The notes below the pieces were generated by a model that did no database searches, was not told the DNA's origin, and worked only from the letters and a program-made list of their open reading frames with translations. A stretch of 64,000 nucleotides of DNA. Source: Octopus sinensis (taxonomy: Eukaryota). Both the position numbers and the translations under genes were made by a program. Positions within the stretch are counted from its first letter, which is position 1. Each line of letters starts with the position of its first letter. The stretch is taken from contig NC_043004.1 in NCBI RefSeq assembly GCF_006345805.1, forward strand, positions 98,208,001 through 98,272,000, given 5' to 3'. Shown here one piece after another: positions 1 to 64,000 of this stretch.

Positions 1-589
1 AATTGCGAACAAAGGCTTCTTGGTTTTTCAGCTGTATCGGAATCTAACTTGTTATAGCAATGTACGACGCATATACATCACAATAAGTAATATAAAATTG
101 ATGGTCTGTCTTATCCAAGTTCAACAGTTTTTGAGCTCAATATAGGTATTCTAATCTCAGCCAAAATGTCTAACATCTTATCTAGAAATAGTAATATAAA
201 GCCTCCCTTTTTAACATAAGAACGTATGAGCCAATAAAAATTTAGCTCTTATATCTAGTACTTTCCATGGATAAATAGACATTCGCACATCAACTCATTA
301 ATATATTACATACGCACACATACGTACATATATATGTTTGTACGTAAGTAGGTAATGTATGAATGAATGTACGTATGCGTTTGTATATATATACATAATA
401 TGCGTGCATACACACATACATATCCATACATATATTATACATATACAGGCATACATACATATATATATATATTTGGATCTATTTCTGGATGCATTTACAC
501 ACATATCGACATTTGATTTATGCTTGCCATTTGTTACTAATATCAAAAGCTATGTGTGTATTCATGAATATATAAATAACAAATAAACA

Positions 590-650
<61 letters not shown>

Positions 651-1133
651 TATACATATATATGTATATATATATATAGACATACACATATGGATGTATG
701 TTTATATGTATGTATGCTTGCATGTATGTGCATATGTATGAAGTAAGTATACGCTGCTAGCATATGTATGTAAAATGTTTATACATATGATTGTATATTT
801 GTAAATGTCACGTTTGAAATATAATACATTTGGCGGTTCAAAGCTAAGAAATTTAAAGCATTTTTGTTTTTGTTTTTTTTTAATGAAACATTGAGGTTTA
901 GAATGACATTTTGGTATTTGTGTTCGTAGTATTGGGGGAACGTGTAAAATTCTAGATTGTTTGCTATGACAATTTTTCATTACTTCCCAAAATACATAGA
1001 CATGTTCTTATTTTTACATTGCTACATACATACATACGTTTATACATATACATGTTTGAGTGTGTGTGTGTGTGTTGTGTGTGTGTGTGCACATACATGG
1101 AGTTGTGAATATAAGTATACAAAATGCATGCAG

Positions 1134-1192
<59 letters not shown>

Positions 1193-3019
1193 CATATATA
1201 TACATATATATACAGGTACACACATATATATATACATCTATATAACTATGTATATAATGAATAAATGAATATATACATGTACATATATATATATATTTTT
1301 TACATTCATACATATGCGTGTATCCCTCTCTCTCTCTCTCTCTTTATATATATATATATATATATATATATCTTCGTGCTTTACATATACACGATACACG
1401 AACATGCACACAATCGTGCGTATACATGCATACGCATGTGCTAGCATATTGTCATCTGTGTCGGTGAAGAACATTTATAATGTATTGATGCAATAAATAG
1501 ATATAACCACTGCAACTTATGTAAAAGGAAATTCTAGCAGTATTTTTGCTTGATTGATTGTTTAAACATTTATATTTTATTTGTCTTTGTATTTTATTTT
1601 CGGCTAGACGTCTTTGTGTTTCTGATAATTTTTGCGAGATTTTATTTCTTCAGTCAATTTCTAAATAAAGAATTTTCAAATTTTAGAGTTAAAATATTCG
1701 TAAAAATGATTATCGGCAGTTTCTGAGCCCGTTTACACTTCATAGATAGTGCGCCAAAAATGTTCAGAATTTGCAGCCACTAAGTAGTAAGCTCAGCCAA
1801 ACACAGTATTGTAGATCTTGGGACTGAAGTGAAAGACAAATGAAAATGTAAGCTGAGGCTTATGAGGAACATTATACTAAAGAACTTCCACTGAAGTAAA
1901 ACGTGATAAATGAATTTGGTAGTGATGTCAGTCGTTTTTCCTACTACCTCTACGATTAGTCTTTAAGTAAGCATTACTGATGCCATAATTCCAGCAGAGG
2001 AAACTAGCAAGTGGTAGCAAATGAAAAAGGATAAACGTAGTGCCTATTAGGGCACAAATTGTTTCCCTCTTCATTCATCGAAGTAGAACCCTTATTCAAT
2101 ATTTTGACAAAATTACTCAACAGCAAAATTTAGCGAACCTTCGGTAGCCAACGGGATGACCGTCTTAAAACAAACAGTCCACCTGCACCACCACCTACTA
2201 CTACTACTACTACTGCTGCTGCTGTTGCTGATACTACAGTTGTAAACGCAGTATTTAATTAAACCTTTTTATTAGGACCAGACGCACGGTACTGTTAACA
2301 AAGGGATTTGATCTTAAGCAATAACTAAGGTGCAACTAAGCAGACTTGTCCACAATCCGAAGAATTCTACTACATACTACCCTTACATATAATGATGGCT
2401 TCTCACGTAGAAAAAAGCCCCATCCGTTTATACATCGAAACAGGCGGTTCCATATCATAGATTATTTGGTCAAAATCAATAACTAGGATTTATGATATGC
2501 AACAAAGAGAGATTTATTTCTTATCCAAGACAATCACTCCAAGGAGAATTTGAACTGATGGCAATGCAATTTAGTAAAACAAAGGAATTAACGTTATGAA
2601 AATATAAAGGAATACTCTATTCTTCATTTCTTTATTCTTTTATTTATTTATATATTATTTAATCTACCCGAATGAATTAGCAGGAATTTTGTTATAAATT
2701 TTGTTTTTCGGTTTTTAAACCAATCGAGGAAACACTATTGATGCAATTGAATTATTTCAGGAACAGCAAAGAGAAAAACAGGATTAAGCTTCTGACACGA
2801 ATTCCGAAACTTCCAATTTTTGGTATTTCCTTTTGATAATTGATTTGGCTGGCGAAAGTCAAGGATTACACCTGTTTTCCTTCAATTTTTTTACATTTTT
2901 ATTTATTTATTATTATTATAATTTTTTTTTTTTTTGCTTTTCGTATGGTGTGATCGTATCCTTGGCAACTACTTGGAAATATTTGAGTTTCCATCAATGT
3001 ATGTTACGTTAACTTCTCA

Positions 3020-3270
3020 ACAATCCCTTCCTCTGCTACCCCACCCACTTTGCTGCTATATGATGCCATATGTGCCCACTGTTCCTCTAGTCAGGCAGTA
3101 TTTCATTTTGTTGAGAGAATCTCCTTCCGTTTTCTTCAGCACCACTTCAGATATGTTTTTCATTGCAAAACAAGTCTGACTGGTGAGAGGAGGCTGAAAG
3201 CACATTTTTTTTCCATAATGTGACAATTTCTTAAAATACCAATGATCTTGCAGTCCTTTAGGCTGATGAA
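3020..3270 (+). mobile_element. Possible highly decayed mariner transposase C-terminal fragment
   Basis: Translation LLPHP... followed by ...FFIAK... loosely resembles mariner 'LPHPPYSPDL...FF.SK' C-terminus; heavily mutated, no TIR seen. Confidence 0.25.
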
Positions 3271-3321
3271 ATGTACAAATATAATTGCATGTTTCTATGC
3301 ATATATATTTGTGTATATATG

Positions 3322-3388
<67 letters not shown>

Positions 3389-3485
3389 CCATATAAACAT
3401 GCGACCTTTTAACTTCAACAAAAGAACCGTGGCACTTTGTCATTGACCGGCTTCAGTATATATATATATATATATATATACATAT

Positions 3486-3532
<47 letters not shown>

Positions 3533-4106
3533 CATAAGTATATATATATAATATACATATATATGCATATATATATGTATATATATGTATATATATATAT
3601 ATATTTACATACATGTATGTAGAAAAGTGTATGTGTGAGAATTACGTGTTTTCACGAATTTCTAAATATTTACACAAATATATATATATGCATGCTTATA
3701 TACAGAGACAGAGAGAGTGACACAGTGAGACAGAGTGAGACAGAAAGAGACAGAGAGAGACAGAGAGAGAAAGAGAGCGTGAGTGAGAGAGACGAAGATA
3801 GAGTTGGAGAGAGAGTGAAAGAGAGAGAAAAAGGGTCACGAGCACGCATATCGAAGTGTGTGTTCGTTTATATGGTGACATTTGTTACTTTTTCTCCTTT
3901 TCAACAGGAAATTTAAAGGAAATTGTTCCAACCCAGGTATCCAGTACATAGATACGAGTACATTTATAAAACACACAAACGCACACACAGATATATATAT
4001 GCATATACACATATGTCACTGTACAAGTATGTTTGTTTGCCTAAATACGTGTACTCACTCGCGCTTGTGAGAGTGAATGTGTATGCGTCTTTTTATGATT
4101 ACACAC

Positions 4107-4140
<34 letters not shown>

Positions 4141-4531
4141 ACATATATAAAAATATGCATATATAGCATCTAAGCTATGACATATAGCCGAATATTACTG
4201 GAGAACATAGATTTCCTTTCCAAAACATAATGAAGAAAATTCGTCAATGTTGATCTTTTATTTCGTGTAACTGTAGACCAAAGATGCTGACACAAGCCTA
4301 ACTACAGATATTGCAGAATCCTACTGGCAGATCTCGAGTAATGGATTTTGCTACAAGTTTTATTTTCACTTTCTACGTTACAGTCACTCTCGAGTCACTG
4401 TTTTCGTTAAGGTGCCATCTGACGACTTCCTTAAAACGAACGATCATATGTCGGTATGCGGTTGTGTGCTCTTGCATGTATTCCGTTTCTCTCTATACAC
4501 ACATACAAACACACACATGCACGCAGACACA

Positions 4532-4585
<54 letters not shown>

Positions 4586-4640
4586 ATATATATATACATG
4601 CACACACAAATATATACATATACATACACACACATAATTA

Positions 4641-5822
4641 CATGGTGTGATGGGTAAATTGTCGCCATTTTATCGTTTTAATTTTGTGTATGCGCATTAT
4701 CTGTTTTTGATTTTTCGACTGCACAGTATAGTTGGGTCAGTTGGGCACCATCTGTGAGAAAAAAACAAAGCACCATGACGCAATTCATCCTGCCAGAAAT
4801 TTGGAAAAGACATGCTGTATTGTTTGGTGTTCGCACCGGAAGCTCCAATACGAATATTTCTGGGTATCAATCTGAGGACAGTGCAGAGGATTAGACGTTT
4901 CGGAAAGAGTTGGATGAGTCTACTGGTGATTACGAAGGTACTGTAGCAGTTAAGTGAATTTCATTACTGCAAAGTCGACTTCCGATGCATAATTTTCATT
5001 TTTATCGTTTGATTTTTACAGTTGATAAGCGGGGAAAATATATAAATTGAGTATTTGACATTTACTAAAATCTTTTACAATTAAAATTTCTGATTAGAAA
5101 AGAACTCCTGAATTTGTTGATGAGATCGAGGCCATGATGGGAAAAGTCAATCAGGTCCATCGCCAAGGACATGGGAGTGTCTGAGTTTCATATCAGCGAG
5201 TCAATGCATGAATTAATTCGTTATTCCTCATACAAGAGGAGAAAAGGCCAATTTTTATCCGGAGCCATAGGGGACAAGATTCATCACTAGTGATGGCAAT
5301 GTTATGTTTCCATTCAACTACCCACATGACATCAGACTCAACAAGGAGGCCTACATCAAGTGCCTGCAGTAGGTAGTACTGCTTGGGTCGAGAAGGTGGC
5401 TGTTGGAAGACATTATGTCTGGCAACAGGAATCTGAACCATGCTACACAAGCAGGAAAACCCAGTCATGGCTGTCAGACAATTTCTGCGACCACACCACC
5501 TCTAACATCTGGCCACCTAATTACTCAAACTTCAAGCCCCTCGGTTATTATGTGTGGGGAACAATTGAACGAGAGATCAACAAAGCTCCTTTTAAAACTA
5601 AAGATGAACTGAAGGCAAGGATTATAGCAGCATTAACCAACTTAAACAAGGAGACTGTCAGAAGAGTTGCGGGAGATTCCGAAATCGTGTGGAGGCGGTG
5701 GTTGAAGCCAATGGCGATTTTATTGAATACATTTAGTCTGGTAAATATATCTGTTAAAAGGAGATATCAGTGCTATTTTCATTTGCGCGTAATTTAGACG
5801 ACAATTAGTTCACCGCACCCTA
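4641..5822 (+). mobile_element. Defective Tc1/mariner-superfamily DNA transposon, maT (DD37D)-like, with degenerate TIRs
   Basis: Left end TA|CATGGTGTGATGGGTAAATTGTCGCC; right end reverse-complements to TA|TAGGGTGCGGTGAACTAATTGTCGTC; both flanked by TA. ORF 5360-5797 gives WQQESEPCYTSRKTQSWL...WPPNYSNFKPLGYYVWG, matching FQQDSAP.H...WP..SPDLNPLDY..W with 37 residues between the two (mutated) catalytic positions. Frameshifts and stops present. Confidence 0.85.
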
Positions 5823-5863
5823 TATATATAATATATTATAATATATATATATATATATATATA

Positions 5864-5910
<47 letters not shown>

Positions 5911-6340
5911 AAGAGAGTGGGTAAAGATACATAGAATATCGAGCAATGATAATGAGTTCCAAACACTTCATTAAAGAATAAAGATTCTTTATCTTTCTAT
6001 AAAGGGTACTATCGGTTTCATATTAGAAGTAACTTCACAATTATGAAGTCTGGCACATGGAAATATATATATATACATATATATAATATAATATATATAT
6101 ATATATAATATATAATATATATATAATATATATATAATATATATATTAAATATATATTATACATACATAAATACATTACATATATAGGTATATACATCAA
6201 CTAGACACACGTGCATAATATATATATATATATATATTATATACATGCATATATATAAATATATCTATATACATGTATATATATATATGCACATATATAT
6301 ATATACATGTACAATATATATTATATATATGCATGTATAT

Positions 6341-6372
<32 letters not shown>

Positions 6373-6434
6373 TTGGGTCTATATGCATACATGCATGCAT
6401 ATATATATGCGCACATGACTCTATTGAGTATTTC

Positions 6435-6845
6435 TTTAATTATTACAACGTGGTAATTTTGCTGAAAGAACACAAATTAACATCTGTCTGAGGAAGCTGT
6501 TCTTGATTATTTCTTCTGGGGTGTTCCTGAGACGAGGAAGCATTTCACCTAAAGTCCCCTTTCAATCTGAATAATGGCGAATATTATTTCGATTCTCGCT
6601 ATAAAAAAATAAATACATGAATGAAAATTCTTTTTTATTTTTTCTACTAAAACCGATTTCACTTTATCTCTATTGCTTCTCTAAAACCATCATTCCTTTC
6701 TATACACGCAGATTTACATTTTTTTTTTCTTTTTTGTGTGTGTTGTTGTTGTTGTATTCCTATCCGTTGTAGTTTGCAGAAAGTACTTTCAAGTAATATA
6801 AGGACCTGTAGGAAGCAAATCATGAATTGAACGGGATTTGATTCA
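6435..6845. repeat. Diverged ~400-bp paralogous segment, copy 1 (copy 2 at ~10290-10720)
   Basis: catctgtctgaggaagctgttcttgattatttc...cctttcaat...gaatatta aligns without gaps to 10338-10460; weaker similarity continues to ctgtaggaagcaaat / ttgtaggaaacaaat. Confidence 0.75.
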
Positions 6846-6902
6846 TGTGCGTGTGTGCCTGTGTGTGTATGTGTGCGCGCGTGTGTGTTATATATATATA
6901 TT

Positions 6903-7138
6903 ATATATCTTTGTGCGTAATGCATATGTGTATATATGTACGTGTACATGTGTATATTTATATATATGTATATGTATACATATATATATATATATCTTTG
7001 TGCGTAATGCATATGTGTATATATGTACGTGTACATGTGTATATTTATATATATGTATATGTATATATATATCTTTGTGCGAATGCATAGTGTATATGTA
7101 CGTGTACATGGTATATTTATATATATGTATATGTATAC

Positions 7139-7140
<2 letters not shown>
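6903..7140. repeat. Minisatellite, ~3 copies of a ~75-85-bp microsatellite-derived unit
   Basis: Unit atatctttgtgcgtaatgcatatgtgtatatatgtacgtgtacatgtgtatatttatatatatgtatatgtata recurs at ~6905, ~6992 and ~7069. Confidence 0.85.
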
Positions 7141-7188
<48 letters not shown>

Positions 7189-7199
7189 TAAGTATACAT

Positions 7200-7231
<32 letters not shown>

Positions 7232-8397
7232 GAGAGAGAGAAAGAAAGAAAGAAAGAAACATTGATAGACAGAGGTGGAGAGAGTGAAAGGGATAGAAAG
7301 TGAAATAGGAAAAGGTTGAAAAAGAGATACGAGGCAATTCAAGAACCCCATTGACTTTAATGCATTAATATATGCCAGCGAACACTCAAGATCGGTTGGC
7401 GTTCTTAATCACTCCTCTCACTTGCACTTTGTGAAAACTTCCTTCTTCTCACTACAACCTTCAATCACTTTTTCAGTGCATTCATTAAACCTATTCGACC
7501 CCCGTTCTCATGCTGACTTCTACAGCTCAGGTATTCCGGTATAGACGTTTTAATATTTTGTCTTTCACGCATTTTGAACAGGATATCAGTTTTACTGTAC
7601 CATTTTTAGGGCAATGAAGATTGCCATAAATTTCGATACGAACATTTTTCAAAACAACATGCATATAAATATTTGTGTGTGTGTATGTGTGTTTTTTTTT
7701 TGGGGGGGGGGGGTTATTCAAAATAGACTTTCATGATGGCATTAAATATGGTAGTATTAAAAATATATAAATACTAAGTTGTAACAGAATGTGAAAAACT
7801 AATATTGTGCTATTTAAATTCTAAAGAAACTACTATTTTAATGCTATAGGAACATCCTTTGTTATATTTATATATGCGTGTATATGTATGTACATATGTA
7901 TGTATGTTTGTATGTATGTATGTTTGTATGTATGCATGCATGTATGAATGATGAATGATCAAAAACAAGAAAAACACAAGCGGGACCAGTTTCCTCAAAG
8001 ACGTTATTTGTTTCACGGTCCGAAAGAAAAAGGGAAAACTAAAATGCTTTGTGATGTATCAGACATGGAATTTTTTTATCAGGTATAAGAATAAAGAGGA
8101 AAGTGAAGTGTGATCGAAAGAAGTGAAGAAAAATGTTAGGAACCGGGTAGAAATGTAGTTCCAAGGGGAGGATGTGAGGAGAGAGTCATGTACAAATAAA
8201 AAGAAAGTCATGGGGAATGTGACCAGTGCGTAGAGCAGGTAGCAGGCTGAGTGTATATAAAAATTTGTGTGCACGTGTGTATGTACGTAGTCAGCAATTA
8301 CTCGTACTCAAGAACGTTTAGCCATCTCATGTAAACTTGGATCAGCATGTGATTGAGTAAGCTTTTATCAGTCAAGTTATAGAGAAAATATACTAAT

Positions 8398-8800
8398 CTC
8401 TTTTACTCTTTTACTTGTTTCAGTCATTTGACTGCGGCCATGCTGGAGCACCACCTTTAATCGAGCAACTCGACCCCGGACTTATTCTTTGTAAGCCCAG
8501 TACTTATTCTATCGGTCTCTTTTGCCGAACCGCTAAGTGACGGGGACATAAACACACCAGCATCGGTTGTCAAGCAATACTATGGGGACAAACACAGACA
8601 CACAAACACACACGCACATATATATATACATATATATGACGGGCTTCTTTCAGTTTCCGTCTACCAAATCCACTCACAAGGCTTTGGTCGGCCCGAGGCT
8701 ATAGTAGAAGACACTTGCCCAAGGTGCCACGCAGTGGGACTGAACCCGGAACCATGTGGTTGGTAAACAAGCTACTTACCACACAGCCACTCCTGCGCCT
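8398..8800 (-). mobile_element. SINE family B (tRNA-like head, CORE-like ccttgggcaagt segment, internal TA/TG tract, (gtaaaaga)n tail)
   Basis: Minus strand starts ggcgcaggagTGGCTGTGTGGtaag (A box) ... GGTTCAGTCCC (B-box-like); nearly identical to copies at 13531 and 14384. Confidence 0.9.
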
Positions 8801-9465
8801 ATAGTGCACTTTTGAAGTGTTGTTATATGTAACATATTAATCATTATAATCTATAGGTATTTAAGGTATATAGCGATATGTTATGACCATCCAAAATAAT
8901 ACCTTGTAGAGAACAGCTTGCGAATTGAAGATTTAATACTTGTTTGTTAAATATGAGGATGTGCTGGAAAATAGAAGAGGATCAGTTAATTATGATTTTA
9001 TTTAACTTACTCCCCTCTCAGATTCAAACATTTATTGCAGCGGTCCTTCAGTTTTTAAGCCCTGTAAAAGAACTGGGAAGGCTGGGCCTCTCACCAGACC
9101 CTTCGCGATACCCTTTAAAAAGGAATTTTTCAGCACCCTCTCTGTTGTAAACTGAGTTCCTCTCACTAGTGTGATGTCTGACTGCCGTTGTACAGTAATT
9201 ATTGTTTTACGCTTGTAGCCACAATAGTTACTAGTTATCAAGTACCGTTGTATCTCTTCATATCGGAATAGTAACACACTAACTTCTGTCTTACCATCGC
9301 TGATAGCTCCACAAGACACCGACTAGAACTTTCGACTCTCAACTCTTTGACCCTTCTTGACGACCGGCTACTGGTCTATTTATAAACTCACCTCCTACGA
9401 CTTTTTCGGGAGGGATATAGAATTTCACTATACAACACATTCGTACACACGCGCATACACACACA

Positions 9466-9520
<55 letters not shown>

Positions 9521-10226
9521 GCACACCACACACACACACACATATATATATAATTATATATGCGTGTGTGTGTGTAAAACAATTTTGGCAGTGACTTACA
9601 AGGTTTGCTCAGGTGTGCTTTGTTTGAAATATGATTGAATGTTGTTCGAAATTTACTTGTAAATGCGAATGAGATAGGAGGTTAATGTTGACAGTGAAAG
9701 GAGTTTTTAGAATACGGTGGGGATGGTATACAGAAGAAGAAGGGAGTAGTATATGGCTGGTGGGAATAGGGAGGTGGAAAGAAATTAAAATTCTAATTCA
9801 GAACAATACGCTGTGCTTCATAGTATATGATGCATTTGGTCGTGGGCAGGCCCCGGTGAAGGTCAAGGTGGCTAGAAAAACCTGTATTATTTTACACCTT
9901 ATATTGATAAGGATAAGGTCTTTGACCATCGCGCATCGTTTTGAGTCGTATGATATTTTCGTTTTCTCCATGAAGCTGATTTAGTTTGTTGAAATAAGAG
10001 TTCGTTGTGTACCTAAAAGAAAAAAAAAAAGCATTCTCGCTACTTCTGCGAAATAAACATTTTTCATATATATATATATATATATAATATAATAATATAT
10101 ATATACTCACACATGTACAGGTATATGTGAATGTATACATATTTAGTTACACATAAGATGTGCATACACACATATATTCACATATACACACACATGTATG
10201 TATGCGCGCGTGTGTGTGCGTGTATG

Positions 10227-10257
<31 letters not shown>

Positions 10258-10289
10258 ATAGCGGGGTGGGGGTTGTTTTCAGTTTACAC

Positions 10290-10720
10290 AAATTATTATA
10301 ATTGGGTTACAGCTGCTGCTGACAAAATACAAAATAACATCTGTCTCAGGAAGCTGCTCCTGATTACTTCATTTGGTGTCTTCCTGAGACCAGGAAGTAT
10401 TTCAAGCGAAGGACCCTTTCAATGCGAATGAAGCCGAATATTAATTCGATGATAGCGCAAAAAATAAATAAATCAGATAAAATAAAATATAAAACCAAGA
10501 GTCATTTCCGTTTTGCTAAACACCTTTCAGTTTTTATTTCTATAGCATCTCCAGCAGTTTTTCCCCCATTACTTCTCTATTCACAGATTTCAAAATTTGT
10601 TATCATTTTACTTTTTTGTTATAGACCCATTGGTTAAATTTTTGGAGGAAGAAACTTTGGAGGGGGAAATTAGGTGGCTGTTGTAGGAAACAAATAACTT
10701 AGTGAATGGCAGTTCGATTA
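10290..10720. repeat. Diverged ~400-bp paralogous segment, copy 2
   Basis: See copy 1 (6435-6845); contains an 11-bp perfect inverted repeat gtctcaggaag/cttcctgagac (10343-10390). Confidence 0.75.
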
Positions 10721-10768
10721 CATTCATATATATCTACATACATGCATACAATCTTCTATAAGTATATG

Positions 10769-10800
<32 letters not shown>

Positions 10801-10803
<3 letters not shown>

Positions 10804-11498
10804 ATCTCATCGAGCCCACGCACGCCCGCACTTCCCGCCTCCTCATCCGTGCCACCATCCGTTCTACCCGCCCCCTCCTTCACTCTTTTGACCACCAACT
10901 TCCCCAGGCTTACTTCTTTGTCTCCTCCCTCTGCCCTCCACCCTTCATCCAACCCATTCTCCGCTTCATTCTTAATCTCAACCACAAACTCCACAATTTC
11001 CTCACGCACAAAAAAAAACAATAAACTCCACCACCTCCTCAACCCTTCACCTCCTTCTCCTCCCACACCCCTACACCCTTCCCTTCAGCTCTCCAACTCC
11101 CTCCAATCCCGTATCCACCACGCCCTTCCCCTTGACCCTCCACAGACCCTTACACACCCCACACTGACTTTCCCACTCTATCCCATCTTCAACCAACCAT
11201 TCCAACACCTCTGTAGCCCCCTCTTCCTGACCCCACTCACCCCACCACTCTGCTCCCTCGCAGTGTTGTCAGTATACCACCAAACCTCCCCCTCTCCATT
11301 CAATATGTGACCGCGTGTGCATCGTTGGTGATTTTCTTTCTCCGTCTTCCTTTCCTTTCCTATGTTTCTGACGAAGAGCTCCGCTCGAAACGTTAAATCC
11401 TCCTTCTCTCTTTCCTTTCCTGAACGTCCAATAACACTACACTTGTTCCACCTCCTCGCGTTGTTATGTTTTCTCTTTGTGTTTTCATGTTTGGATTA

Positions 11499-11502
<4 letters not shown>
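10801..11502 (+). mobile_element. Penelope-like retroelement remnant (Neptune-type N-terminal ORF fragment plus HHR-bearing terminal repeat)
   Basis: C-rich island between (TA)n tracts; reads ...RTSRLLIRATIRSTRPLLHSFDHQLPQ...CPPPFIQPILRFILNLNHKLHNFLTHKK(N)NKLHHLL, resembling PLE N-terminal regions from memory; ends with a minimal hammerhead and a T-rich tail. Confidence 0.6.
11364..11398 (+). ncRNA. Minimal type I hammerhead ribozyme (PLE-type)
   Basis: gttt CTGACGA a gagc-tcc-gctc GAAA cg TT aaat: stem I gttt/aaat, stem II gagc/gctc, palindromic stem III (aacgtt), GUU cleavage triplet; one extra A after the core. Confidence 0.7.
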
Positions 11503-11549
<47 letters not shown>

Positions 11550-11812
11550 CCCATAAGAGGTATCCATCATAGGATTCCTTGCACGCTAGACAGGACGGTT
11601 AAATTCCAAACCACTATTAGGGTTAAAGTTTCGAAGGGAATGAAAATAAAAACATTTACCATCTAACTCCAGGACGAATGGATTCAAGCTTTTACATGCT
11701 AGGCCACTGATAATGGAAATTTCAAATATTTCTGATTACCCTTTGATACTATTAATTATATATGTATATATATATATTACATATACATAACATATATGTG
11801 TTTATATACATA

Positions 11813-11869
11813 CTCTTTTACTTTTTTACTAGTTTCAGCCATGCGGCAGTGGTCATGCTGGAGCTCCGC
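11813..11869 (-). mobile_element. SINE B-type 3' tail fragment
   Basis: Reverse complement ggcggagctccagcatgaccactgccgcatggctgaaactagtaaaaaagtaaaagag matches the family B tail. Confidence 0.65.
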
Positions 11870-11885
11870 CATATGCATATATATA

Positions 11886-11924
<39 letters not shown>

Positions 11925-12056
11925 CACATATATACATGTATATTATATATCCACGGAGAGAGAGGGGAGGGAGAGAAAATAACATATATTCATATATGCT
12001 TACGTTACTGCTATAATGTAAATATATATAATCATTAACAATGATTCCTAAAAATA

Positions 12057-12125
<69 letters not shown>

Positions 12126-13530
12126 TATATATGTGTGTATACTTGCAGTATGTATATATAAGTATGCAAGCAATATACACACATATCGAACACACATATT
12201 AGTTTCTCCATTTCATAGTTACGCATATACAATTCAATTCACAATGAAATCTCACAGGTAGAAATTTTTTCGCCGAAGTCTAATATAAACAAAATATTTC
12301 TTATAGAATATTTCATGACATTTCTTAGAAAAAGCTCATCACGTCTGACATACGTTTTCACACTTCATGACCTTTCTTCGCATATCTGAAATTTTTCTTT
12401 TAATTTTCTCGAAAAATATTTCCACATGAAAGTAAGTTGTTGATCTAAGAGACATAACTCAGCTGATGAATATCTATGGTATATCTTATTCTTCATTTCC
12501 ATCTTCTCTGAGTTTTATACTGTTCCCTCTATTCCGCCTCTTTCCCAATTTTGCACAAGATATGCATTTTGGGGCTGATAAATTCGGAAAGCCCAAATGT
12601 GCACTTTATGTAAAGTGTAGATAAACCCATATGCTTGAAACTTAAGTAGCACATTTTTATGCATTAATACTGTATAAAGATCATATATCCATGTGGAAGT
12701 GTCAAAATATGTCCGTGTATTTATGTATAAGTGTGCGCGTTTTTTGTATATGGAGGAACAGCTTTTCTTTAAAGAGACGTATTGAAGTTGACTGTAATGA
12801 TTTTATAATTTTTCTTAATCTTTCGTTTCCGGACATCAGATAGAAGTATTTTGTTTAGAACAATAAATTCCAAAATTAATCTTTATCATCAACATGATAA
12901 TAAAGATTAGATTCATCTTCAGGCTATGGCGTGATTTGGCTGCTCTGTTGATCATAAAATAGAGTTCGGTTTGTGTCTAAATAGTTTTTTCTGACAATAC
13001 TAGACGCTGGAATATTAGGATTCAACTGAATTGCAGTTTTAACATCTCTATGATAATTGTAGCCCTGTGCTGCAATATTAGTATTGCTTCTATAATCAGA
13101 CTTCTATTTCTGTTGGGAATTCTCTTTCTGTGAGGTTTCAGTTACGCAACTCAATCATGGTGCCAGCTTCCATCTGCAACCAAAAATACGTCCATAACAA
13201 GAAAATGTTTGAACTGAAGGCTACATCACAAAAACCAGAAAGCATTAGGGATTAAATCCTTATAAACACCGATTATATACTCCAAAGCTTACTATGTGAT
13301 GAATACAGTATGATAGATACCAGAAAAAGAAGAACCAAAGAACCAACAAAACACTAAAAAAAAAACGTAAAATATAATGCCTACATAATATTTAAGATAG
13401 TCAAAGCGGTATATTCAGGACAATGGATAATGACAAATACGTTACAAAAGTCAACAAGTTACTTAGATTATGATTGTTTACAAAGATCCAAAAATAATAT
13501 AACAAATCATCAATCAAATTAAATAAAATT

Positions 13531-13935
13531 GTAGGAGTGGCTGTGTGGTAAGTAGCTTGTTTATCAACCACATGGTTCCGAGTTCAGTCCCACTGCGTGG
13601 CACCTTGGGCAAGTGTCTTCTACTATAGCCTCGGGCCGACCAATGCCTTGTGAGTGGATTTGGTAGACGGAAACTGAAAGAAGCCCGTCGTATATATGTA
13701 TATATATATGTATGTGTGTGTGTTTGTGTGTCTGTGTTTGTCCCCCTAGCATTGCTTGACAACCGATGCTGGTGTGTTTATGTCCCCGTTACTTAGCGGT
13801 TCGGCAAAAGAGACCGATAGAATAAGTACTGGGCTTACAAAAGAATAAGTCCCGGGGTCGAGTTGCTCGACTAAAGGCGGTGCTCCAGCATGGCCGCAGT
13901 CAAATGACTGAAACAAGTAAAAGAGTAAAAGAGAG
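13531..13935 (+). mobile_element. SINE family B, full length
   Basis: gtaggagtggctgtgtggtaag...ccttgggcaagtgtc...gactgaaacaagtaaaagagtaaaagag; near-identical to other copies. Confidence 0.92.
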
Positions 13936-14383
13936 TGCAAATAGGATTTTCGCACTTATTCCACATCAAAGGAGAATTTACTGACCACAATTATGATTAT
14001 AGAAATCCACTAATGCTAATAACATACTATCAGTTTCACAACTATCAAAACCACCGCAGTAACTCCATCACCTCTATGACCATGAAGCTACTACACCAAC
14101 ATCTACCTAACTGCCTCCACCACTACCACTACTTCTGTCATATTTCCTACCAAAATCAACACCACTAACCAACACCCTGTCTTCATCACTACCATACCAC
14201 CCTTACCGGAGCCATCGACACAACTAACACTTCTCATGTCATCGCTATCACTCCTATCAAAACAATTGTCCTTATTACTACACTTATTATCCTGTCACTA
14301 GTAATAGCGTGTAGTCCAACACCGCGTTAGCCCTGGTGTTATTTGATTCGCAAGACAAAGGATTCTTTAGACAGTATATTGAA

Positions 14384-14792
14384 CTCTCTTTACTCTTTTT
14401 ACTCTTTTACTTGTTTCAGTCATTTGACTGCGGCCATGCTGGAGCACCGCCTTTAGTCGAGCAAATCGACACCGGGACTTATTCTTTGTAAGCCCAGTAC
14501 TTATTCTATCGGTCTCTTTTGCCGAACCGCTAAGTGACGGGGACGTAAGCAAACCAGCATCGGTTGTCAAGTAATGCTAGGGGGACAACCACAGACACGC
14601 AAACATATACGCACATATATATATACATATATACGACAGGCTTCTTTCAGTTTCCGTCTACCAAATCCACTCACAAGGCATTGGTCGGCCCGAGGCTATA
14701 GTAGAAGACACTTGCCCAAGGTTCCACGCAGTGGGACTGAACCCGGAACCATGTGGTTGGTAAACAAGCTACTTACCACACATCCACTTCTG
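14384..14792 (-). mobile_element. SINE family B, full length, inverted relative to 13531 copy
   Basis: Reverse complement of the 13531-13935 copy with few substitutions. Confidence 0.92.
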
Positions 14793-14925
14793 TTAGAAAC
14801 AAACAACAAAATACACCCACCCCGCAAAACAGCACAAATGCAGCCATTTTTTTAAAGATTTAGACTTATACACACACATATACACATGTACCTTCATACT
14901 TATATAGAGACATAGATATGCACAT

Positions 14926-14957
<32 letters not shown>

Positions 14958-15159
14958 ACGTAGAAACACACACATATGCAATATAATGGATATGAATGGA
15001 TAGATCAATCACAAAGATTTAGTTTTTCAGTCATCTACTCATTAAATTTACAGAGACAAGTGGCTTAGTATTCAAAAGACCCCTCGCGTAAGCCCCAGGC
15101 AGAATGAACATTTCAATGTTTGTGACAAGTCATATTTTAAAATTACAGCGGCAATCCAT

Positions 15160-15300
15160 CAGACGGGCTTCTATACAGTTCCTCTCAAACCCAATTTCAC
15201 TCATAATTCATGGATCTAGTCAAGCTATAGAAAATAACATTTATGCAAGCGTTACATAGAGACCGAACCCTGGACCTAGTAGTTGAGATGTTCTTAACAC
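15160..15300 (-). mobile_element. Old degenerate SINE B-like head
   Basis: gacgggcttctatacagtttcc...aagctatagaaaataacattta...gaaccctggacc resembles the family B 5' half. Confidence 0.5.
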
Positions 15301-15339
15301 CACCCACACACACCCACACGCACAGAAGCACACATATAT

Positions 15340-15716
15340 GGAAGCACTCCGTCGGTTACGACGATGAGGGTTCCGGTTGATCTGAATCAACGGAACAGCC
15401 TGCTCGTGAAATTAACGTGTAAGTGGCTGAGCACTCCACAGACACGTGTACGTAGTTCTCGGGGATATTCAGCGTGACACAGAGAGTGACAAGGCCGGCC
15501 CCTTGAAATACAGGTACAACAGAAACAGGAAGTAAGAGTGAGAGAAAGTTGTGGTGAAAGAGTACAGCAGGGATCACCACCATCCCCTGCCGGAGCCTCG
15601 TGGAGCTTTAGGTGTTTTCGCTCAATAAACACACACAACGCCCGGTCTGGGAATCGAAACCGCGAATATCCGACCGCGAGTCCGCTGCCCTAACCACTGG
15701 GCCATTGCGCCTCCAC
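15340..15716 (-). mobile_element. SINE family A (tRNA-derived head), full length
   Basis: Minus strand gtggaggcgcaaTGGCCCAGTGGttagggcagcggactcgcggtc...GTTTCGATTCCcagacc (A and B boxes) to ...accgacggagtgcttcc; TSD-like cacacatatat on both sides. Confidence 0.92.
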
Positions 15717-17070
15717 ACACATATATACATGCCTCCGAAAAGGGGTTTGCCCATATTTTGAGCATTTTTGGATCAGAGATTTTCTCAGTCAGGGTTAGCC
15801 TGAGGCTCAACATCTAAAGAATGATAGTAATAACAACTGTTTCTGTCGCTCTTAGTAATAACGTATAAGCTGGTGAGAGAATAGAAAGAGAAATGATAAG
15901 AGACTAGGCTATGTCTGACTCATCGAAACTATCTAACTAATTAAATGATGGTGCTATTGTATTCTTTATTCTTATTTCTTCATTCTTTTACTGTTTTTAG
16001 TCATTGGTTTGGGACCATACTGGGTCATTGTTTTTAAAACCGATAGCATCTACTTTTTAAAAGTTTAACTTTATTTTGTTCTGTGCCAAAAAGTTAAGAT
16101 AGAAGACAAAATTTCCCTGACTACAAAAGTGTATGTAGATATGCTTGCAGATAAACATTTGTTATATATATTCAGGCAGATAAACATGAACTTTATGTGT
16201 GTGTTTTTGTGTGTATGTATGGGGGGAGGGTGTATGTGTGTATAAACGTGCGTGTTATTAACAGATATATGTGTACGAGCATACAAAAAATTAGACGCAC
16301 ACATCTATGCATGTATAAAGAATGTTTGGTTGCACATAAGTTTTTATACATTAGTACATACACGCATGTATATACATACACTTAAAAATAAATATATATA
16401 TATACATGCATACACATCTATATATATACATAGACATATATACATACATATATATATATACGTATATATATATACATATATGTATACAAATATATATATG
16501 CACACAAGCATACTTTCGTACATACATTCATGCATACGTCTATATATACAAAAGTATGTGTGTATATACAGACAAGCATAAACACATGTGCAAGCACAAT
16601 AGACTCAACTAACCACCGACGCCTACACTCATATACGTACACGTTTATATATATATATATATATATAGACTGGTGAATTCATATGTATGTTGATTATGTG
16701 CTTATGTGTACGTTTGTGTATATGTAACAAACAGACAAAGAATTAAAAAAACACAATACGTAAGATAAGTGTACTCCAATAAGACGGTTTGCCCTGAAAA
16801 CTAAAGAGTCGATTGAAAAAGCAGCAAGCACGATAAGTAGGGACGGGAAGAGAGGGAAGAAAAAATGTGGAAAGCTAATTCGATGTTATATAAGTTATCA
16901 GACAGAGAAAACATTAGCGGCCACTAACGAAGTAATTAACAATGTGATTAACAGTGCAGAAAACTAATCAAGAATAGTTGCCTTTATGCACAACTTATAA
17001 CGAGATGATAATGCTTCGTAAACATTAAATGGACGAGAGTTGAGGAAGAAATAGGACGTGGTGTAATGAT

Positions 17071-17074
<4 letters not shown>

Positions 17075-17159
<85 letters not shown>

Positions 17160-17193
17160 TATAATAATAATATAATAATAATAATAATAATAA

Positions 17194-17231
<38 letters not shown>

Positions 17232-17255
17232 TGATGATAATAATAATAATAATAA
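17075..17255. repeat. (TAA)n microsatellite
   Basis: Direct reading. Confidence 0.95.
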
Positions 17256-18210
17256 AACAATAGCAATGAGAACAAAAGAGAACAATTAAAATAAAAAAGA
17301 AAAGGTTTGAATAAGAATGAGAAAAAGAGTGAAAGAATAAGGATTGAAAAATAAGAGAGAAGAAAAGCACCATCAACATTAAGAAGACGAACATGACGAG
17401 CAGTAAGAGCAAATACAACAGCAATGTAAATAACGGAAAGAAGATGACGAAGAAGAAATAATCAATACCTAAGTAACACAAAGAAAAGAAGAAGAAAGAC
17501 TGTAATAAAAATGTTAGTTAAATAATCACAGCTATAAATGCATTTGGGTTGTTTTAGATGCTTGCAAAGAATAGGATCTGAATATAAAACGTAAAATATA
17601 AGAAGAGTTGGAGGCTGGGTGGATAGCGGGGCGATAATTGTTTCAAAAGAGTCTTTGAGTAAACGTCATTGTCTTTATAATTATTGTTCTTGTTTGCTGT
17701 TGTTTTTGTTGTTTGTTGTTGTTAGCTGTTGTTGCTAGTGGAAATAGTGGCCTAGGTGGGGGTTTTGTTGGTGTTGGAAGAGGAAAAACAAAAAAATAAT
17801 TAAATAATAAGATAAAAATAATACTCCCCGCCATTCTTATCTACGGATAGCATAGAAGTTTTTACTGTGTGCTGCTCTTGAACCAGATGAAAGGAAACGA
17901 AAACCGTCTCAGAGATAAAAGTTTCTGGATGACATGTAATAATAGATAGACATGTACGTTATCTCGCATTCGAACATGGAGAAGACGTAAGTTTAGTACA
18001 GGAGGCGAAAAGAAGTTTCATGAGAGCTGAAGACATGTTCGATTCGACACAAGGGCATAATGTTCATGTTTATTACTTCTAGGAGTGATAACAGAAGATA
18101 CCACTGTGAATGAGTGTGCCGTCTTCCTATCCTATAACTATGCTACAAACATTTATAACTATCATTATTATAATTATTATTATCAATATCGTTATTATTA
18201 TTATTATTAT

Positions 18211-18887
<677 letters not shown>

Positions 18888-18918
18888 CTACTACTACTAC
18901 TATTATTATTATCATTAT

Positions 18919-19455
18919 TGAGTGAGAGAGCAGTGCATGCCATCAAAGTGACACTCGAGTAAAATATACGAAGCCCAGTATAACAATCATGACTACCTGT
19001 CTGATAAAGGTACACCAGGCACTTGCATCACAACCATATGTGCACGACATGGTGATCTCATATCAAAATAAACAGCACATGACCTTGCAAGTGGGACCCA
19101 GTTAGAATTTTCTTCTAGTCGAGTAACCCATCCCGCTCAAAAGGTCTCTGAATATGGGTTGTTTAAGGATGTTGAACGAAACACCCATGTTTCCAGAATT
19201 GAATTATTCAAACTCAAATAATCACTCTCATCCCATGCCTATCATGCTCCCCCACTACTTCCGCATGTGATCAGAGATGCACATATCGTCAGTCAGTAAG
19301 GGACATGCTCAACTGGTTAAGATCAAGCAACTGATAAGCAAATCTGTGGCATTGAGCAGAATATTTGCTGTAGCTCTTTATACCAAGACTAAAAAATGTA
19401 CATGATAACACTTCCAATCAGATAAGAGCCACTGCCTGGTACTGTATCAGGGCTT
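18919..19455 (-). mobile_element. ~540-bp (ATT)n-embedded element, copy 2
   Basis: Same start (tgagtgagagagcagtgcatgccatcaaagtgacac), many substitutions and small deletions vs copy 1; extends to gtactgtatcagggcttta. Confidence 0.8.
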
Positions 19456-19488
19456 TATTATTATTATTATTATTTTTTATATTATTAC

Positions 19489-19545
<57 letters not shown>

Positions 19546-19591
19546 CATCATCATCATCATCATCATCATTATTATTACTACTACTACTACT

Positions 19592-19626
<35 letters not shown>

Positions 19627-19628
19627 TA

Positions 19629-19687
<59 letters not shown>

Positions 19688-19702
19688 ATTATTATTATTA
19701 TT
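19456..19702. repeat. Compound (ATT/ATC/ACT)n microsatellite
   Basis: Direct reading. Confidence 0.95.
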
Positions 19703-20626
19703 CAGCAGCCTAGTGATTAGAGTATCTGATAAAACTTTCCAGTGTTTCACGTCAGTTGTTCAAATCTTGACTGTTCAAATTGAAAATTGATCACTTCAAG
19801 ATCAGTTAAAGTTCTAGTCAGAAACTGGAAGACGATTTAATCATGTAATTACTCTGATTGCCCTTAGCCTGCTGACATTAATATCTGCATTTGCATAGTA
19901 CTCTCTTATATTTAGATCATATTCATCCATCGGAGTGACGAGCACCCTCTAGTCATCCAAAGTAACGAAAGACCTACGCGGTGTCTATTTTTACAGTGAA
20001 GAAGAAAGGGTTGTACACCATCAACTTCACGTTGTCATCCGTGATCATCATCAACCCAGTAGTAAGATCTGATCAAGACGGCTTCTGGTGGAGCTGGATA
20101 CAAGGGACGAACGTGGTGATTTATTTGCTCATCTTGCTCTTCAAACTGCGTTGTGTCAGCCGCCTTACTCTACATTGAACCAAGAAGATTTCTTCCGCAG
20201 TGTTCACTAAATCCAATCATCACATGCATACGTAGGCAAGCCTTAATATGCTTATTCACACATGCCGGGACCTTGACAGATATTTCTACTCCGGATCAGA
20301 GTATGCCTGGGAACAATAGAGTCTAAAGATGGTTTTACAACTCTTTTCCTCAAAACACTGGGTCCCTCAAAATAGGGCCCACCACCACTACTGGATGCAT
20401 TTTATACATACATACATATAAACATATACGTACATCAGATACACACAGAAACATACATACAAACTCACACACAGACACGCTCATATATACGAACGCGCAA
20501 GCACATTTAAAAGTATAAATCGACTAACCACTCGAATTGAGAGTTTTACAGACTCTGAGTTTCATCATACTGCCCTGGAATTGTCAGTGGCTTGTATTAT
20601 TATCATCATTATTATTATCATTATTA

Positions 20627-20694
<68 letters not shown>

Positions 20695-21231
20695 TTAACA
20701 TTTCGTAACATACAATACTATCCAGATGCGAAGAAAATTGAGAAACATGATATAATTGTTTCTGTTTCATAACACGGTTTTAGATCAAAACATTTACTAA
20801 AGAAGCGCATTATCGAAATTATGTATGTATGTATGTATGTATGTATGTATTCATCTATACATATGTATATCTACATGTATGTAATGTGTGTGTGGCTCGC
20901 GCTGTTTGTATTTTCACCCTGTCTTCTGGTTTGAAAATGAGACATAATTTCAATCTCTCCTAATGCAGGATATTTCATTTAAATGTTCTTCCAGGAGTGG
21001 GTAATAGGCTAGTATGTTTCGGACAACTAAATTTACACCATGCTTCCTGACACAAAGATGTCCGACTTTTTTTCCTCTCCGGGGAAGTCAGCAACACATT
21101 TCCGATGCCGTCGGATACTCGGAGTAGCTATTGCGTAGAAATTACAATTTGTATGATTGAATAAGCTTGATTATGCAAAATGATTAACTCTTCATCATTT
21201 TATACTTCCAAATATGTGTTTCAATGTTTAA

Positions 21232-21339
<108 letters not shown>

Positions 21340-23184
21340 CAAAGGTACTAATATGGTTAGTCTTATATACAATAAAACGATCATAACTATATTATATGCT
21401 ATTCAAATATACATCTCTATATTGTCACTGGAATCGGAAAATAAATATAAATGTCCAACAAACTGTAAAGGAAGAATATAAACACAATAAACACACACAC
21501 ATCCTTTCAAATATCGAGACAGTTCTAAACAGTCTAAGTCGATTAAATCTTTCAAATTTCTCAGAGATTCTCTAAGTATAATTGCATTTCAGGTCTGGTA
21601 ATCGTTTGATTCCATCAACGTTTGGAAAACAGGAATTTGGTTAGAAGAATTTTCTAGTATTATTCTTTATTTGTTATAAGTTGGATTCTATATTTTTATA
21701 TTTTTATTTCTAGTGCGTTAATTTTTTTTTGGTTTTTTTGTTTTCCTCGAAGCCCTCAGTTTTGCTTTAATGGTTGTTTTTAAATAATAATTGATTAATT
21801 TTAGAAATAACGAAGTTGAGATTAAAAGAAAACTAAAAGTAAATAAATCCAAAACATTACATTTTGAAGAATAGTGACAACGCTTGCATGATTTTTGTTC
21901 CATTTCGGTTTTCCTTGTTGATTCTTTCTTTGAAAGTCAAAAGCGGTCTTTGTCCTAATAGGATTGTGAAGGTAATAATAAAAGGAAAACAGAATTTCAT
22001 GCTATTTTCGTGACTGGTGTCCCAGTTTGTAGGGGTATGTTTTTAGCACTTATAGAAACATATAAATACACACACGCACACACATACACACACACATGCA
22101 CACACACACACACACACACACACACTACGCGTGTATATATGAGTGAATGGCGTGCGTATATATGTGTGTGCACGGGAAACAAAAATGAACTGAAACGAAA
22201 CAACTCCAAGTAGCAATAAACATGTATTTAAGCGACGAGATGATCGACCCTAGACTTAAAAACCATACAAATTAAATTAGTGATTTAATAAAACTATTTT
22301 TACTTTCAGGTGTTGCAGAACAATTGTATTGTGGAAATCGAGATAAATTCTTAGCGAGAAGTAACGCAAAATTCAGTAATTCTTAAAAAAGTTGTATAAC
22401 ATTAAAGAAAAAACAAGTTCATTGTCTGGAGACTAGATGACAGGTGTTGACATATGTTTCTGTCTCCACAGTGCAGCAGTTTTCCTATCTTTTATCAAGC
22501 AGATGGGACGCTTAGACATATACAAGAAAAAGTAGAGCAGATATTCTTACTAGATTATTTACATAAACAAAATGATATTATTCTAAATGAACTAAATCAA
22601 CTCTTATCTGAACTTGTTCGTAACTGCTAATAAGCAATTTGTTTACTACTCACGGATGGGAAGATAATTTCAGGAGATCAATAAAGTATTATGTTGTATG
22701 GTATTTAATATATCCTCTTTTATCTTTCTTGTGCAAATACATGCGACTGGCCACTCTTGAGAATTTGTATCAGTACAATACTAACATTTTTAATCATTTT
22801 CACGCTTAAGATTCTAAGCATGAAATGACAGAAACTTTTCTAGTGAAGGTGTTCTCAGACACACTGCTGCTTCCTGTTCATTTGCTAAGATAAAGGAAAT
22901 TCGGCTATGTTGAACTAGATATACGCAGTGATAGGGAAAAAGCCAACCTGTATCCTACGATGATTATATTCTCCAAGGAAACCTCTTTCTTATAAATATA
23001 GCTAGACACTAACAAAACATCCTCTCAGTCTGAAGGAACATAAGATGGAATCATCAGTCTCTGTAATACACAGATCTTTAATTCAATGTATATTTACATA
23101 TTATACATATAGATAAGTAAACACACACACATATGTATATACAAATGCATACATCTACCGCATACACAGATACATAGTACATAC

Positions 23185-23331
<147 letters not shown>

Positions 23332-24058
23332 TACATATATATATATATATATATATTTATATTTATTATTCGTTAACAAGATTATTGACAATGACTTTGA
23401 AGTTTCGGTCAACTAACTGATCGGATAAGTTGTTAAATTCTGCGTCAGTTCCGATTTCGATATAGAAACATTGCTCTCCTAAATAAGTTGTAGGACTACG
23501 TCTAGTTTGCATATTCCACTTTTAGCATAGTTATATAGATGAACTGACACATTTTAGGGCGCACTGGGAGCAATTTAACGTGCCATCATCAGAGAATTGG
23601 CTATCCTGTTCTTGGACACAGTATAGGATCCTGCTGCACCCATACATTAACTTTTTCTTATCACATTCACTGAGTAAGCATGATGATGTATGAATATTCC
23701 TGTTTCTTAGAAATCTGAATTTTGCAGATATAAGAAGAGATATATTCAGTTAGCTATCCTGACTGTTCAAAATATCTGTAGTAGATTAGAATTATTGATG
23801 TACAAGCCCAGTATACTGTATTATACTGTATTATATTCACGTGTCCATAATTTATCCATGCTTCCATAATCTATCCACACTTGAATGCATAGTTTACCGT
23901 CTCTCAGCAAATGTACATTAATTGTGGGTTGTAAAATAAAATGGTAATATTGTTGAGTATAAAAGTACATAGGAAAGAAATACTATTTATCGAGAGACAA
24001 TATTGAGTAAATGTATGGCGAAATAATATTTGTATGTATGTATGTTCATGCTTATGCA

Positions 24059-24124
<66 letters not shown>

Positions 24125-24852
24125 AGTGTCTGTGTGTGTGTGTGTCTAAGTGTTTGTATGCATCTATATATAAATATACATGAAAGATATAACTTATGAT
24201 TGAATACACATATACACACACATTAATAAAAATGCATTTATGAACGACTATTTGTATAGCTACACGCACGCGAATATATGAATGTGTATGTGTGCGTGTC
24301 TGTGTTTAAATGAGTGTGCCCGCACATATACATATACACAGCCGGCATTAAACAATTTTTTTTACAATTTATACAGACACATGTGTATACATGTTCCTCT
24401 GTGTGTAACTCTATTATCGGATTTACACCTTGTGTTATTTTGACAGAGCTCATTATCATGCAACTCAGATATATTCTAGCTAAAACATTGCTGCAACAAT
24501 ATTCACAGAATAAATATTTGCTCTTCAAATTTTTTCCTTATTCAATTTTTACTTCTTTAGTGTTGATCCCCCTCCACTATTCCCATCTTGTATCTTTCCT
24601 TCTTTCCTTCGCCTTTAATAAGTTCTCTAGTAATTGCATGTTTTCACTTACGGTTTGAACTATTGCTTATGACAGACCTTAACATTTGCCCTTTCAAATC
24701 CCCATCTATTTTCACTTTCTGCTTAATATTTACTCATTTCTATTTGTTAACTTGTAGTTGTTATTTACTTTCACTTCTGAGGATGTCATCTCCTGCAGGA
24801 TGGCTATTTATTTTATTTTCTGGTAGTTATTTGAATATTTTTTTTGTCAAGT

Positions 24853-25212
<360 letters not shown>

Positions 25213-26117
25213 GTTGATCTTTATCGTTTCCTTGTTTTTAAACCTCCAGGGGTTATGGTAGAAAATATTGGTGCCCTTTCATTTTAGTTACCAAAATATT
25301 TTTTTATGCTCAGAACTGCTATGCAATAGTGAAGTAGGGAAAAACTCAGACATCAACACAAACTTGTCAAATACACACATGTATGCATACGCACAAATAT
25401 ACATATACAAAATTACACAGACTTTTAGATGAATATCTTTGCAAAAGCATAAATCCATGCATATATCAATATATGTTCATTACATGTGTAAACATGTATT
25501 TTCACATACATAAGTGAGTGCATACATATATGCATACACACATACATATATATACATACACACATACATGCAGAAGTATAGTCTTAATGTACTTGTCAAG
25601 CACAACACTCTAAGTATTCACACAGATACACACACACACATTATTACATACAATTCGACGCACATACGGTCAGCGTGAATCACATTTTACCAGCATGTAC
25701 TGCATTCTGGGACGTGATTTTCTAACACTTGTATGTAACATAAGCATTTTAATGTCTGCTTATATAAACGCATATATATGCGTACGATATATATACATTC
25801 TTTGAATGATTGAATCTCTATGAGATCGCTCGATAATGCAAGAAAGGCAACCATCCTCCTTTATATTAAATGTATGTGTGTGTTCTTATACGTTTGATGC
25901 CGGCCTTTTGGTCCATTCCCACACCAAAGTATCATAAGGAATTGTGCTCTACAACAACCCTGGACTGATTAGTGATTTGTGAGTGGGTTTCATGGATGGA
26001 AACTGAAAGAAGCCTCTTATATATACCTGTAGGCGTACATTTGCGTGCGTGTGTAAACTGTGTAAATATATATATGTATATGCAAACGAAAATATATACG
26101 CACATATATGTGTAAAG

Positions 26118-26187
<70 letters not shown>

Positions 26188-26435
26188 TTGAATGCGTATA
26201 TGTGTATTGACATAGACGTCAGAGAGTGATATAGCGTGTATATGTGTGCTTATGACTGCGTCATCTTCATGTATGTGGTCTTCGTGTATGTCTTCATGTT
26301 TGGAAACGGGTGGGTTAGTGAGATGATGGTGATACAGTAGTAGAACATGTCTCTAAGCCAATACTGACCGATTTATGTAAGCATGGAAAAGTGAACATAA
26401 AAAACATTGATGATTATGATATATTGATACGCCTT

Positions 26436-26519
<84 letters not shown>

Positions 26520-26571
26520 GTGAAAAGACAAGTCAAAAATAGAAAATGCTAAGATAATTTTATAGTGAATC

Positions 26572-26615
26572 TTTCAGTACCGGTTTCGGTCATTTTGAGA
26601 CCTTTTCAACTGTAA
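26572..26615 (-). ncRNA. Type I hammerhead motif with U3-A8 variant core
   Basis: Minus strand: ttacag TTGAAAA ggtc-tcaaaat-gacc GAAA ccgg TA ctgaaa; stem I 5 of 6 paired, stem II ggtc/gacc, palindromic stem III accggt, GUA triplet. Confidence 0.7.
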
Positions 26616-26753
26616 CGATTAAATAATTAAATTTAGAAAAATTAGAAGAAAAGTTTTTTTAAAGGAATATTTCTATAGTAGTGTTCAGATATAAGTGGCA
26701 TTCTGCCTTTCTCTGACTCCTTTGTTTGCACTTGTCATACATATATATGTATA

Positions 26754-26978
26754 TATTTCTTTACTACCCACAAGGGGCTAAACACAGAGGGGACAAACAA
26801 GGACAGACAAACGGATTAAGTCGATTACATCGACCCCCAGTGCGTAACTGGTACTTAATTTAACGACCCCGAAAGGATGAAAGGTAAAGTCAACCTCGGC
26901 GGAATTTGAACTCGGAACGTAACGTCAGACGAAATAGGGCTACGCATTTCGCCCGGCGTGCTAACGTTTCTGCCAGCT
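26754..26978 (-). mobile_element. SINE family C, long-tail form
   Basis: Minus strand agctggcagaaacgttagcacg...GAGTTCAAATTCC (B box)...ctttcatcctttcggggtcg...ttgtgggtagtaaagaaata. Confidence 0.9.
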
Positions 26979-27008
26979 ATATGTATATATATATATATAT
27001 ATACATAT

Positions 27009-27308
27009 GTCACCGTGATCACCGTGACCGACCAGGCTATCAGATGTTGCTACACATCGCTGGTCACTATGTGCTTCGCATTGCTTCAGCCTTCAAATGA
27101 CGTAACCCCGCTGGCTAAGTGAGCAGGCCAACAGAAGAAAGAATGAAAGTTGTGGCGATAGAGTACAGCTAGGATCGCCACTACCCCTGGCGGAGCCTCA
27201 TGGAGCTTTAGGTGCTTTCGCTCAATAAACACTTACAACGCCGGGTCTGGGAATCGAACCGCAATCCTACGACCGCAAGCCGCTGCCCTAACCACTGAGC
27301 CATTGCGC

Positions 27309-27311
<3 letters not shown>
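27009..27311 (-). mobile_element. SINE with family A head/core but a different 3' tail
   Basis: 27130-27311 is family A head and core; 27009-27130 (gtcaccgtgatcaccgtgaccgaccaggctatcagatg...) is unrelated to the standard A tail. Confidence 0.8.
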
Positions 27312-27341
<30 letters not shown>

Positions 27342-27879
27342 GTCATACATACATGCTTTTATACATAATTGCATGTATGTATGCGTAAATGCATTTATGA
27401 ATTTTGTATTCTGTTTGCATTTCACATACACATGCACACACATATCCACACGTATATTTGAAGAGCAAGCTTGTTGTTGTGGTCTCTGGTGTATAATGTG
27501 TATACTTATCAATAGTTAGTCTTGTGTATATTTTTGACTGCGTCATGTGTTTTATAGATAAATATTATATCATTAATTATTTAATTAACTTCTTTAACAC
27601 AATACACATATATACTAATTCTTTAAGACAAAAATCTAATTAATATTTCTATTATACAGTATTAAATTACTCCATTTATAATAAATATTTCTTTATAGGA
27701 TTCTGGTGTATGACCTCAATATTCAATGCAAATATTCATATACGAATTCATCTACGCTCACATACACACACTTTCACACGCCTTCTATCGCGTTCACACA
27801 CGTAGATGCATACGGGAAAATTATGCATATATATATATATACAAATGTATATATGTATGTATGCATATATTTATACTTG

Positions 27880-27925
<46 letters not shown>

Positions 27926-30538
27926 CGCATACGCACACACGTAACTGTGATCGTGTATATATGTTATTCTATGTACACATAATCGCGAATAACATTTCAT
28001 GTCCATTCTCCCTCCCTTTCATATGTTGGACGATTCATTTAGCTTCCGCCAGTAGAAGGTGTCACTACTTGTTACAGTCTTCTTGTTTTCTTGAGGTTCA
28101 ACCTTCACACTCCTGTGATCACCACTTCTTATGTTTTCTTTCATTTGTCTCTTTCAGAATATTTACATTTGGTAAGGGTCATGCTTTTTTTATGACTGCC
28201 ATCCTACATATTTATCACATTGCGGTAACTTGCACACTAAAATCTAAATCCATTCTACCCAGTTTTTCTCTCTGCATATTTATACTCCATTGTTTAATTC
28301 CATGCTGTGTGCCCTCACGACTACGATTGTACAGGTGGTATATATGGGTTTGCAATCAAGCTAACGAAGATGTTAGACTTGATATGAAGCCGGTGCAAGA
28401 GTGTGGTGATATGTATTGAGAATTAACAAAAACTAAATTCACCTAAATTCTTGCTAACTTCTCCAGAAGTTGATAGTTTTGTTACCTAGATTACATAATT
28501 GGCATTGAGTGTTCTGAAAACGTTGTAGTCAGAGTAGGAAGTCGCAGAATGTCCATGATGTTGTTATGTCTGTTAGCGACAGAAAGCTTCTTCCTTATAA
28601 TGCAAAGCCGATTGTATTATGTTTGTGACTGTGAACATATGGGCCTTGAATGCAGAAAACCTGCGTAGCTGAGAAAGAAATTAAATGAATTTCCTCCATT
28701 CTATGAGACTATTAGCATGCATAAATGATGGAGAATAAACGAACTGAGAGAACTAAAGAGGATTAAAACCTAGTGTGCTAGAAAGTAAACTGCCTGGTAA
28801 TGTAATGTGTACAGAGATTTATACAATGATGTGACCTTCAGTTAAAATGAATGAGACCTATTGAAGTAGGAGGTTGTGGTAAGGATGGTATTAAGTGTCG
28901 AATACTGATCTGAAGATTCTGCATGTCAGCTGGCATACATCGGTGGAAGTCGGAAAATAACTTTAAAACTGGCAGCGAGGGTAATTTGGAGGTATAATTT
29001 ATATAGATTTACCTCAAAATCTTTATCTACTGCCTCCTTAACTCTTTGTTATCCTTTCATTTCCCCATTGCAAATCTCTCTAACACTCTTCTCGCTGGAA
29101 CACATCTTTCTTTTACTCATTTCTCTATCACTGATCTCATTTATACCAACAAGTCTCTCCAACACTTTGCCTTAGTTCGCTAAGGACTTGTACTGTTTCA
29201 GTCAGTTAATATTTTTAAAACAGAAGCTAAGCACTGGTTTTTAAAAGCTTCTTTGTGTTTATGAGATATTTATATTTTATAACACTAAAGCGAGAATTCG
29301 TATATGACAAAATCTCATTTTGCAGACAGCGAAGAATATATGTTCGTTGAAATATAATGCCAAAACGACATTCGTCGAAGAAGATGACTGTAGAATGCAC
29401 CAATTTAAATATAGTGTAGATTTGGCACCTGAAGATAATTGCAGAATACTAAATTATATTTTAGTGTTACCAGAAACAGAATAAATGGAGTTTAATAGCT
29501 CAAGCAATATACGTATAATACTCTCGTAAAAATCTCATCTCAGACAAATAGTCAGCCTCCAAGGAAATATCGATCATGATCAAAGTGTTCACAACATTCG
29601 GAAAAATCAAGTTTCTGAGTTAATCTCATGTGACCTTCAACCGCACTTTCTCTGATATTGTCATCAAATAATAATATGCACCCCTCCTCTTCTCACCCCT
29701 GTCTCCACCACCATTACCGCCACTACCATCACTAACACCGCTACCATCTGCAGTTAACCATGTCGTTTGTTATCAAATAAACTTAGTTAAGTTTCAATCA
29801 TAAAATTGCTTTTTCATCAAGAGCTTAATTACAATTAAATTGATGTTGTTGATTTTTATTGCTTTTGTTGTTGCTAAGATTATTGCAGCATTTTTTTTCC
29901 AGTTCTTCCTTTAATACATAGAGTATTTAATAATGTCATCGCTCCCCACTACAAAATGTTCTGCTGCAATTAATATAGCAATAAGAGAGTTTATAAACAT
30001 ATCATTTATTGCTATTTCAATCAATTTGACAAAAGAGAGGTGAAATAATTTCACTGTTCGGTTTTAATTGTTATATTTGTTGTTGATATTAACGCCATGA
30101 GTCAGTAGATTGAACTCTCAATTTGGATTTCAACGAGCAAATGGAACCCATTTAAATACCTTTCCTAATGCATATGAACAATGTAGCTTTTCATCATTTC
30201 TAATATTTTCTTTGATGTTCCATAGGTTTGACAAGTAGGGATCGAGTAGTGTTAGGAAGTATTACACGAGTCTCATAAATAACATACTATTTAGTTTCAG
30301 TCCTTCATGTTGTGAGTTCGTATCCCCCTGGAGTTGTCATTACCATTTATATCACAGAGCTTGATAAATATATAATCAATATCGATAACCTAAAACTAAT
30401 ATCCAGATCTTCCTTCAGTTACATGACATTATCCTTAAAAGGACGAGATGGAGTATGTACTAGCAGATACCACCTGAAATAAAGAATTAGTGGTCATGAC
30501 AGGTAAGTTAAGCAAGGGCTAAACAACAGAAACAACAA

Positions 30539-30902
30539 GTGGAGGTGTAATGGCCCAGTGGTTAGGGCAGCGGACTCGCGGTCTCGCGGTTTCGATTCCC
30601 AGACCGAGCGTTGTTTGTGTTTATTGAGCAAAAACACCTAAAGCTCCATGAGGCTCCGGCAGGGGGGTGGGTGGCGACCCCTGTTGTACTCTTTTGCCCC
30701 AACTTTCTCTCACTCTTTCTTCCTGTTTCTTGTCCCCAACTTCCTACGCAACCGCTGAGCCTCGATGCGCATTTATCCATCCGTCGATGCTCTCGGTGTC
30801 GGGGGGTTGACCTGCTTTCACATCTGCGGGTTTTACGAATAGCAAAGGACCACGTTTCGGACTTCTCCCACTGCAAGCTCTGAGACGAAGACCGCTTCGC
30901 TC
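30539..30902 (+). mobile_element. SINE with family A head/core and a second alternative 3' tail
   Basis: Family A head to ~30730, then ...gagcctcgatgcgc...gacgaagaccgcttcgctc; whole unit flanked by aacagaaacaac / aacagcaacaac (TSD-like). Confidence 0.85.
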
Positions 30903-31059
30903 AACAGCAACAACTAGCTGTGTCACTCAAACTACACACATTTCAAGCAAAAGACAATGAGGCTATACTTGGATGATTACGTCGCTACAACACTGCTTCG
31001 AGGGAACGTGTGTAACGTGTGATACCCGCCTTGACTATGACACAAAGTTAACCAGAGAA

Positions 31060-31676
31060 TCTGCATTGAATTTTGTCAAACACAAAGCGATACTTGTTCA
31101 CAGGCCTATGCAAAGTTTTCAAAACCTTTTCATCAATCAAGAGATCTTGTGCAACTGAAACCCCAGTGTCTCTTTAGTCAGCTGAAAGCAGTTTTGGCAC
31201 AAACTTGACACAAAGTCATCTTATACAAATCGTCGGTGATAATGAACTAAACTGAATCGTAACTAATCTGCACAACTTCTGATAACCCCGGATGATGAAA
31301 CGACAATTTCCCATCACAGCTGCCCGTACATCTGCGATGTTTTTCTCAGTTCTGCCGATTGCATGTCTCTCAGAACGTTCGTCAACATCGACTTTTTTTT
31401 CGGTCATCTTGGAAACAACTGAACCACTCGTACACTCCCATCCACACATTTTTTACAACTTTGCATAGGACTCTGAGACGGTATCACCATGACAACTTTC
31501 TCTGTCATGGTCAATGCGACGGTCACACGCTACACACGTTCCTTCCAAGCACTGCTGTAAACAGCAGAAATGAGCCAATATGCTAAAACTTAGCATGCAT
31601 GCACAGCAGGGTTTGAAGTCAATTTACTACTACTTGTCATTGTTAATATTTCCTCTGATCCCACATAAATTTTGGC
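31060..31676 (-). mobile_element. Decayed mariner transposon, 5' portion
   Basis: Minus translation VDVDERSERHAIGRTEKNIADVRAAVMGNCRFIIR resembles mariner 'D..RSGRP.T....NI..V...V..NRR.TIR'; downstream aagtttgtgccaaaactg encodes the KFVPKL motif. Confidence 0.7.
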
Positions 31677-32423
31677 TAAATTATTATTATTATCATTATT
31701 ACCGCCATCACCATTATTACCACCATTATTATTATTCCTATTTATTATTAAAAGGTATTATTCAATGTTGTTTAGTTTCAACTTTTGTCTTGTACTTGAG
31801 ATGATCATAAATATGTGAGTGTTTAAGGGAATAGCAGGAGCAGGGTAGACAGCTTGGTGAATAGATTAAATTCAACAGGTCGGTAAATAGATTCGGCAGA
31901 TGGTGAAGAGATCAGCAATGGGCATTCTGGTGCGATAAAGAGACAAAAGCGGCCTCACACCGTTAAGGTCAGCAGAGGTCAAATATGTTTAGTACTACTA
32001 GCGATCAATGAAAGCGCTGTCCTTGGCCTTGAAAAGAACCAAGTCACCTTGTTCTATTTTTCATTACTGATAGAAAAAATAATTATATACATATTTTTGA
32101 AAATCTAAATTTTTTCGTTCGAAATTATTATTTTCTTCTTTTTTTTTCTTTTTATAAGTTTTACTGTGGTTTTCAGTTTTTGTAATAGTGCAGTTTGTAT
32201 ATATTGGCAGGTGCTTACATTCTTTTTTCCTTTTTCTTTTTATTGTGCATTTAATTGTATTGTTACAATAAAAGGCATACCTATATATTCGGGTAGTCAG
32301 GGAAAAAGAGAGATAAAATTTTCACACAAAGTTGTAGATAATTAAATTTTCTAAATTTTTTTGAGATGTTCGTTTGTATGTCCGGTGACAGAAGACTGTC
32401 ATGTTTTTGTAATAAAAATGTTT

Positions 32424-32464
<41 letters not shown>

Positions 32465-32704
32465 AATTAATATAGACAGCAGTGTGAATTTTTTTACCAA
32501 AAGGAAAAGCTATGATTATTGCAAAATATGACTAAGGTGTTAGAACACCTAATTTGCTAGATAAGAGGTAAAAACACTTATGCTGTAGTTAAAGCACATA
32601 ATCGTATACATATATACTCACAGGGAGTATAAGCGCCTGAAATCATCAGTCAATAATTCCCTATACAGTTTCGGCTAATTCCGTATTCTCATAAGTATTC
32701 TCAT

Positions 32705-32769
32705 AATTAAGTCAAGAATCAGACGATTAGAGAAGTCCCTTCTCTAATCGTCTGATTCCTGACTTAATT
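32705..32769. repeat. Near-perfect 31-bp inverted repeat with 3-nt loop
   Basis: aattaagtcaagaatcagacgattagagaag-tcc-cttctctaatcgtctgattcctgacttaatt; one mismatch. Confidence 0.95.
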
Positions 32770-33083
32770 GTCTCTCAGTACATAGTTACTATAAAAATCT
32801 ATGGGTGATTTAACGAATCGCTAATGTGCATACAAACATTAATATAGACAGCCGTGTGCAATTTTTTATGTATATATATGAAGCTAAATTAGCCGGTTTT
32901 AAAACCTCTGAGAGAGATTCAAGTATTAACGATACTAAACAGCAATTTTTTCTTGCTACTTCAACGTGGCTGTTTCATTCAGAACTATGTTACTACAGTT
33001 CAACCCAGGAAAACATTTTTTCCAGTTGGTTAGCGACACACAACCTGTGTCTTATATATTACCCACAATATATCAGTCACGGG

Positions 33084-33315
33084 AAGGCGGCAAGCTGGTA
33101 GAAACGTTAGCACGCCGGGCAAAATGCTTAGCGGTATTTCGTCTGCCGCTACGTTCTGAGTTCAAATTCCGCCGAGGGCAATTTTGCCTTTCATCATTTC
33201 GAGGTAGATTAAATAAGTACCAGTTACGCACTGGGATCGATATGATGGACTTAATCCGTTTGTCTGTCCTTGTTTGTCCCCTCTGTGTGTAGCCCCTTGT
33301 GGGCAGTAAAGAAAT
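33084..33315 (+). mobile_element. SINE family C, long-tail form
   Basis: aaggcggcaagctggtagaaacgttagcacg...gagttcaaattccgccgag...ccccttgtgggcagtaaagaaata. Confidence 0.9.
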
Positions 33316-33320
33316 AAAAA

Positions 33321-33500
33321 ATGTTAGCATGCCGGGCGAAATGCTTACCAGTATTCCGGCTGCCTTTACGTTCTGAGTTCATATAACGCCGAGGTCGACT
33401 TTGCCTTTCATCGTTTCGGGATCGAAAAATAGAATACCAGTTGCGTACTGGGGTCGATCTAATCAACTGTTCTCCGACCCAAAAATCTCAGTAGAAAATA
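33321..33500 (+). mobile_element. SINE family C, 5'-truncated short-tail form directly behind previous copy
   Basis: gttagcatgccgggcgaaatgc...ggggtcgatctaatcaactgttctccgaccc. Confidence 0.8.
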
Positions 33501-33893
33501 AATAATATATCAGGCACAGGTCGTGTGTCGTTGACCATGCATGCATGTATATATATATGCGTGCATGTATATATACATGACATATACGATACGCGAAAAT
33601 CCCTCTATGAGTTTCTGTTATGTATTATGTATATTTTACATGAAACACTATACATTACAATATGTGCATAATTACGAAGACATGTATTCATAAACCTACT
33701 CAATAATTCGTGTTCTCAAGTGGAACAGATGTTACCAACTAGTATGATAATATTAGATAAACACTTATGTCTCTCTTGTACAAACCCTTACTTCCTTTTC
33801 TGTGTATGTACATGTGTGCTTGTGCATGTGCATTAGGGTGTATATATATGTATAGAGAGATAGGGGGAAGAGACAATAAATACAAAGTATATA

Positions 33894-33947
<54 letters not shown>

Positions 33948-34057
33948 TCTTTCATCTTTCTATTTTTGAATGAGTGCGTGCATATATATGCATACTTATG
34001 TTCAAATGCATTCACTTGCATGTGTGAGTAATATTGTGCGTATACATACACACAAAC

Positions 34058-34089
<32 letters not shown>

Positions 34090-34140
34090 TATATGTGTGA
34101 ATATATGCGACATTGGAGTGAAGAAGAGAGGAAGCTAAAC

Positions 34141-34173
<33 letters not shown>

Positions 34174-34447
34174 TGCACAGAGAGAGAGAGAAAACTGGGG
34201 TTCAATAAACACATCAGACGTCGACAATGACAAGTCTAGGAGGTTATGGGGATCTGCCGGTCCAGCTGCTGCTGATTGGAGCTTCATCTATTATCTAAAA
34301 ATGTAAAGTGAAGTAAAAAAGAATAAAACACACACACATACTTAAATACATGCATACATACATACATACATATATATATATATTATATATATATATATAT
34401 ATATTATATATATGTATACATATATATAATATATATATGTGTGTGTG

Positions 34448-34518
<71 letters not shown>

Positions 34519-34654
34519 AATGATGCAGTGAGGAAAATTGCCAAGATATGTTATTTCCGTCCTAACTAATGCAATTATGGAGTATCTATTCTTTCTTTTT
34601 CTGTTCCACATTTTCTTGCCTTATATTATCCAACACCACCAACAACAAAAGCAG

Positions 34655-34849
34655 CAGTGATGATGATGATAATAATAATAATAATAATAATAAAATAATA
34701 ATAATAATAATAATAATAATTTATGATAATAATAATAATAATAATTTATAATAATAATAATAATAATTATAATAATAATAATTATTATTATAATAATGAT
34801 ATTAATAATAATATTAGTAATAATAATAATAATGATAATAATAATAATA

Positions 34850-34912
<63 letters not shown>

Positions 34913-35065
34913 AAGAGAAGAAGAAGAAGAAGAAGAAGAAGAAGAAGAAGAAAAAGAAGCAGAAGAAGAAGAACAACAACAACAACCACAACGCTAATGA
35001 TGAGTAAGATAATTAAAATGACATCATTATTATTATTATTATTAATATTATTATCATTATTATTA

Positions 35066-35116
<51 letters not shown>
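34655..35116. repeat. Compound (TAA)n/(GAA)n/(ATT)n microsatellite
   Basis: Direct reading. Confidence 0.95.
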
Positions 35117-35117
<1 letters not shown>

Positions 35118-35468
35118 GTTTGAGAACTGGGTGTTTTAGCGGCCTAAATTATCTCGCCAACAATCTATTAGATTACTAGCGTCGAGATGAAACTCATAAT
35201 TAATAATAACAAATATTACAAAAATCTATATAAATTAATCTTTTTAAGTAAAAATCAAGCTAAAATGACAACAGCAGTGTCAGAAAAACAGAAACAGCAA
35301 TAAAAGTAAGAATGATAATAGCAAGGTTCCTGGTGAGTTTATTTAAAATGAATTTGAAAACAGAAGTTAGTCTTCTGTCTTCAGGCCACTGTATTTCTGA
35401 CACGTGTTTCAGAGAAACTGCTGTCTTTTATTTTCTGTATCATTTATTAATATATTCAATAAGTATTT

Positions 35469-35554
<86 letters not shown>

Positions 35555-35579
35555 CTCCCACACACACGCACATATATAT

Positions 35580-35709
35580 AGGCATGTCTGTGTGGTAAGG
35601 AGCTTCAATCCCACTGCGTGGTACCTGGGGCGAGGGTCTTTTACTGTACACTTGGGTCGACGAAAGCCTATGAGTGGATTTGGTAGACGGTAACTGAAAG
35701 AAGCCCGTC

Positions 35710-35754
<45 letters not shown>

Positions 35755-35977
35755 TGTGTGTTTGTGTGTGTGTGCCTTTTCATCACTGATTGTTCCCCCA
35801 CCATCGTTTGACAACCGATGTTGATGTGTTTACGCCCCCGTAACTTAGCGGTAGAATGAGTACTAGGCTTACAAAAATCAGTCCTGGGGTCGATTTCTTC
35901 GACTAAAACTTTTAAGCCGGTGCTCACGCATGGCTGCAGTCAAATGACTGAAACAAGCAAAAGGAAGAAATAAAAGA
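35580..35977 (+). mobile_element. SINE family B, older diverged copy
   Basis: ggcatgtctgtgtggtaag...aactgaaagaagcccgtcg...cagtcaaatgactgaaacaag. Confidence 0.85.
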
Positions 35978-36030
35978 ATCTATATATATATACATATTTA
36001 TACATCGTGTTATTATTCGTTTGATTATAT

Positions 36031-36245
36031 AAGGCGGGAAGCTGGCAGATTCGGTAGCACACCAGGTGAAATGCTTAGCAGTATTTCACCCGACTTCACG
36101 TTCTGAGTTCAAATTCCGTCGAGGTTGACTTTATCTTTCATCATTTCGGGGTCGATAAATTAAATGCCAGTTGCGTGCTGGGGTCGATGTAATCGACTAG
36201 TCCCTTCCCCTAAAATTTTAGACCCTGTGCCTTTAATAGAAAGGG
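36031..36245 (+). mobile_element. SINE family C, short-tail form with TSD
   Basis: aaggcgggaagctggcag...gtgcctttaatagaaagg flanked by ttattcgtttgattata / ttattcatttgattata. Confidence 0.88.
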
Positions 36246-36505
36246 TTATTCATTTGATTATAATACACCATGGGGATTTACGACTTGTCAGACACCCTAG
36301 GGTATACTAACATCGTACTATTCAAAGTAACGCGTGGTGTGGACCAGCTCCAAAACACTAAGTGCTCATAGGGTTTGTTTTCTTTGTATACACAACCGGA
36401 ATATTCTATTTGATACTTAGGTCGGAACCACAGTTTTATCCATCCCTACTAACTACGTATCGTTTCAAGTACCTGATTCTATCTGAATCTTTATTTTTCT
36501 ATATA

Positions 36506-36810
36506 CTAGCAATATCGCCCGGCGTTGCTCGGGTTTGTAAGGGAAATAACTATATAAGCATTTTTAGAGATTTACTTCCCTTATATAACCCGAACAAAAA
36601 TCATTAAAAATGCGGAAAAATGATGGTAATTTTTATTAAATCCTAGACTCAGCGTAAACGCGCGCTAATACCCAGAAGGGCTTGATATGAATGACGACTG
36701 TAAGATATCCGCTTTTGGTTAAACTGCACCACAAAATGTGGGAGTAGTTAGGAATCTAAATCGGAGGAGACAGAGTCTCACACACACAACTTCAATTTTA
36801 TATATAAAGA
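36506..36810 (-). mobile_element. Complete non-autonomous Helitron (~305 bp)
   Basis: Minus strand begins A|TCTTTATATATAAA, ends CTAG|T; GC-rich subterminal hairpin cccgagcaacgccggg (36518-36533) just before the 3' CTAG; A/T insertion site, no TSD. Confidence 0.88.
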
Positions 36811-37199
36811 TATATAGGAATTTTGGAAAGAGTACCATCAAAATAAAAGTCCCCTCGCAACATGAAACCGAGGACTTCTGAACGAAAATTTGGTGAGATG
36901 AAAACGAGCCGAACTGTGATGATCCATGGATTAAAAGACAAAATGATGCCCCATGGATTTGATAGACAAAAATGAAGACGCTAATCTAATAGGAGTGCAA
37001 ATATGGAAATAAATTAGTGTAAAAAATGTCCTACTCACAATAAAAATGTCCAGTAAATGGAAGTCCCCTTAAATGGATAAGACTCCACACAATGAAATCA
37101 ATGTCTTTACAAACTCACACAAGAAATTAACTTGCTAGTCCAACGCGCTTGTGAAAGAAGTGCAGTCGACCCTAGAGTGGCTTCCAGATACTGTTACGT

Positions 37200-37298
37200 T
37201 TTTGCTTCCAGCATTTCTTGAGATATCTTGTACAAGGACAGACAAAGAAACGAACACGACTGAAAACAATACCGCCGTCTTCGCTAAGGTGGAGTTAA
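37200..37298 (-). mobile_element. Helentron/HINE-like terminal fragment
   Basis: Minus strand ttaactccaccttagcgaagacggcggtattgttttcagtcgtg...tgtctgtcc...gatatctcaag: terminal palindrome followed by a (gttt/gtct) tract, the layout of non-autonomous Helentrons; abuts a T-rich repeat. Confidence 0.5.
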
Positions 37299-37492
37299 TA
37301 ATAATGATAATAATAATAATAATAATAATAATGATGATGATGATGATGATGAGGATGAGGATGAGGATGAGGATGAAGATGATGATGATGATGATGATGA
37401 TGACGATGTTGACGACGACGACGACGACAATGATGATGATGATGATGACGTTGACGATGAAGATGATGATGATGATGCTGATGATGATGATA
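37297..37492. repeat. (TAA)n/(GAT)n microsatellite
   Basis: Direct reading. Confidence 0.95.
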
Positions 37493-37544
37493 AACCTGCT
37501 ATAAAACTGCCACAATAGCGATGAACAAGTACTTGTCTAATAAA

Positions 37545-37699
37545 GAGGACTGGATGGAACTGATAATTAATTTAGCGACCCCGAAAGTATGAACGGTAAA
37601 GTCGACCTCGGCGGAATTTGAACTCAGGGCGTAAATACAGACAGAATTCCGCTAATTATTTCGATCGACGAGCTAATGTTTCTGCCAGCTCACCGCCTT
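37545..37699 (-). mobile_element. SINE family C, diverged copy
   Basis: gaccccgaaagtatgaacggtaaagtcgacctcggcggaatttgaactcag...tctgccagctcaccgcctt. Confidence 0.82.
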
Positions 37700-37845
37700 T
37701 GTAACTGCACGTATATTGCGTAAAATACTGTCTGTCTAAGGTCCTTGTTGTGACTTGAGAGACAGTGCAACCCCCCGGTAGACACAATATCTCCGATCAA
37801 CAACAACACATTACTGGTTACTGTGCGACGTCTCGAATAATAATG

Positions 37846-37899
<54 letters not shown>

Positions 37900-38099
37900 T
37901 AATAATAATAATAATAATAGCTTTTCGACGTAGATATAAGGCTACAAATAAGAACTAGATGTAGACAATGAAAATGACCCTTGATTTTGACTGGTACTTT
38001 ATCCTGTTGCTACCATACATTCATAAAAACGAAATATTATGACCCTAGGAAATCTTGAACTTAGAATTAAAGAGACCGAGAAAACGCAGCGGGAAGAAT

Positions 38100-39650
38100 T
38101 TTTCACGAATGCTTTAACGATCCTGTATAATAATACGGCTTCTCTTTTAAATTTAGACTGCTGATACAGTTTCTTTTTTTCATTCTTACTCTTTCACCTA
38201 CATATTCTATTGCATTTATAAGCAGTATGCTTTCATCTATACAACGCCATATATTTTTTAAAGAAATGCTACTCATGTTCATCACATCATATCATTTAAT
38301 CAGTACATTGACGTATATGCACTTTTCTATGCTGTCACATGTTTAATGCACCATCAATTATTGACACTTGAAAATCATTTTTTAAAAATGTTCTCATTCA
38401 CTCTATGAAACCTTTTCTACCCAAAATTTTTAACAGCTTGATAGTTTATTTCTGTCTTTTATACTTTTTTGAAATATCAAAATATCTTTCATCTTCAAAT
38501 AATATTAAAGAAGTGAATGATATCTGAAATCAGAAGTAGTTGTAATATTATTCTAAAAGTATTCGAAACATCACAAGTTTTAAATAAATATATGTCAGAA
38601 TCATAGGTTGTAAAAAACAAGTTGCGTAAACTTTCACTGTATTTCTTCTTGGCAGTTTCTAATATTTAAAACATGGATGACTTGAGTTGATAAGACACCA
38701 AAGAGTGGCAGCTTGTTCATATCTATGCCAAAGATATTCAGCTCTCAACAACTGAGTTTCTCTACCCCACCATAATATCACTTTAGAGAACAGTGCAATC
38801 TATAATTTGCAGTGGTATTTTAGGAATATTTTATGAATTTGAAATATTTGGCTGATTCTCTAAAACAATAAAACTTTTGTAAGGAATGCGGTTTCAGTTT
38901 TCAATACACGGGAGGTTTTGCCTCTTATCTTCGGAAAACTGCAAAGACTAGAAAAACACACCTGTGCTTTGAGTCGTAGTAATTCATTAACTGATTTAGT
39001 TAACCTAATATATTTTTATGAACCTCACACAAAGTTTGCAGATCTTTATATTTGGTTTCTGTTTCACTTATCACATCGATATATCCGTCTTTTCTCTTCT
39101 CACCGTTTCCTTAGGCCTACGCAAGCCATTATTCCCAATTCTTTAGTCATCACTTCTCAACTGTTCTTTCTCCTTCATGCAGTAAATTTCAGACATTCAA
39201 ATTGAACATCCCCCATATTACTTTTACAAAGTCTATGAAAGTCATGGGCTTTGTTTCAATATCCTGTATAAACTATAAAAGAAGATACATTTATAAAGGT
39301 TAACTTTTTAACCTGTCACTTCATAATAATATATTAACACTAATGTAAAAATAATGATTGCTATGCAAATGCTGTCAATGAAATATTTAATTTTTACAAT
39401 ACTGTTCCTCTTCACTAGCAAATCTACACTTTTGTAAATTTACTCAAAAATTCTGTTCAGAAAGCACAGTATAGACTATACTTCACTGAATTGTGATAAG
39501 ACTGATGTTAGATGTTGTGTAGAAAAATGAAAATAATATTAATCATTGAAAAACAGAGATAATTTTTTAATGACATATTTGCAATTAGCTTCGTAATTTC
39601 CATTGCATTGAATTATGCTAACATTCAATCTTCTGTTGTTCTGTATACAA
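38100..39650 (-). mobile_element. Possible ancient DNA transposon (hAT-like) debris
   Basis: Microsatellite-free AT-rich block; minus translation SILLINAIEYVGERV.MKKRNCI weakly recalls the hAT dimerisation motif (IP.SNA..ER.FS....RN.L). Weak. Confidence 0.2.
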
Positions 39651-39711
39651 CTAGTATCATTGAATTATTTAACAATTAACAAATTATATTTTAATATTTT
39701 CCCGTGACAGT

Positions 39712-39871
39712 AATTCTTTCTACTCGAGGTACAAGGCCTGAAATTTTGGTTGAATTAGAACGATTCCAGTACACAACTGGTACTCAATTTATCGACCCAC
39801 AAATTTTGAAAGGCAAAGCAGCTGACCTCGGCGAAATTTGAACTCAGAACGTAAAGACAGACGAAATACCT
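39712..39871 (-). mobile_element. SINE family C, 5'-truncated short-tail form
   Basis: Minus strand ggtatttcgtctgtctttacgttctgagttcaaatttcgccgagg...aaaatttcaggccttgtacctcgagtagaaagaatta. Confidence 0.78.
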
Positions 39872-39882
39872 ATTTCTTTACT

Positions 39883-40114
39883 TATTTCTTTACTACCCAC
39901 AGAGAGTAAACACAGAGAGGAGAAACAAGGACAGACAAACGGATTAAGTCGATTATATCGACCCCAGTGCGTAACTGGTACTTATTTAATCGACCCCGAA
40001 AGGATGAAGGGCGAAGTCGACCTCGGTGGAATTTGAACTCAGAACTTAGCGGCTAACGAAATACTGCTAAGCATTTCGGCCGGCGTGCTAACATTTCTGC
40101 CAGCACGCCGCCTT
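39883..40114 (-). mobile_element. SINE family C, long-tail form
   Basis: Full head-to-tail match to 33084-33315. Confidence 0.9.
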
Positions 40115-40659
40115 CCCCAAGACACAAAATCTAACATCTTATATACTGATTTAGTGAATCTAAAGTAGTTATCAAAGATAAGTTTTTAACTCGATCGGTC
40201 CTGAGCATGTGGGGATAACTGTGTATGTAAATGAGCTCCTAAACCAGAACACATAAAATTTCGCCTCTTCCAAATAGGAAAGATTCACTGAACAACTACT
40301 AAACAGAAAAATCTAGAAATAGATGAAAATATTCTGAATTGACTGCCAATAAATTTTACATCAATATTGCATTACTTTGTAGTCAAACGGCGTTTGTTTT
40401 GTTAAGAGTCAAATGACACGTGTGAGCCTATCGGTAATTTTTTATTCAATCAGACGTGAGCATTACGGAAAACAAATTTTCTGTACGACGTCACGTAACG
40501 AAATACTTACAGTTATGAATTTTTGCTGGTTAAAATTATTGCGTTTTTTCTCTTTGAGCACACTGAAATTAATACAAACGAATATTTTTGTACCAGTTGC
40601 TAACAAGTATTTGATTAAGAAAGTTTCTGACGAGAAACCAACGAGAGAATTTGTGAATT

Positions 40660-41330
40660 AACTATTATTTGACTTCGAACAATAAAGTTTCGCATAGACA
40701 GTATCCAATATTTCAACTGCAAGATATCTTTGACTTCTAGCTCGATCTGTAAATCCATATCCTTTGGTGATGTAAATCGATGTATGTAAGACATAATACA
40801 GATATATTATAAAATTGTATGAACCCAGAGTATTTTCTTGTCCTCTACACACTGAGTACAGTTTTGTTGGCGAGTTCTAATAAAGCTTCATCATAAGTTC
40901 TTTGTCTTCTTCTCTTCAGGGTGGGGAAATTTTAGATAATGTCAATAAATTTATTGTTTTGTAATTTCTTCAGTACCGCCAGGAATTCATTCATTGAAAA
41001 ATTCTCGGTCTTAATATTGAGTTCTTGGTGGACTACTTACCGCATTGGAGTATCATCCATAACAAAGGCCTTACTAAGCGAATTGTGGAAGCGTTTTTTT
41101 TTTCTACTTCTATAGACGTTTCTCTTCCCTAAAGGATTTTAATTTTGCTCTAGAATAATCTGAACAAAAGACTTCAAACGGGGCTTCACGATACATACGC
41201 AAGAATACTTCGAGCAGTTCCCAAACTTTCTTGGCAAATGCTCTGTAAAGCGGCGACAGTATGGCAGTCTTCCTACCAGTACATCGGTAATCAGAGAAAG
41301 AAGGACACTGCTGGAGAAGCAAGGATAATA
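40660..41330 (-). mobile_element. Possible ancient piggyBac-like transposase debris
   Basis: Minus-strand fragments in expected order: PFEVFCSD ... GSYNFIIY ... TSIYITKGYGFTDRARSQR, loosely like 'P.E.F..FF', 'GY.YNF.IY', 'TS......GY..TGT.R.NR'. Weak. Confidence 0.25.
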
Positions 41331-43727
41331 TAGCCAGCGTCTATGTTAATTAACATAATACAAGCCATGAGAATTAGTAGCATTATGTTAAGATTACCTC
41401 GCGCTTAGGAATAGGATGGTGGTGCGCGGCTGTTTGGAAGGTGGCGATTTGGCTCAGCTGATTGGACATAGGTACTGTTTCTGTGATGACCATTTTGATG
41501 GCAATACCTTCTGGAACCGCAGGCAAAGACTCACACATTTACACATGCGCCAAGGAATATGGAAATACATATATTGAGAAATGAGTGTGTGACAATACAA
41601 TTCATTAATAGATACTGATTGATATAAACACATCCTAACTCCTCATACTTATAAAAAGAAATATGCTCGCACACACACACAGAGTGAGGAAGAAAAAAAG
41701 AGCGAGAAACATTAAAATGTATTAAATGATTCCGATTACTACAAACACTTCTTGACTTCGTATGCGCTGAAAAACAACTCACACAAACTCATAAACAAGT
41801 AGTATGAGAGGCAGAGAAAGAGAGAGATAGGTGGGGTTGTATTTGTAGAAATCGGGATCATTTAATGTTTCTCTAGGTCATTCTCCACCTTCAATTTTCC
41901 TGCCCGCAGAACGAAAATTTTAATTGTTTGTCAGTTCAATTTTGGCAAATAGGAACAGCTATCCGTTGTTAGGAAATTTTTCTTCGCGATGTTTCCTCAA
42001 TATTTCACTAGACATCGTATACATAATGTGATAGCGAAAGCTAAATGAAGTTCAGTATTTGAGTACTTTTGTAGCTGGGATTTATAAGTTTGTTTACAAA
42101 AATCAAAGTAGAATATTCACACGCCAAAAAGTGCTGTGGGACAAAATTCTGATGTCAAATCAGTTATGCCAAATAAACGGGGCCACAACGATTACATGCA
42201 AATTTCTTAACCTTTTTTGCATTAATTTTGAATACGTTCACCACTTTTTCTTACTTAATATTCTAAAGTAAATCTCCTTCCTTGTACTCAAACACTTATC
42301 TTTTTTTGAATGACCTTGACGTGTATATACAATTTTCATCCGTTGCACTAAATTCGAAAGTGCTTATTTTTTAATTAAACATTTAAATCCTAGAAACACT
42401 TAATTTTAAGTTTTATTCTTCATTATCATTTGATTTAAAATATTTCCTATAAATCATTAATTTTTCCCTTGATAACTGGCTTTTTAGATATTTTCCTCCG
42501 CATATACATCGGGTGCTATTTATTTATTTCTATATGACTGAAGTCCTCAAACTGTTTGTTCTTGCTTCTTCATATATCAATATTTTATTAGTCAGACTAT
42601 AACCGGCTCATTAGACCTGCTATATAGGTCTAGTTCCTGAAATTTGAATTAGATGAGAGAAGCATATTTCCAAGATATGGAGTCTCCAATATAGGAAGAA
42701 TTGGGCACCACACTCCATTCTACCAAAATCACTCCAAAGACTGGAAGCCACGGGGACGTTGACGGCCTCGATCTACTCTCGAATTCGAAACGGGCGATAC
42801 GGGCTGCTCCTCCTCACCCGATCGGAGGCGGCCGTATATCGCAGCCATTGCGACGCGACGAATACACGGTGCCAAGTGGGCCACTTTTGGTCAGCAGAAT
42901 CCTTTGCATAGGTCAATGGCATAACTTAAGCTTTTACAATGAGTGACTCATATGGCGTAGTACATAGCTTCAGTTTTCTGAATCACAGAGACTTATTTTA
43001 CCAGTTATATAGCTCGAGTTTCCTGACGCACAATAATTGGTAGGAACTGGGGTGAAGCTCCGGCTATCTGAATCAGTGTCTCATATGGCAGTGTATAGAT
43101 CCAGTTATCATACTTATTTCATATGGCTTACAGTCAGGCTTCAAATATCGGGATCTCAGTGACACGTGTGGTTTGGTATATAGTTCCAATATTTTAGAAT
43201 GTCAACAAATCTTTAGATCTGCTATACAGGTCTACTTCCTGAAATTTGAATTAGATGAGGGAAACACATTTACAAGTTATGGAGACCCCAATACAGGAGT
43301 TAACTGCTTCTGCAAGAGCATCTATAAAGAGATTTATCAGCCGAAATATCTGTGCGTTGAACTTTCTTCCTACTGAAAAAAATTTAACACACAAACCATC
43401 TTCAATTACGAAGATGGACTAATGTTTCCGTAACCCAGTAATCCAGTCTCTTCAAATTTTCGGATTATGCCACAACGTCTTTACATAGAAGCATCTATAT
43501 TATGAAAGAAAACAATGAAAATGGTGACGACAATAACGATTGGCTGAATGCGAGAAGAGCGAGGCTTAAAAATATTATTGAAAAATTGGAAAAAGCATAA
43601 ATTCTTTACTCTCTTTTATCTTTAAAACACTAAACACATCTCTGAGTCAATCTTTCCATCCTCCTTTCTCCTTCCACATTATTTCTACCCTTATATATAT
43701 GTATGTGTGTGTTTATGCATGTATATA

Positions 43728-43808
<81 letters not shown>

Positions 43809-44270
43809 ACACACACACATATATATATATATATACACACAAACGCTTTTTTTATGTTTGTGTGTATGTAGATATCAGCCTCTCTTTCTCTTTACTCCTT
43901 TTAAGTAAAGAAAAACACAACGTATTCAAGCACAAAAATAACAATGGCAACTATTCAACTGGACAAACTAAAAAATTCATGGCGCCTTGTCTTAGAGAAT
44001 TTGCCACAGCTTCGTCCCAGAGGGTGCATGGCTGATGAGCAAAGTATACATACAAGGATACAGCTATATAGAGCTCTCTCTCTCTATATATATATGTGTG
44101 TGCATGTATGTATGAATGTATATATATATATACATACAAATATACATAATTATATATATATAGAGAGAGAGAGGAGATAGAGATTTAGATAAAGAAATAC
44201 ATAAACTATACATACATACATACATAATACATACATACATACATACATATATACATACACACACACACAC

Positions 44271-44341
<71 letters not shown>

Positions 44342-44504
44342 GATGTATATGGAGAATCCGCAGCAATCTCATGTGGGATCCAGAATAGAAGGCAAAAGAC
44401 AAAATTTAAGTGACTTTCGAACACTATTCACCCTCACATTCTCTTTTTCAAACAAAATATTTTCAAGGAGAGAATAAAAAGAAAGTAACATATGTGTATA
44501 TATA

Positions 44505-44540
<36 letters not shown>

Positions 44541-44599
44541 CTATATCTATATCTATCTATCTATCTATATATATATATATATATAATATATATATATAC

Positions 44600-44642
<43 letters not shown>

Positions 44643-44690
44643 TAGATATAGATATAGATATGTATATATATATATATATATAATATATAT

Positions 44691-44735
<45 letters not shown>

Positions 44736-44736
44736 G

Positions 44737-44776
<40 letters not shown>

Positions 44777-46026
44777 TATGTATGTATATATATATAATGA
44801 ATAAAATAAAGTATAATAATATAATCACAACAAAGCCAAACAAGTTTTAGTTTCATAATAGCGTTAGCTAGGGTGGGTGCGGATGAATTTATAACCCCAA
44901 ACGGGGAGTTGAAAAGTGGTTTAAATGGTCTGGAAAATTAGCTTGGATTAATGAGTTTTGCTGGTTCTGTAAATATTATGGTGATGTGATATTGGAAGAG
45001 AGAAAAAGAGAACAAGGATTTAAAGCAATGTATTTATTAAATGCATTCTCTGGCACCAAGTCTCATCGGCTTCTGATCTCGTTTTTGGCGATGTGTCTAC
45101 AAGTAATTGTTATACGTTAACGTTGCTGCTACGGCTGTTGTAGTTGCTGTTGTTTTAGCTTATTCTTGCTTTTAAGGTTTCATTTTGTTTTTTTTTCTTT
45201 CATTTTTATATCACTGTTTGTTCAGTTGTATAGAATTACTTGTGAAAATTTTAATATTTTCCAATATTTTTCATGCATTCACTGTGGATGGGATTAATTA
45301 TTTATTTATTTATTTATGTGTTTATGTACGCTTATATAGATATATATGTGTGTATGAATATATATATATATATATTACTATACATGTGTGAATGCATATA
45401 TATATATATATACACGCATGTATGCATACATATATTTCTGTGTGTGTATATATGTGTGTATATGTTTGCGAGAGTATGAATACATATATTAAAGTAAAAA
45501 ATTCTATGTATCTATGGCATGTAAAAACAAAAATAGAATGAGAGTTAAATAGCTTAACAGCTATAGAGATGTGATTCATATATGGTTTATGTGTATGAGA
45601 ATATATATATATTCGTACTACATATACATGGAGAAACACAACTTAAACATCAATGCTTGTATACATTTATTGGCAAAAGACGTACAATGAAAATACCATG
45701 GAAATACACGTATATAATAAAATTATGTATTACATTATAAGAAGATTCATTCTTCCTCAGGAATTTAAATGAATCACAATCGTATTTAGGTATACATACA
45801 CCCGCACACTCGAACAAACATATATACGTGTATATATATTTATGTCTGTGTGTGTGTGTGTGTGTGGAGAAAGAGAGAGAGAGAAAGAAAGAGAGTGAGA
45901 GAGAGAATGATTCCTGTGTCTCATGTGCGCCTGCTTGTGCAAATAAATATGTGTGTATTCTTGTATGTATATATGCTTATATTTGTATAAATATATATAT
46001 ATGTATGTATATATATATATATACAA

Positions 46027-46105
<79 letters not shown>

Positions 46106-46500
46106 ATACATGTGAATGGGAGAGGTTTGTATAAACTGGATGACTTAATGGTCTCGTATTGACCCAATGCTACATATATGAAATTACTTTTTTGTCTATT
46201 TTAAGCATTCTTCTTCTGTGCAACATTAATACATGTACTTGATCGTCAGATGGGAAACGGACACATCTCTATTTGTAATGTATCAGCATACGCAATCTGA
46301 AATAATTTTTCCAAAAATAAAATCTAACGGTCAAGTCTTACTGCAATTGATTCTTAATTAGAGACTGGAATGCTAGTTTGGAGGCGGAAATATTGTGTTT
46401 CGTTTTATAATATATATATATATATATAATATATATATATATAGATATATATATATATATACGAAAGAAGGTTTGAAAATGCAATTTAAAAGATATTTAT

Positions 46501-46545
46501 TTACTTAACCGGTTTCACTCTTTGGTAAAAGATTGTCAAAAGTAA
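46501..46545 (-). ncRNA. Type I hammerhead motif with U3-A8 variant core, imperfect stem II
   Basis: Minus strand: ttactt TTGACAA tcttt-tacc-aaaga gt GAAA ccgg TT aagtaa; perfect 6-bp stem I, palindromic stem III, GUU triplet; stem II has 2 unpaired nt before GAAA. Confidence 0.6.
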
Positions 46546-46783
46546 CATTGAATATTATGGGTTCAAAAAAGTTTTTTGCATAATTGTCACATTGAATATT
46601 ATGAATTCAAAAATGTTTTTTATACATAATTGTCACATTACATGTATAAATATAGTGTTTGGTAACAGAGATATGTTAAGATATATATATATAGATATAT
46701 ATATAGATATATATATAGATATAGATATAAGATATATATATATATATATATACGCGAGAAAGAAGCAACAAGAATGGATAGGT

Positions 46784-46874
46784 TTTTAGTACGATCGTTT
46801 CATACAAGGACAGGTTTTATTAAAAGTTGCAAAGATTACAGCATATAAACGAGTCCCGTACTCATCAGCTAAAA
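46784..46874 (-). ncRNA. Type I hammerhead ribozyme with long stem II loop
   Basis: Minus strand: ttttag CTGATGA gtacgggac [~45 nt] gtccttgtat GAAA cgatcg TA ctaaaa; 6-bp stem I, ~9-bp stem II with one bulge, palindromic stem III acgatcgt, GUA triplet; canonical core. Confidence 0.85.
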
Positions 46875-47047
46875 TACATGTGAGATCTCTAGACATCCTA
46901 GTGTTTGAGGCTATACTCATGAAGTAATGTAGATAATTAACATAAACAGATTTCTATTGTTAAATCAGTATAGTTTTTTTTGGTGCATCTAAGTTAGGTA
47001 CCATATTCAAGTAAATTCATTTAAATTAACTTGAATCTTTATTGCTC

Positions 47048-47078
<31 letters not shown>

Positions 47079-47494
47079 GTTACAGCCATTTTAACCCCAG
47101 TAGATCTGATCTGTGATAAAACGTCTTCAGCACTTACACATTATTGTCACAGACACACCTCTGGGATATTAACGTTCGCTGAGTTCGACTCAGCATTTTT
47201 AGCAAATGTTGTCTCTTACTTTATCTCAAGGCTGACTAACACTTTGCCTGTAAATTTGGTAGAAGGAAACTGTTCAGATTCCCGTTATATATGTATGTGT
47301 GTGCGCGTACGTGTGTGCATGTGTTGCCTCCGTGCGTGAATGTTTGTAAGCACATATATATATATATATATATATTGTATAGAGGGCATTATTACACATA
47401 AATGCCTCACGCTAAGAGGGACATAATTCATTACAAAATTTAACTAATCGTACCTAATGCAGTTTTCGAAGCAAGATATTTAAAAAATGAATTT

Positions 47495-47559
47495 AGTTCT
47501 ATATCACCTGTGATTTCACACTTAACGCATCAAATATGTCTATGTTCATCAGTAGAACT
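47495..47559 (-). ncRNA. Type I hammerhead ribozyme
   Basis: Minus strand: agttcta CTGATGA acat [20 nt] gtgt GAAA tcac-ag-gtga TA tagaact; perfect 7-bp stem I, stem II acat/gtgt, stem III atcac/gtgat, AUA triplet; canonical core. Confidence 0.85.
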
Positions 47560-47637
47560 GATTCTGAACACATCATAAATAAACGACCAACATACCTGGC
47601 GAATTCATACAGACATCTGCTCCCCTCGGCGAAGCAC

Positions 47638-47685
<48 letters not shown>

Positions 47686-48375
47686 AAATGTGGTATAAGC
47701 AAATTAGGCAGATCAATATATAAAGTATATGAAATACAAAGTGTATATCTGTATACATATAAAAAGGTCACACTTACACAGAGTACAAAAGAGATAAATA
47801 TAGATTGTGATAGAACAGTGTCGTATCAGAATTATTAAGATAAAATTTACTTGGGAATGGATGCATGGCGTTCGATCATATAACACTATAAATAATGTAT
47901 ATGCATACATACATACATACATACATACATACATACATACATACATACATGTGCATACTCACCTGTATAATTCCAAATTTGATTTAATTTGCTTTGCGGG
48001 AGCAACTGTTTTGACGAAGACGCATCTTGTCCTAATTAGTACTAGTTAAATGTTTTATCGTGTCTTTAATTTTTTTCTATATGGTATGATTTAAGTATAT
48101 CATTGTTGAATTGATACATGGTGGTTCTTCTCTAATTTATATATATACATACATACATACATTATTTATCTATATATATATATATCTATATATATGTATG
48201 TATATATACATGCATACATACATGCATATATACATATTTATAGATATATATATATATATGAATATATACTTGTAGTGTTGTGACTGGAGAGAGTGATATT
48301 GCCTTAACGTATTTAACAACCAACCAGTTCATTATCTAGTATTTTGAAGGGAATTAATTTCCTCAGAGTAATAGG

Positions 48376-48471
<96 letters not shown>

Positions 48472-48781
48472 TTTGTGTGTGTGTGTGTGTTTATAATTTC
48501 GCTGAAAGTATCCTTCAACGTAGAACTCAATTTACATTTATTAATATTCACTCAAGTTACATATCTGGCTTAAGGTTTGAGGATTTCCTTTATTATAGAT
48601 GATAAGCCCCATGCCCTAATCTACTAGCCACTCTGCATTTTACTTATGTCACTTTACAACGGATTAAAAATATTTCTCTGCTTGTGTGTGTGCTCCTGTG
48701 AATATTCTCGTGTAAGTTTGCATATCGCTCACAGCTTGGCACCCGTTCTTATTTGACTGGTTTTTATAATTTTGTTGTAGT

Positions 48782-49167
48782 AGTAGGAAGCACTCCGTCG
48801 GTTACGACGATGACGGTTCCGGTTGATCCGAATCAACGGAACAACCTGCTCGGGAAATTAACGTGTAATGGCTGGGCACTCCACAGACACGTGTACCCTT
48901 AACGTAGTTCTCGGGGATATTCAGTGTGACACAGAGAGTGACAAGGCCGGCCCTTTGAAATACAGGTACAACAGAAACAGGAAGTAAGAGTGAGAGAAAG
49001 TTGTGGTGAAAGAGTACAGCAGGGATCACCACCATCCCCTGCCCGAGCCTCGTGGAGTTTTAGGTGTTTTCGCTCAATAAACACTCACAAACGCCCGGTC
49101 TGGGAATCGAAACCGCGATCCTATGACCGCGAGTCCGCTGCCCTAACCACTGGGCCATTGCGCCTCC
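48782..49167 (-). mobile_element. SINE family A, full length with 14-bp TSD
   Basis: TSD aattttgttgtagt at 48768-48781 and 49168-49181; A and B boxes intact. Confidence 0.95.
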
Positions 49168-49899
49168 AATTTTGTTGTAGTTTGATGTTGATTGAAAGTG
49201 GTCTTGAAAACTCTGTGTGTGTGTGTGTATACACACACTGTTATTAAAGCTGCAAAATTTTCACAAAACTGTTACTCAGAGTTTCATGTTCTTGTTCATT
49301 GGACATTTGGGAGTTTAATAAAAGCATATTGTCTACCTTTGGTATTTGTGTACTACTTCTTCCACCTTGTTTTGCATTTATGTGGCAAGCGTAGGTTGGT
49401 AGAACAAGTTCCAGACTTAAATGAATTACATGAGCTAATATGTCTAATTAAACCATAAATGTGGTGTCTCTGCATGTCCTTGTTTAGAAACTGAATGTTA
49501 AAAGCTTAACCGCTTAGGAGTACATTATAGAATGTGTCCTTACACTTTAGTTTATGATTTAACAAATATATAGTTGTTATTTCTTAAGGTTTGAGTAATA
49601 GCGTGGATGAACACTCACCGGCTCGGGATTATATGATGAATGATATTCTAACATCAATGGCTTCACAATGGTTTTCAGCTGATAAGAACTGATCGAAATT
49701 TTGCCTTAGCTTCTCGTCACTACTTGATATATTTTCAACCTGCAGAGCATTATTGCCCCTCTGTATTCCACTCCTTTCAACCTGTACGTCGTACTTATTT
49801 CAGTAGCCTATTATAGATCTTCCCTCATCCTACATTGGTCTCTGGGACTTCTCTGAAATAACTACCTGCACATGATATACATTCCAGTCCTGCCTAACC

Positions 49900-50350
49900 A
49901 CTCGCTTCTGTCACCTTCTCTGAATTTCATTCTTCCTATCCTTACTGCGTCTTACTTCCTTCTATCATCTCTCACTGTGTATAACTTTCTCTATCACTCT
50001 TAATCTGCCTTACATCCTACCTTTCTCACTGAATTTTCTTTTACTAGCCTCCTTATACCTAAACTTCTCTAGTCTCGTTTTATACACATTATCTCTTTTC
50101 ACCATTCTCACTTTGTATCCCTTCCTTAATCATTCTCAGAATGTCTAATCTCCTATCACCAGAATTGTCGCAACTCCTTCAATCACTATTACTTTCCTTT
50201 TCTTCCTCCAACCTCTCTCCCTGTGTCTTACCAACTTTAATCACACTCATTTCCTTCTATCACTCATACTCTATAACTCCTCTTTCTACAACTTTCACTG
50301 TGCCTTACCTCCTTCCACTACCCTCTCTGTGTCTTACTTCCTAATCCATA
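49900..50350. repeat. Pyrimidine-rich low-complexity tract
   Basis: C/T-dominated plus strand with very few G. Confidence 0.7.
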
Positions 50351-51173
50351 TCTTTCAGAGATGTTATCCTCTAGTATTCCCTCCCAGCCTATGTTCCCTG
50401 TATAGAGAGCCACCTCGAGAAATTCAGAATGCTTCACCTCAAGCATCTTATCATTGAGTGAATGAGACCTGGAAAGATCAAGGACGCGTCTAACTTCTCC
50501 TAACTGTATTATTAAAGAATATATAAATTGATAATTAAAACCATGGAAGCTGATTGCGATAAAATAATTTTAACATATTTCGTTTGTATCATTTGTTTTT
50601 GATTGCTTTAATAATCATCTATTTAATTATTTCTTTCTTAATTATCTTTGAAAATGATATAATTTAAGTGAGTGTGCTCACAGCAAGAATTTAAAATGAC
50701 TCATTTTTCCGAAAGCTATCCACGCAAGTGTTATAGAAAACCAGAACTATATTTGAAATAAAACTTCTCGAATTAAAATCCGTTAAATGGCAGTGAGTGT
50801 GCAAAAATAAACATCCACTGAATTACTAGAGACCATAGAGGGCCTACTGCATAGAAAAATATAAAAGTTCAGCCCTACCACAATCTTGGTTTTGATATAT
50901 AGATGCGACGAAAACATGTGGTATCACTTATAAGACAGAATCTTCACTGTTTGCAACTTATAAGTTTCTGAAGCTACCTTGAAATTTACCAAATTTGGAA
51001 TAAAATCAAGCAGATCTGAAGTTGTTCAAATTATAAAATAAAAGGTAAATAAAAATATTACTACCCAAAATTTACTTGATTCTTCCCAGGGAAACTATTA
51101 GAAAGTATATTTACTAGACTTTTCTCAAATTAATTATGAAACCTTATTGTCTTTCCAAATATCTAAATAAAGA

Positions 51174-51560
51174 GTGGAGGTGCAATGGCCCAGTGGTTAG
51201 GGCAGCGGACTCGCGGTCATAGGATCGCGGTTTCGATTCCCAGACCGGGCGTTGTGAGTGTTTATTGAGCGAAAACACCTAAAGCTCCACGAGGCTCTGG
51301 CAGGGGATGGTGGTGATCCCTGCTGTACTCTTTCACCACAACTTTCTCTCACTCTTACTTCCTGTTTCTGTTGTACCTGTATTTCAAAGGGCCGGCCTTG
51401 TCACTCTCTGTGTCACGCTGAATATCCCCGAGAACTACGTTAAGGGTACACGTAACTGTGGAGTGCTCAGCCACTTACACGTTAATTTCACGAGCAGGCT
51501 GTTCCGTTGATTCGGATCAACCGGAACCCTCGTCGTCGTAACCGACGGAGTGATTCCATC
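51174..51560 (+). mobile_element. SINE family A, full length with 11-bp TSD
   Basis: atctaaataaa at 51161-51171 and 51561-51571 flanks gtggaggtgcaatggccc...gagtgattccatc. Confidence 0.95.
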
Positions 51561-51934
51561 ATCTAAATAAAATACAAATTAAAATACTCGCTGCTACCTT
51601 TATGTTCGTGGAGTTAAATACAAGCAAACTGATTCATATGCAATTTTATACATAAACACACATGTCTTACATGGCTACTTTAGAAAATATTATAGTTCTA
51701 CTTTTTGCGAAGTTAAATCTAAATATTTATTGATGAGGTAAATGATAGCAGCTTAATCATTTTAAATTCTTGCTTATAGAAATTAGATGCCAGTCGAAAC
51801 AACTTTTTAGTAACAGATGATGCATAATTCCCTTAGATATGTATACACCTACACATGGACGCATAAATACATCGAACATACATACGCACATACATGCATA
51901 CATATACACCCATGAAGATCTGTAGATTTTGTCA

Positions 51935-52090
51935 CAAGCGTGGTTGTGTGATAAGAAGCTTGCATCACTACTGCATGCTTTTGGATTCCGTCCCACTGAG
52001 TGGAAATTTGAGCAAGTATCTCCTACTACAAGCAACATTTTGTGATTAGATTTGGAAGACGGCGATGGAAGTAGAAAATCCCGTCGAATG
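51935..52090 (+). mobile_element. Old degenerate SINE B-like head
   Basis: gcgtggttgtgtgataagaagcttgc...gtcccactgagtggaaatttgagcaagtatctcctacta. Confidence 0.55.
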
Positions 52091-52293
52091 TGTGTGTGTG
52101 TTTGTGTGTAAGTTCAATCGTCACTAAAGTTACTTAGGATGCAATTCAGAACCATTATTGCTAGAAATAAGAGTCTCAAGGCATGTCCATGCAAATCTAT
52201 ATAAGTATATGCATATATCTATCTGTGGTATCGATTTGTTCCACTAAAACTATTCTAGAAGCTCAAGCTTGGCCGAAGTGTGTATGTGTGGGC

Positions 52294-52339
<46 letters not shown>

Positions 52340-52343
<4 letters not shown>

Positions 52344-52569
52344 CTCTATTACCCACAAGGGGCTAAACATAGAGGGGACAAACAAGGACAGACAAACGGA
52401 TTAAGCCGATTACATCGACCCCAGTGCGAAACTGGTACTTTATTTATCGACCCCGGAAGGATGAAAGGCAAAGTCGACCTCGGCGGAATTTGAACTCAGA
52501 ACGTAACGACAGACGAAATACCACAAAGCATCTCGCCCGGCGTGCTAACGTTTCTGCCAGCTCGCCGCC
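52340..52569 (-). mobile_element. SINE family C, long-tail form
   Basis: Near-identical to the 26754 and 39883 copies; inserted in (TA)n. Confidence 0.92.
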
Positions 52570-52994
52570 AATATATATATATATATATGTATGTGCGTGT
52601 GTGTGTGTGTGTATGCGTGTATGTATGTGTGTGTGTGTGTATGTGTGTGTGTATGTGTGTGTGTACATAAACACAAGCTCTTATATATATATATATATAA
52701 AAAAAATATATATATATATATACGCACACACAAGCGCATATGTGTATGTGTGTGTCTGTGTGTGTCTAATATTTACCGAATAATTGTTCATTACATTAAT
52801 AATGTTACTTTTAATTTGGGATGCTTCTTCTGTACAGCATCATAATTCATGTATTCCTTGAGAACAACTATTTAAAAAATGTAGAATCAATCTCTTTCAG
52901 TCTCCGTTGTCAGACGGACCGATTTAAACCATTAGCTAAAAAAGCAATAAAGAAAACAAGGAATTTCAATAAATGGTTACTTTCATTTGCATTC

Positions 52995-53415
52995 TCCATT
53001 ACTGGACTTGCCTCAGTAATTTGACTGCAGCTATAATGGCTATAAAGGGTTTTAGTCGAGGAAATGAGCCCCAAGGACTTATTTTTTTGTAAGCCTAATA
53101 CTTATTCTATTGGTTTCACTTGCCTAACCGCTAAGTTACAGGGACGTAAACACACCAGTATAGCTTGTCAAGCGATAGTGAGGGAGACACTCACACACAC
53201 ACCACACACACACACACACACACATGCACACACACGCACACACAAATATACGACGGGTTTCTTTCAGTTTCTCTCTACCAAATCCATTCACAAGTCTTTC
53301 GTCGGTCCGAGGTTATTGTAGAAGGCACTTGGCCCAGGTGTCTCGCAGTGGGACTGTACCCGAAATCATGTGGTTGGGAATCAAGCTTCTTACCACGTAA
53401 CCACGCCTGTGCCCT
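52995..53415 (-). mobile_element. SINE family B, older diverged copy
   Basis: Co-linear with 8398-8800 (tacttattctat...gacgggtttctttcagtttc...gcagtgggactg). Confidence 0.82.
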
Positions 53416-54342
53416 ATAATTTAGTGTGTATGTGGTTATATATATACCTGATAGAAGAAAAACAGAAAGAAAAGCATATTCGAGAAACAGACTATATAAA
53501 CCTCATTTCAGTATCGTAAACAGAGTAATTTGCTTCTTGCATTGAAATTTAAACATTTTTAAAGAAATGAAGAATCTCACAACTGCACCGTTTTTACTTG
53601 AGCGTGTATGTATGTGTGTATTTGTCGGTCGGTGTATGTTTATGTGTGTATGCTAGTATTTGTGTGGTTGTGTCTGTGTGAACGTCATAGCGTTAGCTTG
53701 TGCATCCATTTTTCTTTCATTTTGTGAGGTTTATGAATTCAAAGTTCATACTGTTTCTATCGTTCAATCCCACCACAGCCCTAACTGAGTAAACCTATAT
53801 TTAGATAAACCTTTCATAGCTAGCTCAGATCACGTTTACTTGATACCTGTACGTCTTGGGGTCAATTATACAATTTTCTCTGTTTTAAAGATAAATCTGT
53901 GTAATTTAATTGAGATTGATTTTGCTATAAGTTTCCAGACCAGAGAAATCTCCATGTTAAATATAAAAAATGATAGGTTGAGAGGTGATTCGGGAAACAG
54001 TACATTCATGCCTCTCCCGTGAAGTATTAATGGTGCAGTACGAACATAGTAAATTGGTTTGAAAGACAGATTGGAATTCATATCTTCGACTCAGCATGAT
54101 GCTAGTAACTACACATACTGGGTTATGGTACTCATAGAACACCAAATAAATTATTAAAACTATGAAAAATGGAAGAGATAAAATTAATTTAGCATCATAT
54201 TTTGTTTGTTTGTATTAATATAGTTTTTTTGTGATACTGAATTTTGTTTTATTATTTTTGTTCTTCTACTGTAGAATGTTTTCTTTTTAATTTACCTGTT
54301 TGTTTTGCTTCACTTTTGTTCCATATTTGCTCTACTTCTTCT

Positions 54343-54527
54343 AATCATCATCATCATCATCATTATCAGCAGCAGCAGCAGCAGTGGAGGCATCATCAGT
54401 GTCAGCATCAACATCATTATCAACGTCAAGATCACCACTACCACCACCACAATCATCATCATCATCATCCTCACCATCATCATCATCATCTTCAACATCA
54501 TCACAATCATCATTATCATCGTCGTCG

Positions 54528-54586
<59 letters not shown>

Positions 54587-54620
54587 GTTATTATTATCAT
54601 TATCATCATTATTATTATTA
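54343..54620. repeat. Compound (CAT/CAG/ATT)n microsatellite
   Basis: Direct reading. Confidence 0.93.
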
Positions 54621-55789
54621 TAGTTAATGCAGTAGTTTCATTTCAATTTTTTAAATTAAATTTAATTTTATTGTATTAAATACTTTTTTAACTTTTATAT
54701 TTCATTAAATTATTATTATTTTTCCCATTTAAAAATGTTTCTTTCTTTTTTTTCATTATTTTCATTTAGTTCTTCTTCTTCTTAAAGTCCTATGAAATTA
54801 ATTTTTAATTAATTTTTCAACATTATCTAATAAACAGTGCATTCATTTAAGTCAGATCTAATAAAGTCTCCTTTGTTGTTGTAGTTGTTGCTAGTGCTAA
54901 TGCTGTTGCCATTTATATTATTTTTGTTGATTTTTCTCTCTCAGTTTTTATATAAACACTTAATTTCATTTTCAGTCATATCTTAATGAATTATTTTGAT
55001 ATTTGCAATTTTAATTCGTTACCTCATTTGTTGTTGTTCATGCTGTTCTTGTTTCCTGTTTCAATTTTCCCTCTTTTAGATTTCCTTAATTTTATCCCGA
55101 AATATATATGCATATGTGTGGTATATATATACGCAGACACAAACCACAAACATAGGAGTATATAAAAGATGTATGATGCATTCATATATATATATATATA
55201 CACATACATATATATATCCATATATACATACATATATACTTATATATGCATATATATGTATGTGTATATGTATATATATATATATTTATATATATATACA
55301 TATCCATATGTATATATATATATATATATATGCGTGTATGTATGTACATGTATATCCATATAAGGGACATGCATGTGGCTGTGTTTCTGTATCTGTGTGT
55401 ATGTGCGAGTGTGTCCTGTGTGTATTTTATGATTACATTTTCACAAGAGAAATGAGAATTCTATTCTTTAAAAGCTCCTTAGATAACTATCGATGTTAAA
55501 GGGTTCTCGTTTCACCCTGTTCCTGAGTGTCAGCAATAGAAACACAACATTTTGCTAATTGTTCGATATTAAATCTCCATTTTATTTTTACAGTTTTTTC
55601 CTTTCTTTCAATTTTTACTGATTATTAATTTTTTTCTCTTTTTGGTGAGTCAATTTAAAATTCTAGTATTTTTTAAATAATGATTATTTTTCATTCTTAT
55701 CTGATACTTAATAAATTTTTATATGCATTTTGCCATTCTGGCAGCATAAGAGGAATTGGAGATGTGTTACTTTTATTGATTTCATTGTG

Positions 55790-55826
<37 letters not shown>

Positions 55827-55947
55827 GTGCTTATTATTATGAATATTATCATTTTTATTGTCTTGAAATATATACGATAATACTGCAATAGAATACAATT
55901 CTGTCGGTGGTTACAATTTATTATTAATATAATATAAAGTATAAGGT

Positions 55948-55974
55948 ATAGTAGTAGTAGTATTAGTAGTAGTA

Positions 55975-56010
<36 letters not shown>

Positions 56011-56172
56011 ATTGTAGTAGCCGCAGCAGCAGCCGTAGCAGTCGCAGAAGCAGTAGTAGTAGTAGTAGTGGTAGTAGTAGCCGCAGCAGTAGCCGTATCA
56101 GTTGCAGAAGCAGTAGTAGTAGTAGGAGTAGTAGTAGTAGTAGTAGTAGTAGGAGTAGTAGTAGTAGTAGTA

Positions 56173-56206
<34 letters not shown>

Positions 56207-56232
56207 CATAACAACAATGGTGATGGTGATGA
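55948..56232. repeat. (GTA)n/(GCA)n microsatellite with a ~57-bp internal duplication
   Basis: gtagtagccgcagcag.agccgta.cagt.gcagaagcagtagtag occurs twice (~56014 and ~56074). Confidence 0.9.
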
Positions 56233-56743
56233 TAGCTGACAAAAACCATTGATATTACTTTACATATTCTTATTTTCATCTAAATGTGTGTGGGTGATCC
56301 GCATGTCCTTCCTCCTACATATATGCCATTGTGCACAGAATTGTACAATCATGAATTAGTAGGTTTTTACCTGTTATAAGGCAAAGGAACCAAGGATGGC
56401 ATACATGTATATATTATGCATTCTTAAACTGAATAAACTCGACGGAACTATATTTCGATATCGATCTGTGTGCATGAATATATATATATATATAAATCTG
56501 TGTGTGTATGTACCTATATATGTGTGTGTATGAGAAAGGGAGAGAGAAATATAAAGAAACAGATTGATAGATAGGTACTTGAACGAATCATGTGTCCTTC
56601 AAATTATCAGATACTCTTGGGGACTACTCCTCTGTTGAGTCCTAAGGCAAATATCTCCCTTTAAGTATAAAACAGCATTACGTCAATGAAGGCCACTTGT
56701 GTGGTTCTCTACCTTAAAATACTTTAAAATATATCATCATCTG

Positions 56744-56930
56744 TACGCCGGGAAAATGCTTAACGGAATTTCATCCTTCCTAACATTTCTATTGCAAATT
56801 TCACCGAGGTTGACTTTGCCTTTCACCGTTTTGAGGTCGATAAAATAAGTATCAGTTGAACTCTGAGGTCGATGTAATCGATGTAACCCCTCTCCCGAAA
56901 TTACTGGCTTTATGCCAATATTTGAAACCA
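56744..56930 (+). mobile_element. SINE family C, diverged short-tail form
   Basis: acgccgggaaaatgcttaacgg...gaggttgactttgcctttcaccgttttgaggtcgataaaataagta. Confidence 0.75.
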
Positions 56931-57074
56931 ATATATATATAACTGTCTGTCTTATGTCTCTCTTTCATTGCGATATGCAATGTGTGAAGCAGGTTTTTAT
57001 ATGCATTTCTGGTTTTTATTTTCATTTACGTTATTAGTAATATATTCGATTTATCGATAGCTCCCAAAGTTTTT

Positions 57075-57326
<252 letters not shown>

Positions 57327-58296
57327 ATATATACTCTTTATCTTTTATTAAACTTTTAATACTTTTGATATTTATAAAATAAAAAAATAAAAAAATAAAA
57401 ATAAATAAATAAATAAATAGATAAAAAATAAATTAATTAATAAATAAATAAATAAATTAATTAATTAATTATTAAACAAAATAATATAAAAATATACATA
57501 CATATATATATATATATTTGTATATATATATTTAAAATTTATAAGTTTAAATTATTTTAATAATTTTTTAATTTTTAACTTTTATATTTTTTAATTAATT
57601 TTATGTATTGGCTTATGTTTTTCACTGTTTGATTTGCCTAATAGTGGGTTTATCTCTAATTTAATATAATATAATATAATATATTTATGCTATAATATTA
57701 GATTTAATCCTAAATCTAATTTTTCGCTGTAAGTTTGGATTTATTCCCTAATGTTATTATTATTATTATTGTGCCCCAGCATGGCCACAGCTCATGAGCT
57801 GAAACTGGAAAAATCAAAATCAAATATATATATATATACATATATATATATAAATACAAAATGTGACAAGAACGCAAAACATTCAAATAGACGATACAAA
57901 ATACGGACGGGTCATTCGAAGCCTCTAATCTTCAGGCAAGAACCGGATCATCCTCGCAATTTCGGCTGATTAATCTTGAGATAGCGCCGATCTGGCCAGC
58001 CCCAAGGAAAAACTAAGTTACGAGCATTAGATTAATTCGAAAAAGGATCGAATGTATACGAAACAAGGACGGAAAAATGGACAATGTTACACGAATATAA
58101 ATACAAAAAACAAAAAAATAATACGAATATAAATACAAAAAACAACAACAATAATAATAATAATAATCATAATAACAGTACAAAACAACAGGCGTCTTTC
58201 GATTTTAGTCAGTTGAACTATATATATATATATATATATGGGTGTGTGTGTTTGTGTGAGGGCTATTTATATATGTATATATGTAGGAAAGTAGGA

Positions 58297-58397
58297 AGGT
58301 AGCTAGGTAGGAAGGTAGGTAGGTATGTAGGTAGGTAGGTAGGTAGGTAGGTAGGTAGGTAGGTAGGTAGGTAGGTAGGTAGGTAGGTAGGTAGGTA
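58297..58397. repeat. (AGGT)n microsatellite
   Basis: Direct reading. Confidence 0.95.
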
Positions 58398-59485
58398 AGA
58401 TACTCTTAGGAGATGTGAGGAATGAAGTTTACTTTTCAGCATAATGCTTCTTGCGGTTCACACATTTCTTCCAGCGGTGTTGCAGAGACTGCACCCCGTT
58501 GGTGAAGACGCTTCTATCCGCGTATTCAAAAATGTTATCAACAACAAATATGACGTCATCATCACTGCGAAAGTTTTTCCTAGACTAGTATCTTTTCATG
58601 TTGGGGAGCAGATTGAGCCAAATCAAGAAAATAGTGGCAATGATCAACAATTTCAAATTCCCTGTCACGCACAGGATCCATTGAAACTAAGGACTTCTGT
58701 GCTGAAGTATTGACCTGATGAACCAAGAACCCTGGGTGTTTGGTCTTGATAACCTTTCGTAACTGCCTCATCAAGTTGGCATCACAAAGTAGTCAATAGC
58801 CACAATACCCTTCGCAACCCAAAAAGCTGACGCCGTCGCTTTCCTTGCAGATAAAACGTCCATGGCCTTCTTTGGAGCAGTTGAGGGGACGTGATCCAAC
58901 GGCATGGATTTTCTCCTTGTAACTGGCCAACATCCTGTGACAGAAAACGTTCAAGGAACTCAGATGGATCAGCTTCGAACAATGTGATATTCTCCTGTGA
59001 TATGATCAGCCTGGTACGCGTTTGGTCCTATTTCAGAAACCATGGCATCCATCGAGCAGAAACCTTTGTCTTGTCACAATCATTGAGTAGCATATTCCAA
59101 GTTTCTCACGGGATATGCTAATAGCATTGGCTCTTTGATTTTGGATAGATTACCATATATTATGCATAACCGTATGACTGACAAGATCAATATTTTGCTC
59201 GATAGTGGATGTTGCAGTACGTACACACTATTGGTCACCTTCAAGAGTTTCTTTTACGTTCTTAAATATAGCTGCCCGCTTTTCCACTTTTTGATAAAGT
59301 GGAACCATTATCTCCTAATATAGCAAGAATGTCAGTATTAATGTCCTTAGAGATTTAACACTTTTCAAGAGGAATTGCTACTCAATACTTTTGAAGTCAT
59401 TTTTTAACAGTTAATGCTTGCACGATCCCACAGCTCTAGCATCAATCATTCATAGTCAGCCGATAGACTTTTCAACCCAAATCTG
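58398..59485 (-). mobile_element. Defective mariner (DD34D-type) transposon
   Basis: Minus-strand fragments KVSARWMP (WVP motif), FEADPSEFLERFLSQD, RQLRKVIKTKHPG..VHQVNTSAQKSLVSM...FEIVDH; TIR-like TA|CAGATTTGGGTTGAAAAGTC at 59485; many frameshifts. Confidence 0.85.
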
Positions 59486-59519
59486 TACACACACATATAT
59501 AAATAAATTTTTTAAAAAT

Positions 59520-59758
59520 AAATGCGCCCTTTTAAAGCCTAGCCTGGCTCATGGGTCCGGTTTCCCGGTTTCTATGGCGTATGTGTTCCCCAGCTGGATG
59601 GGACGCGGCGTTACTCATTTTTGCCAGCTGAGTGGACTTGAGCAACGTGAAATGAAGTGTTTTCCTCAAGAACACCACGCGCCACCCGGTCCAGGAATCG
59701 AAACCACAATCTTGCGATCATGACGCCGACACCCTAACCACTAAGCCACGCGCCTCCA
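59520..59758 (-). mobile_element. tRNA-derived SINE with A-like head and CORE/V-like central segment
   Basis: Minus strand ggaggcgcgTGGCTTAGTGGttagggtg...GTTTCGATTCCtggacc, then cttgaggaaaacacttcatttcacgttgctc...gtcccatccag...gaaaccgggaaaccgg. Confidence 0.82.
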
Positions 59759-62700
59759 TATATATATACATATATACATATATGCATGCATGCATGCATG
59801 CATACATACATACGTAACACACACCCAACATACATACGTATATCGATATGCCAATATATGTGTGTGTTTGCATATGTGTATGTATGTGTCTGTGTATGTG
59901 TGTGTTTGTGTTTGTATTGGTATTGATAAATATGTTTATTCATTTTCATACATGTAACACGAATATAAGGTATTCGTGGATGTTATAATGAATAAACATA
60001 CGTCACGTTTTAAAAGGTAGATTATAGGTTTCAGCCTATATTTATATGTATGTGTTTGCCTCGTTCTATGTACAGACATATGGTTGAATAAATAATATCG
60101 TTCTAGCACATTTGTCAGTAATATGTATGAATATGTTTGTGTATATTCAAATGTACATGTTTATACATACACACTTATATACTTCTCGGTCTTTTTATAT
60201 ATTTTCCTTTCCCTGTGTATATGTATATATATGTATATATACATATCTTTATGTATACATATGTACGTGTTTGTGTTTGTGTGCCTACATATACATGCAC
60301 ACACACACACACACACACAAACACACATGTATATATGACCATAAAAGCAGAAGATCAAATGTTTCACCAACATTTCATACTTTCGTTGTACTCAACACCT
60401 GTTTCATTAAGATAACCACCATTAAATATATAATTACATATTTCATTTAAATTAAATTAAAAACTGTGTTATCCAAATCATAAGGTATGCTATGTTAACT
60501 CAAGACACCTGATGAATTATGTTAGCTCTACGTTTAAATCAATTTATTTGAATTTAATTATATATCAGAATTATGTAATTATGCATTTTACGATGTTTAT
60601 ATTAGTGAAGCAGCTGTTGGGAACAATGAAAATATGAACTATACGTGAAATTCTTGCTTTTTTTCTGTTATGGTAAATATATAAGCCGTAAAGCTTGCTT
60701 AGCAGATTACGAATATAACTATACAAGCCGGTCGCAACTAGATTTAATGTAATGTAATAACATAATTCAGTATAAGAACCTGTTGTCGGAATGTGTTGAC
60801 TTGTTGATGTTTATGCATCAGTTTCTCTATATGGGTACAAAAACATAACCATAAGTATGTATATGTGAGGCTATGTGTAGAAGTGTCCATTATTATTACT
60901 GGAAAGTAATTATTTAATTTCTACATTTTTACCAAATTTCTTTTTCTGCACGCACACATGCATGTGTGTGTGTGTCTGTGTGTCTATGTGTGTTGTGAGT
61001 GTGGTGTGTGTGTGTGTGTGCGTGTGCGTGCGTGTTGTGAGTGTGTGTGTGTATGTGTACGCTCGCTATGACAGAAGAACGAGAGTTTATAGACTTTCGT
61101 GTCGAATTGAGCTTAATTTCGTTCAAGATTCCGTAGTTCCAGGCATTCCCTGAGAAGGTGTTTATGTACCCGCGAACTGGCTTGATAAGATGTTCTCAAC
61201 TTTTTCACATAATGTAGAGTTGTTTATGAGATCAAATAACGTTCTTCGTATTTTTTCTTCTTGAAAATACATGGTTCCAATCTAAAATTATTAAACGATT
61301 AATGAAAACCTAAAATTCCACTACTTATCCTTAATCCACAATCCCAAACGTGTAACAAAGAGTATTAGAAACAGGTGAATTTCAATTATAACTTATTCAA
61401 GAATGCTCTTCTCGTGTACAATGTCCTGTAATCTATCAGCTCTGATAAATCAATATATATTTCTATATGTATAAACGAAACGAAAGAAACGCTGATCTCA
61501 ACACATTTGGTTGGAATTATACGTATTGTGTCACAATACTTCAACTCTGCTCCATGCAACTTAAAGTTTAGTAAGGCCATACAAAAAACATCTCTCGTCA
61601 AGAGATCATGTAATATGAAATTAGACAAATTCAAAATGGCTTCTAGATGGTAAACCTCGTTTGGTCAATTTAGCATGTGGTGTTATTGGTTTGGTAACGG
61701 CATAAGCCCTTTGCTCAGAGATCCATGGTCACCGACAGGTTTTCTGTAGGTAACTGTCACTGCTGTGTCTTGTGTGGTTACGGTGTTGTTTATTTAGTGA
61801 CGCCAAATCATTGCCTTTGCCTCTAACATGACAGTGTTGGTGAAGGTTGGTGAAGGGCTAATATCATAGCGCCGATAGCCTTTCTATGGGAAAAATCAGA
61901 TTTAGTAGTGTTAGGTAGGACTACCAATATGAATGGGTTTGTAGTGTTTATGAGCAACAAGGGTTAAGTGTTGTGCTCTTGAGTATGGATCAAGCCAGAG
62001 TAACGTGAACTATTTGGGTTGTCAGGCGGCAGGGGTTGATTTAATCAGCAAATCATACCTTAGTAGAAAGGATAGGTTAGTTCATGTTCCCCGTCGATCG
62101 ATACTCTGGGTGATGCAGTATATGCGTAATTTGACGCAGAGGCAGAGATGGCATTTGGGAACTCCAAGCTAGTACGGAACGTCCCTATGAATGATAGTTC
62201 ATTGAATGTGGGCAAAGTCGTTCTGCAGGGCACGGATGTCAGATAAAACGGGTCAAGGAGGTGGAGTTTTCGTGGAGCGGTTGCATTAGATTGGGGGGCG
62301 GTCACAGAATTGAGCACGTCACAGCTTACATAGACAAAGAGATGGAGAAAATCCCATGTAGAATATGGGCTGCCGTTTCTTTCTTTTTTGTGTGTTGTTT
62401 TGTGGTTGCCGCCAATTCACTGCTGTTACTTTTTCTTTTATCAGCCTCAATAGGAAAGGCAAACATTGACCTCGGTTACTCTGAGGACAGAGCGCAAATT
62501 TTTAGAGCAACTGATGAGTGGAATTCTATCCGGCTCTCTGAAGACCCTTCCAATTTGCTGCCTGTACGAAGGGAATAAAAATAAGAGTGCATTCATTCAA
62601 TTTATTCATTGAATTCTAACAAGGAAAAGATAAAGTGTGTTTTACAAAAGTTTATATTTTGCGCAGACACCTCCGGAAAGCAAATAGGGTCATAAATATT

Positions 62701-62916
62701 TCATTTTCAAATACAATAAACTGTGTGAGAAAAAGAAAAAGATGAAGAACACAGGGAATCTGGAAGAAGAAAGAAGAAACCAATAAAAACAGTATCAGTT
62801 TTACGGAAATCTTTGGTTAAGATAAGAGTTATTTCTACTACTTAATTTTTGAAGTGGTTAATCGATTTTACGGAAACCTTCACTCAGTAAAACACTCAAT
62901 TAGATAGTTTAATACT

Positions 62917-63308
62917 TTGATGATGGAAGCACTCCGTCGGTTACGACGACGAGGGTTCCGGTTGATCCGAATCAACGGAACAGCCTGCTCGTGAAATTAA
63001 CGTGTAAGTCGCTGAGCACACCACAGACACGTGTACCCTTAACGTAGTTCTCGGGGATATTCAGCGTGACACAGAGAGTGACAAGGCCGGCCCTTTGAAA
63101 TACAGGTACAACAGAAACAGGAAGTAAGAGTGAGAGAAAGTTGTGGTGAACGAGTACAGCAGGGATCACCACCATCCCCTGCCGGAGCCTCGTGGAGCTT
63201 TAGGTGTTTTCGCTCAAAAAACACTCACAACGCCCGGTCTGGGAATCGAAACCGCGATCCTATGACCGCGAGTCCGCTGCCCTAACCACTGGGCCATTGC
63301 GCCTCCAC
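62917..63308 (-). mobile_element. SINE family A, full length with TSD
   Basis: agtttaatact (62906-62916) / agtttagtact (63309-63319) flank the element; (tca)n tail. Confidence 0.94.
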
Positions 63309-63731
63309 AGTTTAGTACTATCCCTAGTCGTAGTTGTTCATACTTTGAAAACCAGCCAGAAAATTTAATGACGTTTGCTTCTGATAGCACCCTATAGAGG
63401 AGATACTTGAGGACTCAACCCCGCAAATATCCCAGGAATATTGGACAGAAAAGATGAATGGATGCATGTATTACAAAATCATAATAATAATTCTTACAGG
63501 TAAATCATCGAAACTTACTCTAGTACTTAGTACCTAATTTAATGTAATTCTATGTTTTACAAATAATAAAATGATGATGTTTTCCACCTATATAACATAT
63601 TTACAGTTTAACCAAATAAATAACAATTCCCATCATGAATTATACTTCACGTAAGTATTTCTGAAAATCTTTTCATTCATTAAGAGATTGTGATGGCAAA
63701 TTTTGAGTTTAATTACCTATATATATCTACC

Positions 63732-64000
63732 GTGGAGGCGCAATGGCCCAGTGGTTAGGGCAGCGGACTCGCGGTCATAGGATCGCGGTTTCGATTCCCA
63801 GACCGGGCGTTGTGAGTGTTTATTGAGCGAAAACACCTAAAGCTCCACGAGGCTCCGGCAGGGATGGTGGTGATCCCTGCTGTACTCGTTCACCACAACT
63901 TTCTCTCACTCTTTCTTCCTGTTTCTGTTGTACCTGTATTTCAAAGGGCCGGCCTTGTCACTCTCTGCGTCACGCTGAATATCCCCGAGAACTACGTTAA
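63732..64000 (+). mobile_element. SINE family A, cut by window end
   Basis: gtggaggcgcaatggcccagtggttaggg... near-identical to other A copies. Confidence 0.94.

Follow-up and report, generated by a model that had tools for sequence, protein, structure and literature searches.

The three hammerhead motifs that lie within 1.1 kb of one another in this Octopus sinensis DNA are, with high probability, borne by three 5'-truncated repeat ends, each of which brought its own hammerhead; these ends likely entered adjacent (TA)n tracts separately, by Penelope-type target-primed reverse transcription, and are likely inactive as lone copies. The cluster, which we place within the whole 64-kb stretch analysed (98,208,001 to 98,272,000 of its contig; hereafter the window), is likely unremarkable transposon debris rather than three ribozymes that work as a unit; as the residue expected of (TA)n-targeting Penelope elements it matters little in itself. 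The modestly interesting part of the locus is the retrozyme-like family F1, whose subfamilies covary cleanly.

Motifs and islands in the window

An earlier note on this DNA had proposed three minus-strand hammerheads with perfect stems I of 6–7 bp. When both strands of the 64-kb window were scanned with a descriptor, exactly three type I motifs emerged, all on the minus strand and at the same coordinates, with stems I that are Watson–Crick throughout (7, 6 and 6 bp in motifs 1, 2 and 3). Hammerhead 1 (47495..47559, minus strand) joins its 7-bp stem I to a canonical core, a near-palindromic 12-nt stem III and an AUA site predicted to be cut after 47502; hammerhead 2 (46784..46874, minus strand) has a 6-bp stem I, a canonical core, a long stem II loop, an 8-nt palindromic stem III and a GUA site, with the predicted cut after 46790. 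Both contain the conserved core (CUGANGA, GAAA, UH) closed by stems I–III. Hammerhead 3 (46501..46545, minus strand) is a variant with a 6-bp stem I and a 6-nt palindromic stem III, in which U3–A8 replaces C3–G8, U·U stands at 10.1–11.1 and a GUU site is predicted to be cut after 46507. The cuts are those the note had anticipated (~47502, ~46790 and ~46507), and its intervals of 712 and 283 nt are arithmetically right.

Canonical cores with stem II occur twice in the window against a shuffle mean of 0.05, a number reached by none of 100 dinucleotide shuffles, whereas the class of motif 3 alone, which carries no stem II requirement, was matched by 72 of 100 shuffles and is not above chance. The type I folds claimed in the note, and the comparison with shuffled sequence that it proposed, therefore come out in favour of motifs 1 and 2 but not of motif 3, whose fold is non-standard. 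A stricter descriptor, drawn up after the motifs had been seen, gave 3 in the window against 0 in 50 shuffles. The hammerhead-model scan that the note had suggested came back empty: Rfam placed no hammerhead at gathering score in the 64-kb window and none at E ≤ 10 in 45500–49500, and its matches in the window are microsatellite-driven miRNA artefacts only.

Each motif lies in a short island. Island 1 (family F1; 47372..47640, minus strand) is a 5'-truncated short-end copy, unit positions 1–274, of a 482-bp non-coding element, with a (TA)n/(CA)n tract (47641..47684) at its 5' junction and a (TA)n tract (47353..47374) at its 3' end. A 274-bp spacer without a hammerhead (47079..47352), ~70 bp of which resemble a degenerate dispersed repeat (76% identity in two fetched loci), separates it from island 2. 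The long, inverted end of island 2 borders on a (TA)n tract (47051..47078). The inverted arm of the island (46955..47050, plus strand) consists of the final 96 nt of the F2 tail, which is ~117 nt long, and ends at that family's long 3' end; the main arm (F2; 46753..46956, minus strand) is the last ~202 nt of a Hydra-like Penelope terminal repeat up to its short 3' end. Island 2 is a minimal two-ended insertion, with 202 nt leading to the short terminus and an inverted 96-nt piece of tail. At its 3' end, island 2 shares an interrupted (TA)n tract (46681..46752) with the 5' junction of island 3 (family F3; 46462..46680, minus strand), the last 219 nt of a Neptune-like Penelope terminal repeat with its short 3' end, which is followed by a further (TA)n tract (46406..46461).

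Outside the core the islands are unrelated in sequence (best cross-hit 20 nt, E 0.024), and (TA)n or (CA)n/(TA)n tracts stand at their borders, both as the note had described; its picture of them as unique segments fails, each being a multicopy repeat genome-wide. The window is rich in microsatellites, and the cluster region holds 7 (TA)n tracts in 1.3 kb against a mean of 1.2, a local density that the insertions themselves may in part have made. Searched by tblastn, the 64-kb window contains no Penelope protein match anywhere.

No host gene was identified, 15 frames picked from 677 having given nothing above cut-off against Pfam. One frame, 62345–62575 (+), runs from a Met start through a long hydrophobic (signal-peptide-like) stretch to a possible splice donor nearby and may be the first exon of a plus-strand gene; it had no homologue among 7 candidates. 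ARAGORN found no tRNA genes in the window. Copies of what we take to be one SINE-like repeat with a tRNA-like head lie at ~15390–15690, 30566–30880, 48780–49150, 51200–51440 and 63042–63282, and frames at 5330–5794 (+) and 58426–59027, presumably decayed relatives of Tc1/mariner transposases, had no Pfam match. Just upstream of island 1, 47832–48167 has high summed contig depth in all four read runs and represents a further high-copy repeat.

Three repeat families

Searched by BLAST against the 2.72-Gb assembly, as the note had advised, every island proved to have many genomic matches, from which families F1, F2 and F3 were defined. The BLAST candidate numbers (2,128, 1,280 and 1,411 for islands 1, 2 and 3) are not taken as copy numbers; exact patterns, counted instead, gave 44 (hammerhead), 59 (3' end) and 288 (tail) for F1, 847 and, for 3' ends, 1,906 for F2, and 549 for F3, with 0 for the reversed-pattern controls of each family. 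All three families have fixed 3' ends followed by (TA)n, and 5' ends that vary between copies.

Upstream extent was below 500 nt in 16 of 30 consecutive F2 copies, with the locus edge reached by 5 of the 30. At fetched locus L091, F2 stands at the 3' end of an 814-aa stop-to-stop RT–endonuclease frame that encodes YRDD, a CxCX5C linker, a region like GIY-YIG, CxxC and CxH; a second frame immediately upstream supplies DKT. Pfam gave no relevant match to this protein; of 7,998 candidates scored against it, 957 are homologues at E ≤ 1e-20, and the best of these carries PF01541. DKT, the CxCX5C linker, CxxC + CxH, the lack of CCHH and the (TA)n target together make F2 a Hydra-like Penelope element, a likeness judged by motifs and not by a tree. 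The same marks, and insertion into (TA)n, are given for the Hydra clade in section 11 of PMC8557442.

In L095, direct F3 repeats ~5.7 kb apart enclose RT and GIY-YIG frames; in L092 the repeats on either side of such frames are inverted. The L092 frames contain DKG, YLDD, CX4CxxC and a GIY-YIG with an internal CxxC; the frame there is broken after the first His of a possible CCHH. Pfam matches of the F3 frames to RVT_1 (E 2.3e-5) and GIY-YIG (E 0.01) both fall below cut-off. We class F3 as a Neptune-like Penelope element, again by motifs in place of a tree and with the qualification that Nematis has the same linker. The note's view of minimal type I hammerheads with palindromic stem III as a Penelope-type mark is borne out by F2 and F3, which sit in the terminal repeats of RT + GIY-YIG elements. 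Its idea that diverse mini-retroelements repeatedly targeted (TA)n survives as regards repeated targeting; only island 1 is non-autonomous, and islands 2 and 3 are truncated ends of protein-coding Penelope elements. F2 and F3 may already be in the supplementary family lists of PMC8557442 and PMC13282606; judged by titles and abstract openings, with incomplete coverage, the literature held no paper on F1, F2 or F3 or on mixed-family hammerhead clusters.

Some features of the tails are common to more than one family. In F2 and F3 tails (for example L033 and L063) a similar short C/A-rich run lies just 3' of the short end, near an RT start site, and recalls an AC-rich start region described in part of PMC11167929. 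The F1 and F2 tails, at 117–128 nt, are well above the usual 30–40.

The status of motif 3 bears on how many hammerhead families there are. It is possible, if rather unlikely, that motif 3 is a decayed or chance look-alike fixed in F3, with no working ribozyme, and that only two families carry hammerheads: the motif departs from consensus in three ways, its class is at chance level in shuffles and no covarying relatives were found. Against this, it occupies the usual place of Penelope hammerheads, being present in both terminal repeats of the full element L095; U3–A8 is described in part of PMC4209133 as a natural covariation in schistosome Penelope elements; and the perfect stem I and palindromic stem III are kept in 549 copies. 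The form found here is fixed in those 549 copies; in 5 others a different letter follows the U. A canonical ancestor was not found: these 5 copies alone differ at position 17, and all of them are still U3–A8. The GUA variant that read contigs seem to show may stem from copies shorter by one base. On the preferred reading, with three hammerhead families, F3 offers a naturally fixed triple-variant core that would be easy to assay.

F1 is of a different kind. It has a 482-bp period and is circularly permuted, with a longest frame of 83 aa in the doubled unit, and its copies are truncated monomers, partial tandems or inverted pairs whose 3' ends fall near unit positions 274 and 402; L098 holds two F1 hammerheads one period apart. 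Past the tail, in 30 position-ordered loci, came (TA)n or a return into the unit, never an ORF. F1 is not meaningfully similar to F2 or F3 (best E 0.23), and its autonomous partner was not found: in 96 screened F1 loci, Penelope coding fragments lie away from the F1 unit. The one-long, one-short ends of F1 are those of Penelope elements and suggest that it was mobilised by Penelope machinery.

The stem covariation check proposed in the note succeeded for F1, with 7 of 22 hammerhead pairs changed on both sides, 97% of cells pairing, none of 500 shuffles reaching this and slid controls far lower; the set comprises 28 distinct variants that are related subfamilies, so that few independent events are involved. 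F2 and F3 copies are too uniform to show any covariation. F1 subfamilies with compensatory stems occur at L304:~1310(-), L310, L314, L318, L321 and L325 and at L247, L250 and L255; in some, stem II is compact, with 4 perfect base pairs and a 4-nt loop, and these are the best candidates for an active ribozyme. The stem III of F1 might fold on itself into a hairpin of 5 bp and a 2-nt loop, a point against the inactivity of lone copies.

At least 8 further hammerhead families are present in the genome, at L005:2810, L028:2930, L033:960, L035:2248, L044:2062, L103:9387, L132:9200, L167:2494, L176:2886, L263:1139, L296:2543 and L301:611. L132 and L296 represent a second U3–A8 family.

Insertion and origin of the cluster

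The best identities of the islands to relatives among fetched loci are 95.2% (island 1), 100% (island 2, several copies) and 98.6% (island 3), and these values suggest three insertions of different age. It is these differences that point to separate insertion, the read contigs containing no empty-site allele. In the set of fetched loci compared, no other locus combines two of the three families, and the idea of a composite mobile block was rejected for that reason. Same-strand stacking of Penelope pieces across (TA)n recurs at L091, L322 and L006. Stacking within one family is also seen at L091:131-6967, where two F2 copies lie head-to-tail and the second follows directly on the terminal (TA)n tract of the first.

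How readily such neighbours would arise can be gauged from the genome at large. Among 92 random 10-kb stretches, 11 contained Penelope protein matches, and strict hammerhead motifs number 5 (at 4 loci) in 920 kb of random genomic DNA, against a mean of 0.05 in shuffles of the first 400 kb; extrapolated, this amounts to ~15,000 strict motifs genome-wide (95% range 5,000–34,000). The flanks of family copies contained 7 other-family motifs in 480 kb versus the 5 (4 loci) in 920 kb of random DNA (P 0.045–0.076), 4 of 11 flank motifs having been dropped before the test as an F1 subfamily; a further 91 kb of flanks added 1 other-family motif. Local clustering of hammerhead families is thus borderline. 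On a rough estimate, same-strand triples within 1.06 kb are expected 0.03 times per genome without clustering and 0.35 times with it: such a triple is rare, yet as a tail event it is expected to surface in a scan of very many windows.

That rarity under independent insertion, the placement of all main arms on one strand and the way in which islands 2 and 3 abut across one interrupted (TA)n tract would fit a single composite insertion, in which one Penelope RT switched templates among three RNAs, or islands 2 and 3 were co-inserted. We consider this quite unlikely: nearest-relative identities differ between the islands, every island stops at its own family's fixed 3' terminus and then gives way to (TA)n, island 2 is a self-contained two-ended insertion, and the unrelated 274-bp spacer intervenes between islands 1 and 2.

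For three separate insertions, the ends of the families point to a Penelope route. By regex classification, inverted pairs have one long and one short end in 18 of 20 cases for F2, 8 of 10 for F3 and 10 of 11 for F1; a tail at one end only in inverted pairs is attributed to Penelope elements in parts of PMC8557442. In vitro work described in portions of PMC11167929 explains the tail pattern by two internal RT start sites with extension of both target strands, and indicates that hammerhead cleavage needs protein and that insertion does not require cleavage. Among 25 distinct F2 copies deviating just 5' of the cut site, we judged by eye that 12 are true junctions and 13 point or indel variants; these 12 ends, starting within 2 nt of the cut site out of roughly 1,000–1,900, compare with 4–8 expected from the truncation rate and the lengths of 30 consecutive F2 copies, which leaves room for a mild excess. 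About 99% of F2 ends read through the ribozyme cut site, and so small a number of ends at that site points to uncleaved RNA as the main template, in agreement with the in vitro finding. One contig of run X20, a run of unsure kind, joins the F2 inverted tail directly to the cut site (window 46791/47020); it likely derives from another copy truncated there.

We propose that a Penelope endonuclease would nick (TA)n and that RT would start at one of two internal sites downstream of the hammerhead, whence every insertion longer than ~100–200 nt would contain one hammerhead. Each insertion would leave (TA)n on both sides and could in turn be targeted again. In this cluster F1 would be the oldest insertion, followed by F3 and then F2, with F1 borrowing a Penelope enzyme. 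The motifs would cleave only as same-family dimers (in tandem transcripts) or with the element's protein, and not with each other; as stem III is a family-specific palindrome, no cleavage between families is predicted.

Predicted activity and known relatives

In a thermodynamic model without tertiary contacts, the isolated motifs form stem I with pair probabilities mostly of 0.7–0.98 and stem III at no more than 0.10; in the context of an island or of the whole cluster, stem I falls to 0.11 or below. Predicted stem III homoduplexes (-11.2, -10.0 and -8.3 kcal/mol) are far more stable than the cross-family duplexes (-0.9 to -3.1), which are so weak that neighbours are predicted to be unable to dimerise with each other. 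Parts of PMC4209133 report no cleavage for the monomer of a metazoan Penelope minimal hammerhead and low activity for dimers, and parts of PMC7229834 report that mussel and coral retrozyme monomers cleave, which speaks against inactivity, as do the intact cores 1 and 2. Contigs of the four read runs (two guessed to be RNA, two of unsure kind) cover all islands, in a form not assignable to this locus; the 4 contig joints listed include neither a 47502–46790 nor a 46790–46507 circle and no contig piece spans the cluster, which is evidence neither for nor against.

The thousands of lone Penelope hammerheads could in principle serve as latent cut sites in host transcripts, switched on in trans by same-family RNA or element protein, and this locus, with three family keys in 1.1 kb, would then be a three-input switch; abundant same-family RNA, for example circles of the 482-nt F1 unit, would pair through the palindromic stem III. 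We hold this to be very unlikely. Very unlikely as well is a co-opted multi-ribozyme cassette cutting a minus-strand host transcript and releasing 712- and 283-nt RNAs or circles. In its favour are the intactness of cores 1 and 2, the stem I folding of the isolated motifs and the common orientation of all three. Against it, young repeat copies would be expected to have intact cores anyway, stem III pairs only weakly between families, the model predicts no stem formation in context, such monomers were inactive in the part of PMC4209133 concerned and protein-dependent in that of PMC11167929, and island 2, identical to its family, bears no sign of long retention here. The RNA or circle release that the note had envisaged is accordingly unlikely for lone copies whose stem III is predicted to need a same-family partner. 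Its alternative, the severing of a host intron, finds no support either, neither a host transcript nor a host gene having been identified.

We return, then, to the reading of the cluster as lone, truncated Penelope-type ends, for which there are close parallels. The hammerheads of metazoan Penelope pseudo-LTRs (Cervera & De la Pena 2014, PMC4209133) are, in the portions of that paper concerned, type I with a tiny palindromic stem III predicted to need a dimer, are placed in terminal repeats, survive mostly as lone copies of truncated elements and in inverted pairs, and include a U3–A8 variant, all as here. By the same account they have stems I of 4–5 bp, against 6–7 bp in the window motifs, and usually G10.1–C11.1, where motifs 1, 2 and 3 have A–U, G·U and U·U; F1 subfamilies do have G–C. 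Motif 3 differs further in combining U3–A8 with U·U and GUU.

With Hydra-clade Penelope-like elements, as portions of Craig et al. 2021 (PMC8557442) describe them, F2 has in common a C-terminal GIY-YIG, DKT, CxCX5C and CxxC + CxH around conserved E and N, together with a canonical hammerhead and the (TA)n target. Those elements are usually below 3 kb with tails of 30–40 nt, whereas F2 exceeds 4.2 kb even when 5'-truncated, with an Asn-rich linker, and has a tail of ~117 nt; the RWK of the clade lies outside the reach of the F2 copy examined, whose 5' part is missing. The Hydra-like F2 is also very young and very abundant in this genome, and its tail is unusually long. F3 matches the Neptune clade, again on the motifs given in parts of PMC8557442, in DKG, a CX2-5CxxC linker before a C-terminal GIY-YIG with internal CxxC, direct terminal repeats, a ~40-nt tail and a microsatellite target, and differs from it in its variant hammerhead core.

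Mechanistically the nearest system is Poseidon of the green anole (Frangieh et al. 2024, PMC11167929), for which passages of that paper describe an AT-rich target, as here, and two internal RT starts defining the tail, with extension of both strands and uncleaved RNA as main template, as we propose here. Poseidon differs in clade from F1, F2 and F3, and the mechanism proposed for these is read from genomic junctions only. F1, finally, resembles animal non-LTR retrozymes (Cervera & de la Pena 2020, PMC7229834; Li, Clavereau & Pollet 2026, preprint 10.64898/2026.07.22.740005), which those sources, in the parts concerned, describe as likewise short, non-coding and low in GC, with one type I hammerhead per unit, in monomers and partial head-to-tail tandems. 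The retrozymes are expressed as monomeric linear and circular RNA; their units measure ~220–400 bp, against 482 bp, and form long arrays, whereas F1 is mostly dispersed, truncated or inverted with at most about two units in a row. What F1 has beyond the retrozymes so described is (TA)n targeting and the Penelope two-start-site signature, with ends 128 nt apart, a signature that lends direct genomic support to the proposal that Penelope machinery mobilises animal retrozymes.
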